From a virus: a DNA stretch of 64,000 bases. The notes below the pieces were generated by a model. The model was given only the letters and a program-made list of their open reading frames with translations. It ran no database searches and was not told the DNA's origin. The translations under genes and the position numbers were made by a program. Where the stretch lies: the IMG/VR virus record IMGVR_UViG_3300029362_000615. One strand, given 5' to 3'. This document shows, piece by piece, positions 1-64,000 of the stretch (position 1 is the first letter of the stretch; each line of letters begins with the position of its first letter).

Positions 1-225
1 AAAGATAAGCGTGTTTTGAAGTACGCAATCGATAATCTTGTTCTTAGAGAAATCGAATTATGCAAAGGAAGTTGTAAAAGTAACCTTGAAAACAAAGCGA
101 ACCGTGAACGAGATCGTGATTTGATTATTTATGGCATTCAAAGCGTTTTATATGAGGTTGAACGTCTTGAAGAACAAGAGAAAGAGATGCTGGAGAAAGT
201 CAAACATGAAGTGGTTCAGTTTTGA
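1..225 (+). CDS. hypothetical protein, probably 5'-truncated by window edge
   Basis: ORF track 16..225. The frame stays open back to nt 1. The stop TGA sits inside the conserved TTGAGGTGATAAAAATG coupling motif. Confidence 0.4.
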   Translation, partial: KDKRVLKYAIDNLVLREIELCKGSCKSNLENKANRERDRDLIIYGIQSVLYEVERLEEQEKEMLEKVKHEVVQF

Positions 226-239
226 TTGAGGTGATAAAA

Positions 240-548
240 ATGGATAATAGCGAAACTGTAAAACAAGTTAACGATTGGATGATTAACAGTATTTCCGACT
301 GGATGGTCGAAAGTGGAACAAGAAGCTCCACAGAAGGTAATTGGATTATTCATGTTTATGAAATTACAAGAAAATTCAACGTAACAAAAAACTGGGTCAC
401 GGCATTCCGTGACGAGATTGTAGATGCTCTTTATAAACACGAAGCGGTTGCAGATGTGACCTACGGGTGGTTCCCTGATGGTGATGTGGAATGTTTCGAT
501 ATTGATTTCTATTTGAGTTTTTGTCAGAACCTGAGCGATGAAGATTGA
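240..548 (+). CDS. hypothetical small protein; paralog of the 5263..5757 gene
   Basis: ATG at 240 follows a GAGGTG RBS. Shares the core KF-VTK-WV...LY...EV-DV with the 5263 ORF. Confidence 0.5.
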   Translation: MDNSETVKQVNDWMINSISDWMVESGTRSSTEGNWIIHVYEITRKFNVTKNWVTAFRDEIVDALYKHEAVADVTYGWFPDGDVECFDIDFYLSFCQNLSDED

Positions 549-558
549 GGTGATAAAA

Positions 559-705
559 ATGGATACTAACATAAACCATCTTAACAGTAGAAAAGAATAC
601 ATGGAGCTTGTTTATCACAATTCTAGTCCGTTTGATTTTTGGGAAGAAGTGCGAAAATTTCACAAGGAACGTGAGCAGGAGGAAAAAGAACATGACCAAC
701 ACTGA
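559..705 (+). CDS. hypothetical small protein (48 aa)
   Basis: ATG follows an exact second copy of the ATTGAGGTGATAAAAATGGATA motif. Not in the >=60 aa track; translated by hand. Confidence 0.35.
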   Translation: MDTNINHLNSRKEYMELVYHNSSPFDFWEEVRKFHKEREQEEKEHDQH

Positions 706-877
706 AAAGAATATCGTTCTCGCAGCTCTTTCTTCTTATCGGCGCAAGCTGATGGATCAGAGCATTTCGTTCCTCAAAGCTGGTAATCACGAGGATGCAA
801 AGCAGTCAACAATGGAAGCGGCCAACGTGAATGCGTTGGTGATTAAGTTTACAAGAGAAAAGGAGTTTGCAATATGA
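692..877 (+). CDS. hypothetical protein (61 aa)
   Basis: Internal ATG of track ORF 608..877, preceded by GGAGG. Overlaps the upstream stop (ATGA). Confidence 0.45.
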   Translation: MTNTEKNIVLAALSSYRRKLMDQSISFLKAGNHEDAKQSTMEAANVNALVIKFTREKEFAI

Positions 878-1161
878 GAAACCTGTCTAAGCAGAACCGT
901 AAGAAAATTTTTGATTTGATTCGTCGGGATTGTGATTTCGTTGGTTCTTACGATCTTGAACATTCTGAAGAAAGTGTTTTGACCTATCTTCCGAAGCGTG
1001 GAACACAGATCTACAAAGATGTTGAAGAAGTTCGTGTTATAAAGAATCGTAAAACAGGGAACTGGGTCGAATCCGTTGTTGATATTCGGTGGAAGCACGG
1101 TATGACATTGGTGGAAGCCGAAATGATTGAACGTAAGTATCAATGCAAGTCTAATAAGTAA
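874..1161 (+). CDS. hypothetical protein
   Basis: ORF track; start overlaps upstream stop (ATGA); no recognisable domain. Confidence 0.45.
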   Translation: MRNLSKQNRKKIFDLIRRDCDFVGSYDLEHSEESVLTYLPKRGTQIYKDVEEVRVIKNRKTGNWVESVVDIRWKHGMTLVEAEMIERKYQCKSNK

Positions 1162-1173
1162 GGAGCTCGCAAT

Positions 1174-1344
1174 ATGAAATACAAAAGAATGAAGATTGTT
1201 TATATTGATGGCTGGTATCATGTTGAACAAACATGGATGAGTGGCAAGGTTATTATTACTCCGTATAGATGGAAGGATAAAAGAATAGCTCAATCTTACA
1301 TTGTTGCTTTTTATGAAGCTGGGGAGGTGGAAGAAATTGACTGA
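1174..1344 (+). CDS. hypothetical small protein (56 aa)
   Basis: Hand-translated MKYKRMKIVYIDGWYHVEQ..., with an AGGAG RBS 8 nt upstream. Confidence 0.35.
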   Translation: MKYKRMKIVYIDGWYHVEQTWMSGKVIITPYRWKDKRIAQSYIVAFYEAGEVEEID

Positions 1345-1573
1345 TCCTTGCCGTTATTGTGTAGCACCGGAGCGTTATCCTGGTTGCCACGACCATTGCG
1401 AAAAGCTGAAAGCTCATCGTGAAAGCGATGAGTATAAGAAGCTGTGCGAATATAAGAATACATATCTAAAAAGTCATTCGACAGCAAGCTCTTCTCAGAT
1501 TAACAAAGCGATGAGGTATTTCAAATATAAAGGTTATAGCCTTTATGGATTCAAGAATGTTGGGAGTGTGTAA
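1337..1573 (+). CDS. hypothetical Cys-rich protein (CxxC...CxxHC zinc-finger-like)
   Basis: Track ORF 1301..1573. The best start is TTG at 1337, 6 nt after GGGGAGGTGG. Motif CRYCVAPERYPGCHDHC. Confidence 0.4.
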   Translation: MTDPCRYCVAPERYPGCHDHCEKLKAHRESDEYKKLCEYKNTYLKSHSTASSSQINKAMRYFKYKGYSLYGFKNVGSV

Positions 1574-1574
1574 A

Positions 1575-1862
1575 ATGTATGTGATTGTAGAAGATTTAAC
1601 AAACCAAAGAGTCTATTGTGAAAACGCAATCTTTATTCACGGAACTGTTGAAACTCTTGTGGATGCTATTGCGGCAGCGAATAAAGCATATGAAAAATGT
1701 GAGAAGCAATATTACGGAGAATGTAATGTGGACACCGACAAATATAAAATGCTCCCCGGAGCAAGAATTTCTCCTTACCCAGAGTACGTTATCGGTGAAG
1801 AAAGTGAAGGTGGTTGGGACTACCATCATTATTTTATGGTCATTAAAACAAATGATATGTGA
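1575..1862 (+). CDS. hypothetical protein
   Basis: Internal ATG of track ORF 1545..1862. Confidence 0.45.
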   Translation: MYVIVEDLTNQRVYCENAIFIHGTVETLVDAIAAANKAYEKCEKQYYGECNVDTDKYKMLPGARISPYPEYVIGEESEGGWDYHHYFMVIKTNDM

Positions 1863-1874
1863 GGAAGAAATAAA

Positions 1875-2054
1875 ATGAACGGCTATTACGTTACTATTGA
1901 AACAAGCGTTACTTACACAACGTTTGTTGAAGCAGACAACAAAGATGATGCTTATAAAATTGCGAAAGATAGATTTGTTGCCGGTGAAATCGAACCAGAT
2001 AATCCAAACCCAATTGATATTGATTATGCTACGGTAAAAGACGCAGAGGAGTGA
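1875..2054 (+). CDS. hypothetical small protein; paralog of 5773..5931
   Basis: Hand-translated 59 aa. Shares the pattern Y-VT-...-EADN...A.DI with the 5773 ORF. Confidence 0.4.
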   Translation: MNGYYVTIETSVTYTTFVEADNKDDAYKIAKDRFVAGEIEPDNPNPIDIDYATVKDAEE

Positions 2055-2059
2055 TAAAA

Positions 2060-2572
2060 ATGAGAGAATTTGAAGGTTTTGTTTTTCCTAACGGAAGAAT
2101 TGTAGCAATTCCTGAAGAGGAATATATGGCAGCTATCGAAGCAGGAAAAGAAATTCTTGTGTTTTGTGGTGGATGGGCTGGTGGATACGCTAGAGCGTTT
2201 GGTGCAGACAAGGAACAGGATATTTACGAGCCTGATAAAACTTGTTACATGGTCTATTCGTATGATGTCATGGATAAGACCTTTACGCCAGAAGATATGA
2301 AGCGGTTCGCTAAAGTGATTGTCACAGATGGTATCCGTGTGTACATGAAAACAGGTGAGTCGGCCAGTGATTATTATTCTGGAACCTTCTGTGACTGTGG
2401 TACGAAAGACAGGCTCGAAGAACATTACCCTGACACTTGTAGCAACGATATTGAACAATACGATTTCAGTGATTGTCAGACAGTTGATTTTGATATGACG
2501 GTTCGTATGCTTGGTGCAGATGATAAAGATTACGAAGGTATGGTAAAGATGCTCAAGGGGATTTTGAGGTGA
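2060..2572 (+). CDS. hypothetical protein
   Basis: Track ORF 2051..2572; ATG at 2060 follows GAGGAG. Confidence 0.5.
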   Translation: MREFEGFVFPNGRIVAIPEEEYMAAIEAGKEILVFCGGWAGGYARAFGADKEQDIYEPDKTCYMVYSYDVMDKTFTPEDMKRFAKVIVTDGIRVYMKTGESASDYYSGTFCDCGTKDRLEEHYPDTCSNDIEQYDFSDCQTVDFDMTVRMLGADDKDYEGMVKMLKGILR

Positions 2573-2576
2573 TAAA

Positions 2577-2783
2577 ATGATAAAACGTGACTTTGAAAAG
2601 TATGGAGCCAAGTTTCATTTAAATGATTTCCGTCGTAATGAATTCGATGCTCGTTACACACTACTTTATTTTAATGATGCTATAGGATGCTGGGATGAGT
2701 GTTGTCATGTGTCCACTAAAAAAGAAGCCATTGACGCAGTTGACTATATGAAAAGATGGAAGATAAACGCATTCAGAGAATAA
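2577..2783 (+). CDS. hypothetical protein
   Basis: ORF track; stop/start coupling TGATAAAATG. Confidence 0.45.
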   Translation: MIKRDFEKYGAKFHLNDFRRNEFDARYTLLYFNDAIGCWDECCHVSTKKEAIDAVDYMKRWKINAFRE

Positions 2784-2798
2784 CAAGAGGAGTATAAA

Positions 2799-3020
2799 AT
2801 GTGGGATTTAGTTGAAAATGAATATTCTAAAAAATATGGAATTGGGTGCGCAACCTTTTTTCGTGACAAACAATTAAAAACAGCAATGGTTATGTATAAA
2901 TATAATGGCCGTAGCGTTATGTTTTGCTATTCCGAGTACGATAATAAGATTCTATCTGACGGTGATAAAAACGAAATTGAGATGACAATCAAAAAGAAAC
3001 TCAACTTTTGGGAGGATTAA
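2799..3020 (+). CDS. MWDL-family small protein, copy 1 of 3 tandem paralogs
   Basis: Starts MWDLVENEYSKKYGIG; similar to the next two ORFs. Confidence 0.5.
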   Translation: MWDLVENEYSKKYGIGCATFFRDKQLKTAMVMYKYNGRSVMFCYSEYDNKILSDGDKNEIEMTIKKKLNFWED

Positions 3021-3022
3021 CT

Positions 3023-3259
3023 ATGTGGGATTTAATGGGTAACAATTATTCAGAAGTATACGGTATTGGATATGCTTTACTGAATGGAATTTCAGCTGGG
3101 TTTTATGTGAGTGTCATGTACAAGGATCTTGGAGATGAAATTTACTTCTATTATCTTGATAATGCTCCTTACGGAGAACTTGATGATAATACCAAAAATA
3201 AAATTGAGGATATTATCCGTGATGACCTTAACAAGCGTCATATTTTTGGGGAGGACTGA
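3023..3259 (+). CDS. MWDL-family small protein, copy 2
   Basis: Internal ATG of track ORF 3008..3259. Starts MWDLMGNNYSEVYGIG. Confidence 0.5.
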   Translation: MWDLMGNNYSEVYGIGYALLNGISAGFYVSVMYKDLGDEIYFYYLDNAPYGELDDNTKNKIEDIIRDDLNKRHIFGED

Positions 3260-3261
3260 TT

Positions 3262-3510
3262 ATGTGGGATCTGAGGGAAGTTCACGCTTGTTTTGATGGT
3301 GAAGGCTGGGTTTGGAATGAATCTTTCCATCACAAGAATGTGTTCGTAGACGCGAATGAAGATCCGAAAGAAATCTTTTGGCAGGAATGTCAGATGTTCT
3401 TTCTTCAGGATTATCTAAGCAAGTGTGAAATCGTGGATGATGGCGATATTCTGGAGCTTCAGTTGAAAGATTCCGGTGAACCGGTTCTTGCTATGATGAT
3501 TGCAGAGTAA
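3262..3510 (+). CDS. MWDL-family small protein, copy 3 (diverged)
   Basis: Starts MWDLREV...; ORF track. Confidence 0.45.
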   Translation: MWDLREVHACFDGEGWVWNESFHHKNVFVDANEDPKEIFWQECQMFFLQDYLSKCEIVDDGDILELQLKDSGEPVLAMMIAE

Positions 3511-3523
3511 AGGAGAATAAATT

Positions 3524-3844
3524 ATGAAAATTCACCCTAAATATATTGATGTTTTGGAATCGCTGGATTGGCGCGTATGTGACTATACAGGTGATGGCAG
3601 AGTTGAAATTGAAAATTATTCTCCAGCAGGAGAGGACTTAATCGTTTGTGTGGAGGTTGAAAATTTTCCTGAATCAGTTTATGAGTATGCCTGTGATTTT
3701 GATGCTGATGAGCACGCAGAGATGTGGGTGGGGCATCGTGGGGAAAGAGGTTGTCCTTCTAGCGTCAGAGAACTTATTGACGATGCTGATGCTATTAAAG
3801 AAATGTTGGAAGAATTAGCTAATAGACTTATGGAGGTGGAATAA
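3524..3844 (+). CDS. hypothetical acidic protein
   Basis: ORF track; D/E-rich. Confidence 0.45.
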   Translation: MKIHPKYIDVLESLDWRVCDYTGDGRVEIENYSPAGEDLIVCVEVENFPESVYEYACDFDADEHAEMWVGHRGERGCPSSVRELIDDADAIKEMLEELANRLMEVE

Positions 3845-3847
3845 ATT

Positions 3848-4120
3848 ATGACTCGTTTTTATCTTAATGCGGGTGCTCTTGGCCGTTGGATGCACCAGAA
3901 TAAAGCACAACACACTGGTGCTTATGTTGAAGGTGTTTTGGTCGATAGCTTTGTTGTCGAAACAAAGCGTGGTGTTGCAGCTATCTATGAACACTACCTG
4001 AATGAGTGGACAAGCAACTATTATGTTGAGTTCACCGATTACAAGAACGGTTTTAAGAATGGAGAGGTCGATAAGATTTGGTCTGATTGGTACGCTTTTG
4101 AAGAAAAGGCAAGCGCATAA
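3848..4120 (+). CDS. hypothetical protein
   Basis: ORF track. Confidence 0.45.
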   Translation: MTRFYLNAGALGRWMHQNKAQHTGAYVEGVLVDSFVVETKRGVAAIYEHYLNEWTSNYYVEFTDYKNGFKNGEVDKIWSDWYAFEEKASA

Positions 4121-4132
4121 GAGGTGAGTAAA

Positions 4133-4360
4133 ATGTATGTGCTTCTCGCTTACGAAAAGGATGGCGGCTATTATGACGAACTCTTTAGAAATAAAGATCT
4201 GAAATATGTTGAGGCAACAGGTATGGGATTGATACCCGTTCTAAAAAACAACACACTACGAGCTTGTAATGGAGAACCTTACGATTGGCTCGAAATTTGG
4301 AATTATGAAATGGATGATATTGAACCGCTGTTGATTATTACGGCAAATGGATGCTTATAA
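4133..4360 (+). CDS. hypothetical protein
   Basis: ATG within track ORF 4124..4360, after GAGGTG. Confidence 0.45.
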   Translation: MYVLLAYEKDGGYYDELFRNKDLKYVEATGMGLIPVLKNNTLRACNGEPYDWLEIWNYEMDDIEPLLIITANGCL

Positions 4361-4377
4361 AAGGGAGATTTTAGATA

Positions 4378-5243
4378 TGACTAGTCTGTATTGCTATGAT
4401 AATGAAATCATAAAGTGGACTTACGGCGACAATCTGTACTGCTTACATATTCAGCACGATGACGTTGCAGATAATAATCCTCGTTGGTGGGATGACCATG
4501 ATTCTGTAATGGCTTGTTTTCATCCTCGTTATCATCTTGGTGATAAGATTGATGCGAGTACGGCAGAAGATTTTTGGAATAATCTTGTTTACGAGTATTG
4601 CTCCGATGAAGAAGTTTTAGATGCACTTTTTAACATGAAGTTGGAAGATACCTGTGCCATTATTGATGAAAATTATAGTGACGAAAAACGATACGCTATC
4701 TGTGGTATCGGAACTCTTTTTGATGAAAAAGTTTCTGTAAATCCAATGTATGTTGGTCTGAAGTATAACGAAATTGTTATTTATGTCCATGGTGAATTGT
4801 CTATTCGTGATTGTCAGATTCTTCTTAATAAGCATATTGCATGGCTTCCTATTTGGTTATATGACCATTCTGGCTTGTCTATGGATTGTGATACCCGGTT
4901 CAGAGGTTCGTTGGACGATAGCAATGTTGGTTGGATTGTGACCGCTATTACGGATGGTTCGGATAATACCAAAAATAAAGCAGAGCGAATCATGCGTGAT
5001 GAGGTAAAAACTTATAGCGATTATATTTCCGGTGAGAACTATGGCTATACGTTTTATCGAGAAGAACATGGAGAATGGAAGGAGATTGACAGAGCATTTG
5101 GATTTATCGGTTCCGACGTGTTTGAAAACGGTATCATATATAGCGCTGGTTGTGGTCTTGAAAAAGCATTAAAGGAAGATCGGTGCCGTATTGGTGATGC
5201 AGAGAAGGTTGTGACGGTTACTTATAACTTTGATAAATGTTGA
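4378..5243 (+). CDS. hypothetical protein (~288 aa)
   Basis: Track ORF 4347..5243. ATG at 4378 follows AAGGGAG. No recognisable motif. Confidence 0.5.
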
Positions 5244-5262
5244 ATTTTAGGAGGAAGATATC

Positions 5263-5757
5263 ATGGATGACAATATGATGGAACGTCAGATTGCTGATTA
5301 TATGGTGAAATACGGCACTGAGAATACAAACTATGGAATGTGGTCATTTGAAGTAGATGAGTTGACAGAGAAGTTTGGCGTAACAAAACAATGGGTACAA
5401 GAACACAGTGATGGAATTCTTAGCGAGTTATATCTTCGACAAGAAGTAGAAGATGTTGAACGGCAGTTTGGCGGAAGTGATTTTCATCTCGAAAATATTT
5501 TTATTTGGTATTTTACCGATTTTTGCCCTAACTACATTGAAGACGAACAGGAAAAAGATGATGGTGTAGATCAATATTGGTTTGCACCAACGTGTTGGTG
5601 TACTGATGATGTTATCGAAGCAGCAAAACGGAACGGGATTGTGTTGACTCCGCAACAGGCTGAACAGTGGTGGCAGAAGAACGAAAAGTGGTTCAAGGAT
5701 ACTCTTACTGAATACGGTAATGAGATTCTTTTCAATGCGAATTTTAGTGAGGTGTAA
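5263..5757 (+). CDS. hypothetical protein; N-terminal half paralogous to 240..548
   Basis: Shared motif KFGVTKQWV...LY..EV.DV. Confidence 0.5.
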   Translation: MDDNMMERQIADYMVKYGTENTNYGMWSFEVDELTEKFGVTKQWVQEHSDGILSELYLRQEVEDVERQFGGSDFHLENIFIWYFTDFCPNYIEDEQEKDDGVDQYWFAPTCWCTDDVIEAAKRNGIVLTPQQAEQWWQKNEKWFKDTLTEYGNEILFNANFSEV

Positions 5758-5772
5758 AAGGAGAGTTTTATT

Positions 5773-5931
5773 ATGAAGTATCAGGTAACTGTAGCTCGTA
5801 CTGGCTATGTTGAAATTGAAGCCGATAATGAACAAGAAGCGACGGATATTGTTGCAAACGATATGAACTCAAAAGATATTGAATGGACGTGTGATTTTAC
5901 AGTAACGGATTGTGAAGAAAGTGAGGAATAA
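5773..5931 (+). CDS. hypothetical small protein; paralog of 1875..2054
   Basis: Hand-translated MKYQVTVARTGYVEIEADNEQEATDIV... Confidence 0.4.
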   Translation: MKYQVTVARTGYVEIEADNEQEATDIVANDMNSKDIEWTCDFTVTDCEESEE

Positions 5932-5934
5932 ATT

Positions 5935-6498
5935 ATGGCTATCGTAAATGGATTTGATACTCAGAAACTGCGGTATATCCTCTTTGGTGATAGAGGCTAT
6001 GAGATATACAAGGAAAACGATTTTTACTACCTAAGTAATGGATATGTTCTTGTAAAATGCGATTTTGATGTTATCGCTAAAACACTGTCAGATTTGCCAG
6101 AGTTGAAGATTCCTAACAATGGATATGGTTATAAGTTTGATGAGAAAGATGGTTGGTCTGATTCTGATATTACAATGCTTCACAAATATTTTGAATACGT
6201 AAATCCTAGTCGTTGTTCATATTGGGAAAAATTTCATGATGTAAAAGAGTTTAGACGAATTCAGCACAAAGAAATCAGAGGTTGTTGTGAATATAGTTAT
6301 CCGTGTATTGTTTGCGAGATGGACAATGGAAATAAGGCTTTACTAAATGAGAAGTATACAAATATTCTAGCAAAAGCGAAAAAGTGGGGCTGGTTTGCAG
6401 AGTGCAAGGATAGTTTGAGCAGCGTTCACTTTATGAATAAACAGAACACTCTTGAAGCATGGATTTGCCCAATTCGTTACAAAGAAGGTGCCATCTGA
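5935..6498 (+). CDS. hypothetical Cys-rich protein
   Basis: ORF track. Confidence 0.5.
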   Translation: MAIVNGFDTQKLRYILFGDRGYEIYKENDFYYLSNGYVLVKCDFDVIAKTLSDLPELKIPNNGYGYKFDEKDGWSDSDITMLHKYFEYVNPSRCSYWEKFHDVKEFRRIQHKEIRGCCEYSYPCIVCEMDNGNKALLNEKYTNILAKAKKWGWFAECKDSLSSVHFMNKQNTLEAWICPIRYKEGAI

Positions 6499-6692
6499 TG
6501 TATTACCATCTTGAATATTCTGTCAGACATTTTATGTACGGCGATACGTATAGAGGGCATGAAATCTATCCCACAAAAGAGCTGCGTGATGCAGAGCTTG
6601 ACTGGATGAAAACGTGTTACAGTAAGCCGACAGAGCTTGTCTATACAACGTATGAAACCGAAACACTTAATGAAGATAAGATAACAATATAA
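6498..6692 (+). CDS. hypothetical protein
   Basis: ATG overlaps upstream stop (TGATG); track ORF 6459..6692. Confidence 0.4.
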   Translation: MYYHLEYSVRHFMYGDTYRGHEIYPTKELRDAELDWMKTCYSKPTELVYTTYETETLNEDKITI

Positions 6693-6698
6693 AGGAGA

Positions 6699-6998
6699 AT
6701 GGATATGACGGCACGAGAGATTGCAAAAGATTTTATTTCTAAGATGAATCCGTCTAGGTGGGCTGGCGTAGGTCAAAAACCTGATAACTTTGACACTAGA
6801 ATTAAAACATACACCATTGATGGTTTTTATGAATATGAACTTGATATTTCATATGATGAAGATGAGCTTGGTTACGTTGTTATGCTTGAAATAAGATGGG
6901 CAGACGATGGAGAGCTAATTTACGTTCTTAATACTCAAAGGGTTAATTCTGAAGATGCAATCGAATACTCAATCGATTCTCTTATTGATAATCTTTAA
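6699..6998 (+). CDS. hypothetical protein
   Basis: ORF track; GGAGAATG RBS. Confidence 0.45.
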   Translation: MDMTAREIAKDFISKMNPSRWAGVGQKPDNFDTRIKTYTIDGFYEYELDISYDEDELGYVVMLEIRWADDGELIYVLNTQRVNSEDAIEYSIDSLIDNL

Positions 6999-7023
6999 TA
7001 GAATAATATAAAGGAGAATGAAT

Positions 7024-7197
7024 ATGACAAAATTTGAGAAACAGACGGTTATTAACGCATTGCATTTTTATAGCGAATATTGTTGCAACCACAGTGAAAA
7101 ATCTGCGAATATGATAGCACAGAAATGTACGGCTGAAGGATTGCTTTATATGTTTCAATCTATTCTGGATGAAAAGGCAGGAAGTGTAAAAATCTAA
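7024..7197 (+). CDS. hypothetical small protein (57 aa)
   Basis: Hand-translated; AAAGGAG RBS 8 nt upstream. Confidence 0.35.
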   Translation: MTKFEKQTVINALHFYSEYCCNHSEKSANMIAQKCTAEGLLYMFQSILDEKAGSVKI

Positions 7198-7218
7198 ATA
7201 GAATCGAGGTTTTAAAAA

Positions 7219-7440
7219 ATGATTACGGTTGTTTATGATGATACGATGTGTAATGGGCCTTACCGTGCAGAACACAAAACAATGGAAGCTGCGGTAGAGT
7301 CTGTTAATAATGATTTCGAGAGCCTGATGAAAGAACTGCGAGATGAAGGCTATAAACCTGAATGGATTCGTGACGGCCATCATATGCTTGAGGTTTATGT
7401 TCCGAATACGTCTATTAACGCATGGTTGGATTTTGAGTAA
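7219..7440 (+). CDS. hypothetical protein
   Basis: ORF track. Confidence 0.45.
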   Translation: MITVVYDDTMCNGPYRAEHKTMEAAVESVNNDFESLMKELRDEGYKPEWIRDGHHMLEVYVPNTSINAWLDFE

Positions 7441-7451
7441 GGAGAATTAAA

Positions 7452-7799
7452 ATGAAAATCAAACTTGAAATCGAAAACGACTATGGGCTCTTTAAAGCAA
7501 ATAACTGCAACGAAGAAGAATATTTAAAATTTTACGACAGTGATGGTGAGTTTATTGAAGCTATTGATGTGAGCAATGTTATTACAGAAGAAATGGATGA
7601 TCTTTATTTGGCTGCAACAAGTAAGGATTCGCATTATGTTGCTATTCGCTTGGCAAAACTGCTTTACAATCAAGGAATTGAAATTGTTGGAGTGTTTCGT
7701 GGAGGTGATTTGGGCTGTATGTATGAACTGTACAAGACATACGGCAGAGAGTTTGTAAACCGAATCGGTGAATACGCATTAGTGATTAAGGAGATTTAA
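7452..7799 (+). CDS. hypothetical protein
   Basis: ORF track. Confidence 0.45.
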   Translation: MKIKLEIENDYGLFKANNCNEEEYLKFYDSDGEFIEAIDVSNVITEEMDDLYLAATSKDSHYVAIRLAKLLYNQGIEIVGVFRGGDLGCMYELYKTYGREFVNRIGEYALVIKEI

Positions 7800-7801
7800 A
7801 A

Positions 7802-8008
7802 ATGGATACTAATGAAATCAAAATGTTTGAGCAGAAGATGATTGACAGTGCATTTATTGACGCTGTTGATTATGATCCGAAGATTGCCGCACGAGCTGTG
7901 GGAGTACGCAAGCTGAAAATGAATGGCGTGTGCTCCTTTGACGAATACATTGGTTTTTTGCAGACCATTACCGGCAATGCAAAGCTGTTCTGGAAGTATC
8001 AGTTTTGA
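7802..8008 (+). CDS. hypothetical protein
   Basis: ORF track. Confidence 0.45.
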   Translation: MDTNEIKMFEQKMIDSAFIDAVDYDPKIAARAVGVRKLKMNGVCSFDEYIGFLQTITGNAKLFWKYQF

Positions 8009-8017
8009 GGTGAAAAT

Positions 8018-8278
8018 ATGGTTTTAAAACTTGAGTTCACAGATGGTCACGAACCTTGGATATCATTTCCAATGAATAGAGAAGAGGCTCTAAAACTGTG
8101 GAATAAGCTGAGTAAGATGCCAACGATACGACCTGAATTCCGGTTTGGCAAATTGAAGTGTCGTTGTGATAACGTTGGAAACTGGTATGTTGCTCAGTGG
8201 TTCGATGGAATGCACAAGAGCAAGGAGTTCAGATATCTTGCTAATGCTTTGAAATACATGGAAAAAGAAATGGCTTAA
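8018..8278 (+). CDS. hypothetical protein
   Basis: ORF track. Confidence 0.45.
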   Translation: MVLKLEFTDGHEPWISFPMNREEALKLWNKLSKMPTIRPEFRFGKLKCRCDNVGNWYVAQWFDGMHKSKEFRYLANALKYMEKEMA

Positions 8279-8299
8279 CGAATAGATTGTGAGGGTAAA

Positions 8300-8560
8300 A
8301 TGTTTGTACTTATCAATACTTATATTGCAAAAGGTGAGAATTCATTTCTCCCAGAAGTCGTTTATAAAAAGGGCTTCAATACGATTCTTGAGGCGGAAAA
8401 CGTAATGAATAAACAAGTGGATGATATGCTCGTAAATCATTATTGTAGATATTACGAGGATGAAAATGGTGAACAGAAATTTAGTGTTTTGCGATTAAAA
8501 GGTGATATTCGTATTGATGCTGATGATGTATACGATTGGTGGAAAATTGTAGAGATTTGA
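8300..8560 (+). CDS. hypothetical protein
   Basis: ORF track. Confidence 0.45.
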   Translation: MFVLINTYIAKGENSFLPEVVYKKGFNTILEAENVMNKQVDDMLVNHYCRYYEDENGEQKFSVLRLKGDIRIDADDVYDWWKIVEI

Positions 8561-8590
8561 TAAAACAGTTCTTCTAGGAGAGAAAATAAA

Positions 8591-8836
8591 ATGAATGAAA
8601 AGCAATTTGCAATTGATACACCTATCGGAAAGATTATCGCAGAAGGCATTACAGAGCCATATCCTGAGATTGTGATTTACCTTAAAAGAAATGATGGCGA
8701 AACAATTAACCTGTCCAGTATCAATTACGAAAGTTGTGGTGATATTGAAAGTTATCTTTGGATGGATGTATTCAGTGATGAGTACACGAATCATAAGAGC
8801 TGGTCGTTTGAAGATTTGACCGCAGATTTTTCTTAA
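8591..8836 (+). CDS. hypothetical protein
   Basis: ORF track. Confidence 0.45.
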   Translation: MNEKQFAIDTPIGKIIAEGITEPYPEIVIYLKRNDGETINLSSINYESCGDIESYLWMDVFSDEYTNHKSWSFEDLTADFS

Positions 8837-8858
8837 CAAATACAAAGGAGTAAACAAA

Positions 8859-10175
8859 ATGACTACCAACAATCCTATGACCGTAATAACCTCTAAGCCC
8901 TTCGGCGCACTGAATGTGGATGTGTACCAGAATGACAAGCACCAGTATTACATGACCCGTGAACAAATTGGTGCGGCGCTAGAGTACAATAATCCTAATA
9001 AGGCAATTCAAAACATCCATGTTAAGAATACGGATCGTCTTGACCCTCTTTCAACATTCCTCAAACTGAGGAAAGTTGAGGGCGGAATCACGAAGGAACG
9101 TGAATATATTGCTTACAGTTTGCGTGGTGTTATGGAAATCTGCCGTCTGTCACGTCAGCCGAAAGCAGATGCGTTCATGGATTTCTGCTGGGACATTATG
9201 GAATCTTTGATGCGTGGTGATTCCGTTCTGGCTACTCCTAAGATGGATGCTGCGTTGAGCAAGGAGTTTATTGACGTAAGACTTCACGCTCTGTTTGATA
9301 GCATGAAGAATCTTCAGAGCGAACTCAATTCTACTCGCAAAGATCTCAGTGAACAGATTGAGGAAGCCCGTGCTACCAGCAATGAAGCACTGAATGTGAT
9401 TAGTAGCGTATCTCAGTGTGTCCATCAGATTAAGGACAAGCAGATGGATGATGCGATTCGTTCTACCAGAAACTTCACTCCTCGTAAGGATGTGATGAGT
9501 GACTGGCGTAAGAAGATGTATGAACGTATCAATGTGATTGCGGAAATCAATGAGATGAAGGTTCAGGATGTGTTTCGTGATGTTTACGAATACATGAATC
9601 GTGTCTATACCTTTGTTATTGAGGAAGAACGTAGAAAGTATTGCGCAAGAACTGGTCGTACTGGTCATATTCCTACGATTGATGTGGTCGAGGCAAGCAA
9701 AATGTATAAGTCTATCTTTGGCGCTCTGGTTGAGGATCTGTATACTGAGGCAATCAATAAGAAGAAGGAAGAAGCTGTTGAACAGAAGGCTCTGCCTGAA
9801 GCTAAAGTTGTTGATGCAGCTCCTGAAGTAGATGTCTGTGTTGCTCCTGTGATTGATGTTGAAGCTAAGGAAGTTGAGTCTGAGCCGGTTGTGGAGGAAA
9901 AGCCCAAGAAGCAGAGCGAAACGGCAAAAATTCTTTTCCCCATTATGCTTCCTCTGGCAGAAAAACTTGGCGATAAGCCACAGTATAAGCACACTTATAC
10001 TCTGATTTACGAGTGTATTGGCTATAAGAAAATGAATAATTTGTTTGTGGCTTACGAAAAGGCACACGGTAAAGCACCGAATCCGAAGACTAAGGTGTTT
10101 ATTGAAAACGAAAAGAACCTCGCGCTGTTTAAGAAGACTGTGAAGCAGCTGATGAAGGAGCAGGAGAATAAGTAA
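8859..10175 (+). CDS. phage antirepressor-like protein with Bro-N/ORF6N-type N-terminal domain, a long coiled coil and an ORF6C-like C-terminal domain
   Basis: N-terminus FGALNVDVYQNDKHQYYMTREQIGAALEYNNPNKAIQNIH matches the Bro-N/ORF6N pattern. The central region is rich in heptads. Confidence 0.5.
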   Translation: MTTNNPMTVITSKPFGALNVDVYQNDKHQYYMTREQIGAALEYNNPNKAIQNIHVKNTDRLDPLSTFLKLRKVEGGITKEREYIAYSLRGVMEICRLSRQPKADAFMDFCWDIMESLMRGDSVLATPKMDAALSKEFIDVRLHALFDSMKNLQSELNSTRKDLSEQIEEARATSNEALNVISSVSQCVHQIKDKQMDDAIRSTRNFTPRKDVMSDWRKKMYERINVIAEINEMKVQDVFRDVYEYMNRVYTFVIEEERRKYCARTGRTGHIPTIDVVEASKMYKSIFGALVEDLYTEAINKKKEEAVEQKALPEAKVVDAAPEVDVCVAPVIDVEAKEVESEPVVEEKPKKQSETAKILFPIMLPLAEKLGDKPQYKHTYTLIYECIGYKKMNNLFVAYEKAHGKAPNPKTKVFIENEKNLALFKKTVKQLMKEQENK

Positions 10176-10796
10176 ATGTACGTAATATCGAATGGTCACA
10201 ACTATATTATGAAACGGAAGGGCGGTCGAATCTGCGCCACCTGTGATATCAATCTGGCTTTACAGTTTGAATCCAAGGGACTGGCGATTTGTGAGATCAA
10301 CAAGCTTCCCGCCGGGTATAAAAACGGGCACTACGCACCGAAGTCTATGGATGAAGCTACCATTGCAGGCAAGAGTCCGAATATAACGGCTCCGGCTGTA
10401 AAGTCAAATACATACGCATTTCACATGGAAGATTCTGAATGGCTGGCGGAACTTAAAAAGAATTTGGTTATCACAGATAAAACCATGTGTAATCTGAAAG
10501 AGATGTATTCAAAAGTGTACGGTGATTTGACTTCCGCAAGTGATGAGATTGATGATCTAGAACATGCTATTGAGTTTAAGACCGTGAATGCAGCGCAAGG
10601 TTATCAGCTTATGGCAGAGCTTAAAAAGGCTCGCCGGAAGCGTAGAGAAGCTAAGGACGCAAAGCTTTTGCTTGAGATCGTTATGAATACAGAAACCAGA
10701 GAATGGGGAGATGGCAAGCTAGAGACTGCTATTGAGCAGCTTGGTACTCGTCAATTTACTCCGAAGGTTCGTAATGATCTATTTGAAAAGAATTGA
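10176..10796 (+). CDS. hypothetical protein
   Basis: ORF track. Confidence 0.45.
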   Translation: MYVISNGHNYIMKRKGGRICATCDINLALQFESKGLAICEINKLPAGYKNGHYAPKSMDEATIAGKSPNITAPAVKSNTYAFHMEDSEWLAELKKNLVITDKTMCNLKEMYSKVYGDLTSASDEIDDLEHAIEFKTVNAAQGYQLMAELKKARRKRREAKDAKLLLEIVMNTETREWGDGKLETAIEQLGTRQFTPKVRNDLFEKN

Positions 10797-10808
10797 GGTA
10801 CATAAAAA

Positions 10809-11057
10809 ATGAAAGTCTATGTTTTACACGAATGCATTGATTCCAGTGACTTTTACGCAGAAGATAATGTGATTATGGTCACAAAGGATAGAGTCAAAGC
10901 AATTGATAAAATGGTATTCCTGTTTAATGAAAGCAAGAATGACCTACAGCCTGTAAGTAATGACGAGACATGGTGCGAAGCTGCGGAAGCATCTGTTGTT
11001 TGTAGTGGTGAAAGTTATTATCGTCACCACTGGAAGATTGATGAATTCGAGGTGTAA
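10809..11057 (+). CDS. hypothetical protein
   Basis: ORF track. Confidence 0.45.
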   Translation: MKVYVLHECIDSSDFYAEDNVIMVTKDRVKAIDKMVFLFNESKNDLQPVSNDETWCEAAEASVVCSGESYYRHHWKIDEFEV

Positions 11058-11060
11058 GGT

Positions 11061-11300
11061 ATGCCTACTATCAGAGGAAACGGACACTGTAAGGTTTGTG
11101 GTGCGCCGGCTGCTATAAATCATGAGTATTGTGATCATTGCCGCAGGATAGTAAGAATCGAAGCGCGACAGGCTTATGAAAGAAAGAGACGAGAACAGGA
11201 ACGAAGCAAAAAGCCAATCTTGACATTCAGCGATGTTATTAAACTTGCGGATGCCGAGGGATTGTCTTACGGAAAATACTGTTTAAAGTATGGGATTTGA
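11061..11300 (+). CDS. zinc-ribbon protein (CxxC...CxxC), possible DNA-binding accessory factor
   Basis: CKVCGAPAAINHEYCDHC. Immediately upstream of the recombinase gene. Confidence 0.4.
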   Translation: MPTIRGNGHCKVCGAPAAINHEYCDHCRRIVRIEARQAYERKRREQERSKKPILTFSDVIKLADAEGLSYGKYCLKYGI

Positions 11301-11310
11301 GGTGAATGTG

Positions 11311-12129
11311 ATGAGTGCAGTTGTTGAAAGAAAAGAAGAACAGATATCTAAATTGGTCTATTTTAATCCTAAACCTTCCGTTCCGGCGAAAAAGCGTGGT
11401 GTTACAAAAAGTAAGCAGAAGCGTAAGCGTAATATTTCTCCAATTAGAAGCTTGGATGATGTTCAAATGATTTCGGAATACTTCTGGGATAAAAAGCAAT
11501 ATCGCAATTGGTGTCTATTTAATGTCGGCATTGCAACTGGGTTGCGTGCTAGTGACTTGCTTAAATTGAAAGTTTCTGATATGTCTTACTGTCTTTATAA
11601 TGGAAAAATTGAGGTGGTTGAGGACGCAGGAACTTGCATCGTCGAAGAAAAGACTTCCAAATATCGTGAAATCATTCTTACTCCAGAAGCGAGAGACATC
11701 GTTGAAACGTACATTAAGATTGCAAATCTTGGATATGACGATTGGATGTTTCCGTCTCGGCAGGGGAGTTGGAAAAAGTCGTTGAGGACAAATGGTGGAG
11801 ATGGGAAAACTGGTATTCCTCATATTGCAGAACCCAAAAAAGCCGGTGATCCTATTGATGTTGATTCTTTTGCTCGTATCCTTCGTAATGCTGGTAGAGA
11901 TTTGAATCTTAATTATAAGATTGCGTCTCATTCTTGCCGTAAGACATTTGGTTATCGTGAGATGTGTCTTAATAAGGATGATAACCAGGCATTGTCTTGG
12001 ATTCAGGGTCAGTTGAATCATAGTAGTCAGGATATTACATTACGGTACGTTGGTTTTGATGAGGATAAGGCAAAAGAATATTATAAGAAGACTTTTTATG
12101 GTGTGAATACACACAGCTTGGAAGACTGA
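11311..12129 (+). CDS. tyrosine site-specific recombinase (small XerC/D-like phage integrase family)
   Basis: Catalytic signature GLRASDL (Arg), ...K..., HSCRKTF (His-x-x-Arg) and LNHSSQDITLRYV (Tyr). Confidence 0.7.
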   Translation: MSAVVERKEEQISKLVYFNPKPSVPAKKRGVTKSKQKRKRNISPIRSLDDVQMISEYFWDKKQYRNWCLFNVGIATGLRASDLLKLKVSDMSYCLYNGKIEVVEDAGTCIVEEKTSKYREIILTPEARDIVETYIKIANLGYDDWMFPSRQGSWKKSLRTNGGDGKTGIPHIAEPKKAGDPIDVDSFARILRNAGRDLNLNYKIASHSCRKTFGYREMCLNKDDNQALSWIQGQLNHSSQDITLRYVGFDEDKAKEYYKKTFYGVNTHSLED

Positions 12130-12134
12130 GGTGT

Positions 12135-12814
12135 ATGATGGCTGATACTTATATTAAGATCTGGGATACCTACGAGAGCTACTTTGAACCCCTTAGTGCT
12201 GCTGAGGTGGGGCGTCTGGTACTGGCGATGATGAAATACAAATCGTCTGGAACAGAGCCTGAACTCAACGGAAATGAGCGGTATGTGTGGCCCGCCGTGA
12301 AGAGAGATTTAGATAAAGATGCCGAATACATCGAAGGCAAGAGAATTTCTGGCAAAGCTGGTGGCTCATCAAGCAAGCGTAAGCAAAATGAAGCAAACGC
12401 AAGCAAAACCAAGCTAGAAAAAGAGAAAGAAAAGATAAGATATCGTCTTCGTCTTGTGATGAGACGACAACGACGAAACCTATCGAGGATGTTTTTCGAG
12501 AGAATATCGGGAAGCTTGGTGCTACTGGTCGAAAGGCTTTAGCAGAATATGTTGAGCGCATGGGTGATGAACTTGTACTTGCTGTGATTGGTAAGTGTTC
12601 TGATCTCGGCGGTAGCACATGGGCTTATGTGCGAAAAGCTCTGGATGAAGCAGAATCTCTTGGTTGCAAGACTGCTGATGACTATCGCCGGGCTTGTCCG
12701 ATAGGGAGTGGTCGTAATCTTAGAGTTGACAGAAAAGAATTCAGTGGCAACGATATCCTGAAAAACGCAACGAAACGTCGTCCACTAGTAAAAAGAGAGC
12801 TGGAAACAGCATAA
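12135..12814 (+). pseudogene. replisome organizer / DnaD-like replication initiation protein (DUF4373-like N-terminus plus DnaD C-terminal domain) interrupted by a frameshift
   Basis: Frame 0 through ~12417 ends GKAGGSSSKRKQNEANASK. Frame -1 from ~12419 reads PIEDVFRENIGKLGATGRKALAEYV...GGSTWAYVRKALDEAESLGCKT (DnaD domain). The shift sits at an A5 run at 12418-12422. Confidence 0.65.
12371..12420 (+). repeat. five tandem 10-bp iteron-like direct repeats AAGCAARNNN inside the replisome-organizer gene; candidate replication origin
   Basis: AAGCAAGCGT AAGCAAAATG AAGCAAACGC AAGCAAAACC AAGCTAGAAA, followed by an A-rich tract and the inverted repeat TCGTCTtgtgatgAGACGA. Confidence 0.5.
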
Positions 12815-12829
12815 ATGGAGGCTTGAATT

Positions 12830-13231
12830 ATGGGACTGTTACTTGGTTTGGGTTTACTTGGCGCAGCATTTGCGATTGATGGAGCAAAGCAAGCACCGTT
12901 TGATAAGGCGTATCGCCGTCTGGAAAACGAATGGGGGACTTGTACATCGGAAGAGAGTAAGCGGTGTGATGCTCTGAAGTATGCCGTGCAGAACGGTTTA
13001 TGTTTCGAGGATGAAAAGAAGCCTGTGATTGAGTGGCAGAAGCTGAGAGACCTTCAGTGGAAGTATCAGCTGGCTGGTATTTCTTGGCCGAGAGAATCTG
13101 CGATTCGAGATGTATGCCGGTTGGCAGCTCGTGACCGTGGATTTGAGTATAAAGGGTATCTGCGAAATACATTGACATTTGGTTATATCACTGATCCGAA
13201 AAACATTTGCAAGCTTGGCATTGTAGATTGA
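12830..13231 (+). CDS. hypothetical protein with hydrophobic N-terminus
   Basis: ORF track; MGLLLGLGLLGAAFA. Confidence 0.45.
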   Translation: MGLLLGLGLLGAAFAIDGAKQAPFDKAYRRLENEWGTCTSEESKRCDALKYAVQNGLCFEDEKKPVIEWQKLRDLQWKYQLAGISWPRESAIRDVCRLAARDRGFEYKGYLRNTLTFGYITDPKNICKLGIVD

Positions 13232-13245
13232 GAGGAGATTTGAAA

Positions 13246-13551
13246 ATGAATAACACTCGTAGAAAAGCTATTAAGCAGACCATTGACCGTTTTTGTTCCA
13301 TCCGTAAGAAGCTGGAAGAGCTTGTAGAAGAGGTCGAAAGTGTAAAGTCTGACGTTGAGGATATCCAGTTGGAAGAAGAAGAGTATCGTGATAATATGCC
13401 GGAGAACCTGCAGGGGAGTGAGCGGTATGATAAAGCGGATGAAGCTTGCACAAATCTGTCTGATGCTGTGGATGCTCTGGACGATATGATTAGTGATCTT
13501 GATTTGGATATTGATAGTGTGACTACTTCTTTGGAGGAAGCGATGGAATGA
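13246..13551 (+). CDS. highly acidic coiled-coil protein (DNA-mimic candidate)
   Basis: Internal ATG of track ORF 13207..13551. About one third D/E. Confidence 0.45.
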   Translation: MNNTRRKAIKQTIDRFCSIRKKLEELVEEVESVKSDVEDIQLEEEEYRDNMPENLQGSERYDKADEACTNLSDAVDALDDMISDLDLDIDSVTTSLEEAME

Positions 13552-13736
13552 TTAAGGCCACGTATCCATTGAAAAGAAATGCGTGGGCTGTGTTCTTGTA
13601 CAGAGGTAGGCAAGTTTGTTCATACCTACTGCGTAATAGCAATCTTGGGGACAAAGAACGCATGGTAGAGCTGCTGGCACGAAGGTATATGACAGAGCCT
13701 GAGAATATTGTTGTAGATATTGAATTTAGAGATTGA
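13548..13736 (+). CDS. hypothetical protein
   Basis: ORF track. Confidence 0.4.
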   Translation: MIKATYPLKRNAWAVFLYRGRQVCSYLLRNSNLGDKERMVELLARRYMTEPENIVVDIEFRD

Positions 13737-13747
13737 GGTGATAAAGA

Positions 13748-13822
13748 ATGACCGCGTTTGTAATGTTTACTTTCAATGTGGCACTGATAATAGCAGTGAA
13801 TAGTAATCCGTTTGCGTTTTAA
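13748..13822 (+). CDS. putative 24-aa hydrophobic peptide
   Basis: Hand-translated MTAFVMFTFNVALIIAVNSNPFAF. Weak RBS. Confidence 0.2.
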   Translation: MTAFVMFTFNVALIIAVNSNPFAF

Positions 13823-13836
13823 GTGGAGGCATGAAT

Positions 13837-14064
13837 ATGAAAGAACTGGAAGAAATTTACAATCGATTATATGATGAATACATTGACGCTAGACGAGAGC
13901 ATATTAAGTCTAGTCTCGATATGAAAAAGAATGGTGACAGAATATATTTACATGGAAAAATGCATGGGTTAGAAATTGCTATTAGCATCGTCGATGAAGT
14001 GCTCGAAAGGGTTAAGGCAGAATATACCAAGGAAGCTTTTGACGTAGACCCATATAAAACCTAA
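13837..14064 (+). CDS. hypothetical protein
   Basis: Second ATG of track ORF 13831..14064, 7 nt after GGAGG. Confidence 0.45.
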   Translation: MKELEEIYNRLYDEYIDARREHIKSSLDMKKNGDRIYLHGKMHGLEIAISIVDEVLERVKAEYTKEAFDVDPYKT

Positions 14065-14081
14065 ATTCTGTGGAGGTAAAT

Positions 14082-14345
14082 ATGAGATATACAAAGCGTG
14101 AAATCATTAGCGCGTATCGGATTCTCACGAAGAATATTCAGCAAAATGATCTTGGCTGGCGTGGAAAAATGATTTTAAGTGATGTACTTGATGACTATTT
14201 CAGCCGTATTGAGGGTGAAATAGTTGTTGTAGATCCAAAGTGTGGAAGTTTTCGTTGTCCAAAATGCAACACGGTAATTACAAGTAGGTATGATCACTAT
14301 TGCAGAGATTGTGGTCAGAAGTTTGATTGGAGAGAAACAAGATGA
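14082..14345 (+). CDS. zinc-ribbon protein
   Basis: CGSFRCPKCN...CRDCGQ. Confidence 0.45.
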   Translation: MRYTKREIISAYRILTKNIQQNDLGWRGKMILSDVLDDYFSRIEGEIVVVDPKCGSFRCPKCNTVITSRYDHYCRDCGQKFDWRETR

Positions 14346-14554
14346 AGATTGATTTGACTCTCAATGAAGCACGAGTTATCCAAGATGCGCTTGATGCGAC
14401 GAGCCTGTGCCGTTCTGGATGCTACATGGGTTACAAGAGTGGTGATGAGGATTTGTGTTTCAAACTTGATAAGGATGGAAATTATCGCTGTAAGCTGATG
14501 CGAGAAATTGATTCCATCAATGGCAAGATTGAGAATGCAATGGACGGAAAGTAA
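14342..14554 (+). CDS. hypothetical protein
   Basis: ATG overlapping upstream stop. Confidence 0.4.
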   Translation: MKIDLTLNEARVIQDALDATSLCRSGCYMGYKSGDEDLCFKLDKDGNYRCKLMREIDSINGKIENAMDGK

Positions 14555-14744
14555 TAAAATCCGGGTTCTTGTGGATATTTAACAAAAGGATGTGTGGACC
14601 GATGATATAACTATTGATGACGTAGGATTATTAGTAAAATTTTGGTAATTTTGATAATTGTGTTGAATAATCTCTTTGTGCGGTGTATGCTTGAGACAAC
14701 CTCAATACAAGATGGTCAAGCCAAAAGAATGTGAGGTTAATATA
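14555..14744 (+). promoter_or_regulatory. 190-nt AT-rich intergenic region with TTGAyr/TAAT repeats; probable promoter cluster for the accessory island
   Basis: Contains TTGAAT-17nt-TATGCT and several TTGATA/TTGACG boxes. Confidence 0.35.
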
Positions 14745-14879
14745 ATGTGGATTATGATAATTTTACTTATGGTATTGGATGCCGTGTACGCACTTAGTCT
14801 GTTAGGAGCGCTTTCCGATGCCGATGATCAGAGTGGGCGGCTGGAAATGAAACAGGGAAGGAATGGTCGAAATGGATAA
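14745..14879 (+). CDS. small membrane protein (44 aa; single TM)
   Basis: MWIMIILLMVLDAVYALSLLGAL. GAGG RBS 8 nt upstream. Confidence 0.4.
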   Translation: MWIMIILLMVLDAVYALSLLGALSDADDQSGRLEMKQGRNGRNG

Positions 14880-15102
14880 TTTGAAACCGTGTCCATTTTG
14901 CGGTGGAGAAGTTACCATTGCAGAGGGCGGTTATCGCCAAACACGATGGATGTATGTTACGAGAGGAAACAAAGAAAATAGGTGCAACTGCTATGTTATC
15001 ATGGAAAGCAAAACTTACGACTTTGATTCCTCTGAAATGGAAAAAGCAAAAATTAAAGCCGATCTTATCGAAGCATGGAATAAACGGATTTATAAAAGTT
15101 AA
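14872..15102 (+). CDS. lar: Lar-family restriction alleviation protein
   Basis: MDNLKPCPFCGG...CNCYV...IEAWNKR matches the Lar family signature (KPCPFCGG N-terminus, C-terminal AWNRR). Confidence 0.55.
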   Translation: MDNLKPCPFCGGEVTIAEGGYRQTRWMYVTRGNKENRCNCYVIMESKTYDFDSSEMEKAKIKADLIEAWNKRIYKS

Positions 15103-15120
15103 GATTTAGGAGAGTTTTAT

Positions 15121-15369
15121 ATGATTGCTACAGAGTTAATTAAGATTTTGGAAAAGCTACCAAGTGATGTTTTTATCGAAACGGATAGCGGCTGGGAATG
15201 TGATGCAACGGAGGTGAATGCTGCTTATTATAGCAGTCAAAAAAATGTTTTGGTTTTAACATGGAAACCGCAGGGAAACTATAAATATTACGAGGAATCT
15301 CCAAAATGGGAGTGTGTGTTCTGCGATGTAGACAGTCATTCCCCGGTAGTGCTACATTCTGATTTTTGA
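15121..15369 (+). CDS. hypothetical protein
   Basis: ORF track. Confidence 0.45.
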   Translation: MIATELIKILEKLPSDVFIETDSGWECDATEVNAAYYSSQKNVLVLTWKPQGNYKYYEESPKWECVFCDVDSHSPVVLHSDF

Positions 15370-15397
15370 TAGAAGCTGAGATTTAAAGAGAATGCCT

Positions 15398-15742
15398 ATG
15401 AGAATAAAAGTTGGAGATAGAGTTTACGATAAAGTATCTCAACGATACGGTATCGTGAAAAAATTTGTTGGCGAAGATTTTGTTGGAATGTTCTATGTAA
15501 AAGCCGACTGTTCCGAGGAAAGCGAATGGCGATTTCCAGAAGATATTGAATTGGCAGATTCTTCAGAAAAAGATAGCCGTGATTCTAATTCTGTGAAAAT
15601 AATTTGTTGCAAGGATTGTGAACTTTGGAATACATGGGGCAAGAAAGGAGAATCATGCAGCTGCGCTCATTTTACTCTTGATAATTCCAATGCTGTATAT
15701 ACCAAGCCAGAGGATTTTTGTAGTTATGCAGAAAAACGATAA
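15398..15742 (+). CDS. hypothetical Cys-rich protein
   Basis: CCKDCELWNTWGKKGESCSCAHF. Confidence 0.45.
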   Translation: MRIKVGDRVYDKVSQRYGIVKKFVGEDFVGMFYVKADCSEESEWRFPEDIELADSSEKDSRDSNSVKIICCKDCELWNTWGKKGESCSCAHFTLDNSNAVYTKPEDFCSYAEKR

Positions 15743-15769
15743 AAACTAAGTTTTAATAGAGGTGATTCT

Positions 15770-16522
15770 ATGACAAGAAATGAATTGCTTGGAGCGTTAT
15801 GCTTCCCAGAATACAATTTCATTCGAGAGAATGAACATCTTGGCAAGCATATGATGTTCGTAACGGTCGGTGGCAGCCACGCTTATGGAACAAATGTTGA
15901 GGGTTCAGATCTTGACATCCGTGGTGTGGCATTAAATTCAAGAGAAGACCTTCTTGGTCTTGGCGAGTTTGAACATTATGTGGATACTCAAACTGATACT
16001 ACAATCTACAGCTTTAATAAGGCTGTGAAGCTAATGTGTAGTGGAAATCCTAATATGCTGGAGCAGCTAGGGAACGCCGATGAACTCGTTATTAGCTATA
16101 GTCCAATGACAAAGTTACTTATGGATAATAAAAAGCTGTTCCTGTCGAGGCGTGTAATCTATTCGTTTGGCGGTTTTGCAGGTAAGCTGATTCAGAAGGC
16201 TGATACGCTGGATAAAGATCCAATTTATCATGGTTCAAAGAAAATGCACAAGACGGTGATGAATGCAATTCGTGTATACCTGATGCTCTTTGACATCTTA
16301 GAAAAAGGTGAAATTAAAACTTATCGAGATAACGATCATAACTTCCTGACGCAGCTTCGCAACGGTGAATATGATTACAAAGAGATTCGTCAGCAACTGA
16401 TTCCGGCCTATGAAAGCAGATTGTCAGTTGACAAGAGTGAGACTTACCTGCCGGACAATGTTGATTGGAAGCGGGTCAACGAGCTTGTAATAACCGTAAA
16501 TGAGGAATCGTTGAAGATTTGA
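15770..16522 (+). CDS. Pol-beta-superfamily nucleotidyltransferase (COG3541/PF10127-like)
   Basis: GSHAYGTNVEGSDLDIRGV, i.e. the hG[GS]...D.D NTase signature. Confidence 0.5.
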   Translation: MTRNELLGALCFPEYNFIRENEHLGKHMMFVTVGGSHAYGTNVEGSDLDIRGVALNSREDLLGLGEFEHYVDTQTDTTIYSFNKAVKLMCSGNPNMLEQLGNADELVISYSPMTKLLMDNKKLFLSRRVIYSFGGFAGKLIQKADTLDKDPIYHGSKKMHKTVMNAIRVYLMLFDILEKGEIKTYRDNDHNFLTQLRNGEYDYKEIRQQLIPAYESRLSVDKSETYLPDNVDWKRVNELVITVNEESLKI

Positions 16523-16546
16523 TAAAACCAATATTTTTGAAAGGAA

Positions 16547-17173
16547 GTGATTCTTATTAACTCTAATTTGTTAATAAATCGTGAGCAAAGTATTGCTATT
16601 GTGTGTATAATGTGCCTGCTGGCGGGGAATCTTGTATCGAAGATCAGTCCGGTAATTCAGAATCATGGTGATTCATACCTTTATAATAATAGCCCTCCGG
16701 CAGTGAGTGTAGTGCAGCAAGAGGAAAAGGAGCCAGAAGTCATTGTAGAAACCGTTACTGAGATGCGGATTGTAAACTTTGGTCAGGGCAAACATAAACT
16801 CACTGATGACGAACGTGCTCTTGCGGAGCAGATCGTTGCTTGTGAAGCAGGTGCTGACAGTTTGGAAGGCCAGATGGCTGTGGCCCAATGCCTTTATGAT
16901 TCCGCTGTACTTGATAGTCTAACCATCCAGCAGGTCTTTAAGAAGTATGGTTATAGTTCCTTATATAATAGGAAGGTGACGGCAGAGAACGAACTGGCTG
17001 TGTCTATGGTGTTTGATTACGGCGCTAAGATTTCAGACAAACCTATTCAATGGTTTGTAACCCCGGCGGCTGCTCCAGGCAGTTGGCACGAGCGCGGAGC
17101 AACCTTTGCTGGACAATTTGGCGCACACAGGTTTTATTATGACGCGAAGCTGGTTGTGGATGATGCTGAGTAA
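16547..17173 (+). CDS. membrane-anchored SleB-like cell-wall hydrolase (Hydrolase_2 domain)
   Basis: N-terminal TM segment. C-terminus LAEQIVACEAGADSLEGQMAVAQCLYDS...FAGQFGAHRFY resembles the SleB/CwlJ family. GTG start. Confidence 0.55.
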   Translation: MILINSNLLINREQSIAIVCIMCLLAGNLVSKISPVIQNHGDSYLYNNSPPAVSVVQQEEKEPEVIVETVTEMRIVNFGQGKHKLTDDERALAEQIVACEAGADSLEGQMAVAQCLYDSAVLDSLTIQQVFKKYGYSSLYNRKVTAENELAVSMVFDYGAKISDKPIQWFVTPAAAPGSWHERGATFAGQFGAHRFYYDAKLVVDDAE

Positions 17174-17228
17174 ATGGCATCATCTAAAATTTTGATAAAG
17201 CAGCACAACAAAATGGTGTGGTACATAT

Positions 17229-17262
17229 TGACGAAAACAAAAAGATGTGTATAATATATCTT
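17229..17262 (+). promoter_or_regulatory. sigma-70-type promoter TTGACG-16/17-TATAAT
   Basis: ttgacgaaaacaaaaagatgtgtataatat, upstream of gene 17298. Confidence 0.45.
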
Positions 17263-17297
17263 GGAAGTTGTTTATGTGATCGGAAGGCGGTATTTCG

Positions 17298-17624
17298 ATG
17301 AGTGAGAAAAAGGTTTTGGGAGTTATACAGGTTGAGAACTTTTTGAAGTACATAAGAAAAAAGCGAGTGTGGGTCTGTTTTATTTGCAATGGTGTGGATG
17401 TTCACATGATCTGCAAAAAGATGGACGACATTGGCGTAGAGACGCATGGGATTGTCAAAGGCATTGGATTTTTTGGAAACGAAAGTCATATTGAGTTGCG
17501 GCAAGAATGTCACGAAGTAAGGAGGGTTGAGTTTAGGCCGGGCGATAAAGAGAAAGCGTATGAGATGATATTCGATAACACCAGCGTGTTCGTATCAGAG
17601 AATCCAGAGTTGTACGGGCACTAA
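17298..17624 (+). CDS. hypothetical protein
   Basis: ORF track. Confidence 0.45.
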   Translation: MSEKKVLGVIQVENFLKYIRKKRVWVCFICNGVDVHMICKKMDDIGVETHGIVKGIGFFGNESHIELRQECHEVRRVEFRPGDKEKAYEMIFDNTSVFVSENPELYGH

Positions 17625-17644
17625 AAATATTTTTGAAAACCTAT

Positions 17645-17680
17645 TGACTTCTGTAAAGGTATCCTGTATAATATAGCTAT
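17645..17680 (+). promoter_or_regulatory. near-consensus promoter TTGACT-16/17-TATAAT embedded in a reverse-orientation copy of the 23-bp element GGTATCCTGTATAATATAGCTAT
   Basis: Directly upstream of mazF-like gene. Identical 23-mer at 42431-42453. Confidence 0.6.
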
Positions 17681-17715
17681 GGAACGGAGCTACACTATTA
17701 TAGAGGAGAAAGACT

Positions 17716-18135
17716 ATGGACAACAATATTGACCCAAAGGTCGGAGAGGTTTGGTTGGTTGATCTATCCAATGCGACAGGTCATCAGCAGCGCGGTATTC
17801 GACCGTTCGTTGTGACGAGCAACAATAAGCGCAACTTCTTTAGTCCAACAATTAAAGGGAATCCGTTGTCTTCCAGAATATACAAGCGCTCTCCGGTTCA
17901 TGTTCTACTCTCAAAGGAAGATTGTGATTTCCTAGAGGTTGATAGTATCGTTCTATGTGAAGAGACTGATACACTTAACAAAGGACAGTTCATTAAAAAA
18001 CTTGGTGTCTTGTCGGAGCGTCAGATGAATATGATCGCAATGGCAAGATGCAAGGATGAACCGTTTTTGCTTGCAGCATTCCTGAGCGGCGTACAACATA
18101 CCATGGAATTTCAGAATTTTGCCGCATTTGCTTGA
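17716..18135 (+). CDS. mazF: MazF/PemK-family endoribonuclease toxin (type II TA toxin fold), no adjacent antitoxin
   Basis: GEVWLVDLSNATGHQQRGIRPFVVTS...SPTIKGNP...DSIVLCEETDTLNKGQFIKKLGVLSERQMNMI matches the MazF/Kid consensus. Confidence 0.7.
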   Translation: MDNNIDPKVGEVWLVDLSNATGHQQRGIRPFVVTSNNKRNFFSPTIKGNPLSSRIYKRSPVHVLLSKEDCDFLEVDSIVLCEETDTLNKGQFIKKLGVLSERQMNMIAMARCKDEPFLLAAFLSGVQHTMEFQNFAAFA

Positions 18136-18188
18136 TTTTTTATAAGGTTTAATGGTACACTACATATAATAAGAAGGAGTGTGCCACT

Positions 18189-19115
18189 ATGCTTACTGAA
18201 GAAAAAATCAAAGCTTTTGCCGAAAAGTATTCTGATAGAAGCGGTGAGTTTGTTGCATCGACGATGCGTCACGTCATGGATTACGAGGCCGAGCGTGGGT
18301 ATGAGTTGTTTGACTTCACAAAAGATGATTTCGTAAAGATGTTTGCCAAATATAATTGGGTGAATTCGAGTCGTTCGTTTAAAAATGTGAAGTCAATAAT
18401 CACAGGCTACATCAAAAGTGAAAACGAAACAAGCATGTATGATCTGGCTGACTTTTCAGAGAGCGATGTAAGCGCAGATGATATGTACAATGACAGTTAT
18501 TTTGCGTCGGTTGACGAATTTGTTGACTTCTTAAATAAGTACGAAGAGCCATATCAGATTCGTATGAACGTAATTGCTGTTTTGTACTGGATTGGTCTTA
18601 CTTCCGATGAGATTTCTAATCTAACAATTAACGATGTGGATTTTGAATCTAATACCGTTCTTGATAAGACTGATGTTGACGCAAGGTTAATGGATATTAT
18701 CAAGCAATGTTACGAGATGAAACAGTATGATGCCCCCAATAAGAGCGGTTATAGAACATTTTATGTCATGAATGGCGATTATATCCTACGCAAAACGAAG
18801 GATAAACCCGGTGTAAACAGTGATCCAAAGACGTCTATAATTTCAATTCATGTCTATTTTTCGAGGTTGAACGATATCCTCGAAAAAAGGCATCATTCAA
18901 AAACCTTAGATCAAAGATATTTAGCCAGAAATTGTGAGTATATCAAGGTTTATAACTACTGTAAAACTCATCCAAAATTTAATCTTGCAGAACTTAGTTT
19001 CGGAAATGGTAAAGGTCCTCTTGCGGACATTATCGGAAGAAAGTGCAGTAAAGTTGCCTATCTTAGTTTCCGGCAAGGATATAAAGGTTGGGTTGAATAT
19101 TTCCATGAAAATTAA
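18189..19115 (+). CDS. tyrosine-recombinase-like protein, possibly degenerate (box I Arg replaced)
   Basis: RMNVIAVLYWIGLTSDEISNLTINDVDF resembles integrase box I but has Thr instead of Arg. No clean H-x-x-R motif. Confidence 0.3.
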   Translation: MLTEEKIKAFAEKYSDRSGEFVASTMRHVMDYEAERGYELFDFTKDDFVKMFAKYNWVNSSRSFKNVKSIITGYIKSENETSMYDLADFSESDVSADDMYNDSYFASVDEFVDFLNKYEEPYQIRMNVIAVLYWIGLTSDEISNLTINDVDFESNTVLDKTDVDARLMDIIKQCYEMKQYDAPNKSGYRTFYVMNGDYILRKTKDKPGVNSDPKTSIISIHVYFSRLNDILEKRHHSKTLDQRYLARNCEYIKVYNYCKTHPKFNLAELSFGNGKGPLADIIGRKCSKVAYLSFRQGYKGWVEYFHEN

Positions 19116-19120
19116 AAACA

Positions 19121-19144
19121 GGGGGCTTCGGCCCCTTCATTTTA
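19121..19144 (+). terminator. Rho-independent terminator (GGGGC-TTCG-GCCCC + TTCATTTT)
   Basis: GC stem with UUCG tetraloop and T-tract immediately after the 19115 stop. Confidence 0.7.
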
Positions 19145-19150
19145 ACATGC

Positions 19151-19172
19151 TAACTATATAACACAGGATACC
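19151..19172 (+). promoter_or_regulatory. 22-bp conserved promoter/operator element (forward) TAACTATATAACACAGGATACC
   Basis: One of 5 forward copies located 20-30 nt upstream of gene starts. Confidence 0.5.
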
Positions 19173-19186
19173 TATTAGAAAGGGAG

Positions 19187-21406
19187 ATGCAGATGAGAAC
19201 ACTTTTACTGTTCCGTGGAGCACCCGGTTGCGGGAAGTCCACCTATATTAAAGAGCATAATCTTGAGCAGTACGTATTGAGTGCTGATACACTTCGCCTT
19301 ATGTGCCAGAGCGCACAGGAAACACCTGATGGGCAGATGGAGATTTCTCCGCAGAATGATGATGTTGTATGGGAGATGCTTTTCAAACTGCTTGAGGTGC
19401 GGATGAGCCATGGCGAGTTTACTGTGATTGATGCAACGAATTCCAAGACGGTCGAAATGAATTGTTATAAGAATCTTGCAAAACAGTATCGTTATCGGAT
19501 GTATGTTATTGATATGACGGACCTTCCGATCGAGGAATGCAAACGAAGAAACGCTCAGAGAGAATGGCTAAAGCGAGTTCCTGAAGCGGCTATTGATAAG
19601 ATGTACGCTCGGTTTGCTACTCAAAAAGTTCCTTCTGGCGTGACAGTTCTTCCTTCTACTACGGATGTGATGTCCGATTTGAACTACTGCCCGAATGACT
19701 TTAACCAGTGGAAAAAGATACATATCATCGGTGATATTCATGGCTGCTATACCTGCTTGAGTGAATACCTTGGTGAGATGAAGGACGACGAGCTTTATAT
19801 CTTCGTTGGTGATTATCTCGATCGTGGCATCGAAAACGTTGAGGTATTCAAGTTCTTGTGTGATGTTGTAAATAACAACCGCAAGAATGTGATCCTTTTG
19901 GAAGGGAACCACGAGCATTGGCTGAACAAGTGGGGGCATGATAAACCGGTTCAAAGTGAAGAGTTTGCAAACTACACTCGTCCGCAGCTCTTTAAAGCCG
20001 GTATTGACAAGAACACTGCTCGTAAGATCTATTCCAGAGTCGGCCAGTGTGTCTACTTTGAGTATGATGGTAAGCGGTATTTCGTAAGTCACGGTGGTCT
20101 GAGCTATCTTCCTTATTTTCTTCCGTTCGTGTCTGCGGATCAGATGATTAAAGGCGTAGGCCGCTATCCTGATATACTGACCGTGGCTGAGTCTTGGGAA
20201 AAGTCGATGCCGGATAGCTATATTCAGATCTTCGGCCATCGAAATGTACAGGATGTTCCTATTGATATGGGTCATCGGTGCTACAATCTTGAAGGCAAAA
20301 TCGAGTTTGGTGGATATCTTCGTTGTGTGGAGCTTGAACACGGTCAGCCTATCAAATGCGTAGAAACCAAGAATGATGTATTCCGAAAAGAGGAGCCAAA
20401 GACTGAAACTGCCGTTGAAATGAAAACTGAGTTCGATAACGCAGAACTTGTTAGTAAGATGCGTCAAAGCAAATATGTGTTTGAGAAGCGATTCGGAGAT
20501 ATTTCTTCTTTCAACTTCTCTCGTGAAGCATTTTATAAGAAGCACTGGGATGAGGTTTCTACCAAAGCAAGAGGGTTGTTCATTAACACAAAGACGAATA
20601 AGATTGTAGCTCGAAGCTATGATAAGTTCTTTGCGGTTGATGAGCGGAATGAAACGAGAATTGGAAACCTACAGAACACTTTGAAGTTCCCGGTGACTGC
20701 ATATCTAAAAGAGAACGGATTTCTTGGTATCATTTCGTATGATGCAGAACAGGATGGTCTGTTCATTGCAAGTAAATCCACTCCTGATGGGCCTTTTGCA
20801 GATATGTTCCGAAAGATTCTCATGGATACGACTTCTGATGAAGATCGTAAGAATCTGAAAGAAGTTGCAAAAGAGAATGGCTCCATCATCTTCGAGGTGA
20901 TTGATCCTGTGAATGATGCACATATCATCGAATATAAGAAACCGCACATTGTTTTGCTGGATATTATTGCAAATGATATGAATTTCAGTGTAATGGATTA
21001 TGATGATTTGAAGCGTGTAGCCGAGAAGTGTCATCTGCAGATTAAGGAGAAGGTTAAAACCTTTGAGAACTGGAGTGAATTCTATCCTTGGTACGAAGAA
21101 GTCATGAACGAGAACTATCTGCATCATGGTTTTGAACACGTTGAAGGCTTTGTTTTGCGAGACAGCAATAATTTCATGTTTAAGCTGAAGCTTCTGTATT
21201 ATAAGCACTGGAAGTTCTTGCGTGGTGTCATGCAGAGCGTTCAAAAACGTGGCTATTATGAAAATACCGCAAAGTTGTTTACTGCCGAGGATAACCTGTT
21301 CTATGGTTGGATGCGTGAACAACGAGAGAAAGATCAAGAGTCTTTCTGCAAGAAGGGTATTATTCAGCTGCGGAATGAGTTCTACGCAAGTCAGCAGAAG
21401 AGCTAA
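19187..21406 (+). CDS. pnkp: bacterial-type polynucleotide kinase-phosphatase-ligase (Pnkp) RNA/DNA end-healing and sealing enzyme
   Basis: N-terminal P-loop GAPGCGKST, a central calcineurin-like phosphatase (GDIHG, GDYLDRG, GNHE), and a C-terminal nucleotidyltransferase with KENG lysine motif. Second ATG at 19193 has better RBS spacing. Confidence 0.7.
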   Translation: MQMRTLLLFRGAPGCGKSTYIKEHNLEQYVLSADTLRLMCQSAQETPDGQMEISPQNDDVVWEMLFKLLEVRMSHGEFTVIDATNSKTVEMNCYKNLAKQYRYRMYVIDMTDLPIEECKRRNAQREWLKRVPEAAIDKMYARFATQKVPSGVTVLPSTTDVMSDLNYCPNDFNQWKKIHIIGDIHGCYTCLSEYLGEMKDDELYIFVGDYLDRGIENVEVFKFLCDVVNNNRKNVILLEGNHEHWLNKWGHDKPVQSEEFANYTRPQLFKAGIDKNTARKIYSRVGQCVYFEYDGKRYFVSHGGLSYLPYFLPFVSADQMIKGVGRYPDILTVAESWEKSMPDSYIQIFGHRNVQDVPIDMGHRCYNLEGKIEFGGYLRCVELEHGQPIKCVETKNDVFRKEEPKTETAVEMKTEFDNAELVSKMRQSKYVFEKRFGDISSFNFSREAFYKKHWDEVSTKARGLFINTKTNKIVARSYDKFFAVDERNETRIGNLQNTLKFPVTAYLKENGFLGIISYDAEQDGLFIASKSTPDGPFADMFRKILMDTTSDEDRKNLKEVAKENGSIIFEVIDPVNDAHIIEYKKPHIVLLDIIANDMNFSVMDYDDLKRVAEKCHLQIKEKVKTFENWSEFYPWYEEVMNENYLHHGFEHVEGFVLRDSNNFMFKLKLLYYKHWKFLRGVMQSVQKRGYYENTAKLFTAEDNLFYGWMREQREKDQESFCKKGIIQLRNEFYASQQKS

Positions 21407-21523
21407 ATTAAAAAATAGACATTTTATCGTGATTTTCGTTAAAATAATTAACGAAGTATCGTGACATTTCTTCCTCCGAAAATGCTCTGCGCGGGGCTGA
21501 CAGCCGGGAAAGACCGGCAATAT

Positions 21524-21608
21524 GGGGATATGGTGAAATTGGCAGCCACGCTTGATTCAAACTCAAGTGTCGAAAGACGTATCGGTTCAAATCCGATTAT
21601 CCCTACCA
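21524..21608 (+). tRNA. tRNA-Leu (anticodon CAA), type II with long variable arm, CCA encoded
   Basis: Acceptor GGGGATA/TATCCCT, anticodon loop TTCAAAC, T-loop GGTTCAAATCC. Confidence 0.8.
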
Positions 21609-21808
21609 TGAAGATCAGTTGTTCTAGCTCGTTCGGGGATTGGCCGTACATTGGCGACCGGAAAGACGTCATACCGGTAAAGGACGTCAAGCCAGACAAG
21701 AAGAGAAATAAGGTGTAAGCCGACTAGCTATCGGATAAATACTCTTCGATTCGCCAGAAAACTAGAATGTAAAACGAATGGTTGGCTGTTTCTGATCTTC
21801 TTTTATAT

Positions 21809-21891
21809 GCGCCCGTGGTGGAATCGCAGACACAGGAGACTTAAGATCTTCTGCCAGAGATGGCGTGCGGGTTCAAGTCCCGCCGGGCGCA
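21809..21891 (+). tRNA. tRNA-Leu (anticodon TAA), type II, no encoded CCA
   Basis: Acceptor GCGCCCG/CGGGCGC, anticodon loop CTTAAGA, T-loop GGGTTCAAGTCCC. Confidence 0.8.
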
Positions 21892-21898
21892 TTTGTAT

Positions 21899-21974
21899 CT
21901 GGGCGTAGCGAAGTTGGTATCGCACCTGTTTTGGGAACAGGGGACCGCAAGTTCAAACCTTGTCGCTCAGACCA
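21899..21974 (+). tRNA. tRNA-Pro (anticodon TGG), CCA encoded
   Basis: C1-G72 acceptor pair, anticodon loop TTTGGGA, T-loop AGTTCAAAC. Confidence 0.8.
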
Positions 21975-22061
21975 GCCCGAAAGGGCAAGGAAAAATTGTC
22001 CTCACATTATTCCCGGCTCTCTGGAAACGGAGCAGTGTGACGTAGTAAGCTGGGTATATGA

Positions 22062-22132
22062 TGCGCCATCGCCAAGCGGTAAGGCAGAGGACTTTGACTC
22101 CTCCATCGCAGGTTCGACCCCTGCTGGCGCAA
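22062..22132 (+). tRNA. tRNA-Gln (anticodon TTG), U1-A72 first pair
   Basis: Acceptor TGCGCCA/TGGCGCA, D-arm GCCAAGCGGTAAGGC, anticodon loop CTTTGAC, T-loop GGTTCGACC. Confidence 0.8.
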
Positions 22133-22135
22133 TAT

Positions 22136-22217
22136 GCGGATATGGTGGAATGGCAGACACGCCAGATTTAGGATCTGGTGCTTCGGCGTGTGGGTTCGAT
22201 GCCCACTATCCGCACCA
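22136..22217 (+). tRNA. tRNA-Leu (anticodon TAG), type II, CCA encoded
   Basis: Acceptor GCGGATA/TATCCGC, anticodon loop TTTAGGA, T-loop GGGTTCGATGCCC. Confidence 0.8.
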
Positions 22218-22316
22218 CGGTCATAGAATGGTTGCGTACCGTTTGTTGATCTCCTTTACTATTATTCCCAGCTCGCTCGTAAGAGTGCAGTAGTGCTTTG
22301 TAAGCTGGGTTTACAT

Positions 22317-22391
22317 GCAGCGGTCGTATAACGGTTAGTACATCAGCCTTCCAAGCTGAGGATGAGGTTTCGACTACCTTTCGCTGCTCCA
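22317..22391 (+). tRNA. tRNA-Gly (anticodon TCC), CCA encoded
   Basis: Acceptor GCAGCGG/TCGCTGC, anticodon loop CTTCCAA, T-loop GGTTTCGACTACC. Confidence 0.8.
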
Positions 22392-22581
22392 ATTTCGTAT
22401 GGGTAGGGATTTTAAGCGGTCAGTCCCGGCCGCGCCTGTGCGAAATACCACCCTGAAAGGGGCGAGATATAGGAAATGTGCATCGCTGTTATTCCTTCCT
22501 CGTCTATATGATATAGATGCAATAGTGTTTTATAAGGAAGGTGCCCAGTTGAATAGTTGCAGCTGTTTAACTGGTTTTTAT

Positions 22582-22658
22582 GGGATAGTAGCTCAGCTGG
22601 TCAGAGCTGGCGGCTCATAACCGCTTGGTCGGGAGTTCAAATCTCTCCTGTCCCACCA
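22582..22658 (+). tRNA. tRNA-Met or tRNA-Ile2 (anticodon CAT), elongator type, CCA encoded
   Basis: Acceptor GGGATAG/CTGTCCC with G1-C72 pair, anticodon loop CTCATAA, T-loop GGGAGTTCAAATCTCTC. Confidence 0.8.
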
Positions 22659-22718
22659 GCCCAATAGGGTATACATAAAACTGCTAGAACTTTTGTTTTA
22701 TAGGCGACGAAATAACAT

Positions 22719-22732
22719 GACGTTGATACGTC
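22719..22732 (+). promoter_or_regulatory. variant copy of the palindromic operator (GACGTTGATACGTC)
   Basis: Related to TAACGTGGATACGTTA at 24834 and 53280. Confidence 0.35.
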
Positions 22733-22761
22733 TATTATTTTTTTGCTCATTTTCTGAGTTT

Positions 22762-22783
22762 TAGCTATATAATACAGGATATG
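22762..22783 (+). promoter_or_regulatory. 22-bp conserved promoter/operator element (forward) TAGCTATATAATACAGGATATG
   Basis: Upstream of the methyltransferase gene. Confidence 0.5.
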
Positions 22784-22793
22784 AAAAGGAGGA

Positions 22794-24789
22794 ATGAAAA
22801 CTGAAGCATTACGGAGATATTACACAACTTCATGGGTGGCAGATTGAACCGGTTTCCTGTATCACAGGAGGCAGTCCATGCCAAGATTTGAGTCAGGCCG
22901 GTAAACGTGAAGGTTTGGCTGGTGAACGCTCTGGATTGTTCCTTGAAATGATTCGTGTGATTACAGAAATGAGGGAGGCCACTAATGGAGAATATCCAAA
23001 ATTCGCAATCTGGGAAAATGTCAGAGGAGCTTTCAGCTCAAGCAAAGGTGAAGACTTCAGATGTGTGTTGGAAAGATTTGCACGCATTGTCGAGCCAGAC
23101 GTTTCAATTCCTCGACCTTCAGGGAAGAACGGAAAGTGGGCAAAATCTGGAGCGATTTCCGGTAATGGATGGTCTCTTGCATGGAGATTGTTCGACGCTA
23201 AATACTGGGGAGTCGCCCAGCGTCGCCAGAGAATCGCGCTTGTCATGGATTTTGGAGGACAACGTGCCTCAGAAATTCTATTTGAGCGCACGAGCATGTC
23301 AGGGGATTCTTGTGAGAGCATCCCGGCGTGGAAAACCTTTGCCCGAACTCCTGAAACAAGCGTTGCTGGATATGATCGAATGGTGGAATCCAGGAACTCT
23401 GTCACAGGTGGTGCAGAAAGTGAAGGAACAAGAAGGTCTGGAAGAGAAGGAATTGGACGAGTATTGGAGTCAGACCATCGAGAGACTTCGACTCAATGCA
23501 CAGAACCTGCAGCCTACACTCTAAAAATCCGTTCTGGATGTGAAGGTGGCGGTAAAGGCGCTCTGGTTCAAACTGAATTGAGCGCAACGATTTCTACGTT
23601 ACAAGACCAGACGCTGATTTGCTTGGCAGAAAATCCCTCCTTACATAATTTAAAACAAAAGATTTCGCCGGTGGTGTTTGAGAGCCACAGTCAGGACGCT
23701 CGATACACTCAGCAGAGTGATACAAGTCCGACTTGTACTGCTCAGTGGGGAACTGGTGGCAATAATATGCCACTGGTCATTGAGAAGAAAGCCTTTGCGA
23801 TGCAACGCATTGGTGAATACAAGGAAAGTGAACAGGCTAGTACGATGAAATCTCGTGACTACAAGGACGCTACTGACCTGATTACAGAAAAAGAATCGAA
23901 GAATCTACGATGGATTGTTCGCCGTTTGACTCCTTTGGAGGATGAACGGCTTCAGGGGTTTCCTGAAATTATGGAGGCAAATATTACAGAAATGACAAAA
24001 GATGAATATATTGCTTTCAACTTAGCTACGGGTCAGATTATCGCAGATTGTGAGAATGGAAAAGTGTATACCACAAAAGGTCCCGGCGGAAACATTCTTA
24101 AAGAACCAAAAGAACTTAGTGGGACAATTATTAAAGGTTATCGAGTTGTTAGCATCCGAAATGGTGATGTAAAAAAGCAATGTAGGGTTCATCGAGTTAT
24201 ATGGATTGCTAAAAATGGAATTATTCCAGATGGTCTGGTTGTTGACCATATCAATAACGACAAGCTAGATAATCGAATTAGTAACCTTCAGCTATTAACC
24301 GCAAAGGACAACTCTACTAAAGCTTCAAAGGATGGCCTGTATTTATCTGGAAATGAAAACCCTGTGACAGTTCTTCCAGAAGAAAAACGTATTGAAGTAG
24401 CACTTATGTATCAAACAGGAGAATTTACAATGCGCCAGCTTGCTGAAAGATACGGAATCAGTAAAAGCCGTGTCCAGCAAATTGTAAAAACATATGGATG
24501 GACCGATATTGGCGAGTGGATTGACGAGAATGGTAAAAAGCACAAGCCAGCCGATTCTCCTCGGTACAAGGCGCTCGGCAATTCGATTGCTTTGCCTCAG
24601 TGGTATTGGATTTGCCAGAAGATGAAACCGTATATTGGTGAAAATCCTACGCTTGGCAGTCTTTTCGATGGAATCGGTGGCTTTCCGCTTGTCTTTGAAA
24701 GTACGTATGGTGATGGTACTGCTATCTGGGGATCTGAAATTGAACCGTTTTGTGTTGCGGTGACAAAGAAGCATTTTCCAGAAGATTAA
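22794..24789 (+). CDS. cytosine-5 DNA methyltransferase with circularly permuted motif order (III-IV-VI-VIII-TRD-IX-[HNH+HTH insertion]-X-I-II); apparent 1-nt frameshift after the ATG
   Basis: Motifs GDITQ, GGSPCQ, ENV, QRRQRIALV, RRLTPLEDERLQGFPE, YKALGNSIA, then LFDGIGGF and SEIEP..KHFPE at the C-terminus. ATG 22794 is in frame only if one A of the A4 run at 22797-22800 is removed. The long ORF in the given sequence runs 22798-24789. Confidence 0.6.
24136..24312 (+). other. HNH (HNH_3-type) endonuclease domain inserted in-frame between methyltransferase motifs IX and X, followed by a helix-turn-helix segment to about 24558
   Basis: GYRVVSIRNGDVKKQCRVHRVIWIAKNGIIPDGLVVDHINNDKLDNRISNLQLLTAKDN, then LPEEKRIEVALMYQTGEFTMRQLAERYGISKSRVQQIV. 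Confidence 0.65.
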
Positions 24790-24833
24790 ATCTCATAAAA
24801 GGCTAATTTTAGCAAGAAAATAACGAAAAATTA

Positions 24834-24849
24834 TAACGTGGATACGTTA
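24834..24849 (+). promoter_or_regulatory. palindromic operator TAACGTGGATACGTTA (6-4-6) overlapping a TATAAC -10 box
   Basis: Perfect inverted repeat 30 nt upstream of gene 24879. Second copy at 53280. Confidence 0.5.
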
Positions 24850-24878
24850 AAATATTGCGAAAAGAAAGTGATAAATCA

Positions 24879-25259
24879 ATGAATCCGGTTGAATTTCTTA
24901 GTAACGGACAGTTTAAGGCAAAGAATGGGGAAGATAAGTATTCTGTTAGAATCGCAAGGAAAGGAATGCCATACAAGACTATTTTTGTTCATTATAAAAA
25001 TGGTTTTAATTCCGAACTGATGCTTTCTAGTGAGGTCATTTCTGATGGAACACTTTATTTTACTTACGGAGCTATTAGAGACGTTATTCTGAATACACTT
25101 TCTTTAGCCTATGATGAAAACAAGGCTGTTATATTAGGAGATGTTTTAATTAGTTCTGAAACTGGAAATTTTGGAACAAAAGAAAAGCCGTGGTTATGTG
25201 ATAAAACCGTTGTACGATTACCATACCAATTAGTTGAGGAGTGGCACGATGAACAGTAA
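24879..25259 (+). CDS. hypothetical protein (126 aa) downstream of methyltransferase and under the palindromic operator
   Basis: ATG inside track ORF 24855..25259. Confidence 0.45.
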   Translation: MNPVEFLSNGQFKAKNGEDKYSVRIARKGMPYKTIFVHYKNGFNSELMLSSEVISDGTLYFTYGAIRDVILNTLSLAYDENKAVILGDVLISSETGNFGTKEKPWLCDKTVVRLPYQLVEEWHDEQ

Positions 25260-25479
25260 AATTCCTATCAATGTAACCATTGATTCCGGTTCCTTGAGCC
25301 TTCCGGCAAGTCCTATCTTCCAGAAGGAAAAGAGCACATATCTCTGTCCGTTCTGTGTAACGAAGCTAGAGAAGCTTAAACCGAAATGTCCAGAGTGTCA
25401 TCACAAGATGGATTGGAGTGCGTGGATGGATAAGAATGCAAAGCACAATTATGCATTTGCTGAAAGTGGTGTGTTATGA
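25249..25479 (+). CDS. zinc-ribbon protein
   Basis: CPFC...CPECHH. Confidence 0.45.
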   Translation: MNSKIPINVTIDSGSLSLPASPIFQKEKSTYLCPFCVTKLEKLKPKCPECHHKMDWSAWMDKNAKHNYAFAESGVL

Positions 25480-25850
25480 AAGATTGGATGCACGCAAAGA
25501 AAAAAGAGATTGAGAACATGACTTTTGACCAAGCGAAGGAAATTGTAGAGAAACAAATTCGTCTTGGTAAAGAAGGAGGCCAGTGGTGCCCTCGTGAGCA
25601 TTTAGTAAAGGCTCTCGAAATTATTCTTTCAAAAGCTGAACTTTATGAGTTTAGAACAGATTACAAAGAGCCTCTTTTCGATGACGTTTATAAACGTTAT
25701 GAGTGCCCGGTTTGTTATTACACACTATCAAATCTTGATAACTTCTGTCCACGTTGCGGACAATTACTTGATTGGCGATTTATAAGGCATTGGGAGAGAA
25801 CGATTCGTCCCACGCTTGAAAGACTGCAGAAGGAGGAGGTGCAGAGTTGA
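25476..25850 (+). CDS. zinc-ribbon protein
   Basis: CPVCYYTLSNLDNFCPRCGQ. Confidence 0.45.
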   Translation: MKDWMHAKKKEIENMTFDQAKEIVEKQIRLGKEGGQWCPREHLVKALEIILSKAELYEFRTDYKEPLFDDVYKRYECPVCYYTLSNLDNFCPRCGQLLDWRFIRHWERTIRPTLERLQKEEVQS

Positions 25851-26125
25851 ACATAGATTTCTTCCAACGGCGAAAGACACAGCTTGAAGATACGCTTCTT
25901 TTGAAAAATCAGGCAGTCGATATGCTTGATTATCTAAAGACACATTGTATCAACAGCGACCAATATTGTGCCATTCGGGATTACATTGAAGAAGCTGCTA
26001 AGATTCTGGAGAGTGACCTCGAATATGCAAACAATAAGCTACAGTCCGCATTTAAACCTAAGTATGGCCGGAACAATAGACTGACTCGTGTTCAATCTAA
26101 GATGTTCCGTGATAGAGAATATTAA
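25847..26125 (+). CDS. hypothetical protein
   Basis: ORF track. Confidence 0.4.
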   Translation: MNIDFFQRRKTQLEDTLLLKNQAVDMLDYLKTHCINSDQYCAIRDYIEEAAKILESDLEYANNKLQSAFKPKYGRNNRLTRVQSKMFRDREY

Positions 26126-26142
26126 AAATGGGGTGATGCCGT

Positions 26143-26355
26143 ATGAACACATGTAAAAAAATATGTAACTGGTGTGGTCGTGAAATCAAGCCGATAGGTA
26201 GCGAGCAGGGAATCAGTTTTGAGCATCAATACTCTTATGGTAGCCAACTTGATGGTTCGCTTTTGAGTTTTGATTTGTGTCCTGAGTGTTCAGAACGGCT
26301 CCCAGTAGTGCTCGGCGCAATGTTTGTACATAATCCTTTAAAGGACGATTTCTAA
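26143..26355 (+). CDS. zinc-ribbon protein
   Basis: CNWCGRE...CPECSE. Confidence 0.45.
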   Translation: MNTCKKICNWCGREIKPIGSEQGISFEHQYSYGSQLDGSLLSFDLCPECSERLPVVLGAMFVHNPLKDDF

Positions 26356-26500
26356 CGGCGAGTGCCGTATGAAATACAAGCCATCAATAAGACAGACGGA
26401 GGATAATATATAAAATGAATAGTGCATGAATTGATTCAAGACAATAAAAAGAAATATAAGTGATTATCAATGAAACAAAATTACATAAAGGAGACTTGAT

Positions 26501-27601
26501 ATGGCAGATAGAATTTTTAATCTTCCTCAGACCCGTGGTTCTTTTGAGATGGCTGGTAAGGTCACCGGCACCCAGCGTAGTAACTTCTATAACGAGAAGG
26601 AGACTAAGAGTGGTGCTATGCGCCGTGTCCTGAGCTTTGGTGTTCAGACTTCCAATGAAAACACTTTCTATGTTGATCTGGCTGGTATGCCCCGTGATAA
26701 GGTTTACTTCTTCCGCCGTGCCGATAAGGACAAGGGTATCGAGAAGGATAAGAAGGAAGTCGCTTGGAAGGATCGCATGACTTATGTTGCACCGGAAGGC
26801 TATGACATGATTGGCGTTAAAGTCGGTGTTACCAAGAAGACGAATGAGTCTGGTAAGGTTATCAACGACAACAAGACTCTGACTGACTTCGATGCAGCTA
26901 AGGAAATCTCCGAGAATCTGCATGACGGTGATAATGTGTATGTCCGTGGCAACATCGAGTATAGCACCTACAACGGCAAGCACCAGATTCGTTTTGTTCC
27001 TACTCAGGTTTCTCTGAGTTCTAAGGAAATCGACTTCGATGCGGAGGGTTTCGAGGAGCTGGCTCTGTTTACTCAGACCGTTGTGTACATTGGTTGCCGC
27101 AAGAGCGATGAGGGCGATGAAGTAATTGTCGATGCAAAGATTGTGAATTACAACACCATCGAGGACGCTGAGTTCTTCATTGACTATAAGGCAAACACTC
27201 AGAATAAGGTTCTGGCTGATTCTATTCGTAAGCGTCTGAAGCCTTACACCAGCTTTGAGTGCTTTGGTCCTATCGTCAATCAGCAGAAGGTTGAGGAAGT
27301 TGAGACTGAGAATATCTGGGGTGGTCCTAACAAGATGAAGCGTCAGAGCACTCCGGCAGTTCGCAAGCTGTATATCGAGGGTGTTAATCCTGATTCCTTT
27401 GATCCGAATCCCGGCGACAAGGATGCGGAACCCACTTACACTGAGGACAATATCTCCGAGGCACAGGCAAAGATTGCTGCCAACGTTCAGGCCAAGAAGG
27501 ACTTCGACGGCAAGGCTGCTGAGAACGACACTTATTGGTGGGGTGGTTCTAATAAGTCTACTGCAACTCCTGTAGATGAGGAAGGTATCAACTGGGGCTA
27601 A
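26501..27601 (+). CDS. putative ssDNA-binding protein with two OB-fold-like repeats
   Basis: Position immediately upstream of the RecA-fold ATPase; VYVRGNIEYSTYNGKHQIRFV-type OB strand motif. Weak call. Confidence 0.35.
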   Translation: MADRIFNLPQTRGSFEMAGKVTGTQRSNFYNEKETKSGAMRRVLSFGVQTSNENTFYVDLAGMPRDKVYFFRRADKDKGIEKDKKEVAWKDRMTYVAPEGYDMIGVKVGVTKKTNESGKVINDNKTLTDFDAAKEISENLHDGDNVYVRGNIEYSTYNGKHQIRFVPTQVSLSSKEIDFDAEGFEELALFTQTVVYIGCRKSDEGDEVIVDAKIVNYNTIEDAEFFIDYKANTQNKVLADSIRKRLKPYTSFECFGPIVNQQKVEEVETENIWGGPNKMKRQSTPAVRKLYIEGVNPDSFDPNPGDKDAEPTYTEDNISEAQAKIAANVQAKKDFDGKAAENDTYWWGGSNKSTATPVDEEGINWG

Positions 27602-27614
27602 AATTTTTGCCTTT

Positions 27615-27636
27615 AACTAAGTAACACAGGATACCA
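27615..27636 (+). promoter_or_regulatory. 22-bp conserved promoter/operator element (forward) TAACTAAGTAACACAGGATACC
   Basis: Upstream of gene 27671. Confidence 0.45.
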
Positions 27637-27670
27637 ATAAAAGAAAAGATTTAGAGAGGAATTTACATAT

Positions 27671-28831
27671 ATGGCTATTGTTTGTAATGCATCTGCTATT
27701 CGTAAGAAGCTTCGTATGCTTGTGTATGGCGAGCAGGGAACTGGTAAGTCTCGATTTGCTATGCAGTTCTGCTACATGAAGACTCCTGAAGGTCGTCCGT
27801 TCCGTGTTCTGTATCTGGATACTGAGTCTGGTTCTATCGACGATTATCGTGAGGAACTGATGGAGAATGGGCTCGACCCGATGAATCTCCGTATCGTTTA
27901 CACTCAGTCTCTCGCAGAGGTACAGGATTTCATTCATACCGTTGCTGACAACGAGGACTTCGAAGATGAGGATGGTAATGTTTGGCTGGACGCTGACGGT
28001 AAGCCTTTCCGTGCTGACGCTATTGTTGTTGACTCCGCAACCATTCTTAATCTAACTACAAAACAGGGCTTAACGAATTTCTCGCAGAAGCGTGCAAAAG
28101 TTAAGGCTGCAGCACAGGGTCTGACCGGCGATGAGAAGTCGGTGAAGATTGAGGGTGCTGGTATGGAGCTGAAGGATTATCAGCAGCTGAACTTTAAGGG
28201 TCAGTCCCTGATTCTGGATCTGAATGCAACTGGTGTGAGCTACATCGTTATTTGTCGTGAAAAGGATGAGACTGAAACCAAGCTGGTGAATGGTTCTTCT
28301 GTGAGCGTTTCTACCGGTCGCAAGATTCCTGATGGCTTCAAGGGTCAGGAGTACAATGTCGGCACCGAGTTCCGTATGTATCATCCCGGCGATGATAAGT
28401 CTATCAACTTTGCTTATTTTGATAAGGATCGCACCGGTGTTCATAATGGCGGTGAGGTTGTCGAAGACCTGACTCTGCTTGAGTATCAGGAGTATCTCGA
28501 CCGTTCTGCAAAGAACCGTGAGGTCATTATTAAGAATGGTCTGAATGATGCAGTTAAGACCGAGATGAAGCTTCGTGCTCGTGAACTTGGTCTTGATGAC
28601 AATGATATCAGTGATGATGCTCCTGCAGAGAACACCTCCGAATCCAAGGAGCCTTCTCTGGATGACATTAAGGCAAAGCTGAACGATCTGATTGCTTCCG
28701 CTTCTCCTGTGAAGAAGAGTGCAGCACAGAAGGCAGTTAAGGCGGCTGGCCTGTCTACCGCGTTCCGTTCTATGACTGATATCGAGGAACTGAAGAAGGT
28801 CGCCGCAGTCATGGAGAAGGAACTGGCTTAA
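27671..28831 (+). CDS. RecA-fold ATPase of the AAA_24/Sak4-like phage recombination family
   Basis: Walker A GEQGTGKS, Walker B AIVVDSATIL, and LYLDTESG matches AAA_24. Confidence 0.5.
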   Translation: MAIVCNASAIRKKLRMLVYGEQGTGKSRFAMQFCYMKTPEGRPFRVLYLDTESGSIDDYREELMENGLDPMNLRIVYTQSLAEVQDFIHTVADNEDFEDEDGNVWLDADGKPFRADAIVVDSATILNLTTKQGLTNFSQKRAKVKAAAQGLTGDEKSVKIEGAGMELKDYQQLNFKGQSLILDLNATGVSYIVICREKDETETKLVNGSSVSVSTGRKIPDGFKGQEYNVGTEFRMYHPGDDKSINFAYFDKDRTGVHNGGEVVEDLTLLEYQEYLDRSAKNREVIIKNGLNDAVKTEMKLRARELGLDDNDISDDAPAENTSESKEPSLDDIKAKLNDLIASASPVKKSAAQKAVKAAGLSTAFRSMTDIEELKKVAAVMEKELA

Positions 28832-29523
28832 TGGAACTAACCCGTAAATGCAAGATTTGCGGGAAGAACATTTTCATCGAGCGAGACCGTAGCACGTTTT
28901 TCTACGACAAGACTGGGTTTTACCATAAGGATTGTTTTGTAGAAAAAAAGAAAAATCAAAAACGCCCTTGGACAGATGACCTGCTAAGGGCATTTTTTGA
29001 CAAAGTGAATGACACTACGGACAAAAAGGTCGATGATCTTCTTTCCAAAAAGAGAGAGCAAGACAAAAATCGTGAGCTTGCTCATATCAAACAGGAAGAG
29101 AAAAAGATTCTTTTCGACCATATTCGAGATACATACGCCCCGGCGGTTGTTCCTGGTAGCTTCTACTCGAAACTTACGCAGCTGATTTCAGGTAATTATT
29201 ACAAATATAGAGGTTCGATTCCTCCGCTAGAACTTTACGATATGTGGGTTCTAGCGAAACCCCGACTAGATAAGATAGTTGCCGAGAAAGAAGCAAAGGG
29301 TTGCGATATGAGCCAGCGATGGAATTACGATTTGGCTGTTTTGTTGGCGCAATATCCTAGTTATCTTGAACGGAAAGAAAGACTAGCTTCGATTCGCCGT
29401 GAAAGCGAAGACAAAACGAAGGAAAATCTGACTGAAACGGTACTGAAACGGATGAAAACAGCACCGAAACAGAGTAAAAACGAGAATGAAATTGATATAA
29501 ATGCAATTCTCGATGAGATATAA
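28831..29523 (+). CDS. hypothetical protein with N-terminal CxxC pair and Lys/Glu-rich middle
   Basis: ORF track. Confidence 0.45.
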   Translation: MELTRKCKICGKNIFIERDRSTFFYDKTGFYHKDCFVEKKKNQKRPWTDDLLRAFFDKVNDTTDKKVDDLLSKKREQDKNRELAHIKQEEKKILFDHIRDTYAPAVVPGSFYSKLTQLISGNYYKYRGSIPPLELYDMWVLAKPRLDKIVAEKEAKGCDMSQRWNYDLAVLLAQYPSYLERKERLASIRRESEDKTKENLTETVLKRMKTAPKQSKNENEIDINAILDEI

Positions 29524-29536
29524 AAGAGGTTGATAA

Positions 29537-30733
29537 ATGGATAATACAGTTCATGATGCTCAGAGATTGAAGGAGCTTCAGGCATTCCCTCTTGAGCGAA
29601 AGATTCAAATCACTCAAAATCGCATCCAGGAATGGTATATGCACTATGATGGCGGTGTGTACGTCAGCTTCTCCGGCGGTAAGGATTCTACTGTACTTGC
29701 TCATCTGACAAAGCAGCTGTTCCCAGATGTCCCGCTTGTGTTTAGTAATACTGGCTTGGAATACTCGTCAATCCAGAAATTTGCACGAGACGCAGATGCT
29801 GTTTTTGTTTATCCCAAGATGGGATTTAGTGATGTGGTCTCTACATATGGTTATCCTCTTATCTCTAAAGAAGTTGCGGAAGCGATTTACTACGCTAGAC
29901 GAATCAGAAATAGCGGCGCAGCCACCATGAGAGAGAGAGAGAGAGAAAGAACAACTCTCAGGAAAAGACAGGAACTTCTGGGTTTAAGGACGAACTGTCC
30001 GGGAGGTGTCTTTAGCAACCCGTGGCTTTACGATGAAACGGGAGTCTTTCAGGGAAACAGACGGACGATTCTACTTGGTAATGAACCGGGAGCTGAAATG
30101 CAGGCTGGAACAAAATCCATGTTCAATAAGGAAAAATGGTTGCCAGCAACACAAGAACTTCCGTTTGCAATTTCTCATTACTGCTGTTCAGTTATGAAAA
30201 AAGGTCCGATGAAGAAGTACGCAAGGGCAACCAAGCGTAAACCTATTATTGGAACGTTGACTGATGAAAGTCGTGTTCGCAAGCAAGCTTGGATTCGACA
30301 TGGATGTAATGCTTTTGACAGCAAAGCACCAACAAGTCAGCCTATGAGTTTTTGGACTGAGCAGGATGTGCTTACATTCATCAAACATTCTGGAATTCAA
30401 ATTGCAGATGTCTATGGCGATATTGTTCCTACGAGTGATAAGCCGGATGCGCCATTGTGCTGTACTGGATGTGATCGTACCGGATGTACGTTTTGCGGAT
30501 TTGGAGCTCACAACAAGAATGATAATAGATTCTTGACTCTTGCCGAACTTGACCCAAAGAAGTACGAGTATAGTATGAACGGTGGTCAATGGGTAGACAA
30601 TCCAAAGTATGATGGTGTATGGAAGAATTGGAACCCGAAGAAAATCTGGGTGCCAAGCAAAGAAGGTCTTGGACTGAGAAAAGTTTTTGATATGTTTAAT
30701 GAACTGTATCCAAACAACAAAATTCAATATTAA
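29537..30733 (+). CDS. PAPS-reductase-family PP-loop protein with C-terminal Cys cluster (DndC-like/DUF3440-like)
   Basis: SFSGGKDST PP-loop; CCTGCDRTGCTFCG cluster. Contains (GA)9 repeat encoding RERERER. Confidence 0.55.
   Translation: MDNTVHDAQRLKELQAFPLERKIQITQNRIQEWYMHYDGGVYVSFSGGKDSTVLAHLTKQLFPDVPLVFSNTGLEYSSIQKFARDADAVFVYPKMGFSDVVSTYGYPLISKEVAEAIYYARRIRNSGAATMRERERERTTLRKRQELLGLRTNCPGGVFSNPWLYDETGVFQGNRRTILLGNEPGAEMQAGTKSMFNKEKWLPATQELPFAISHYCCSVMKKGPMKKYARATKRKPIIGTLTDESRVRKQAWIRHGCNAFDSKAPTSQPMSFWTEQDVLTFIKHSGIQIADVYGDIVPTSDKPDAPLCCTGCDRTGCTFCGFGAHNKNDNRFLTLAELDPKKYEYSMNGGQWVDNPKYDGVWKNWNPKKIWVPSKEGLGLRKVFDMFNELYPNNKIQY
29929..29946 (+). repeat. (GA)9 dinucleotide microsatellite within coding sequence
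   Basis: gagagagagagagagaga in the PAPS-reductase-like gene. Confidence 0.8.
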
Positions 30734-30756
30734 AAAATATAGAGGGAGGTGGATGA

Positions 30757-32280
30757 GTGGAACTCATTTCAAATATCCCGAACGAAATTCTATTTGTTGG
30801 CGCAATTTACAAGCATCCTGACTATTTGGTCGAGTATGGGCATTATGTCAAGAGTAAGTACGATTTTGCTGACGAAGCAACAAAATTTTTCTACGATGCG
30901 GCGTTGATTATTTACGAAACTCGGACTCAAGAATTTAATAAAACGTCTGTTTTAACGTTTATGGCTGAAGACGAGTCCAGATTGTCCCAATACAAGCGGC
31001 TGAAGGGCTGGTCAACCATTGAATACTACATGAGCCTTGCGAATGATGATGATATCAAGGGATATTTCAATATCCTGAAGAAATATTCGCTACTTCGTGA
31101 GTATCAGCGTAATGGGTTCAATATTGAAGGAATCTTGAAGCACCGGCAGTTTGAAATGTTTGGTGCTCAGGACATTTATAAACTGATTCGTGGCAAGGCC
31201 GACAAGATCAACACGGTTATCATTACAAACGATGATGCTGAGATTTTGAATAATGGTCTGTTGCCAATGGTCAATGAACGTCTGAGTGTTCCTGATATGG
31301 GCTTGCCGTTCCAGTATCCTATCATGAATGATTTGTTCCGAGGATTGAAGCTGGGCACTGTGATGTTCAATGGTATGCCATCTAACGCTGGTAAGACTAG
31401 ATACATGATGGCGATTGTTGCCTACGTCACATTGGTTCAAAAGCAAAAAGCTCTTCTGCTGCTGAATGAGATGGATCTTGAGTCAGTTCGGTATTGCTTA
31501 TTGGTTACCGCCATAAATAATCCTGAGTTTCAAGAGTTGCATGGTCATCGTTTCCATAAGGATGAGCGAGAAATCACTCTTGGAATGTACCGGGATGCAA
31601 ACGGAAATTTCATCTTCCGAAAGCAAAATGAAGATGGAGAATACATAGAAAGCATTGATGAGTTTACCGCTCGTGTCTACGAAGAAAGCGAAGAATACCG
31701 CAATGTGCTTGATGTTTGCCAGTGGATTGAGAACGAATCACAAGGCTTGATTATCGCAAAAGATGTTTCTGCCGATTATAGTGATAAGTCCCTGCGATTT
31801 GAAATTCAGAAGGCAGCTCTCACTCAGGGAGTTAAGTATGTGTTCTATGATACTCTAAAGAACGATATTGCATCTATTGGTGAATGGGCAGCGTTCAAGG
31901 TCACGGCCACCGAGCTTGAAGAGATTGCGAAAAATCTAAAGATCTTTATCTATGGTAGTATCCAGCTGGCCGAAAACGCTCATGAGTATCTTCCTGATGA
32001 GCTGAATTCAAACAACATTGCTGAGTCAAAAATGATTAAGCATGTTGCTTGGACGATGGTTCTGTTCAAGGAGATTCCAAAAGATAAGTTCGCGAAGTAT
32101 CAATACATCTCTCATGACCCTGAGTGGGGCGGTGACTGTGCCCATCGGCTGAATCCAGATAAGCGGTATTACGTTGGAAACATCGATAAAAACCGCTTTG
32201 GTGAGAAAAAGAAAATCATGTTTGAAGTGAATTTGAACCAGAATGTCTGGAAAGAGGTCGGTGTCTGCACTAGAAAGTAA
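30757..32280 (+). CDS. dnaB: DnaB-family replicative DNA helicase
   Basis: N-terminal DnaB-like domain plus Walker A NGMPSNAGKT; similarity recognised by eye, only moderately confident. Confidence 0.6.
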   Translation: MELISNIPNEILFVGAIYKHPDYLVEYGHYVKSKYDFADEATKFFYDAALIIYETRTQEFNKTSVLTFMAEDESRLSQYKRLKGWSTIEYYMSLANDDDIKGYFNILKKYSLLREYQRNGFNIEGILKHRQFEMFGAQDIYKLIRGKADKINTVIITNDDAEILNNGLLPMVNERLSVPDMGLPFQYPIMNDLFRGLKLGTVMFNGMPSNAGKTRYMMAIVAYVTLVQKQKALLLLNEMDLESVRYCLLVTAINNPEFQELHGHRFHKDEREITLGMYRDANGNFIFRKQNEDGEYIESIDEFTARVYEESEEYRNVLDVCQWIENESQGLIIAKDVSADYSDKSLRFEIQKAALTQGVKYVFYDTLKNDIASIGEWAAFKVTATELEEIAKNLKIFIYGSIQLAENAHEYLPDELNSNNIAESKMIKHVAWTMVLFKEIPKDKFAKYQYISHDPEWGGDCAHRLNPDKRYYVGNIDKNRFGEKKKIMFEVNLNQNVWKEVGVCTRK

Positions 32281-32289
32281 GGAACTACA

Positions 32290-33312
32290 ATGGTAAATAT
32301 CGCAGATCTGAAAAATTACATTCTTGAAGAACAACAGATTGAACCGATTTTAGAGGAGCTTGGTTGCCATCATATTAGTCATAAAGCTGGCTACTACCAG
32401 TGTGCAAATCCAGATGGTGACAATAGAACGGCACTCTGCATTTACGAGAATGAAAATCTTACTGCGGTAGATTACACACGAGATATTGCCAATGGAAAGA
32501 CCAGTTATGATTTGATTTCTGTCGTCCAGTTCTTTCTGGAACTGTCTTTCCCAAAAGCCATTAAGCAAATCTGCGAATGGGTTGGTCTTGACTACTATCA
32601 CAACTTCGAGGAAGACCTTCCTAAAAGTATGCTGATTCTAAAAGAGCTCATTGCCATGCAAAATGAAGGTGAAGAACACGAGGATGACCGTCCGATAGTC
32701 CCCATATCCGAAGCCATCCTCGGTTATTATAAACCTTATGTGAACCAGATTTTTGCTGACGATGGGATATCTTATGAGACGCAGCAGGAGTTTGAGATTG
32801 GCTTTGATGAACTGACAAATAGAATCACGATTCCAATCAGAGATGAAATTGGTACTCTAGTTGGTGTAAAGGGAAGATACTTTGGCAAGCCGCCTGAAGG
32901 TGAATTAAAGTATCTATATCTTGAGCCGTGTGCCAGAAACCGTATTCTGTATGGCCTGTATAAGACAGAGCCGTACATTAAGAATGAAGGTCTGGTATAT
33001 GTTGGTGAAGCTGAAAAGTCTGTCATGCAGATGTGGAACATGGATGTCTACAACTGTGTGGCAACTGGTGGTAAGAAAGTTTCACAGAATCAAATTGAAA
33101 TTTTAACACGTCTTTGCGTTGATATTTGTTTCGTCTTTGATAAAGACGTTCAGCTTAGTGAGCTTATGGTTCTCGCCAATCGATTTGTCGATGGCGTAAG
33201 TGTGTATGCTGTAGTAGATGATAAAGGGATTCTGGATGAAAAGGAAGCCCCGACTGATAATCCTGAAAAATTTAAGGCATTGATTGAGAATTGTGTTAGG
33301 AGAATTAAATGA
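32290..33312 (+). CDS. dnaG: DnaG-type DNA primase (zinc-binding plus TOPRIM)
   Basis: CHHISHK...YQCANPDG zinc motif; TOPRIM VYVGEAEKS...VFDKD. Confidence 0.6.
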   Translation: MVNIADLKNYILEEQQIEPILEELGCHHISHKAGYYQCANPDGDNRTALCIYENENLTAVDYTRDIANGKTSYDLISVVQFFLELSFPKAIKQICEWVGLDYYHNFEEDLPKSMLILKELIAMQNEGEEHEDDRPIVPISEAILGYYKPYVNQIFADDGISYETQQEFEIGFDELTNRITIPIRDEIGTLVGVKGRYFGKPPEGELKYLYLEPCARNRILYGLYKTEPYIKNEGLVYVGEAEKSVMQMWNMDVYNCVATGGKKVSQNQIEILTRLCVDICFVFDKDVQLSELMVLANRFVDGVSVYAVVDDKGILDEKEAPTDNPEKFKALIENCVRRIK

Positions 33313-35033
33313 ATGTAAAACTCTGGAAGGGGAGTAGGAACGACCTATTAGATCCAATTGGAACGATTATGGAGAACAGAGGGGTCAAGGATTATAAGAC
33401 TTACATGAATCTGGATGATTCTTGTCTGAATTCTCCGTGGGAACTGGACAACATGGAAGATGCTGTCCGGCTGTTGAACAAACATATCTGGAATAAGTCT
33501 ATTATCTCTATCCTTGTAGACTGTGATGTGGATGGATTCACAAGTGCTTCAATGATGTTTCAGTATTTGAAGACGATTGGTTATTTTGGAAAAATCAATG
33601 TTCTGCATCATAGTGGCAAGGAGCATGGACTCTCTAAAGAAATTGAGGTTCCACCTGAAACTACCTTGCTGATTATTCCTGACGCTGGTAGTAACGATGT
33701 TGAGCAGTGTAAGGAACTCCGCGAAAAGGGCATCGATATTCTGATTCTTGACCATCACATCTGCGACAGAGAGAATCCTTACGCAGTAATCGTCAACAAC
33801 CAGAACGGTACATATCCTAATAAGGAATTGTCTGGCGCTGGCGTGGTGTATAAGTTTCTTCAGGCTGTTGATGAATATAATTGGACTGATGTTGCAGACC
33901 GGTATCTTGATCTGGTGGCAGTCGGAAACATCGGTGACGTTATGGATATGCACTCGCATGAGACAAAGCGCCTTTGCACGAAAGGTCTGGCACGAATTGT
34001 AAATCAGATGATTTGTGCTTTGATTGAGGCAAACAGTTTCAATATCAAGGGTGACCCGACCATCAATGATGTTCAGTTCTACATCGTTCCGATGATGAAC
34101 GCACTGATTCGTGTTGGTTCATCTGAACAAAAGAAGCAGATGTTCCGTGCAATGGTCGGTGAGGAACAGACGTTCCAGTACACTCCGACTCGTGGCAAGA
34201 ATGCTGGTGTTACGATTGATGAGACTCTGGCGCAACATGTGGCTCGCGAGTGCTCCTCTTGTAAGTATCAGCAAAACAAGGCCAAAGACAAGGCTGTCGC
34301 AGAGCTTCAGGAACTGATTGAGAAGCACAGTGCAGACCAGAATAAGATTCTCTTCTGCAACTCTACTGGTATTCTTGATAACACTCTGACTGGTGTTGTG
34401 GCAATCAAGCTGGCTGAAATGTATGCAAAACCGTGCGTATTGCTTCGTACCTTCGCTGATGAACCGGATTATTACGGTGGTTCAATGAGAAATCCTGACG
34501 GTTCTCCGATTGAAAGTTTAAAGGAGTTCTTGATGAGTACCGGAGATTTTGAGTCGGTTCTTGGTCATGATAACGCTGCTGGTGTGAAAATCAAGAAAGA
34601 AAATGTGCCAAAGGCGATTGCGGATTGCAATGAGCTGCTTAAAGATGTCACGATGAGCAAAGCAATCGTGGTTGACTTTGATTTTGACTATAGTAGGCTG
34701 ACTGTTGCATTGCCGAAGAGCATGTATGAAATGCATAAAATCTGGGCACAGGGAATCTCCGAGCCATATTTCTACATTAGAAATATTCCGTTAGCTCATA
34801 GTGGATGTGCTCCGATGGGCAAGAACGGTAATATGTGGAAGTATTCTGATGAAGAAAAAGGCATTGATTTTGTGTGTTTTAATGACAATGGCCGGATGAT
34901 TAGCTGGATCAACAATGACTTTTATTGTGGTCAGGAAGAAAAATACATCAATGCTGTATGCCGGTTATCTTTAAATCAGTACGGAAACAAAGTGACTCCG
35001 CAGGCGCAGATTGTTGATTTTGAGGTGATTTGA
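33309..35033 (+). CDS. recJ: RecJ-like DHH-family ssDNA exonuclease
   Basis: DHH motifs VDCDVDGFTS, IIPDAG, ILILDHH; DHHA1-like LGHDNAAG. Confidence 0.6.
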   Translation: MNVKLWKGSRNDLLDPIGTIMENRGVKDYKTYMNLDDSCLNSPWELDNMEDAVRLLNKHIWNKSIISILVDCDVDGFTSASMMFQYLKTIGYFGKINVLHHSGKEHGLSKEIEVPPETTLLIIPDAGSNDVEQCKELREKGIDILILDHHICDRENPYAVIVNNQNGTYPNKELSGAGVVYKFLQAVDEYNWTDVADRYLDLVAVGNIGDVMDMHSHETKRLCTKGLARIVNQMICALIEANSFNIKGDPTINDVQFYIVPMMNALIRVGSSEQKKQMFRAMVGEEQTFQYTPTRGKNAGVTIDETLAQHVARECSSCKYQQNKAKDKAVAELQELIEKHSADQNKILFCNSTGILDNTLTGVVAIKLAEMYAKPCVLLRTFADEPDYYGGSMRNPDGSPIESLKEFLMSTGDFESVLGHDNAAGVKIKKENVPKAIADCNELLKDVTMSKAIVVDFDFDYSRLTVALPKSMYEMHKIWAQGISEPYFYIRNIPLAHSGCAPMGKNGNMWKYSDEEKGIDFVCFNDNGRMISWINNDFYCGQEEKYINAVCRLSLNQYGNKVTPQAQIVDFEVI

Positions 35034-35034
35034 T

Positions 35035-35577
35035 ATGGGAAATTGGAAACGTGCTATCGCCATCGACTTTGATGGCACTCTCTGTGAGAATAATTATCCT
35101 GATATCGGTGAACCAAACTGGAACGTGATCTACCAGGCAATTCAAGAACAGAAGCACGGTGCTGGTCTGATTCTCTGGACTTGCCGGGAAGGAAAGCTTC
35201 TGTATGATGCAATGGAGGCTTGCTTTGATTGGGGTATTCAGTTTGATGCCATCAATGAGAGTCTTCCTGAGTGGAAAGAGCATTTTGGCACTGCTCCTAG
35301 AAAGGTTGTGGCTGATGAATATTGGGACGATAAGGCTGTGCCTGTGAAAGATGGTAGTCTCGATATTAAAAACAACGAGAAATTGACCATTGAAGAATTA
35401 AAAGAAATGGCTGGACTGCCAGTTTGGTGCTCTGATTCCGAATGCTGGACATTAGTGGAGTGCGATAAGAAAGGCCCATGGAAGGACGTTCCTTTTGTTT
35501 CTTTTCGGAAGAACGGATCTTCGTTTACATGGAACGTTGTAAATCGAGAGCTTTCTTGCTATCGAGGAAAGGTATAA
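35035..35577 (+). CDS. HAD-superfamily phosphatase (possible nucleotidase)
   Basis: Motif I AIDFDGTL. Confidence 0.45.
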   Translation: MGNWKRAIAIDFDGTLCENNYPDIGEPNWNVIYQAIQEQKHGAGLILWTCREGKLLYDAMEACFDWGIQFDAINESLPEWKEHFGTAPRKVVADEYWDDKAVPVKDGSLDIKNNEKLTIEELKEMAGLPVWCSDSECWTLVECDKKGPWKDVPFVSFRKNGSSFTWNVVNRELSCYRGKV

Positions 35578-35581
35578 GCCT

Positions 35582-36346
35582 ATGGCAGTTTACATTACAG
35601 GTGATATTCATGGTGATTACAATCGGTTTTTAGAGCTAAATAAATTTTGTATTAAACATAGGCTTGGAAAGAACGACTGGATCATCTGTCTTGGTGATGT
35701 TGGTCTAAACTATTATGGTAAGGATAACATCAACGAATGGAGAGTTAAGACCATTGCTGCGGACATCCCTGCGAATTTATTCTGTATTCATGGAAATCAC
35801 GAACGCCGCCCGTCTCATAAGGATGGCTATAAGACAAAGGAAATCAGTGGAGATATTTGCGGCAAAGTGTGGCATGACCCACATTATCCCAATCAGTATT
35901 TTGCTATTGATGGTGAAGTTTACCAAATTCTTGCCGATAGGGAAATTCTGAACTGTCTTGTTTGCGGCGGAGCCTATTCTGTAGATAAATATTATCGGTT
36001 GGGACGTGGATGGAACTGGTGGCCGGACGAACAGCCTAATGAGAAGACTAAGAAAAAGATCTGGAATATTACACATGACACTCAAATCGATAATATTGAT
36101 GTTATGCTCACGCATACCTGTCCATTCCGATTTATTCCAACTGAATTGTTTATCGGTGGTATTGATCAAAACACAGTAGACCAGTCAACTGAAATATTCT
36201 TTGATAATATATACGAATGCTATCCTAACGATTGTAAACCATTCTGGTACTTCGGCCATTTCCATGGCAACAAGTACACTGACGACTATGTGATGCTTTT
36301 TGATGACATTATTAAGTTTGGAGATAAGGTGAAGAGTGATGAGTGA
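35582..36346 (+). CDS. calcineurin-like metallophosphoesterase
   Basis: GDIHGD, LGDVG, GNHE. Confidence 0.6.
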   Translation: MAVYITGDIHGDYNRFLELNKFCIKHRLGKNDWIICLGDVGLNYYGKDNINEWRVKTIAADIPANLFCIHGNHERRPSHKDGYKTKEISGDICGKVWHDPHYPNQYFAIDGEVYQILADREILNCLVCGGAYSVDKYYRLGRGWNWWPDEQPNEKTKKKIWNITHDTQIDNIDVMLTHTCPFRFIPTELFIGGIDQNTVDQSTEIFFDNIYECYPNDCKPFWYFGHFHGNKYTDDYVMLFDDIIKFGDKVKSDE

Positions 36347-36581
36347 ATATCATGTGAGCTGTGGTATGTTTGGTATTTACGCAGGAACTGTTAAAAAGAA
36401 TGGAACCGAATGGAAGGATAAAACTCGTGTCACGGATGAAGCTATTGAAGCAGTTCGTGATTGGCTTCTTTCTGAAGCTCAGTTCAATAATAGAACTTTT
36501 GGTGGATACACATGGACAACAAAGGACGGTAAGACTGTAACTTTGAGAGTGTCCATCGAAGATAAGGAGCAGACAAAATGA
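36336..36581 (+). CDS. hypothetical protein
   Basis: ORF track. Confidence 0.4.
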   Translation: MMSEYHVSCGMFGIYAGTVKKNGTEWKDKTRVTDEAIEAVRDWLLSEAQFNNRTFGGYTWTTKDGKTVTLRVSIEDKEQTK

Positions 36582-36612
36582 ATTTAAATAGTATGAAAGG
36601 TGGTGTTGCCTG

Positions 36613-39600
36613 ATGAGTAGCAGTTTACATACGCACTCATACTTTTAGCTTACTCGACGGATTCTCTTCTCCTGAAGAAAATCTAAAAAGAGCATCAGAG
36701 CTTGGTTTAAAAGCCATTGCCATTACGGAACATGGTGAGGTAACAAGCTGGCCGTACTACTCAGAACTAAAAGACAAGTATCCTAGTGTAAAACTTCTTT
36801 ATGGTATTGAGGCATACGAGTGCGAGGACAGGGAAGTCAAGGATAAGAACAGCAAATACTGGCACTTGATCATTATTGCAAAAAACGAAGCTGGCCGTCA
36901 GGCAGTTAATCGTTTATCCACACTTGGTCATCTTCATGGATTCTATAGCCGTCCTCGTATCACAAAAGAGGATATCGCTAAGGAAGATACGAATAATTTG
37001 ATTATCCTGTCTGCTTGTTTGGCAAGTAGGCTATCCAAAACGGATGATTACAACACCTGTATTAAGTTGGTTCAGGAATATAAGAGCTTATTTCCTCACT
37101 ATTATCTTGAGGTTCAGGCTCATGCAAACAGTGAACAAGCAAAATACAACCAGAAAATCATGCGGTTGGCAAACGATACTCACACAAAAGTAGTTGTCAC
37201 AAACGATGTTCATGCTGCTACCAAAGAGGATCTTTATTATCAAGACTACTTCCTTCGTATCGCACATGATACGGAAACTGCCGCAGAAATTTACGAAGGA
37301 TGCTACTTTATGTCTCGTGAAGAGCAACATAAAGTTCTTGATAGCCAGATTGGATATGATGCAGCAGAATGGTGTATCAATAACACTGATGAGGTTGCTG
37401 ACTTGTGTGACTATGTGGATATGCCTTGGCACGAACCTGAACTTCCTAAAATCGAGATTCCTCCACAGTATTCCAACTCAGCAGCTTACTTAAAAGACCT
37501 TGTAAAAGATGGATGGAAGAAACGCAGTATTGACAAGTTTGATGTAGAAAAGCAGAAGATCTATCGTAAGCGTGTTGATGACGAGTTGTTTGTCATTGAG
37601 AAGAAAGACTTCTGTGACTACTTTTTGATTCTGGTTGATTACATTAACTGGTGCAAGCAAAATGATGTCATTGTTGGCCCTGGGCGTGGTTCTGCCGCTG
37701 GCTCACTTGTATGTTACTTGATTGGTATTACGCAGCTTGATTCCATCAAGTATGAACTTGACTTCGGACGATTCCTTACCATTGAGCGAAAAGACCTTCC
37801 TGACGTTGATGTTGATGTCAGTGACCGTGCTAAGGTTGTTGAGTATCTGACACAAAAGTACGGTGAAGATCGAGTAGTTCAGGTTATGAATATCGTGTAT
37901 ACTACTCCGGTTACTTCAATTCAGGATGTTGGTAAGGTGCTCGGTTTCCCGTATGCCGAGATAAGAAAAATCAGTGAGAAGTTCGTTCAAAAGACATGGA
38001 AAGATTGCCTTGAGGCAAATCCAGAAGTGGCTGAAAATCCAAAATACAAGGAACTACTTGATATCGCAAGTCATATCAATGGTCGCCCACGAGGGTATGG
38101 CATCCATGCTGGCGGTGTTATTGTCTGCCGACATCCTTACTATGAATACATCGGTATCCGGCATGGTACTGACGGAGAGCATGTTATTTCCGTTGACAAG
38201 GTGATGGACGAGAAGATTGGACTTGTTAAGTTTGATATTCTTGGTGTTGCGTCGCTGGTTGCCATTGATGAAGCGAAGCGTGAGGATAACATTCCAGACT
38301 GGGAAATTGATATCAACAATCCTGAGTTTGAAAATGACAAGGCATCTTATGATTTGATTTGTTCTGGCCGTACAGACAATTTGTTCCAGATTGAATCGTC
38401 TGGTATGAAAGATCTGGTTGCACAGCTTCAGCCTAGGTCGATTGAAGAGTTGTCTGCTTTGATTGCACTTTATCGTCCTGATGCAATGCCGTCGATTCCT
38501 ACATACGTTGATTGCAAGTATCATCCTGAACATATTCACTACTTCCATCCTGATATGGAACCAATTTTCCGCAGTACCTATGGCGTGAACATCTATCAGG
38601 AACAGAGTATGAAGCTCACGAAGGTCTTTGGCGGTCGAAACGATGCCGGTGCTGACAGAATGCGTAAATGCTTGGCAAAGAAAAAGCCTGAGAAAGTCAA
38701 GGAAGAAGTCGAGCTTCTTCATGATGAGATTATTGCAAATGGATACGACAAAGCGACCGCTGAGTACATTTGCAACGAGTTGTCAACGAAGGGCGGCTAC
38801 GGTTTCAACGCCAGCCATTCTCAGGCATATGCTGTCATCTGCCTTCAAACGGCATACTTAAAAGCACATCATCCACTTGCATTCTTTAAGGCTATGTTGA
38901 ACCTGAATAAAGCAAAGGTTGGCAAGGTCAACAAGATTATGGTGGACGCACGCGGTTTTGATATTCAGATTCTTCCGCCGAGTATCAATCGTTCCGGTAT
39001 GGATTTCACTGTGTCAAATGGCAAAATTCTGTTTGGCTTATCTGCTATCGGTGGTATTGGCAATACACTTGCTGAGGCTATCATTGCAGAGCGAGATATG
39101 AATGGAAAATTTAAGGGGCTTGAAGACTTCACGAGTCGTGTCCGTACAACGAAAGCGCAGATTATTGCATTAGTTAAATCCGGTGCGATTCCTACAAAGA
39201 ACAAACGAGTATTCTTGGAAAAGTACATTGCCAGCGGTTTGGAACAATCTGAGTTTAAGCCAGTCAGTACATTGCCTACCAAGGCAGTTTTGCTGAGTAA
39301 GTGGGATATTGATACAGAGCATTATAAGGTTGGTAAGAAGGTTGATAAAGAAACCGTCCTACGAATCTACAATGAAAAGCGTCGTGTCGTGCATGAAACC
39401 GAGAAGCTGAAAAAGAAAGAAGCATATATGGCCGAGCAGTCAGAGAAGTATTTGAAGGACGAGCAATTCTGGGAGTTCCAGACGTTGCAGACATTTATCA
39501 TCGATAAGAATCCATTTGAAAAGGCATACGAATACATTCAGGATTTCTCTGAAATTGAGGAAGGTGATTCTTGTGTGCTTGTTGGTATTATCGCAAAGAT

Positions 39601-39832
39601 CCAAAAGAAGAAAACAAAGACTGGTATGCAGTTTGCATTTGTAAATCTGTATTCTGGCGATGGTATCATTGAGTTGACCGTATGGCCGAGAGTCTTGTCA
39701 GATTATCAGGATTTGATTGTAAAGGGAAGTCAGGTAGCTGTGCTTGGAAAGAAGGAAGATGAATCGCACGTTATTGCAAACGACTTCAAACCTTACAAAC
39801 AGTGGCTGCATGATAGAGAGATAAAGCAATGA
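36613..39832 (+). CDS. dnaE: DNA polymerase III alpha subunit (DnaE-type, PHP domain plus pol core) with apparent +1 frameshift in a T4 run at 36643-36646
   Basis: MSSSLHTHSYF stop, then SLLDG...ITEHG in the next frame. GPGRGSAAGSLVCYLIGITQLDSIKYELDFGRFL DnaE signature. Confidence 0.85.
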
Positions 39833-40074
39833 ATGATGTTTTATATAATGGTGTTTTATATACTATTGACGGAGAGGTTCTTTGTGAATTTCCTGAATTT
39901 AAAATTGATTGTTACAAAGATAAAACTGTAATTGAGATACATTGTACGAATTGTTGCGTCGTTAGAAAAGTTCAGAAGTGGAAGTTTGACTGCGCAGAAC
40001 AATGTGAGCTTACCACAAAATGGTTTTATTGCAGAGTGTGCGGAGGACTGACAGAATTTAGATTAGGTGCATAA
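39829..40074 (+). CDS. zinc-ribbon protein
   Basis: CTNCC...CRVCGG. Confidence 0.45.
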   Translation: MNDVLYNGVLYTIDGEVLCEFPEFKIDCYKDKTVIEIHCTNCCVVRKVQKWKFDCAEQCELTTKWFYCRVCGGLTEFRLGA

Positions 40075-40089
40075 TAAGAGGGTTATAAA

Positions 40090-42420
40090 GTGGCAGATAA
40101 GAAATTTAATGAAAATATGATCCGTTGCTACATCAGGATAAAACGAGTCTTTTATCCGAAAGATGGGAGGGAGGTGGAGCCCGGCGGCTTCGCCACTTTC
40201 TCCGCCGAGGTGGTAAAAGTCAAGCAGGGAAATCCTATCATGAGCCGATACAGCGACCTCCGGCTAAAAGGCAACGTTCCTAGCCTCGATATGAATAAAA
40301 CTTATTCGTTCTGTGGTGAATATGTTCATCATGAAAAGTTTGGTGATCAGTATAAAATTATCTACATGAATGAGTTTCAAGAGATTACTGACCCGGAAGA
40401 ACAAAAAAGCTTTCTCCGTTTTATTTTGACAGACCATCAGTTTGAGATGCTTTACGAAGCATTCGACAATCCGTATGAAATTATCAAGAATGGTGACATC
40501 AAGGCTCTTTGTACTATTAGCGGTATTACGGAAGGTCGAGCACAAAAGATCATTGACTCTTTTGAACGCAACATTGATAACAGTGAAGCGTACACGAAAC
40601 TGATTGAATACGGTTTGACTCCCAGTGCTATTGAAAAGCTTGTTCGTCAGTATCACGGTGCAGACATTCTGGTAAGAAAGATTGAGGAGAATCCTTACGT
40701 CCTGATCGATGATGTGTATGGTATCGGCTGGAAAAAAGCTGACGCTCTTGCTTTGAACATGGGTCTAAAACACAATTCGCAATTCAGAATCGAAGCTTAC
40801 GTCATGCATTTTCTTGCCGCCCGTGCCGAAGAAGGCAACTCTATCATTCCGGCAAATCAGACAATCAATAGCTGTATCAAGGAACTTGATTTGAACGAGG
40901 GCGACCAAGAAGTTATCAAAAGGGCACTTTTCCATCTGCATGATGTCCGTGAAACACTTTGGTGGAGTGATGACCGTCAGGAATTTGCTTTAACTAGAGT
41001 GTGGAATCTTGAAGATAAAATCGCAAAGGAAATCAAGCGACTGGCGGATGCACCTGTTGAGCCGATTGGTCGAAACATTGATGCAGCAATCAATGAAGCC
41101 GGGAATGCGCTTGGCATCGAGTATACTGAGGAGCAAAGAGATGCTATTAAAAAGGTATGCTCTAGCAACGTCTGTATCTTAACAGGCTACGGCGGAACTG
41201 GCAAAAGTACCGTTGTAGCTGGTGTCTTAAAGGTTCTTCGTGGTAAGTCTTTCGCTCAGACTGCGCTATCTGGTCGTGCTGCAGCTCGTATGCAGGAGAT
41301 TACTGGTCAGGACGGTAAGACCATCCATCGTCTTCTTGGTTATGATATTGAGAACGGTGGGTTTATTCACGATAAGGACAATCCTCTGGATGAGGACATT
41401 ATCATTCTGGATGAGACCTCTATGGTTGGAGCTCAGTTGTTCTATGACTTGATTCAGGCAATCGAAACCGGCAAGCGATTCATTATGATTGGTGATGACG
41501 GTCAGCTTGAGAGTATCGGTATGTGCAACATCTTTAAGGATATGCTTGCATCTAAGGTTGTTCCTGTGGCTCGTTTGACTAAGATCCATCGTCAGGCAGC
41601 TAAGTCTGCAATTATCACGGAGAGTATCAAAGTTCGCAATGCTACGCAGTTGGTTCCTTATGGCTGGGCTGGTAGTGAGATTCGTGGTGAACTTCGTGAT
41701 TTGGAGCTTGATATCTATAAGGACGCAAGTGAATCGTTCAACCACATCATCAATCAGTACCGTACCTTATATAATAAGGTAGGGAATGATAGTGCGAAGA
41801 TTCAGATTGTACTTCCACAGAAGCTGCGTGGCAGTATCTGCACCTACGAGGTCAATAATGCTATTCAGGAAATTGTAAATCCGAGTCATGGTCAGGCAGA
41901 AGCAAAGGTTACAATCTACGGTGATGGCAAGGATAGAGTGTACACTCTGCGTGAAGGCGATCAGGTTATCATCAACAAGAACAACTATGAGCTTCACACA
42001 TACAATCTCAAGACAAAGAAAAAGGAAGAGAAGTGTCCGGTGTTTAACGGAAACCGTGGCATTATCCGAAAGATTGAGAGTAGTTTTATTCTGGTTGATT
42101 TTGACCAGTGGGGCACGATCTTTATTCCTCATTATTTTGGTGGGAATAACATCTGGGCAACGCTTGAACTTGCTTATGCTCTGAGTTGTCATAAACTACA
42201 GGGCAGTGAGGCTCCGTATGTGATTGTTGGTATGGACAATTCCGCATACATGATGTTGACGAGAGAATGGCTCTATACGGCCATCACTCGTGCCAAGAAG
42301 TATTGTGTGATTTGCGCCGAAACTCATGCTCTTGATCGGGCTGTAAAGACTTCGAGAGTTCCATATAAGCGGACGTTCCTGAAGGAATTTTTGCAGAAAG
42401 AATTTTCAGAAAAGCATTGA
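40090..42420 (+). CDS. recD: RecD2-like SF1 ATP-dependent DNA helicase
   Basis: Walker A GYGGTGKST, IILDETSMV, SCHKLQGSEAPYVIV, AITRAKK. Confidence 0.7.
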   Translation: MADKKFNENMIRCYIRIKRVFYPKDGREVEPGGFATFSAEVVKVKQGNPIMSRYSDLRLKGNVPSLDMNKTYSFCGEYVHHEKFGDQYKIIYMNEFQEITDPEEQKSFLRFILTDHQFEMLYEAFDNPYEIIKNGDIKALCTISGITEGRAQKIIDSFERNIDNSEAYTKLIEYGLTPSAIEKLVRQYHGADILVRKIEENPYVLIDDVYGIGWKKADALALNMGLKHNSQFRIEAYVMHFLAARAEEGNSIIPANQTINSCIKELDLNEGDQEVIKRALFHLHDVRETLWWSDDRQEFALTRVWNLEDKIAKEIKRLADAPVEPIGRNIDAAINEAGNALGIEYTEEQRDAIKKVCSSNVCILTGYGGTGKSTVVAGVLKVLRGKSFAQTALSGRAAARMQEITGQDGKTIHRLLGYDIENGGFIHDKDNPLDEDIIILDETSMVGAQLFYDLIQAIETGKRFIMIGDDGQLESIGMCNIFKDMLASKVVPVARLTKIHRQAAKSAIITESIKVRNATQLVPYGWAGSEIRGELRDLELDIYKDASESFNHIINQYRTLYNKVGNDSAKIQIVLPQKLRGSICTYEVNNAIQEIVNPSHGQAEAKVTIYGDGKDRVYTLREGDQVIINKNNYELHTYNLKTKKKEEKCPVFNGNRGIIRKIESSFILVDFDQWGTIFIPHYFGGNNIWATLELAYALSCHKLQGSEAPYVIVGMDNSAYMMLTREWLYTAITRAKKYCVICAETHALDRAVKTSRVPYKRTFLKEFLQKEFSEKH

Positions 42421-42445
42421 CAATTATATTGGTATCCTGTATAAT
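42417..42445 (+). promoter_or_regulatory. perfect consensus sigma-70 promoter TTGACA-17-TATAAT, overlapping the reverse-orientation 23-bp element
   Basis: The helicase stop TGA lies inside the -35 box. Confidence 0.65.
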
Positions 42446-42490
42446 ATAGCTATAAAAAGTCTCCACCTCGGAGGCTTAAAGTTCTCTCTT

Positions 42491-42512
42491 TAGCTATATA
42501 ATGCAGGATACG
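42491..42512 (+). promoter_or_regulatory. 22-bp conserved element (forward) TAGCTATATAATGCAGGATACG, forming a large inverted repeat with the copy at 42431-42453
   Basis: The two arms differ at 2-3 positions. Confidence 0.5.
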
Positions 42513-42523
42513 GGAAAGAAATG

Positions 42524-42555
42524 GCTTGCTCGTAACGACAAGCCTTTCTTTATTA
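42524..42555 (+). terminator. intrinsic terminator/attenuator hairpin GGCTTGcTCG-TAA-CGACAAGCC plus TTTCTTTATT, overlapping the 4-codon mini-ORF MACS (42521-42535)
   Basis: 9-bp stem with T-tract. The stop codon of the mini-ORF forms the hairpin loop. Confidence 0.5.
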
Positions 42556-42581
42556 GCTATAACTATATAACACAGGATACG
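42555..42581 (+). promoter_or_regulatory. conserved element (forward) TAGCTATAACTATATAACACAGGATACG upstream of ligase
   Basis: Fifth forward copy. Confidence 0.45.
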
Positions 42582-42593
42582 CAAGGAGGCTTT

Positions 42594-43922
42594 ATGACAG
42601 ATAAAGAGCTCATAGGTAAGCTTGATGCGATGGTTAAGGCATTGCAGAAAGCAAAGAAGAAGACGGACAAGACCCGCATTTTGCTGGATGCACGTAAGGA
42701 TTTTGGAGATGAAGCTGACGAGCTGATGGCATTTTTCCGATTCCTGCTTGACCCGGCAATTGTTACTGGTTTGTCTGATGCAAAGATCAATAAGAAGGTG
42801 ACTGCAAGACCAGATATCGACGTTCAGTATCTCAGCTGCGGATACCTTTATATTATGGGTGCTGGTCACAATACCGGCTCTGACGCATCTATCGCAACAA
42901 TCCAGAATTATTTACATAAAAATCCTGAGTACGAAGAGTTTCTAAAGCGACTGTTCACTAAGAACCTGCCGATTGGAGTCGAGGCGGCTACTGTCAATAA
43001 GGTGTACGGCGAAGAGATTATTCCTGTTTGGGAGGTTCAGCAGGGATACCCGATTGATAAATACAAATTCAAAAATGGTGAACTTATTTTTGCCTCGCGC
43101 AAATTGAATGGAGTGCGCGGAACTTACTTCCGAGGGAACATTATTTCTCGTCAGGCACAGAAGTTCGATGGGCTTGACCATATTGTTAAGGATATCGAGG
43201 AAATCATCGGTACGGATTACGCAGTTGATGGTGAGTTGATTCGCAAAAATGTAGACGGTTTAACCGATGGTCAAAATTTCCGCGAAACTATTTCTATCCT
43301 CAATAGTGATGGTAACGATAAAAGCCTGATTAAGTTTGTGGTTTTTGATATTGTGCCAGTTAATGAATTCGAGAAAGACGCTTGTACTGAAAAGTATTCT
43401 GTAAGAAAAGCTCGGTTACTTGAATTGGCTGATAATCTTGAACAATGGGAAGATTTTGAACTTAGACCGGCAAATATCGAAGTTGTTCCTATGGTTTATG
43501 AAGGTACGGACGTGAATGAAATCCCGAAGTGGCTGGATTATGCAGTTGAACACGATTGGGAAGGCTTGGTCGTAAATCGTCAGGTTCCGTATCGTCGGAC
43601 TCGTCATAACGGCTGTTTGAAAGTCAAGCGTTTTTATACTGTTGATCTGCGAATCACCGCGATTGAGGAGGGTCAGAACCGTCTGGCTGGTACGATGGGA
43701 GCTCTTGTTGTGGATTATAAGGGTAACGAACTTCGTGTTGGTTCCGGTTTTGATGATGCTACGAGAGCTACCGTTTGGGCGAATCCTGATAATTACATCG
43801 GTAAGATTGTGGAATGTAAGTACAAAGAGGTCACGATGGACAAAAAGACTGGCCTTGAGTCTCTGCAATTCCCGACGTTTGTACGATTCCGAGATGATAA
43901 GAACGAAGTAAGCTACGGCTAA
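42594..43922 (+). CDS. lig: ATP-dependent DNA ligase (phage type; motif I KLNGVR)
   Basis: KLNGVRG (motif I), DGELI (III), EGLVV (IV), LKVKRF (V). Confidence 0.7.
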   Translation: MTDKELIGKLDAMVKALQKAKKKTDKTRILLDARKDFGDEADELMAFFRFLLDPAIVTGLSDAKINKKVTARPDIDVQYLSCGYLYIMGAGHNTGSDASIATIQNYLHKNPEYEEFLKRLFTKNLPIGVEAATVNKVYGEEIIPVWEVQQGYPIDKYKFKNGELIFASRKLNGVRGTYFRGNIISRQAQKFDGLDHIVKDIEEIIGTDYAVDGELIRKNVDGLTDGQNFRETISILNSDGNDKSLIKFVVFDIVPVNEFEKDACTEKYSVRKARLLELADNLEQWEDFELRPANIEVVPMVYEGTDVNEIPKWLDYAVEHDWEGLVVNRQVPYRRTRHNGCLKVKRFYTVDLRITAIEEGQNRLAGTMGALVVDYKGNELRVGSGFDDATRATVWANPDNYIGKIVECKYKEVTMDKKTGLESLQFPTFVRFRDDKNEVSYG

Positions 43923-43932
43923 GGAGAAAGTT

Positions 43933-44262
43933 ATGAATCTTTCTAAGAATACTCGAAAGAGGATTTATAGAACTGTTCTTGCTAATTGTCATATGAAAAA
44001 TGGCGTAATGGTTCCGTTTGAAAGTAGTAGGCTGTCAACTATTTGGAGTTTCTTTGCTGTATCTGATAAGCGATATCCTGGTCAGCTGTATGGTGTGCTT
44101 CGAGACGATAGAATTTGGAAAGACAAGTCGATTCATGCAATTGAGCAAGACATCTTGTCGCCGAAACAATTATTCAACCCGCATTGTCCTATCGAAATCG
44201 GCAAACAGATTGCTGAACGATGGGCTAAATTAGGATATTCGTGGAAGGAGTTTACACTATGA
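43933..44262 (+). CDS. MNLSK-family hypothetical protein, copy 1
   Basis: MNLSKNTRKRIYRTVL. Confidence 0.45.
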   Translation: MNLSKNTRKRIYRTVLANCHMKNGVMVPFESSRLSTIWSFFAVSDKRYPGQLYGVLRDDRIWKDKSIHAIEQDILSPKQLFNPHCPIEIGKQIAERWAKLGYSWKEFTL

Positions 44263-44537
44263 ATCTTTCTAAGAAGTCCATTAAACACATTCTTCGGATT
44301 CTTGATAACAAATGTGTTGAGAATCCATCCAAAACCACAACAATTAGCTTTGGCGGTAATCGAATTCCAACTCGTGAATTCACGCCTAAGAATAAAGAAG
44401 CGTATGGATGGTGGACTATTGTCTATGTTCCATCCGAAGGTTACTTTTGGGGAATCAAGAATGAAATGTCTGAGGAGTTTGGGATGGATTTGGATAGTCC
44501 AGATATCAATTCTCCTGCGCAGCTTTCTGATTTGTGA
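44259..44537 (+). CDS. MNLSK-family hypothetical protein, copy 2
   Basis: MNLSKKSIKHILRIL. Confidence 0.45.
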   Translation: MNLSKKSIKHILRILDNKCVENPSKTTTISFGGNRIPTREFTPKNKEAYGWWTIVYVPSEGYFWGIKNEMSEEFGMDLDSPDINSPAQLSDL

Positions 44538-44545
44538 GGTGTAAA

Positions 44546-44758
44546 ATGCTACTTTTAACGCAAGACGGAGAAATTATAAATCTTGACCGTGTGGCAATCA
44601 TTGATACCACAAGCCTTAATGTTTATGCAAGGCAGGGCATGGGTGAGCGTGGAATTATCCTTGGTAGTTATAACTCTGAGAGTAGATGCTACGATGTTGT
44701 TGCACGTATTTTTGATTGCTATCGGAAAAATGAGAAAGCATACATAATGCCAAAATGA
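44546..44758 (+). CDS. hypothetical protein
   Basis: ATG in track ORF 44534..44758. Confidence 0.4.
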   Translation: MLLLTQDGEIINLDRVAIIDTTSLNVYARQGMGERGIILGSYNSESRCYDVVARIFDCYRKNEKAYIMPK

Positions 44759-44994
44759 ATGATTTAAAAAAACTAGCCATTCCAAAGAAAGAACGACTCG
44801 AAGTTCAACTTACGGATGGCACAGAAGAACACAATATATTGTACATAATTACATCTCTAGCCACTATTAAAGGTGCTGAGATTTTTAAAAATTTTCGTTT
44901 GTATTCTGTAGGCTCCGCCGGGGAGCTCAACTTATTAGAGAAGCGAGACGGCGATCCCTACTTTGATAAGCTGAAAGGAACAGAATATGAGTAA
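44755..44994 (+). CDS. hypothetical protein
   Basis: ORF track. Confidence 0.4.
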   Translation: MNDLKKLAIPKKERLEVQLTDGTEEHNILYIITSLATIKGAEIFKNFRLYSVGSAGELNLLEKRDGDPYFDKLKGTEYE

Positions 44995-45334
44995 TTCGAT
45001 GAATCGAGAAGACCGGCGCAGAGAGCAGCGTAAGGCACGAATTCTTGCCCGGCGAATTAAGAAGGCTGGTGGCCCCGACTTTTTGGCTGGAATGCCCGCA
45101 GAGGAATGGGAGCCAAAGATTGGTGATGAAGTCACTATCAAGGTAAAGAGAATTCAAGGAAAGAAGGATTTCTTTAAGATGAGTCCTCAGTATCAGGACT
45201 TTATCAATAGCCTTGAAGACGGAAAGCCTTATAAGATTACCAGTACCGGCATGAAGGGTCAGGTTTACGGCATTGACGCACATCCTTATTTCCAGATTTG
45301 GAAGGGTGATATGGAACCCTACAAGGAGCCCTAA
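44987..45334 (+). CDS. hypothetical basic protein
   Basis: ORF track; Arg/Lys-rich N-terminus. Confidence 0.45.
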   Translation: MSNSMNREDRRREQRKARILARRIKKAGGPDFLAGMPAEEWEPKIGDEVTIKVKRIQGKKDFFKMSPQYQDFINSLEDGKPYKITSTGMKGQVYGIDAHPYFQIWKGDMEPYKEP

Positions 45335-45591
45335 TGAGGATGTACTTCAGGACGGACTATTATGCTTGTTACTGCGTGGAGTGCTTGAATCAAGTCATTT
45401 TAATGCGAAAAGGTTATTTTTATGATGTGATAGGTGAGGCGGATACTTTTTATCTTGTATGTACAGATAAAGGTGACCCATTTCCACAACCATTTAATAT
45501 CGTAAAAATTCTCAAAGAAGATCTCGAAGATGATGTATATGTCGTGACTAGTAAGAGCGAAAAACTTGAGGAAGGAGGTGGGGCGATATGA
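45334..45591 (+). CDS. hypothetical protein
   Basis: ORF track. Confidence 0.4.
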   Translation: MRMYFRTDYYACYCVECLNQVILMRKGYFYDVIGEADTFYLVCTDKGDPFPQPFNIVKILKEDLEDDVYVVTSKSEKLEEGGGAI

Positions 45592-45791
45592 TTGGTATTG
45601 ACCATCGTGAACAGGGACGTAAAGAACGAGCCCTTGCAGAATATTATAGAACCTTGGCTCGATATCCTACTGAGTGTGGAGATCCGATTACATATCAGTT
45701 GTCAGAAGAGCAGCTTAAACAAGTTCTCTGTGGAGAGGTTACTGTGGATGAGTTGATTGAAAGAAGTGAGGTAGATGAGAGACAGGATTAA
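45588..45791 (+). CDS. hypothetical protein
   Basis: ORF track. Confidence 0.4.
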   Translation: MIGIDHREQGRKERALAEYYRTLARYPTECGDPITYQLSEEQLKQVLCGEVTVDELIERSEVDERQD

Positions 45792-45792
45792 G

Positions 45793-45939
45793 ATGTGGAT
45801 CGCTTTCATTAAGATTTTTAAGGATTATCTTATTGCGGTCGGAATCATGATTGCGTTGTGGCTGCTGTCTTGCCTTATCAAGTATGGGATTTCAGTATCC
45901 AACTTCCCAGATTGGTTTAAGTTTGCACTTCTAAAATAA
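45793..45939 (+). CDS. small membrane protein (48 aa)
   Basis: Hand-translated MWIAFIKIFKDYLIAVGIMIALWLLSCLIKYG. Confidence 0.35.
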   Translation: MWIAFIKIFKDYLIAVGIMIALWLLSCLIKYGISVSNFPDWFKFALLK

Positions 45940-45950
45940 AGGAGGATTAA

Positions 45951-46175
45951 ATGGTAACCGATATTCTTAATAGAGAGATTCATGTTGGCGACACAGTTCT
46001 TAGAGCTAGAACTCGAAATGGTCGTGGAGTTCTTTGGAGTATTCATAAAGTTGTCTCCATTATGAACGTAATGATTAAGATTCAAAACGGAAAGTACACT
46101 TTAAATGTCGCACCTAGAAATTGTATCGTAATTGGTGAGAACGACATTCCTGAAAACTGGCAGGACGAATATTAA
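45951..46175 (+). CDS. hypothetical protein
   Basis: ORF track; AAGGAGG RBS. Confidence 0.45.
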   Translation: MVTDILNREIHVGDTVLRARTRNGRGVLWSIHKVVSIMNVMIKIQNGKYTLNVAPRNCIVIGENDIPENWQDEY

Positions 46176-46185
46176 GGAGAGTTGA

Positions 46186-46902
46186 ATGACTGTTGATTTG
46201 ATCGCGTACACACAGCGAGTTGTTCCTACAAGTGATAAGAATCCTTTAGGTGTTGTGGAGGAAGCTGCGAGTATTTGTTACGATTCTTCAATGACTGACG
46301 ATTATAAGATTGCCAAGGGATGTAAGGCGAGCGGTCACTATTCTGTGCTTGAGCACATCAACTTTACGTTCTACGTCAAAGATGTAAGCCGAGCACTTCT
46401 GGCACAGATTAGTCGCCATCGACATATTAGCATGAGCTGCCGCAGTCAGCGTTATTGTAGCGAGGATGGGTTCAAGTATGTGAACCCGTTTACTGGTGAG
46501 GATGCTGATGTTTTCGATAATATGATGTCTGACATTGATACCGATTATCAGATTCTCAAGAAGTATCACAACGCAAAAAACGAAGATGCTCGTGCAGTTC
46601 TTCCGAATGCTTGCTGCACAGAGTTTTATATTACGATGAACGCTCGTGCTTTGATTGAGATGAGTCATCTGCGGCTTTGCTCCAGGGCTCAAAAAGAAAT
46701 CCGCGAGATGTTTACAAAAATGAAGAAGGAAGTTGTACAGGTTTGTCCTGAAGTAGCAAACTGGATGGTTCCTTCTTGCGAGGCCAATCCGAAGTATCCG
46801 TTCTGCCCAGAAGGTCGTGGCTGCTGTGGCCGTCATCCTCGGTTGGCAGATGTTTATAAACCTATTGAAAAGAACAAGGAGGTCGTTGATGGAAACACTT
46901 GA
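46186..46902 (+). CDS. thyX: flavin-dependent thymidylate synthase ThyX
   Basis: ThyX motif RHRHISMSCRSQRY (RHRxxSxxxxSxRY). Confidence 0.85.
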   Translation: MTVDLIAYTQRVVPTSDKNPLGVVEEAASICYDSSMTDDYKIAKGCKASGHYSVLEHINFTFYVKDVSRALLAQISRHRHISMSCRSQRYCSEDGFKYVNPFTGEDADVFDNMMSDIDTDYQILKKYHNAKNEDARAVLPNACCTEFYITMNARALIEMSHLRLCSRAQKEIREMFTKMKKEVVQVCPEVANWMVPSCEANPKYPFCPEGRGCCGRHPRLADVYKPIEKNKEVVDGNT

Positions 46903-47419
46903 CGAAATTAAGAAGAATGTCGAGCACCCGGCTCATTACGGCGGTGCAGACAATCCCTATGAAGCAATTAAAGTGCTGCGAGAGTGGCAATTAGAAGAGG
47001 ATGCTTATCTCTGGAATGTTGGTAAGTATCTGAGCCGGGCAGGACACAAAGATGGTAATTCCCCGCTTCAAGATTTAATGAAGGCACGTTATTATTTGGA
47101 CTATAAAATCCGGCTTTTAGAGGAACAGCAGAAGATTGCCGAAAGTGTCGTAGATACGCTCAAGAAGATTCCTGATGAGGCTAATGATAAGCTGGCTACG
47201 ATGCCGAAAAAAGACAGCCAAGGAAATTTTTACGATCCTAGACTTAATTGTTGGGTAAACGATTGTGTTTATCGTCCAAACGCATACGAGCAGAACATCG
47301 AAACTGCCGTGGTTCCGAGTGTTCATAATGATGCTATGTCTCCGAATAACAAAGGAGTTAATAAGGTTGACCATTCGATGCTGAACTCTAAAGTCCATGT
47401 CGATGAAGTCAAGTTTTAA
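46889..47419 (+). CDS. DUF3310-family phage protein
   Basis: PAHYGGADNPYEAIKV...NVGKYLSRAGHKDG...DLMKARYYLDY matches the DUF3310 pattern. Confidence 0.55.
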   Translation: METLDEIKKNVEHPAHYGGADNPYEAIKVLREWQLEEDAYLWNVGKYLSRAGHKDGNSPLQDLMKARYYLDYKIRLLEEQQKIAESVVDTLKKIPDEANDKLATMPKKDSQGNFYDPRLNCWVNDCVYRPNAYEQNIETAVVPSVHNDAMSPNNKGVNKVDHSMLNSKVHVDEVKF

Positions 47420-47432
47420 GAGGTTTACATAA

Positions 47433-47990
47433 ATGAGATACAACTGGAAGTTACCTATTATCGTTATTTGTGTCGTGTTAATTTCCATTCTTGGCATGAC
47501 CTTTATTGTGCAGGTACCTAAGAACACGGCCATCTCTTATGAAGAGCAGATTCAGGAAGCTAAGTCTGGCATTGGGAATCAGGAGAAGCGCAGAGCTGAT
47601 CTGATTCCAAATCTGGTTGAAACCGTCAAGGCTTATGACCAACATGAGTATCAGACTTTGATGGATGTTGTGAATGCTCGTGGCACTTCCGGCCAGACCG
47701 CTCAAGAGATTACGACTCAGATTGCAGCTATTGCGGAAGCATATCCTGAACTGAAGTCTAGCGACAACTACAAGGAGCTTATGAATGAGCTATCCGTCAC
47801 TGAAAATTTGATTGCAAACTATCGTGGCGATTACAATCGTGTCGTGAAGGAATATAAGCAGAGCGTTCGTAAGTTTCCGAACTCCTTTCTGCTTGGTCTG
47901 ACTGGATATGAGGTTCAGAATTATGAGTATCTGTCCTATGAGGGGAATGAGGCGGCACCGGCAGTCGGTAACCTTTTTGGAAATCGGTAA
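47433..47990 (+). CDS. lemA: LemA-family membrane protein
   Basis: RRADLIPNLVETVKAYDQHE...AEAYPELKSSDNYKELMNEL is LemA-like. Confidence 0.75.
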   Translation: MRYNWKLPIIVICVVLISILGMTFIVQVPKNTAISYEEQIQEAKSGIGNQEKRRADLIPNLVETVKAYDQHEYQTLMDVVNARGTSGQTAQEITTQIAAIAEAYPELKSSDNYKELMNELSVTENLIANYRGDYNRVVKEYKQSVRKFPNSFLLGLTGYEVQNYEYLSYEGNEAAPAVGNLFGNR

Positions 47991-48714
47991 TGCCGAAATT
48001 ACTTATCGTGAATTGATCGTCAGTGTTGGTATTGTGTTCATTATGCTGATACTTGGTAGCGTTATCGCTGGAAATATCACCAGAGATTCACTTGAGCAGA
48101 AAAAAGAATATAATACAGCAATTTCGATTGAGTCCGAAAATATGTTCGATTATGGAATGAGAACCAACGTAGGTAATGCGTTTTGCCAAGGCGCACTAGA
48201 AGCAGTAGATACCGTAAGCGATCCACGTATCGACGGCCAGTGGATGTACATCTATTGCGAAGAAAAGCACTATACGATGCATACACGAACTGTCACTACT
48301 ACGGATGGTAAAGGCCATACAAGAACAAGAGTCGAAACGTACTGGACTTGGGACTATTACAGCTCAGAAGAGCACAGTTCCAAAAATGTAACGTTTCTGG
48401 GAAAAGAATTTAAGTATGGTGACATCAAAATGCCATCCAGCAAGTACCTGACCACTGTACAAGTCAGTTCTCATGTAAAGTTCGAGTTTTATGTCAAAGA
48501 TGTTCGTTATGGTGGTACATTATACGCGAATTTGAGCGATAAAAGTATACATAATGCACAATTCATTAAGGATAAAAACATCGAAGAAGCACGAGATTAT
48601 ATGATTTCTGCAGCTGGTACACGAGTGATTTGGTTTTGGGTATTCTGGGTCGTATTGATGGTAGTTGCGGTTGGAGCTTTCTATGTGGCAGAAAATCGTT
48701 GGTTGGAAGATTAA
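47947..48714 (+). CDS. membrane protein with N- and C-terminal TM helices (LemA-associated); start uncertain
   Basis: Track ORF 47908..48714 overlaps lemA. Possible starts are ATG 47947 or TTG 48013. Confidence 0.4.
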   Translation: MRRHRQSVTFLEIGNAEITYRELIVSVGIVFIMLILGSVIAGNITRDSLEQKKEYNTAISIESENMFDYGMRTNVGNAFCQGALEAVDTVSDPRIDGQWMYIYCEEKHYTMHTRTVTTTDGKGHTRTRVETYWTWDYYSSEEHSSKNVTFLGKEFKYGDIKMPSSKYLTTVQVSSHVKFEFYVKDVRYGGTLYANLSDKSIHNAQFIKDKNIEEARDYMISAAGTRVIWFWVFWVVLMVVAVGAFYVAENRWLED

Positions 48715-48725
48715 GGAGTGATTGC

Positions 48726-50921
48726 ATGGAATATGTGATTAAACGCGATGGAACGAAAGTTCCTTTTGATAAAAGTAAGATTGTAAATGCGATTGAGAAG
48801 GCAATGACGAATACGACTGGTGGAGTTGATTCTCGCGTGTCTAACGCTATTGCAGACTACATCGCAGACATCCCTGATACGATGTCTGTAGAGCAGATTC
48901 AGGACGTGGTTATTGACCAGCTGAAGAACAGTCCTCTTTCGGATGTGGCTGACGCTTATAGTCACTGGCGTATTCTTCGGCAGGAGATTCGTGAGAAACA
49001 GCGAGCATATGGCGAAATTCTTTCCATCTGTGATGTAGATAATGAGAAGGTCAAGCAGGAGAACAGCAACAAAAATCCTGTTGTGAATAGCGTACAGCGT
49101 GACTATATGGCTGGCGAGGTCTCCAAAGATCTGAGCTTCAATCTGCTTCTCCCGAAAGATATTGTGGACGCTCACTATGATGGCCGAATTCATTTTCACG
49201 ATTCCGACTATTTTGCCCAGCACATGTTTAACTGCTCGCTAGTCAATCTGGAAGACATGCTTCAAAACGGCACTGTGATTTCTGGCACTGGAATCGACAA
49301 ACCACATAGTTTCTCTACAGCGTGCAATATTGCAACCCAGATTATTGCACAGGTTGCTTCCAACCAATATGGTGGTCAGAGTATTACTCTGTCTCATTTG
49401 GCTCCCTTCGTGGACGTCTCTCGAAAGAAGATTACGGGTGAAGTCCATGAGGAGTTTTACGACATGATTCAAAACAATGAGATTGACAAGATGCCAAATC
49501 AGGAGACTATCAATCGAATTGTAGAGAAGCGTTTACATAAAGAAATCGTTGCAGGCGTTCAGACTATTCAGTATCAGGTTATTACTTTGATGACCACTAA
49601 CGGGCAAGCTCCTTTTATTACTGTTTTTATGTATCTGGATGAAGTTCCTGAAGGCCAGACCCGTGATGACCTTGCAATTATCATTGAAGAAGTCCTTCGT
49701 CAGCGTATTAAAGGCGTGAAGAATGAGACTGGTGCATGGATTACTCCGGCTTTCCCAAAGCTGATTTATGTGCTGGAAGAAGATAACATTCGAGATAATT
49801 CTAAGTATTACTATCTGACTGAACTGGCAGCTAAATGTACTGCCAAGAGGTTTGTGCCCGACTACATTTCTGAGAAGAAGATGTTGGAATACAAGGGTGC
49901 TTGCTACCCCTGTATGGGATGTCGCAGCTTCCTGACTCCTGATCGAACCACCGAGAATATTTCTGGTGCCATGAATTGGGAGAAGGGCCACAAGTATTAT
50001 GGCCGCTTTAATGCTGGTGTTGTCACCATCAATCTGGTGGACGTTGCTTGTAGCTCTAAGAAGGATGTTTCTGAGTTTTGGAGAATTTTTGATGAGCGTC
50101 TTGAGCTGTGCCATCGAGCACTTCAGATTCGGTATAAGCGATTGATGGGTACGCCTTCTGATGTGAGTCCAATTCATTTTCAGCATGGTGCAATCGCACG
50201 TTTGAAGAAGGGCGAGAAGATTGATAAATTGCTGTTTGACGGATATGCAACCATCAGTTTAGGTTACGCAGGTCTGTATGAATGTGTAAAGTATATGACC
50301 GGTAAGAGCCATACTGATGATAAGGCAAAACCTTTTGCTCTTGAGATTATGCAACACATGAACGACAAGTGCAGTGAGTGGAAGGCAGCAGAAAATATTG
50401 ATTACAGTCTCTACGGCACCCCGCTGGAATCCACCACCTACAAGTTTGCCAAGTGCCTGCAAAAGCGCTTTGGCATTATTCCAGATGTAACCGACCATGA
50501 TTACATCACCAATAGCTATCATGTCGTGGTTCGTGAGCATATTGATGCATTCAAGAAGCTGAAGTTTGAGTCTGAGTTTCAGCAGCTGTCTCCCGGCGGA
50601 GCCATCTCGTATATCGAGTGCCCTAATATGACCAACAACATTCCTGCTGTGATGAGTGTCATCAAATACATCTACGACACTATTATCTACGCAGAGCTGA
50701 ACATCAAGTCTGATTATTGTCAGGTTTGTGGTTATGACGGCGAGATTAAGATTGTCGAGGACAATGGTAAGCTTGTTTGGGAATGCCCAAATTGTGGTAA
50801 TCGAGACCAGAATAAACTGAATGTTGCACGACGTACCTGCGGATTTATTGGGACTCAGTTTTGGAATCAGGGGCGGACGCAAGAGATTCGAGATCGAGTA
50901 GTTCATCTGAGCGATAACTAA
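48726..50921 (+). CDS. nrdD: anaerobic ribonucleoside-triphosphate reductase NrdD (class III)
   Basis: N-terminal ATP-cone, C-terminal zinc ribbon CQVCGY...CPNCGN, and glycyl-radical motif RRTCGFIG. Confidence 0.9.
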   Translation: MEYVIKRDGTKVPFDKSKIVNAIEKAMTNTTGGVDSRVSNAIADYIADIPDTMSVEQIQDVVIDQLKNSPLSDVADAYSHWRILRQEIREKQRAYGEILSICDVDNEKVKQENSNKNPVVNSVQRDYMAGEVSKDLSFNLLLPKDIVDAHYDGRIHFHDSDYFAQHMFNCSLVNLEDMLQNGTVISGTGIDKPHSFSTACNIATQIIAQVASNQYGGQSITLSHLAPFVDVSRKKITGEVHEEFYDMIQNNEIDKMPNQETINRIVEKRLHKEIVAGVQTIQYQVITLMTTNGQAPFITVFMYLDEVPEGQTRDDLAIIIEEVLRQRIKGVKNETGAWITPAFPKLIYVLEEDNIRDNSKYYYLTELAAKCTAKRFVPDYISEKKMLEYKGACYPCMGCRSFLTPDRTTENISGAMNWEKGHKYYGRFNAGVVTINLVDVACSSKKDVSEFWRIFDERLELCHRALQIRYKRLMGTPSDVSPIHFQHGAIARLKKGEKIDKLLFDGYATISLGYAGLYECVKYMTGKSHTDDKAKPFALEIMQHMNDKCSEWKAAENIDYSLYGTPLESTTYKFAKCLQKRFGIIPDVTDHDYITNSYHVVVREHIDAFKKLKFESEFQQLSPGGAISYIECPNMTNNIPAVMSVIKYIYDTIIYAELNIKSDYCQVCGYDGEIKIVEDNGKLVWECPNCGNRDQNKLNVARRTCGFIGTQFWNQGRTQEIRDRVVHLSDN

Positions 50922-50935
50922 ACAAAGGATGAAAT

Positions 50936-51268
50936 ATGGATACTACACAACAGATTTTAGAGCGAGATTGGGATAATGATTTTGTTAAAAAGATGCAGAA
51001 TCGTATTTTGGTATCTCATTATAAATATGGTTGGATGAATCAGACATATCCAGATTTGGCTCAAGCTGTAAAGGAAATTTATCCAAGAGTCAAAAAGTAT
51101 TTAGAGACAGGAAATACAGAATGGCTCATTGATGTTGCTAATTTTGCAATGATTGAATATTTGCATCCTAGCGTTGTTGGAGCGCATTTCAAAGGAACAG
51201 ATAGTGAAGAGTCTCCGGGACTGACAAGTGGAATCAGCTACAAAGAACTCGAAGAGAGTATGAAGTAA
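50936..51268 (+). CDS. hypothetical protein
   Basis: ORF track. Confidence 0.45.
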   Translation: MDTTQQILERDWDNDFVKKMQNRILVSHYKYGWMNQTYPDLAQAVKEIYPRVKKYLETGNTEWLIDVANFAMIEYLHPSVVGAHFKGTDSEESPGLTSGISYKELEESMK

Positions 51269-51304
51269 AATTTGAATATAAGTGGTGGGTTGGTGGGATT
51301 ACTT

Positions 51305-51382
51305 ATGAAAGAAATTATTGTTTTCTTTGTGATTGTGTGGGTTATCGCCTATTACATTCTAAAAGATGACTACAAAGACTAA
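51305..51382 (+). CDS. putative 25-aa membrane peptide
   Basis: MKEIIVFFVIVWVIAYYILKDDYKD. Confidence 0.25.
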   Translation: MKEIIVFFVIVWVIAYYILKDDYKD

Positions 51383-51392
51383 GGAGATACTT

Positions 51393-52244
51393 ATGAAGAA
51401 ATTTATGGCAATTTTTGTTGCATTCCTCGTTGCAGTTGGCGCAGTGCTTTGTACCGAGCGGGTACATACTGGTTATGTTGGTGTTGTTTATTCCGCGAAG
51501 GGGGTCGAGCAGCAGACTATTTCTCAGGGCTGGCACTTTATGAGTCCTCTGAAGCATGTATCTGAGTTCCCGATTACTCAGCAGCGAGTGGTATTTTCTA
51601 ACGCTCCGTCTGATTATGGCGCAAAGGAACACGCAGATTGGCACATTGATGCTCCTGCTAATGGTGGTACGATTGCAATCAACTTGACTGTCAATTATAA
51701 CTTCCTGCCGGAGCATGTTGTTGAACTGTATACCAAGTTTGGCGGAATGGACGGAGAGAGCCTGATGGAGAGTAAGATCCAGAATGATATTATCGCTTAC
51801 GTCAAGGAAGTTACTCCTCAGTTCAGTGTCATGCAGATCTATTCTGATGACCGTGCAGGTGTTAATACTGCAATCACCAACTATCTGAATGAGAAGCTGA
51901 CCGCAGAATATGGTATCAATGTTTCTTCCGCACTGATTGTTGACGCACAGCCTGACGATACTCTGATGCAGAAGATTCGCGCAAAGGAGCAGGCAAAGCA
52001 GGACGCAGAGATTGCAGAGCTGAATAAGCAGACCGCTCTGGCTCAGGCAGAGACTGATAAGGTTAAGGCACAGACGGAAGCTGATGTTAAGATGATTGAA
52101 GCACAGGCTGAGGCTGATGCGAATAAGGTGCTTTCCGAGTCTATCACTCCTGAGTTGATTCAGATGAAGGAAGCAGAAGCTCGTCTGAAGCATGGTTGGA
52201 TCACCGTTCAGGGCGCAGATACAGTCGTTACCAAGGGTGAGTAA
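51393..52244 (+). CDS. SPFH/band-7 (stomatin/prohibitin-like) membrane protein
   Basis: N-terminal TM MKKFMAIFVAFLVAVGAV, an SPFH core, and a C-terminal AQAE coiled coil. Confidence 0.65.
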   Translation: MKKFMAIFVAFLVAVGAVLCTERVHTGYVGVVYSAKGVEQQTISQGWHFMSPLKHVSEFPITQQRVVFSNAPSDYGAKEHADWHIDAPANGGTIAINLTVNYNFLPEHVVELYTKFGGMDGESLMESKIQNDIIAYVKEVTPQFSVMQIYSDDRAGVNTAITNYLNEKLTAEYGINVSSALIVDAQPDDTLMQKIRAKEQAKQDAEIAELNKQTALAQAETDKVKAQTEADVKMIEAQAEADANKVLSESITPELIQMKEAEARLKHGWITVQGADTVVTKGE

Positions 52245-52290
52245 ATAACATCTATTGGATTACATTCGTGTTCAAAAAGGAGGCTTAATT

Positions 52291-52560
52291 ATGATTATTA
52301 CAGGTATGGTACATTACGAGAGCGTTTGTAAGAACGCACTGGTTAAGTGGTATAACGATCATATGTCCAATAAAATTACGCTGGAGAACGTCTTTGTGGT
52401 TTGGAGTTGCAAGACGCTCCAGAACTACAAGGCGCTGCTTTCTACCACCGTCAGCGGTGACGGTATCTATGCTGAGTACACCTACAACGGTGATAAACAG
52501 GAACTGTATGAGGATGTGTACAAGAAACTGACCAACCAGTGCATTAAAAAGGAACTATAA
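52291..52560 (+). CDS. hypothetical protein
   Basis: ATG in track ORF 52255..52560. Confidence 0.4.
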   Translation: MIITGMVHYESVCKNALVKWYNDHMSNKITLENVFVVWSCKTLQNYKALLSTTVSGDGIYAEYTYNGDKQELYEDVYKKLTNQCIKKEL

Positions 52561-52581
52561 AATGAAAATTTTTGAAAGAAG

Positions 52582-52809
52582 GTGATTAACATAAACGCAT
52601 GGAAGAAATTCTTTAAGGCACTTGGTTCTTTTCTTGGAATCATTCTGATTTTTGTGGCTACATATTTTATCTCGTGGATTACCACGATCGGTATTATCTG
52701 GCTGATTTTTAAGCTGCTGAATATTATGTTTACCATCAAAGTAGCAACCGGTATCTGGCTGATACTGATTTTGCTTGAATGTTTTATCAAAGGTAGCCGA
52801 GGTAAATAA
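52582..52809 (+). CDS. small polytopic membrane protein
   Basis: GTG start; two or three TM segments. Confidence 0.4.
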   Translation: MININAWKKFFKALGSFLGIILIFVATYFISWITTIGIIWLIFKLLNIMFTIKVATGIWLILILLECFIKGSRGK

Positions 52810-52850
52810 ATAAACTAGTAGGGTGGGTGTGGTGGCATGAAAGGAGCTAT

Positions 52851-53027
52851 ATGGATTATTGGTCTGTTGAAGTAATGTATTACGATGATGGGAATCAGGC
52901 ATTCAATACATATATGGTAAAGGCGCAGGATCAGAATGACGCTATGAATAAGGCACATCATCGCTTTGAGAAGGCGCATCCTAACATGAACTGCATGATT
53001 CACAACGCAGAAAAGGCAGGTGGCTGA
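52851..53027 (+). CDS. hypothetical protein
   Basis: ATG in track ORF 52827..53027. Confidence 0.4.
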   Translation: MDYWSVEVMYYDDGNQAFNTYMVKAQDQNDAMNKAHHRFEKAHPNMNCMIHNAEKAGG

Positions 53028-53241
53028 GGTGGAAGACGATAGCGTTATCTATGAAAACATCAATTCCAAAGACGATGATGAAAAATTTGTTCTAGCGCCT
53101 TGGGGTTGCCTTAATTGTGCATTCAAGGATTTCGGTTTAAAACTTCCTAAAATCTCCAGAAAGATGGCAGAAGCTTTAATGGATGATTTCTTTGAAATTA
53201 TGGAAATGTCCGGCATTATAGAGAGGGAAAATGAACCTTGA
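53020..53241 (+). CDS. hypothetical protein
   Basis: GTG start overlapping upstream stop. Confidence 0.35.
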   Translation: MAEVEDDSVIYENINSKDDDEKFVLAPWGCLNCAFKDFGLKLPKISRKMAEALMDDFFEIMEMSGIIERENEP

Positions 53242-53279
53242 TAAAAGTGCCGTTTTATCGTAAAATTTCATCAAATTTA

Positions 53280-53295
53280 TAACGTAGATACGTTA
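53280..53295 (+). promoter_or_regulatory. palindromic operator TAACGTAGATACGTTA (second copy) downstream of an AAATTTATAAC -10-like box
   Basis: About 17 nt upstream of gene 53312. Confidence 0.5.
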
Positions 53296-53311
53296 AATAA
53301 CAGGAGACAAA

Positions 53312-53746
53312 ATGAAGAAGTGGACAGAAAAGCTGCTTGAAGCCGAAGGATACGAAATCCGAAATGCGCAAATCAAGAATGTTAGCCTTGGTATGGCCGA
53401 TCATGGAGTTTTGACCTCTGATTTGACGTTAGATGGTCATGGATGGGGCGTTTGCTATGGAGGATATGTTCTTGGTAAAGGATATGTAGGAGCAAAAACT
53501 TTCAAAGGATATGCTTCTGGTATGGAAGCCATCATGCGAATCATGGACACTGTTGGCTGCGATAAGTACGAGAACATGAAAGACAAGTATATCCGTGTGG
53601 CAACTAAAGGCTGGGGTAGTACAGTAAAAATTATCGGCAATATTCTTGAGGATAAGTGGTTTGATTATGAATCTTTCTTTGATGATATGAAAAACGACAC
53701 TGCCGATGATAAGGGTACTGAGGTAATATGGAGAAGAAATACGTAA
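53312..53746 (+). CDS. hypothetical protein under the palindromic operator
   Basis: ORF track. Confidence 0.45.
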   Translation: MKKWTEKLLEAEGYEIRNAQIKNVSLGMADHGVLTSDLTLDGHGWGVCYGGYVLGKGYVGAKTFKGYASGMEAIMRIMDTVGCDKYENMKDKYIRVATKGWGSTVKIIGNILEDKWFDYESFFDDMKNDTADDKGTEVIWRRNT

Positions 53747-53982
53747 AAATCTTTAAATGCCGTGGATGCAATCGCGATATCATTAAAAATGATGTTGATT
53801 TATCTATTGCTGAGAAATGGACTCTTTCAGGAATGTTTCAAGATGGGTGTAAACCCGTTGAAGTGTCTGGCGGGTCTAGGCTTTCTGGACAGAACAAATT
53901 CCTGCTTCATCGGTGTGATCCAGAGAAGCTTTGTATTTGTGATTTCATTGGATGGAAAGAAATCGAGGCTAAAAATGATTAA
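53728..53982 (+). CDS. hypothetical Cys-rich protein
   Basis: ORF track. Confidence 0.4.
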   Translation: MEKKYVKIFKCRGCNRDIIKNDVDLSIAEKWTLSGMFQDGCKPVEVSGGSRLSGQNKFLLHRCDPEKLCICDFIGWKEIEAKND

Positions 53983-54313
53983 CAATCCTTTTGCAGAAAA
54001 AGGTATTATTGCCTGCCAGTGCTGTGGCAGCGGTGAATATCTCTTTAATGAAGATGGTAACCGTAATGGTTACTGTGGTAACTGCGGAGCTAGAATCGAC
54101 TGGCCGGAAGTAGAGTTAGATGACTGGAATATCCCAGCGGTGAATCTCCCAAAACTTTGTAGCACCGTTATGGCAAAATACGGCGAGAGAGAAGTTAAAG
54201 TGTGGTACTCAAAATATGGCAATTGGATGCCTGACGGCGTGATGACGTACTTGAAGTCACCTGATTATTGGCGTTATTTAACGGAGAACGAGCATGAAGA
54301 AAGTAACACTTGA
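53975..54313 (+). CDS. zinc-ribbon protein
   Basis: CQCCGSG...CGNCGA. Confidence 0.45.
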   Translation: MINNPFAEKGIIACQCCGSGEYLFNEDGNRNGYCGNCGARIDWPEVELDDWNIPAVNLPKLCSTVMAKYGEREVKVWYSKYGNWMPDGVMTYLKSPDYWRYLTENEHEESNT

Positions 54314-54671
54314 ACTTCTGGTTGATGAAAACGGAGACGAGGACATCAACCCCATTAAAGGCGACATCTGCGATAGACTCGAGCGTTGTTATCATAATAT
54401 AAAGTTGGTTTCATACGAAGAAGAAAGCATCGATGCACGATGGTTTTGCGCGAAAGACGTAACTCCTCCAGTCCCAGAGCACGGAATGTGTTCAGAGGAT
54501 GTCATCATAAAATACAAGGACGGAACAGAAAGCGTTGCGTGCATCACATTTAATGGTGAGTGGTATGATACTGATTATTATGAGGTTGCTGATACGGTAG
54601 TATATTGGCGCTACATGACGGAGAGAGAAACAAAGCTTGACAAAAAGCTAAGAAATTCCAAATTTCAGTAA
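54294..54671 (+). CDS. hypothetical protein
   Basis: ORF track. Confidence 0.45.
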   Translation: MKKVTLELLVDENGDEDINPIKGDICDRLERCYHNIKLVSYEEESIDARWFCAKDVTPPVPEHGMCSEDVIIKYKDGTESVACITFNGEWYDTDYYEVADTVVYWRYMTERETKLDKKLRNSKFQ

Positions 54672-54677
54672 AATTAT

Positions 54678-54706
54678 TTGACGCATTATCGCAATAAATT
54701 TATAAC
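54678..54706 (+). promoter_or_regulatory. promoter TTGACG-17-TATAAC
   Basis: Upstream of the lipoprotein gene. Shares AAATTTATAAC with the operator-linked promoters. Confidence 0.5.
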
Positions 54707-54746
54707 AAATTTTGATAGAATTCCGCTTTTATTAGAAAGGAAAAGT

Positions 54747-55040
54747 ATGTTTAAGATTTTCAAAAATACTGCCGTATGCGTACTTCTAGTAGCAATTATA
54801 CTGATTGGATGCAGCACAAGTGTGAAAGACTCAGTAGGGGATGTAACTATAGAGGATGGCTGGTTCTATCGTATCGGTGGCACTCCTATGGTGTACGACA
54901 AGGATACACACATTATGTATTATTTGTTTAGAAAAGGTGCAGGCTATATGTCTCCTTATTATAATAAGTACGGTCAGATGTGCTACTACGTTGATGGTCA
55001 GATTATTCCTGTTGAGGAGGTGTTAATCGATGTTAACTGA
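54747..55040 (+). CDS. lipoprotein (signal peptide with lipobox LIGC)
   Basis: MFKIFKNTAVCVLLVAIILIGCSTS. Confidence 0.55.
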   Translation: MFKIFKNTAVCVLLVAIILIGCSTSVKDSVGDVTIEDGWFYRIGGTPMVYDKDTHIMYYLFRKGAGYMSPYYNKYGQMCYYVDGQIIPVEEVLIDVN

Positions 55041-55230
55041 GATTGCTTGGCTCATGACCAAAGCTTATATTATTTTGATTTTCGTCGCAGCGGTGATTCG
55101 CTCTGAACAGATTTTGTATGATACCTCTACATACATTTTTCGAGGCGACAAGAAGAACGGAATGTATGGCTGCATTGCTTTGAATATTTTTATTATCATA
55201 TGTGCAAGCCTATGGATGAAGGTGATTTGA
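55030..55230 (+). CDS. small membrane protein
   Basis: Two TM segments. Confidence 0.4.
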   Translation: MLTEIAWLMTKAYIILIFVAAVIRSEQILYDTSTYIFRGDKKNGMYGCIALNIFIIICASLWMKVI

Positions 55231-55231
55231 G

Positions 55232-55669
55232 ATGGATACCAGCTTTAATTTAAAACACGTTCCCGGAAGCTTTGCATGGGTTATTGAGCGAGAGAATGCT
55301 GACAAAAACTGTAATAAATGTGATACCGACGGGAATGTGAATGTAACATTCTTTGACGGTACTCAGAAAAAGTGGCGTTGCCCAATTTGTCTTGGATACA
55401 AAAAGGTCGTGAAAGACGTATATCGAATCAAAAAATGTAAAATCAAGAGAGTAAACATCGGAGCAATGATTAACGAAGATGGCAATTTAACGGTAGAAGA
55501 AGAATCTATTCAACTAGAAGGAATTAACGTAAGGGACAATATCGATCCTGATTTTGAGTATTACATTCGTAATATTTATGACACAGAAAGTGATGCGAAA
55601 ATTGCGGCAAACGAAATCAATAAAGCACGAGGGAACACTGATGAATTATATGAAGATTGTCCCATGTGA
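55232..55669 (+). CDS. hypothetical protein
   Basis: ORF track. Confidence 0.45.
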   Translation: MDTSFNLKHVPGSFAWVIERENADKNCNKCDTDGNVNVTFFDGTQKKWRCPICLGYKKVVKDVYRIKKCKIKRVNIGAMINEDGNLTVEEESIQLEGINVRDNIDPDFEYYIRNIYDTESDAKIAANEINKARGNTDELYEDCPM

Positions 55670-56195
55670 TATAGCGAATGGTCCGGGCGTAAGAGCCACG
55701 TTATTCTGCGCAGGTTGCAATCACCATTGCCCAGGTTGCCAGAATCCTACCACATGGGACCCGAATGGTGGTCAGCCATTCACAGATGAAACGCTTGATA
55801 AAATTGTAGATTTACTTCGACCTGATTATATTCAGGGACTTACGCTTACTGGTGGAGACCCACTGTATCCAGAGAACAGGGAGATGATTTGCAAAATTCT
55901 AATAAGAGTCAGACACGAGTTTAAAGGAAGCAAAGACATTTGGATGTGGACTGGATATACATGGGAAGAATTGATTCAACAGGCGGCAGAAGAATTGAAA
56001 TATCAAACTATTCCGACAACGGTAACAATTATTCGAAACATAAACGTGTTAGTCGATGGCCCATATATCGAATCTAAACGAGATATCTCTTTGCCGTACA
56101 TGGGGAGTTCCAATCAACGTGTAATCGGCTGTAATAAGAGTTTTGCTTTGCGAAGACCAGTCCTTTGGTGGACTCCAGAAGAGAAAGGAAAATAA
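55641..56195 (+). CDS. nrdG: anaerobic ribonucleotide reductase activating protein NrdG (radical SAM)
   Basis: MKIVPCDIANGPGVRATLFCAGCNHHCPGCQNPTTW. Confidence 0.85.
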   Translation: MNYMKIVPCDIANGPGVRATLFCAGCNHHCPGCQNPTTWDPNGGQPFTDETLDKIVDLLRPDYIQGLTLTGGDPLYPENREMICKILIRVRHEFKGSKDIWMWTGYTWEELIQQAAEELKYQTIPTTVTIIRNINVLVDGPYIESKRDISLPYMGSSNQRVIGCNKSFALRRPVLWWTPEEKGK

Positions 56196-56196
56196 C

Positions 56197-56730
56197 ATGG
56201 ATTTAGGAAACACAACTATTAATCTTGGCTATGGCATGAGTCAGATGCTGTATCGCCCCAACATTAAAATCAACAAATTGCACGATGACGCTCATCTGCC
56301 GACTTATGGTTCTGCAAATGCTGCTTGTGCAGACCTGTATGCCTATATCGGTTTTGATGATGCAACGATGGTAAACAAGAATGGTGATCGCTGCATTATG
56401 ATTCAGCCGCATGAGACCGTTAAGGTACATACTGGCTTGCGGATGGCTCCGCCTGAAGGTTGGTATGTCGCCATTTATGCTCGCAGCGGTTTAGCAACCA
56501 AACAGGGTTTGGCTCCTGCGAACAAAACAGGGATTTGTGATCAAGATTATCGTGGAGAATATATTGTGGCACTACATAATCATTCTAACATCCCGCAGAT
56601 GATTACTCATGGTGACCGCATTGCTCAGATGGCAGTTGTTCCGTTCTGGCAGGCTGATTTTGAAGAAGTTTCCGAATTGGACGAAACTGAGCGTGGAGCC
56701 GGTGGGTTTGGATCTACTGGTAAACAGTAA
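56197..56730 (+). CDS. dut: dUTP diphosphatase (trimeric dUTPase)
   Basis: Motifs YARSGLATK, GICDQDYRGE, C-terminal RGAGGFGSTG. Confidence 0.9.
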   Translation: MDLGNTTINLGYGMSQMLYRPNIKINKLHDDAHLPTYGSANAACADLYAYIGFDDATMVNKNGDRCIMIQPHETVKVHTGLRMAPPEGWYVAIYARSGLATKQGLAPANKTGICDQDYRGEYIVALHNHSNIPQMITHGDRIAQMAVVPFWQADFEEVSELDETERGAGGFGSTGKQ

Positions 56731-56741
56731 TCGAGGTGTTT

Positions 56742-57203
56742 ATGGGAAAGACGATTGATACGTCCGAGCTTCTGTATCGGATGGGCAAGTACGCAGAAAT
56801 CGATGTTGAAGAAGAAAAACATGATGCGTTTATGCATTTCATGCTTCTTTTGACACGCACAATTGAAAAGATGCCGAATGCTGCATTGATTCATAAAAAT
56901 CCGATTGATGATGAGATTATGGAAAATCAGTACAAGTTGACGAACGCAATCTCACTGGTAACTGGCCGTACTCGAAACGACGGCTGGTATTCTACTTGGA
57001 TTGGCATGACTATGAAGATTGTGCGTCTGAAGAGTGGAGAATCAGCTGGTTTCCGGTACATTAAAGATAATGAGGGACATGATTATCCGGGCACAATGCA
57101 TACATCTTGTGTTGTTGATTATTACATCTCAAGTGACAAGAAAAATGTTATTGTCCAGACTGAGAACACAATTTATAAGTTTGAAAAGGTTAAGGAGGAC
57201 TAA
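56742..57203 (+). CDS. hypothetical protein
   Basis: ATG in track ORF 56736..57203. Confidence 0.45.
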   Translation: MGKTIDTSELLYRMGKYAEIDVEEEKHDAFMHFMLLLTRTIEKMPNAALIHKNPIDDEIMENQYKLTNAISLVTGRTRNDGWYSTWIGMTMKIVRLKSGESAGFRYIKDNEGHDYPGTMHTSCVVDYYISSDKKNVIVQTENTIYKFEKVKED

Positions 57204-57206
57204 ATT

Positions 57207-57512
57207 ATGGCTAAGTATTTTTATGTTTACAATATCGCCGGTGTCGAGGATTCTATTGTAAAGATGTTCAACACTGATACTGGTGCAATGGGCGAGAAAA
57301 GCGTCAAGAAGGATCGCATGGATGGCTTTATTGATGGTATTAAGACGAGCGGATTTGTTTTGAATAAAGAACTGGCGGAGGCTGACGTTGCAGAGGCCGA
57401 AGCAAAGCGTGTTCTTGCAGAGAAGATGACCGCTTATCAGGCAGCTCGCGATGACTATCACAGCAAAAGTGAAACTCTGAAGAAGGTCAAGGCCAAGTAC
57501 GGTATCAAGTAA
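57207..57512 (+). CDS. hypothetical protein
   Basis: ORF track. Confidence 0.45.
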   Translation: MAKYFYVYNIAGVEDSIVKMFNTDTGAMGEKSVKKDRMDGFIDGIKTSGFVLNKELAEADVAEAEAKRVLAEKMTAYQAARDDYHSKSETLKKVKAKYGIK

Positions 57513-57524
57513 GGAGAATACATA

Positions 57525-57848
57525 ATGAAGTATTACGCTATCGAATCTCATTACGAGAAAGAGGCTCCGTTTGGGATTGCATGGCAAGTAAAGCTATTTG
57601 ACGAGCACACGCTTTTAGAAGAGTACGACCACATCTTCTATAACGAGATTGCTGGTTACTGTAAATGTCTTGAAGATATGGGTTTTATCGAGAATGTCGA
57701 AGTGAAACTGGACATCGAAAGCGAATTGAAGAAGCTACAGGATTTCCAAAAAAGTATCGATGAGATCACGGTGAAGGCCGCGATGTTGGAAAATCCTGCA
57801 AAAAGTGTAGAAACACCTTTAATTAAAACAAAATATTCATTCTGGTAA
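57525..57848 (+). CDS. hypothetical protein
   Basis: ORF track. Confidence 0.45.
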   Translation: MKYYAIESHYEKEAPFGIAWQVKLFDEHTLLEEYDHIFYNEIAGYCKCLEDMGFIENVEVKLDIESELKKLQDFQKSIDEITVKAAMLENPAKSVETPLIKTKYSFW

Positions 57849-57872
57849 AAGGTAAATTTTACGGAGGATAGT

Positions 57873-58346
57873 ATGATTATTGTTGGATATCCGTGTATTG
57901 GTAAAAGTACATACGCAGCTGGTCATCCGTATCGCGCAATCGACCTTGAAAGCAGTAATTTTGTAAAGGATGATAATTGGGTCAAATCGTATTGCAACGT
58001 CGCTATTGATTTATCGAGACAAGGACATGTTGTGTTCGTATCTTCACATGATGCAGTTCGTAAACAGCTTTTGAAGAGTGATTACGAATATGTTTTTGTG
58101 ATCTATCCAGCTCTTGATATTAAAGAAGCGTGGTTTGAACGGCTTCACGAAAGATATTTAGAAACAAAACTCGCAAAAGATTATCTTGCATGGCAGCGTG
58201 CTCTGAATCATTACGATGAAGACATTGCAAAGCTCAAAGAAGACGCAAAGGGCTTTAGTGGTTTTTATGAAATTGGTCGTGGTCGATATGACCTTACGGT
58301 AATTCTGGATGAATTTGACTATGGTTCGACTTGGGACCATTCGTAA
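57873..58346 (+). CDS. P-loop nucleotide/nucleoside kinase-like protein
   Basis: MIIVGYPCIGKST Walker A at the N-terminus; 157 aa. Confidence 0.45.
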   Translation: MIIVGYPCIGKSTYAAGHPYRAIDLESSNFVKDDNWVKSYCNVAIDLSRQGHVVFVSSHDAVRKQLLKSDYEYVFVIYPALDIKEAWFERLHERYLETKLAKDYLAWQRALNHYDEDIAKLKEDAKGFSGFYEIGRGRYDLTVILDEFDYGSTWDHS

Positions 58347-58387
58347 TTGTTAATTGAGTTTAACGGGTGGGTGGGAGGAATAAATAT

Positions 58388-58660
58388 ATGAATGTCATAA
58401 AGCATGGAACGCATCGGGCAAAAGATTCTGAAAAATTATATAAAGTGACTTGTGACTCTTGCGGATGTGTATTTGAAGCTAAAAGATCTGAATTTCATGT
58501 ATGGCCTTTACCAGCACGACCTGTTAGCGAAACGGTAAAAAATTATGATAATACAGGGCGTCCTGCAGAAATACAATGTCCTGAGTGCAAATGCACTTGT
58601 GGAATTAGAATGAGATTGCTTGCAAGAGAATCTGCCTTTTTACACGCATATTGTAGGTGA
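58388..58660 (+). CDS. zinc-ribbon protein, member of a tandem CxxCGC...CPEC family (copy 1 of 4)
   Basis: CDSCGCVFEA...CPECKCTCG. Confidence 0.45.
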   Translation: MNVIKHGTHRAKDSEKLYKVTCDSCGCVFEAKRSEFHVWPLPARPVSETVKNYDNTGRPAEIQCPECKCTCGIRMRLLARESAFLHAYCR

Positions 58661-58664
58661 TAGT

Positions 58665-58883
58665 ATGAAAGCACATATTCGAGAAGAAAAGAAAACAACT
58701 CCATTAAAACTTGGTAATGGAACATTACTTCAAGAGAAAGACGGCAAAATTTACAAGGTTTGCGACACAGTAGAATATGACGAGACACATACCGACGATG
58801 AAGTTATCAAGGTTGCTTTATCTGAAGAAAATATGATTATTGGGTCGAACTTTTTTAATACATCGTTTGTGTTTGCAGATTGA
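58665..58883 (+). CDS. hypothetical protein
   Basis: ATG in track ORF 58620..58883. Confidence 0.4.
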   Translation: MKAHIREEKKTTPLKLGNGTLLQEKDGKIYKVCDTVEYDETHTDDEVIKVALSEENMIIGSNFFNTSFVFAD

Positions 58884-58892
58884 GGTGTTAGT

Positions 58893-59123
58893 ATGCATAA
58901 GACTGATAGTTTGAAAAATCCAGTAATCGTATTCCATTGCAAGAACTGCGGTTGTACAACTAAGATTCGAGTGGCTTCTTTTGAAAATCCTGATTTGGAC
59001 ATTCCTGAGAATAATGTGATTGCGTGCTATAGATGTAGAGCGGAAGTTGCTGGGGCTGAGTTTATTTCTTGGAAAGAAGCAACTAAAACTATTTTTACCG
59101 TGGAGGTGCTAGATGGCGATTAA
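58893..59123 (+). CDS. zinc-ribbon family copy 2
   Basis: CKNCGC...CYRC. Confidence 0.45.
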   Translation: MHKTDSLKNPVIVFHCKNCGCTTKIRVASFENPDLDIPENNVIACYRCRAEVAGAEFISWKEATKTIFTVEVLDGD

Positions 59124-59331
59124 AATTATTCAACATAAGCAGACTCCAAAAGAACTTGCATATCATTTTAAATGTAGTTGTGGCTGTGAATTTTGGTCTG
59201 ATTCAGAAGGTGTTCTTGTTGCGAGGTCATTTGATATGCTTTTATTTTATCAAACACAATGTCCAGAATGTGGTAGTCGTGTAGAGAGCCACGATGAACC
59301 GGTTCTTCGAGAAGAAATCTTTGGAGAATAA
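59113..59331 (+). CDS. zinc-ribbon family copy 3
   Basis: CSCGCEFW...CPECGS. Confidence 0.45.
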   Translation: MAIKIIQHKQTPKELAYHFKCSCGCEFWSDSEGVLVARSFDMLLFYQTQCPECGSRVESHDEPVLREEIFGE

Positions 59332-59334
59332 AGA

Positions 59335-59634
59335 ATGGCTGTACGAATTGAAGTCCATGGTAAAGAAAGAGAAAAAACAAAATACTCAGTAGAGTTTAGG
59401 TGTTCTAGCTGCGGTTGCGAGTTTTGGGTGGATGCGGATTCTCTTGGAGAGTTCAAGCCAGCCAATTATTGTGATTTGAAATACAACTGCCCTGAATGTG
59501 GTTCTAGTTCTTACCCGGTTGATATTATGGAGAACAGCCGTATCTTTAATGAGCACAAGTGGAAACCTATATTTTGGCAAATTATCGAATCTCCGTTTCA
59601 TCGATATTGTAGAATTTGCAATAAAGAAAAATAA
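59335..59634 (+). CDS. zinc-ribbon family copy 4
   Basis: CSSCGCEFW...CPECGSSS. Confidence 0.45.
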   Translation: MAVRIEVHGKEREKTKYSVEFRCSSCGCEFWVDADSLGEFKPANYCDLKYNCPECGSSSYPVDIMENSRIFNEHKWKPIFWQIIESPFHRYCRICNKEK

Positions 59635-59689
59635 TATGCTAGAGCAAGCTTGTTTTTAAGAATGTATGTTTTAAAGTGTGGTGAACATA

Positions 59690-60088
59690 ATGGAAGTTTG
59701 GGAACTAAATCTTCTGCATGATGGGGATATAGAACGAATATGTATGTGCTCTGACGAGCAACCACTATTTGAAATGGCCGTCGATAGGGCATTTAATTTA
59801 TTTGCAAAAATAAATGAGTGGCCTCTCAAACAAGAAAATTGTCATGCTTCCGTAAGTGTAAACGACAAACTTCATTCTATTTTAGTAAAGATTAGCACAC
59901 AAGACGATAATACAGTTGAACTCTGGGAATATAAATGGGAATGTGTTTATAAAGAACCTTGTGAGGACGAGCCTAATAATACCTTGCTTCAAGAAGTTGT
60001 TTCTTGTGTACGAGACATTCCAAAACTATTTTATGATTGGGCAGAGAATTTCTGCTGGAAAGCGAGAAAAAATGGCTATTTGCAGTAA
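59690..60088 (+). CDS. hypothetical protein
   Basis: ATG in track ORF 59678..60088. Confidence 0.4.
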   Translation: MEVWELNLLHDGDIERICMCSDEQPLFEMAVDRAFNLFAKINEWPLKQENCHASVSVNDKLHSILVKISTQDDNTVELWEYKWECVYKEPCEDEPNNTLLQEVVSCVRDIPKLFYDWAENFCWKARKNGYLQ

Positions 60089-60455
60089 ATGTCTACATAA
60101 AGAAGTATGCGCTTTTAGGAAGCAAACAAGAGATAGTTGCGCCGAATCTTGCGAAGACTTCCTAGGTTGGGTCAAGGTCTGTGATGAACGTCCGATTCCT
60201 TTAAAAGACAACGTTGTAATAAGCGATTATGGTTTGTCATTTATTGGATATTATGATTACAATAAGAGAGATCGAGAATACTTTTGCGATGCAAACACAT
60301 TTGAAAAAATTTATGAATGTCCATCTTATTGGCTGAAAGGACTTGAATTGCATGAGCAAGAACGAATCGCGAACAAAGAATATAAACAACGATTGGTGGC
60401 TCGCAAAGAAGCGGAGAACGTACTTCAAACTGTTTCTGATGCAGACGAGAGTTGA
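60072..60455 (+). CDS. hypothetical Cys-rich protein
   Basis: ATG in track ORF 59916..60455; CSKCLHKEVC...CAESCEDF. Confidence 0.4.
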   Translation: MAICSKCLHKEVCAFRKQTRDSCAESCEDFLGWVKVCDERPIPLKDNVVISDYGLSFIGYYDYNKRDREYFCDANTFEKIYECPSYWLKGLELHEQERIANKEYKQRLVARKEAENVLQTVSDADES

Positions 60456-60509
60456 CTTTTTTGACGCAATTTGCAGAGCGTGTGAGAGAATCGAAGGATG
60501 GTGTAAGAG

Positions 60510-60806
60510 ATGAAAGTTGTAGAGCTTATCAACAAACTAAACGAAATCGGATACAATGAGAATACTGAACTGACATTTGGATTCGCAGACGGTAATACTG
60601 GAGAATGGTACGAAGCTCCATTTGATGAGATCACCTATGGTATTGATTTGACCGGAGAACCATACCATAATGATGTAATCAATATTGACATGGATGTTGA
60701 TTCTGTAAAAGAATATCAAAAAGATAAAGCAGAGTGCGCTGTTATTGATATTGTAGAAGAAATGCAATATGTTTTAAATAAATATCAGCGTAAGCTTATT
60801 TTTTAA
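60510..60806 (+). CDS. hypothetical protein
   Basis: ORF track. Confidence 0.45.
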   Translation: MKVVELINKLNEIGYNENTELTFGFADGNTGEWYEAPFDEITYGIDLTGEPYHNDVINIDMDVDSVKEYQKDKAECAVIDIVEEMQYVLNKYQRKLIF

Positions 60807-60831
60807 GAACTAGATTTTTATGAGGTGACTT

Positions 60832-61056
60832 ATGGGTGACTTTGCATTTTGTAGTACATTCACAGAAGACTATAAACTATTTTTAGAGAAAATTAAGAAT
60901 GGCACTCTTACGGAAGAAGAACTAATAGAGTTTGATAAAAAATATGGCTGCAAATTAGAATACACTTATTATGCAGATCAAACGCCTGAATATCTCAGAC
61001 ATCTTTTTAAACAAAAGAAAAGTATCTATAACAATCCAATCATTAAAAGTCGGTAA
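60832..61056 (+). CDS. hypothetical protein
   Basis: ORF track. Confidence 0.4.
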   Translation: MGDFAFCSTFTEDYKLFLEKIKNGTLTEEELIEFDKKYGCKLEYTYYADQTPEYLRHLFKQKKSIYNNPIIKSR

Positions 61057-61061
61057 CGTAA

Positions 61062-61526
61062 ATGGTAAATAAAGATTTTTCAATCGAAAAGAATCACTGG
61101 GAAATACAAAATCCAGAATGGGAAAACTATTCTCATTTCATCTGCACTAAAGACCATTATTGGACTGGTGTACACGGTATCAGCAACTATTTTCTTCAAT
61201 ATAAGAATTTTGGCAGAAGTAAACCAGTCGAACGATTTTCTGTAGAATGGCCGAACTTCGTAAAGCACATGTGGTTTATCCATTGGCGTGGCCCATGGGA
61301 TTATATTTTTGCTTCATATAAATTATCCGAAATCAAACGATTTTTAGAACTTGATATTGACGCTATTAAAAAGAACCATTGGCCGGATGGCCGCTGCACT
61401 TGCTACAGTATTTATGACTACGTGACGAAGAAATGGTACTATTTTAAAATCGAAAATTTGGGAACATTTTATGGATGCACGTGGCCGTTGGGTGATGATA
61501 CGGGGGATGTGATTAGTTGTGACTAA
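61062..61526 (+). CDS. hypothetical protein (Trp/Tyr-rich)
   Basis: ORF track. Confidence 0.45.
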   Translation: MVNKDFSIEKNHWEIQNPEWENYSHFICTKDHYWTGVHGISNYFLQYKNFGRSKPVERFSVEWPNFVKHMWFIHWRGPWDYIFASYKLSEIKRFLELDIDAIKKNHWPDGRCTCYSIYDYVTKKWYYFKIENLGTFYGCTWPLGDDTGDVISCD

Positions 61527-62007
61527 ACAAATAGGCTATTATAAATCCGACTGGTACATTATGGGCATTGATGGAAAATATAACAATGCCTGTATCTCGC
61601 ATACAGAATCGCAGCTTCGATATACAGTCCCAAGGTCGCCAGAATGGACCATCAATGGATTGGGTTTTGCTTATCTTAGAGAACATGGATTTAAAGATTA
61701 TCCTGAATTCTATGGTATTGTATTCTATGATATGGAGTGGTGGCGACGAAAACGCTATCCGGGTGACTTTTATGTGGAGATACCAATTTGCGATTCGTGT
61801 GCGGATGCCTTTCACTTAAAATGGCGTTGCAAGGAATTTCGTGTACATCAATGGTCTTGCTTGCGTAAAGAAACAAAGTGGGTAAAAGCCAGAAGTAATT
61901 ACACTATTTGTGAGCTTGCACATAAGTTGCCACACGAAGAATTTATAGAATATCTTAAAGACAACGGTATCTATATTGTAAACGAAGGTGGTGTTGAACT
62001 TGGATGA
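61519..62007 (+). CDS. hypothetical protein
   Basis: ORF track. Confidence 0.45.
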   Translation: MTKQIGYYKSDWYIMGIDGKYNNACISHTESQLRYTVPRSPEWTINGLGFAYLREHGFKDYPEFYGIVFYDMEWWRRKRYPGDFYVEIPICDSCADAFHLKWRCKEFRVHQWSCLRKETKWVKARSNYTICELAHKLPHEEFIEYLKDNGIYIVNEGGVELG

Positions 62008-62407
62008 TAATAACGAAAAACTCACTCTTGGAGAAAAGATCTTGCTTTTGACAGTCGGTGTGCTCATTACTCTTATTGTTGGATATTTTGTATGGGCGAT
62101 TGGCGACGGTATCTATCGTCATTATAATCCGATTAAGTGGACTGCCACTATTGAAGAACTGGAACCGGGTATCTACGGATATACATCTACTATGGTATCT
62201 AATGTCCCAGCAGAAAATTATGAGATGCTTACAGTTCTTTGTAATGGCACATACATGAATATCAAAGGCCATGTACAGATTGTGTACGATAGCAATACTC
62301 CGTATATCGAATATAAGTCAACCAATACTGTTAATGCTGACTCTGTAATAATTCATGTTCAAAAAGGACAGATTAAAAATAATGGAGTTAGTACAGTAAC
62401 GAGGTAA
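61988..62407 (+). CDS. membrane-anchored hypothetical protein
   Basis: GTG/TTG start after GAAGGTGG; TM segment LLLTVGVLITLIVGYFVWAIG. Confidence 0.4.
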   Translation: MVLNLDDNNEKLTLGEKILLLTVGVLITLIVGYFVWAIGDGIYRHYNPIKWTATIEELEPGIYGYTSTMVSNVPAENYEMLTVLCNGTYMNIKGHVQIVYDSNTPYIEYKSTNTVNADSVIIHVQKGQIKNNGVSTVTR

Positions 62408-62447
62408 TTTTTATGGAAGAATTAGGGTTTTATGAAGGGAAATATCA

Positions 62448-62618
62448 ATGAAAGATTTTGACTTTTATAGAGCTAAATATATTCGTGATGGGAAATGGCG
62501 AATTGAGTTTTTTGATAAAGACAAAAAGTATGTTGGCTCTATTTATAAAGTAGGGTCGGACGGCGTCCGTGGGTATTGCCAGTGTTTAAATGATCTTGGC
62601 TACAAAGCAATTTTATAA
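62448..62618 (+). CDS. hypothetical small protein (56 aa)
   Basis: Hand-translated MKDFDFYRAKYIRDGKWRIEFFDKDKKYVG... Confidence 0.35.
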   Translation: MKDFDFYRAKYIRDGKWRIEFFDKDKKYVGSIYKVGSDGVRGYCQCLNDLGYKAIL

Positions 62619-62647
62619 AACTTGGATTCTTATAAAGGAGGTTCACA

Positions 62648-63475
62648 ATGATTATTGACTGCAAATCTATTGCACAAGATATCAAAAATAAAATCAAGAA
62701 TGTCATCACAGAAGATGGCTACGCTCCTGTTTTATATATTTATCAAGTAGGGGACAACCCTGCGTCTAACGCCTATATTCGTGGTAAGCTGCGTGACTGT
62801 GAAGAGGTGGGAATCGAAGCAAAACTTATCAAACTTCCGGAAAATATTACGGAGGATGAATTAAATAACAAGATACTGGAATATTATAACTGGGAAGATG
62901 TGGACGGTATCATTGTTCAGCTTCCATTGCCAAAACATATCAATCCCAAAAATATCTGCATTCCAGACGCAGTTGATGTTGATGGCTTTAATTCTACATC
63001 ACCATTTCAGCCTTGCACTCCGCTTGGCGTTATGAAGATTTTTGATTCCATCGGTTACAATCTGGATGGCAAGAATGTGCTTGTGTGCGGTCAGTCTGAT
63101 ATCGTGGGTCGTCCGCTGGTTGATATACTGATTAAACGGCACTGTAATGTAATCTCTGTGAATAGCACTGGTTCCGCTATGAAGGCCACTGCTCTTGAAT
63201 TTGAAATGGTCGATGTGATTATTTCTGCTGTGGGCAAGCGCAACTTTATCACACCGTTTGATATTGATCGGGTTAAAGTGTGTATCGATGTTGGTATCAA
63301 TTATGACGAGAATGGAAAGCAGCACGGAGACTGCTCCGATAATGTCTATGAAATGGAAGATGTCAGGGTGACTCCTCGTATCGGTGGGGTTGGCCTTATG
63401 ACCCGTGCCATGCTCTTATATAACGTATGCGTGGCTAAATATGGTGAACATAAGATGGAGAAGGTGATTGAATGA
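62648..63475 (+). CDS. folD: bifunctional 5,10-methylene-tetrahydrofolate dehydrogenase / 5,10-methenyl-THF cyclohydrolase FolD
   Basis: YIRGKLRDCEEVGI, QLPLP, DVDGF, PCTPLG, GQSDIVGRPL, TPRIGGVGLMT match the FolD family. Confidence 0.9.
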   Translation: MIIDCKSIAQDIKNKIKNVITEDGYAPVLYIYQVGDNPASNAYIRGKLRDCEEVGIEAKLIKLPENITEDELNNKILEYYNWEDVDGIIVQLPLPKHINPKNICIPDAVDVDGFNSTSPFQPCTPLGVMKIFDSIGYNLDGKNVLVCGQSDIVGRPLVDILIKRHCNVISVNSTGSAMKATALEFEMVDVIISAVGKRNFITPFDIDRVKVCIDVGINYDENGKQHGDCSDNVYEMEDVRVTPRIGGVGLMTRAMLLYNVCVAKYGEHKMEKVIE

Positions 63476-63666
63476 AAGAAGTCCCAATCTGGGAAAAAAC
63501 GACGCTTACTGTGGAAGAAGCTGCTGCGTACTCTAATATCGGCACACATAAATTAAGAGAAATTACAGACAAGGACGACAAGCAGCTTGTGCTGTGGGTT
63601 GGATCAAAACGCTTGATTAAACGCAAAGCACTTGAAAAATACATAGACCAGTCTTATTCGATTTGA
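63472..63666 (+). CDS. xis: excisionase (Tn916 Xis-like HTH protein)
   Basis: MKEVPIWEKTTLTVEEAAAYSNIG...KRLIKRKALEKYID parallels Tn916 Xis. ATG overlaps folD stop (ATGA). Confidence 0.7.
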   Translation: MKEVPIWEKTTLTVEEAAAYSNIGTHKLREITDKDDKQLVLWVGSKRLIKRKALEKYIDQSYSI

Positions 63667-63739
63667 AATCAGAGCTTTGGTGTGGTATACTTATAGTGTC
63701 ACATCAAGGCTCTTTATAGTAAATGTAAGGAGTCTATTT

Positions 63740-64000
63740 ATGGAAAGACGTAAAGATAGTAAAGGCAGAGTTTTAAAAAATGGAGAAAGCCAAAGAAAGG
63801 ATGGCATGTATCAATATCGATGGACTGATAAAACTGGAAAACGTCACACAATTTATGCGAAAGATTTAAAAGTTCTTCGAGAAAAAGAAAATAATGCTAG
63901 TAAAATAATTTCTCAAGGGATAGATTTTGAAGGCGGTAAAATAACAACATATCAGTTTCTTATAAGATATTATGAATTTAAGAAAACATCAATAAAGAAA
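63740..64000 (+). CDS. int: tyrosine integrase of the Tn916 Int family, N-terminal AP2-like arm-binding domain only (3'-truncated by window end)
   Basis: MERRKDSKGRVLKNGESQRKDGMYQYRW parallels the Int-Tn N-terminus MSEKRRDNRGRILKTGESQRKDGRYLYKY. Confidence 0.7.
   Translation, partial: MERRKDSKGRVLKNGESQRKDGMYQYRWTDKTGKRHTIYAKDLKVLREKENNASKIISQGIDFEGGKITTYQFLIRYYEFKKTSIKK

Follow-up and report, generated by a model that had tools for sequence, protein, structure and literature searches.

Within the 64,000-nt window (the whole stretch of viral DNA that was analysed), a tRNA array is followed by a single long reading frame encoding a putative DNA methyltransferase of the cytosine-5 type (C5-MTase) whose motifs stand in a permuted order. 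The gene, its motifs and the features just upstream are as follows.

21524-22658, upstream tRNA array of seven tRNAs
22719-22742, plus strand, terminator-like hairpin with a T-run, which closes the tRNA array
22788-22792, plus strand, Shine-Dalgarno (SD) sequence GGAGG of the methyltransferase, kept in all relatives and placed 8 nt upstream of the CTG
22801-24789, plus strand, coding sequence of the permuted C5 DNA methyltransferase (662 aa; putative CTG start, TAA stop at 24787-24789)
22813-22827, plus strand, motif III, GDITQ, read directly
22867-22884, plus strand, motif IV, GGSPCQ, with the catalytic Cys, read directly
23014-23022, plus strand, motif VI, ENV
23218-23244, plus strand, motif VIII, QRRQRIALV
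23908-23955, plus strand, motif IX, RRLTPLEDERLQGFPE
23908-23966, plus strand, motif IX (RRLTPLEDERLQGFP) and on to where the cassette is inserted, directly after CCTGA
24562-24747, plus strand, motif X (YKALGNSIA, with YKALGNS at ~24565), the junction and motifs I and II
24661-24684, plus strand, motif I, LFDGIGGF
24733-24747, plus strand, motif II, SEIEP

No stop interrupts the frame between the TGA at 22795-22797 and the TAA at 24787-24789, and the motif order within it is III-IV-VI-VIII-TRD-IX-(HNH cassette)-X-I-II. The conserved motifs I, IV, VI, VIII, IX and X are all present, as read directly and from an alignment with M.HhaI, which places the enzyme among the C5-MTases; since it does not follow the canonical linear order I to X, it is a permuted member of PF00145/TIGR00675. 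The Pfam profile DNA_methylase (PF00145) matched with an E-value of 7e-31, split over four stretches, and the TIGR00675 (dcm) score was 105.7 bits against a cut-off of 100.65. In the phmmer comparison with M.HhaI, query residues 3-89 aligned with HhaI residues 57-136 (motifs III-VI; the III-IV region at 22813-22884 aligned with residues 57-90), residues 580-604 with 290-314 (motif X) and residues 620-659 with 16-53 (motifs I-II), where only the stretch 3-89 was significant alone and the other two were sub-threshold yet colinear. Every sequence feature in the first-pass annotation, which had been made from the letters alone, was found where it had been placed; the linker of about 25 aa that it described between the old termini is 25 aa from GNS to LFDG, and the profile check that it proposed gave matches to both DNA_methylase and HNH_3. 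Its claim of a permutation within a single ORF with the break between motifs II and III is borne out by the M.HhaI alignment, which places the motifs in the permuted order, and this break point is absent from the natural permuted C5-MTases of the searchable literature (PMC5944983). The AF2 model of a cassette-free homologue (P0100) has pLDDT values above 90 for III-VIII and IX-X-I-II (90-97 in the motif X-I-II part) and low confidence in the TRD part. The top fold matches of this homologue model were M.HhaI, M.MpeI and M.HaeIII, although an order-dependent search aligned only ~145 columns. Judged from the sequence, the circular permutation is genuine, lies in one ORF and breaks at the II/III junction, and the window enzyme would be expected to transfer methyl groups.

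The permuted form is not rare, as had been implied at first, but a large family: more than 100 of the best 150 clusters at 50% identity start with MKHLGDIT... and end with ...WASEIEEFPIAVTK..F, and ~25 are canonical. Twelve permuted genes were found in Clostridia and Oscillospiraceae genomes, and contigs of different studies, numbering in the hundreds, share the architecture, as do isolate genomes. Its recurrence in hundreds of independent assemblies speaks against chance and against a chimeric assembly join. The nearest relatives belong to the DNA C5-MTases of phages and prophages, among them the P1-type Dmt, and a megablast search of 22400-25000 against GenBank phages returned only tRNA fragments. 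Most database entries start past the catalytic cysteine; they are truncated, as translation truly begins at a CTG or GTG codon or else ahead of a TAGN insertion, a conserved 4-nt element which in some relatives splits the PCQ motif (context GGTGGTTCACCTTGTTAGNCAR). A suppressor or quadruplet-decoding tRNA for TAGN was considered and rejected, as ARAGORN gave only ordinary anticodons on the adjacent arrays, and so was a reading of TAG as Gln, since everything past the site would stay out of frame even with a sense TAG.

Between motifs IX and X, the gene carries an insertion with the following features.

23967-24494, plus strand, putatively mobile in-frame cassette, I-HmuI-like HNH plus HTH (528 nt, 176 codons)
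~24184-24315, plus strand, HNH_3 domain (Pfam E 6.6e-19)
~24379-24495, plus strand, HTH segment (HTH_23, Pfam E 2e-5)
24495-24569, plus strand, divergent tract directly 3' of the cassette (75 nt)

The cassette matches the HNH endonucleases of phrog_59 (E 3e-30) and I-HmuI (PDB 1u3e; phmmer E 7e-4, residues 433-563), and the DH..N..DN residues can be read directly in its HNH domain, so that it has both the HNH motif and the DNA-binding module of an HNH homing endonuclease. Its exact boundaries are CCTGA/.../TGGATGG (slashes mark junctions), and the empty insertion site reads GGGTTTCCTGA/TGGATGGACAGATATCGG. The spacing from motif IX to motif X is 201 aa in the window compared to 20-30 aa in 185 related genes; the site is occupied in three diverged lineages, including L039 and L080, and empty in ~250 genes, including alleles that are 97-99% identical. 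The tract 3' of the cassette shows 71-76% identity to empty alleles that match 97-100% upstream, and this stretch is likely a co-conversion or immunity tract. The cassette and the conserved core have diverged between lineages to about the same degree (62-75% and 60-65%, respectively), which does not demonstrate a recent horizontal transfer of the cassette between lineages. An intron was rejected, since the Rfam scan of 21000-26000 at E-values up to 1 found no intron family (only tRNAs and two sub-threshold chance matches on tRNA) and the whole 528 nt is coding and in frame. An intein was likewise rejected, since the cassette reads E/IMEAN...VKTY/GW and the Cys/Ser/Thr start, the His-Asn end and the downstream nucleophile are absent. 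These results agree with the earlier description of an HNH and HTH insertion that lacks intein junctions and lies in frame between motifs IX and X; its length, given as about 190 aa, is 176 codons. We infer that the cassette encodes an active nuclease capable of homing.

The first-pass annotation had missed a second ORF nested in the +1 frame, together with the dual-coded stretch at 23254-23521.

22973-22978, plus strand, SD-like GGGAGG of the +1 ORF, after a conserved +1-frame TGA at 22970-22972
22985-23524, plus strand, nested +1 ORF (179 aa) with its own SD and ATG
23254-23521, plus strand, dual-coded stretch, with the +1 frame under purifying selection and frame 0 open and its amino acid sequence unconstrained

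The TGA arises from the frame-0 codons E-M-R, and the SD and ATG of the +1 ORF are conserved in ~70 of 76 genome loci. Across 70 genes, the +1 frame holds a single stop over some 8,700 codons (a total estimated from 700 codons in each 10-codon bin), compared to 0.03-0.11 stops per codon outside the nested region, and the +2 frame is normal. Among 242 unique related genes, both canonical and permuted and including the P1-type Dmt, the +1 frame is open in 241 and the +2 frame in none. Polymorphism at 23254-23521 favours the +1 frame (22 N0/S+1 changes versus 3 S0/N+1), and elsewhere in the gene the counts are reversed (32:6 and 136:15, favouring frame 0). In 22 genes, the +1 ORF runs on through TRD-IX-X-I-II, and thus it must be translated there. 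Across the lineage, stops are depleted in this alternative frame alone; together with the purifying selection on it and its separate initiation signals, this marks an overlapping gene and suggests that the +1 protein is made and has a role.

The N-terminal 80 aa of the +1 protein are disordered and overprinted on motifs VI-VIII, and its C-terminal domain is conserved and helical (LSWILEDNVPQKFYLSARACQGILVRASRRGKPLPELLKQALL...; AF2 pLDDT 85-94). Across 23254-23521, frame 0 is a linker that is predicted to be disordered (pLDDT 31-39 at the homologous residues 169-234). The conserved part of the +1 protein resembles the ILE..KYYLS segment, which follows motif VIII in frame in classical C5-MTases; hhalign to the in-frame segment of M.Rho11sI gave an E-value of 2e-4 at a probability of only 47%, and as a control, M.Rho11sI has 11 stops in its +1 frame over the matching span. 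When the +1 peptide was searched against the database, only 'hypothetical proteins' of 71-166 aa were returned, themselves that same +1 ORF. The protein, whose sequence includes LSWILEDNVPQK and ACQGILVR, has no Pfam or NCBIfam family, and its sole PHROG match is phrog_16143, 'DNA methyltransferase' (E 6e-5 to 6e-6). The family profile gave no match to PDB sequences, and Foldseek with the model gave nothing below an E-value of 1. An internal GTG start (23263) was rejected, since it is missing in distant relatives. An N-terminal QL[SD]LF-like motif that resembles a sliding-clamp-binding motif occurs strictly in 26 of 216 +1 ORFs, and the window copy is without it; we keep clamp binding as a hypothesis only.

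As for the start of the methyltransferase, an out-of-frame ATG at 22794-22796, followed by an A4 run at 22797-22800, lies 7 nt upstream of the CTG and is also conserved in the clade; the TGA overlaps it. These features could be taken for a start that needs a frameshift, either through a sequencing error in the A4 run or through a programmed +1 shift from the ATG, giving MKLKHYGDITQ. However, the CTG is invariant in 22 unique clade sequences while the four preceding nucleotides vary (AAAA, AACT, GAAA, AAAC, GGAA, AAGA), which leaves no slippery site and speaks against a prfB-like programmed shift; the same arrangement recurs in ~45 independent assemblies; the ATG is only 1-2 nt past GGAGG; and the CTG aligns column for column, at equal SD distance, with the ATG, GTG and TTG starts of relatives. 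The initial proposal to remove one A at 22797-22800 is not upheld by these observations, and we regard a frameshifted start as very unlikely. Equally slight is the probability that translation begins at TTG 22888 or a later ATG and yields a catalytically dead DNA-binding protein without motifs III-IV. Most database entries are in fact called from MSQAGKREG..., but the codons at 22804-22887 bear the mark of purifying selection in frame 0, with 6, 4 and 16 variable sites at codon positions 1, 2 and 3 and a dominance of S0/N+1 changes, and the motif III-IV peptide is kept down to relatives of 51-54% identity. The third-position polymorphism thus shows, at the sequence level, that translation occurs upstream of TTG 22888. 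The putative start codon is CTG 22801, which calls for no edited base. As an initiation codon, CTG is weak.

Other explanations concern the nested element or the locus as a whole. The +1 element could be reached by a programmed +1 frameshift after motif VIII (~CTT GTC ATG GAT TTT GGA GGA), which would produce an isoform of motifs III-VIII plus the element, or the whole enzyme where the +1 frame continues. This would fit with the 24 nt that are free of polymorphism at 23230-23253, with the conservation of CTT-G and the SD-like GGAGGA, with the 22 genes in which the +1 frame spans the rest of the enzyme, and with a fusion at the DNA level in L198 (...ADFAGVTPPKYYFSEKAC). Nevertheless, in 241 of 242 genes no stop interrupts the +1 frame over the ~75-80 codons ahead of motif VIII, and the frame begins with a conserved SD and ATG right after a conserved stop, and since a frameshift product requires neither, we consider this route rather unlikely. 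Far less probable, and slightly below the two alternative starts, is a Dnmt2-like RNA (tRNA) m5C enzyme that works with the tRNA array and the Pnkp/RNA-ligase gene, a speculation of the first reading that the comparison did not support. In all relatives of ~130 kb the gene does adjoin seven tRNA genes and one for a kinase-phosphatase-ligase, but its closest relatives are DNA C5-MTases of prophages and phages, including the P1-type Dmt, many relatives sit in prophages without a tRNA array, and S. pombe Dnmt2 (6fdf) matched more weakly than bacterial DNA methyltransferases (E 0.006 versus 8e-6 for M.HhaI). We give least credence to a decaying pseudogene or a chimera of two tandem methyltransferase copies. 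The non-ATG start, the unusual motif order and the fragmented relatives (27 genes of configuration C, and the truncated ORFs L041, L042, L044 and L056) could be taken that way; against it stand the uninterrupted ORF, third-position variation along the whole gene (136 S0 versus 15 in the 3' part) and the recurrence of the same architecture in contigs of different studies and in isolates.

The locus, part of the replication module of a ~130-kb gut phage, is probably one functional gene: on the sequence and model evidence, a naturally permuted C5-MTase that starts at CTG 22801, carries an HNH cassette and contains a separately initiated +1 ORF. Translation from CTG 22801, served by the GGAGG, would yield a chain that runs through III, IV, VI, VIII, the variable region/TRD, IX and X and then I and II. 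Its C-terminus would supply the AdoMet-binding strands, which are predicted to pack beside the helix of motif X in the way seen in canonical enzymes, a topology that would match the engineered Type B. The surface loop between IX and X would hold the HNH-HTH nicking-type cassette of 176 codons, translated within the methyltransferase and presumably spread or lost by recombination between alleles. The separate +1 ORF at 22985-23524 would give a small protein whose folded C-terminal domain corresponds to the ILE..KYYLS segment, which in the frame-0 polypeptide would be replaced by a disordered linker; because this segment is missing from frame 0, the small protein most likely serves the methyltransferase as a subunit or adaptor.

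A wider reading, which we hold only tentatively, extends this to the subfamily. An unannotated +1 gene of ~130-180 codons would be conserved across phyla, in canonical and permuted members alike (P1-type Dmt of JL22, Vibrio CP-T1, mycobacteriophages and gut Clostridia phages), and its product would consist of an N-terminal short linear motif (QL[SD]LF-like in a subset), a disordered linker and a helical domain homologous to the ILE..KYYLS TRD entry segment. Supplied in trans, this product would be a subunit or adaptor that the methyltransferase cannot do without, so that the enzyme encodes its own structural segment in a second frame, and many permuted relatives would need recoding at a conserved UGU-UAG-N in PCQ.

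If this interpretation of the window gene holds, the enzyme is a naturally occurring match to the Type B permutation, which protein engineers had found best tolerated and, to their puzzlement, had not seen in nature, and the absence of such enzymes from REBASE would reflect sampling and annotation rather than a biophysical limit. Gene callers truncate the family systematically, which would bias methyltransferase catalogues of gut viromes and predictions of anti-restriction functions. The in-frame cassette would represent a homing-type nuclease that persists as a domain insertion and not as an intron or intein. The +1 ORF, if translated, would be among the most widely conserved same-strand overlapping genes of bacterial viruses, and because its host gene belongs to a well-studied family of enzymes, the P1-type Dmt among them, it is directly testable in E. 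coli.

Literature searches returned nothing relevant on natural Type B enzymes, on an overlapping gene in C5-MTases or on clamp-binding methyltransferase partners. Among the closest known systems is the engineered Type B permutation (cp62M.MpeI), which places its new N-terminus between motifs II and III and links X to I (PMC5944983). Albert et al. (2018) found the Type B permutants to be the most active, and fully active in M.MpeI, found no natural Type B among 20,677 REBASE entries, and reported that a fragment pair split after motif VIII is still active (PMC5944983). The window enzyme has this Type B arrangement, as its first residues correspond to about HhaI residue 57 and its last ones to about residue 53; the Type B constructs likewise have a II/III N-terminus, with the old termini joined directly or by a short linker. 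However, they are laboratory-made, whereas the phage enzyme is natural, belongs to another C5-MTase subfamily and carries the HNH cassette and the nested ORF. With its N-terminus at the II/III junction, the window enzyme falls outside the Type H (M.BssHII type) definition (PMC5944983). The Type H enzymes M.BssHII, M.Alw26I, M2.Eco31I, M.Esp3I and M2.BsaI are, like the window enzyme, permuted within one polypeptide, and their origin is accepted as a tandem duplication followed by truncation at both ends. In Type H the break falls in the variable region and IX-X precede I-VIII, whereas in the window the break is at II/III and only I-II have moved.

DRM enzymes have motifs VI-X ahead of I-V. Plant DRM2 is likewise a C5-MTase of rearranged order but only a weak match (7l4c and related entries), and it is eukaryotic, in a context unrelated to that of the window enzyme. 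M.AquI is a split C5-MTase encoded by two overlapping ORFs, and 22 relatives resemble it in that frame 0 stops past motif VIII and the remainder is read from an overlapping +1 ORF. Unlike M.AquI, the window gene has an unbroken frame 0 and a short, nested +1 ORF, with an overlap of ~130-180 codons and not a few. Split C5-MTases such as M.AquI have been cited as naturally bisected (PMC5944983). I-HmuI, a nicking homing endonuclease of the HNH class from an intron of the DNA polymerase gene of Bacillus phage SPO1, has an HNH core with a C-terminal HTH like the cassette, but it is encoded within a group I intron, whereas the window nuclease is an in-frame domain of its host protein. The P1-type Dmt, gp12 of Vibrio phage CP-T1 and the methylases of Omega-like mycobacteriophages belong to the same C5-MTase subfamily as the window enzyme, and the +1 ORF is annotated in none of the examined records of these three groups. 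The P1-type enzyme is fused to a further methyltransferase-like domain, as examined in the JL22 Dmt, P1 and P7 being tblastn matches only. All three groups share with the window enzyme a frame 0 of the form ...QRRxR...EILFE... and the same conserved +1 ORF, but unlike it they keep the canonical order I-X.

We found that the + strand of the window is open in frame 1 from TGA 22795-22797 to TAA 24787-24789, and that the methyltransferase ORF directly follows the tRNA array and a terminator-like hairpin (22719-22742). All C5-methyltransferase blocks were found in the translation where the first-pass annotation had placed them.

21524-22658: array of seven tRNAs (Leu x3, Pro, Gln, Gly, Met)
22813-22827, + strand: motif III, GDITQ
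22867-22884, + strand: motif IV, GGSPCQ
23014-23022, + strand: motif VI, ENV
23218-23244, + strand: motif VIII, QRRQRIALV
from 23908, + strand: motif IX, RRLTPLEDERLQGFPE
about 24565, + strand: motif X, YKALGNS
24661-24684, + strand: motif I, LFDGIGGF
24733-24747, + strand: motif II, SEIEP

Profile-HMM searches of this ORF matched Pfam DNA_methylase in four separate stretches (E 7e-31), HNH_3 (E 6.6e-19) and HTH_23 (E 2e-5), and the protein matched TIGR00675 (dcm) above the curated cut-off. With phmmer, query residues 3-89 paired with residues 57-136 of M.HhaI (III-VI), the sole stretch that was individually significant, 580-604 with 290-314 (X, without significance alone) and 620-659 with 16-53 (I-II). 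From this pairing, the window protein starts at about the equivalent of HhaI residue 57 and ends at about that of residue 53, with the old C- and N-termini connected via 25 residues. The alignment thus shows the permuted order that had been proposed, a clean circular permutation broken at the II/III junction.

A search of 5.8 billion proteins returned hundreds of near-identical homologues (97% identity), on contigs of up to 100-400 kb, all ending ...GNSIALPQWYWI.QKMKPYIGENPTLGSLFDGIGGFPLVF...KKHFPE. When 1.84 billion cluster representatives were searched exhaustively with HMMER, 3,358 matched at E < 1e-30. Among the best 150 of these, each a separate 50%-identity cluster, more than 100 were permuted, beginning MKHLGDITK... 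and ending ...WASEIEEFPIAVTK..F, and about 25 had the canonical order (MTLGSLFDGIGGFPLAG... first). The permutation is therefore shared by many diverged clusters and is not rare, contrary to what had been implied. Bacterial genomes carry permuted genes as well, at no fewer than 12 of the 80 loci, each from Clostridia or Oscillospiraceae, and so does the cultured Faecalibacterium phage FP_Toutatis. AlphaFold2 modelled a cassette-free homologue, P0100, with pLDDT >90 at residues 1-165 (III-VIII) and 370-484 (IX, X, I, II), and placed a strand-helix-strand-helix past the motif X helix, as expected of motifs I-II; the top PDB fold matches of the model were M.HhaI, M.MpeI and M.HaeIII. One homologue (P0118, 567 aa) lacks motif II and instead has a dUTPase domain (PF00692) joined after motif I, through either fusion of genes or a deletion that brought two neighbours together. 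In four contigs of the window's clade (L041, L042, L044 and L056, about 3001-3870), truncation or interruption in the TRD leaves a methyltransferase ORF of 289 aa (...SLHNLKQKF*), and the tblastn match goes no further.

The only nearby ATG (22794) is out of frame, as noted in the first-pass annotation, which had proposed removal of one A to reach it. Comparison of 80 IMG/VR loci contradicts such an edit: the codon at 22801 is CTG throughout the window's clade (22 unique sequences, 94-99% identity), with GGAGG 8 nt upstream, while the 4 nt preceding it vary (AAAA, AACT, GAAA, AAAC, GGAA, AAGA), so that no slippery site exists there. The same column is GTG in the next clade, TTG in others, and ATG in L039, a fetched relative locus, and in P0100 (MEHLGDITK, MKHLGDITK); over all permuted genes fetched, the starts were GTG 66, ATG 46, CTG 22 and TTG 9. 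In the 29 codons from CTG to the gene-caller TTG (22888), variable sites fell 6, 4 and 16 at the three codon positions, and this mostly third-position variation indicates translation in frame 0. We infer, as the simplest reading, that translation would initiate at CTG 22801. The out-of-frame ATG, 1-2 nt past the SD, opens a 17-codon ORF (22794-22847; MKTEALRRYYTTSWVAD) that overlaps the CTG start; it is kept within the clade and may compete with or tune CTG initiation. Upstream of the SD, TTTAGCTATATAATACAGGATAC (22744-22775), with a perfect TATAAT, is conserved in all ~130-kb relatives and is likely a promoter; the consensus promoter scan did not report it because its -35 match is weak.

Within the window's phage group, the second clade has a 4-nt insertion that separates the catalytic Cys codon of PCQ from the Gln codon (...GGT GGT TCA CCT TGT TAG N CAR GAY...), seen in at least 120 IMG/VR contigs overall (TAGA 46, TAGC 26, TAGT 3). 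It belongs to relatives only (L047-L078, L080, L208-L327; for example L047:3070-3094) and is absent from the window. Every gene with TAGN also has a GTG start and a leader of 27 codons; two variants of this leader, compared by eye, differ by 8 synonymous changes versus 1 amino-acid change, so that it is under purifying selection. At the TAGN site, 18 nt (GGTGGTTCACCTTGTTAG) are >90% conserved, synonymous sites included, and AGGUGAA at the start codon is complementary to UUCACCU at this site. TAGN probably marks a point of obligatory recoding, such as a +1 shift at UGU-UAG-N; the tRNA arrays adjoining these genes, scanned with ARAGORN, contained no unusual tRNA. The family probably has non-standard initiation or recoding at its 5' end, of which we found no report in the literature searched.

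Between motifs IX and X lies the in-frame HNH insertion that had been described, of 176 codons and not about 190 aa. Alignment with cassette-free alleles gives exact boundaries (CCTGA/.../TGGATGG, 23967-24494, 528 nt), the insertion converting GFPD-GWTDIG to GFPE-[IMEAN...VKT]Y-GWTDIG. The cassette matches HNH_3, an HTH and PHROG HNH endonuclease families, and resembles the nicking homing endonuclease I-HmuI (1u3e) over 131 residues (E 7e-4). It lacks intein junction residues, and an Rfam search of 21000-26000 at E up to 1 found no intron RNA, its matches being tRNAs plus two below threshold that fall on a tRNA by chance. Of roughly 250 related genes, 185 have motifs IX and X 20-30 aa apart; a distance of about 200 aa is confined to three lineages, those of the window, of L039 (ATG start) and of L080 (GTG start), all with the cassette at an identical site. 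Between these lineages the cassette is 75%, 66% and 62% identical and the conserved catalytic core 61%, 60% and 65%; the two are about equally diverged, which suggests an old element and not one recently exchanged among these lineages. Within the window's own population the cassette is clearly polymorphic, with only three clusters having it versus hundreds of empty alleles 97-99% identical. The 75 nt 3' of the cassette show 71-76% identity to empty alleles that match 97-100% upstream, a pattern that would be expected from co-conversion or site immunity. We conclude that a homing-type nuclease, which would cleave and home, has been accommodated here as a domain insertion in the surface loop that precedes motif X. 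The cassette opens I-M-E in the window (23971-23973, cassette codon 2-3), I-V-E (GTG) in L039 and Y-M-E in L080. All three thus keep a start codon inside the gene, from which the nuclease, fused to motifs X-I-II, could be translated separately.

The ORF listing also gave a 179-aa ORF in the +1 frame (22985-23524) within the methyltransferase gene, with LSWILEDNVPQKFYLSARACQGILVRASRRGKPLPELLKQALL... in its C-terminal half.

Non-singleton polymorphisms in 38 genes of the window's clade: synonymous in frame 0/nonsynonymous in +1; nonsynonymous in frame 0/synonymous in +1
22801-23229: 32; 6
23230-23253: 0; 0
23254-23521: 3; 22
23522-end: 136; 15

Constraint returns to frame 0 where the +1 ORF stops (23522-23524). 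Across 70 genes taken from diverse bacterial genomes, a single stop interrupted the +1 frame from -75 to +50 codons around the motif VIII Gln, in roughly 8,700 codons (a total derived from 700 codons in each 10-codon bin); its stop density elsewhere was 0.03-0.11 per codon, and the +2 frame was normal throughout. With all gene sets pooled, the +1 frame was open from -60 or earlier to +45 or later in 241 of 242 unique genes, and the +2 frame in 0 of 242. As a control, the classical enzyme M.Rho11sI has 11 +1 stops in the same span. The +1 ORF begins 1-7 codons past a conserved TGA formed by the frame-0 K-E-M-R codons, with GGAG or GAGG ahead of its ATG (in the window, + strand: TGA 22970-72, GGGAGG 22973-78, ATG 22985). 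It occurs in canonical and permuted genes alike (56 canonical loci; L161), including Streptococcus Javan phages (L329, Javan105), P1-like phage JL22 Dmt (L330), Vibrio phage CP-T1 gp12 (L331) and mycobacteriophage Porcelain gp116 (L332). In these last four loci it lies in the +1 frame of an annotated canonical CDS, overlaps motif VIII, is unannotated in the records examined, and has 135-163 open codons versus 7-13 stops in +2.

The best reading of these patterns is that the +1 ORF would be a genuine, separately initiated gene. The main alternative, a +1 frameshift after motif VIII, leaves unexplained both the 75-80 stop-free codons upstream of motif VIII and the conserved SD and ATG. Frame 0 is continuous with a short +1 ORF, as in the window, in 167 genes; both frames terminate within 200 codons in 27. 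In another 22, frame 0 ends about 60-100 codons past motif VIII and the +1 ORF continues through TRD-IX-X-I-II, so that +1 translation is required for any enzyme there. AlphaFold2 predicted the N-terminal 80 aa of the +1 protein to be disordered (pLDDT <50), its helical C-terminal domain with confidence (pLDDT 85-94), and the matching frame-0 stretch as disordered (pLDDT 31-39). The +1 family profile aligns with M.Rho11sI 203-240 (FNFKWSAQDIVGRRLREILEEYVDEKYYLSEEKTSKLI; E 2e-4, probability 47%), the in-frame segment after motif VIII of that classical enzyme. On the best reading, the folded +1 domain would correspond to the TRD-entry segment, in whose place the frame-0 polypeptide has a linker, and the +1 protein would act with the methyltransferase as subunit or adaptor. 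In L328 (FP_Toutatis MG711466, about 6463-7874), two CDS are annotated for the permuted methyltransferase; upstream of motif VIII, at a poly-G run (CTGCGGGGGGGGGAGATGG), the first of them passes from the methyltransferase frame to that of the nested ORF, which could be phase variation, slippage or sequencing error; two homologues (P0127, P0200) have similar early shifts. An N-terminal Q[LVIM][STD][LIMV]F was present in 26 of 216 +1 ORFs versus 32 of 3,898 control ORFs (MENIQLSLFGK, EQVSLFD, and MTFDQLDLFP at the start of the Porcelain copy), at differing registers relative to frame 0. We take this motif to resemble the bacterial sliding-clamp-binding consensus QL[SD]LF; the window's N-terminus (MENIQNSQSGK) does not match it, so clamp binding is offered only as a hypothesis. 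The putative nested +1 gene is conserved across phyla, and we found no report of it in the literature searched.

The window covers the module for replication and nucleotide metabolism of a ~130-kb phage; the strand of the methyltransferase also carries a kinase-phosphatase-RNA ligase gene, the tRNA array, and genes for a Sak4-like protein, DnaB, RecJ, a DNA polymerase, a helicase/exonuclease, a DNA ligase and NrdD. Most plausibly, the methyltransferase would protect replicating phage DNA from host restriction, a role established for phage orphan methyltransferases. The earlier suggestion of a Dnmt2-like enzyme linked to the tRNAs is disfavoured, since the Dnmt2 match is weaker than that to bacterial DNA methyltransferases and family members also occur in prophages without tRNA arrays. 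The 739-aa kinase-phosphatase-RNA ligase (19187-21406; phrog_8238, E 5e-226) lies directly upstream of the tRNA array, a synteny kept in relatives, and the two form a possible tRNA-repair module against host anticodon nucleases.

The known natural permuted C5-methyltransferases comprise M.BssHII, M.Alw26I, M2.Eco31I, M.Esp3I, M2.BsaI and 22 more REBASE entries, always broken in the variable region; among engineered permutants, those of "Class/Type B", whose N-terminus falls between motifs II and III, had the highest activity (PMC5944983). The literature searched gave no later account of a Type B enzyme from nature. The window gene is a member of a large natural Type B family, and its locus is a new natural variant of a known enzyme kind: unlike the M.BssHII-type enzymes, it is broken at II/III, the same break as in the engineered Type B permutants.
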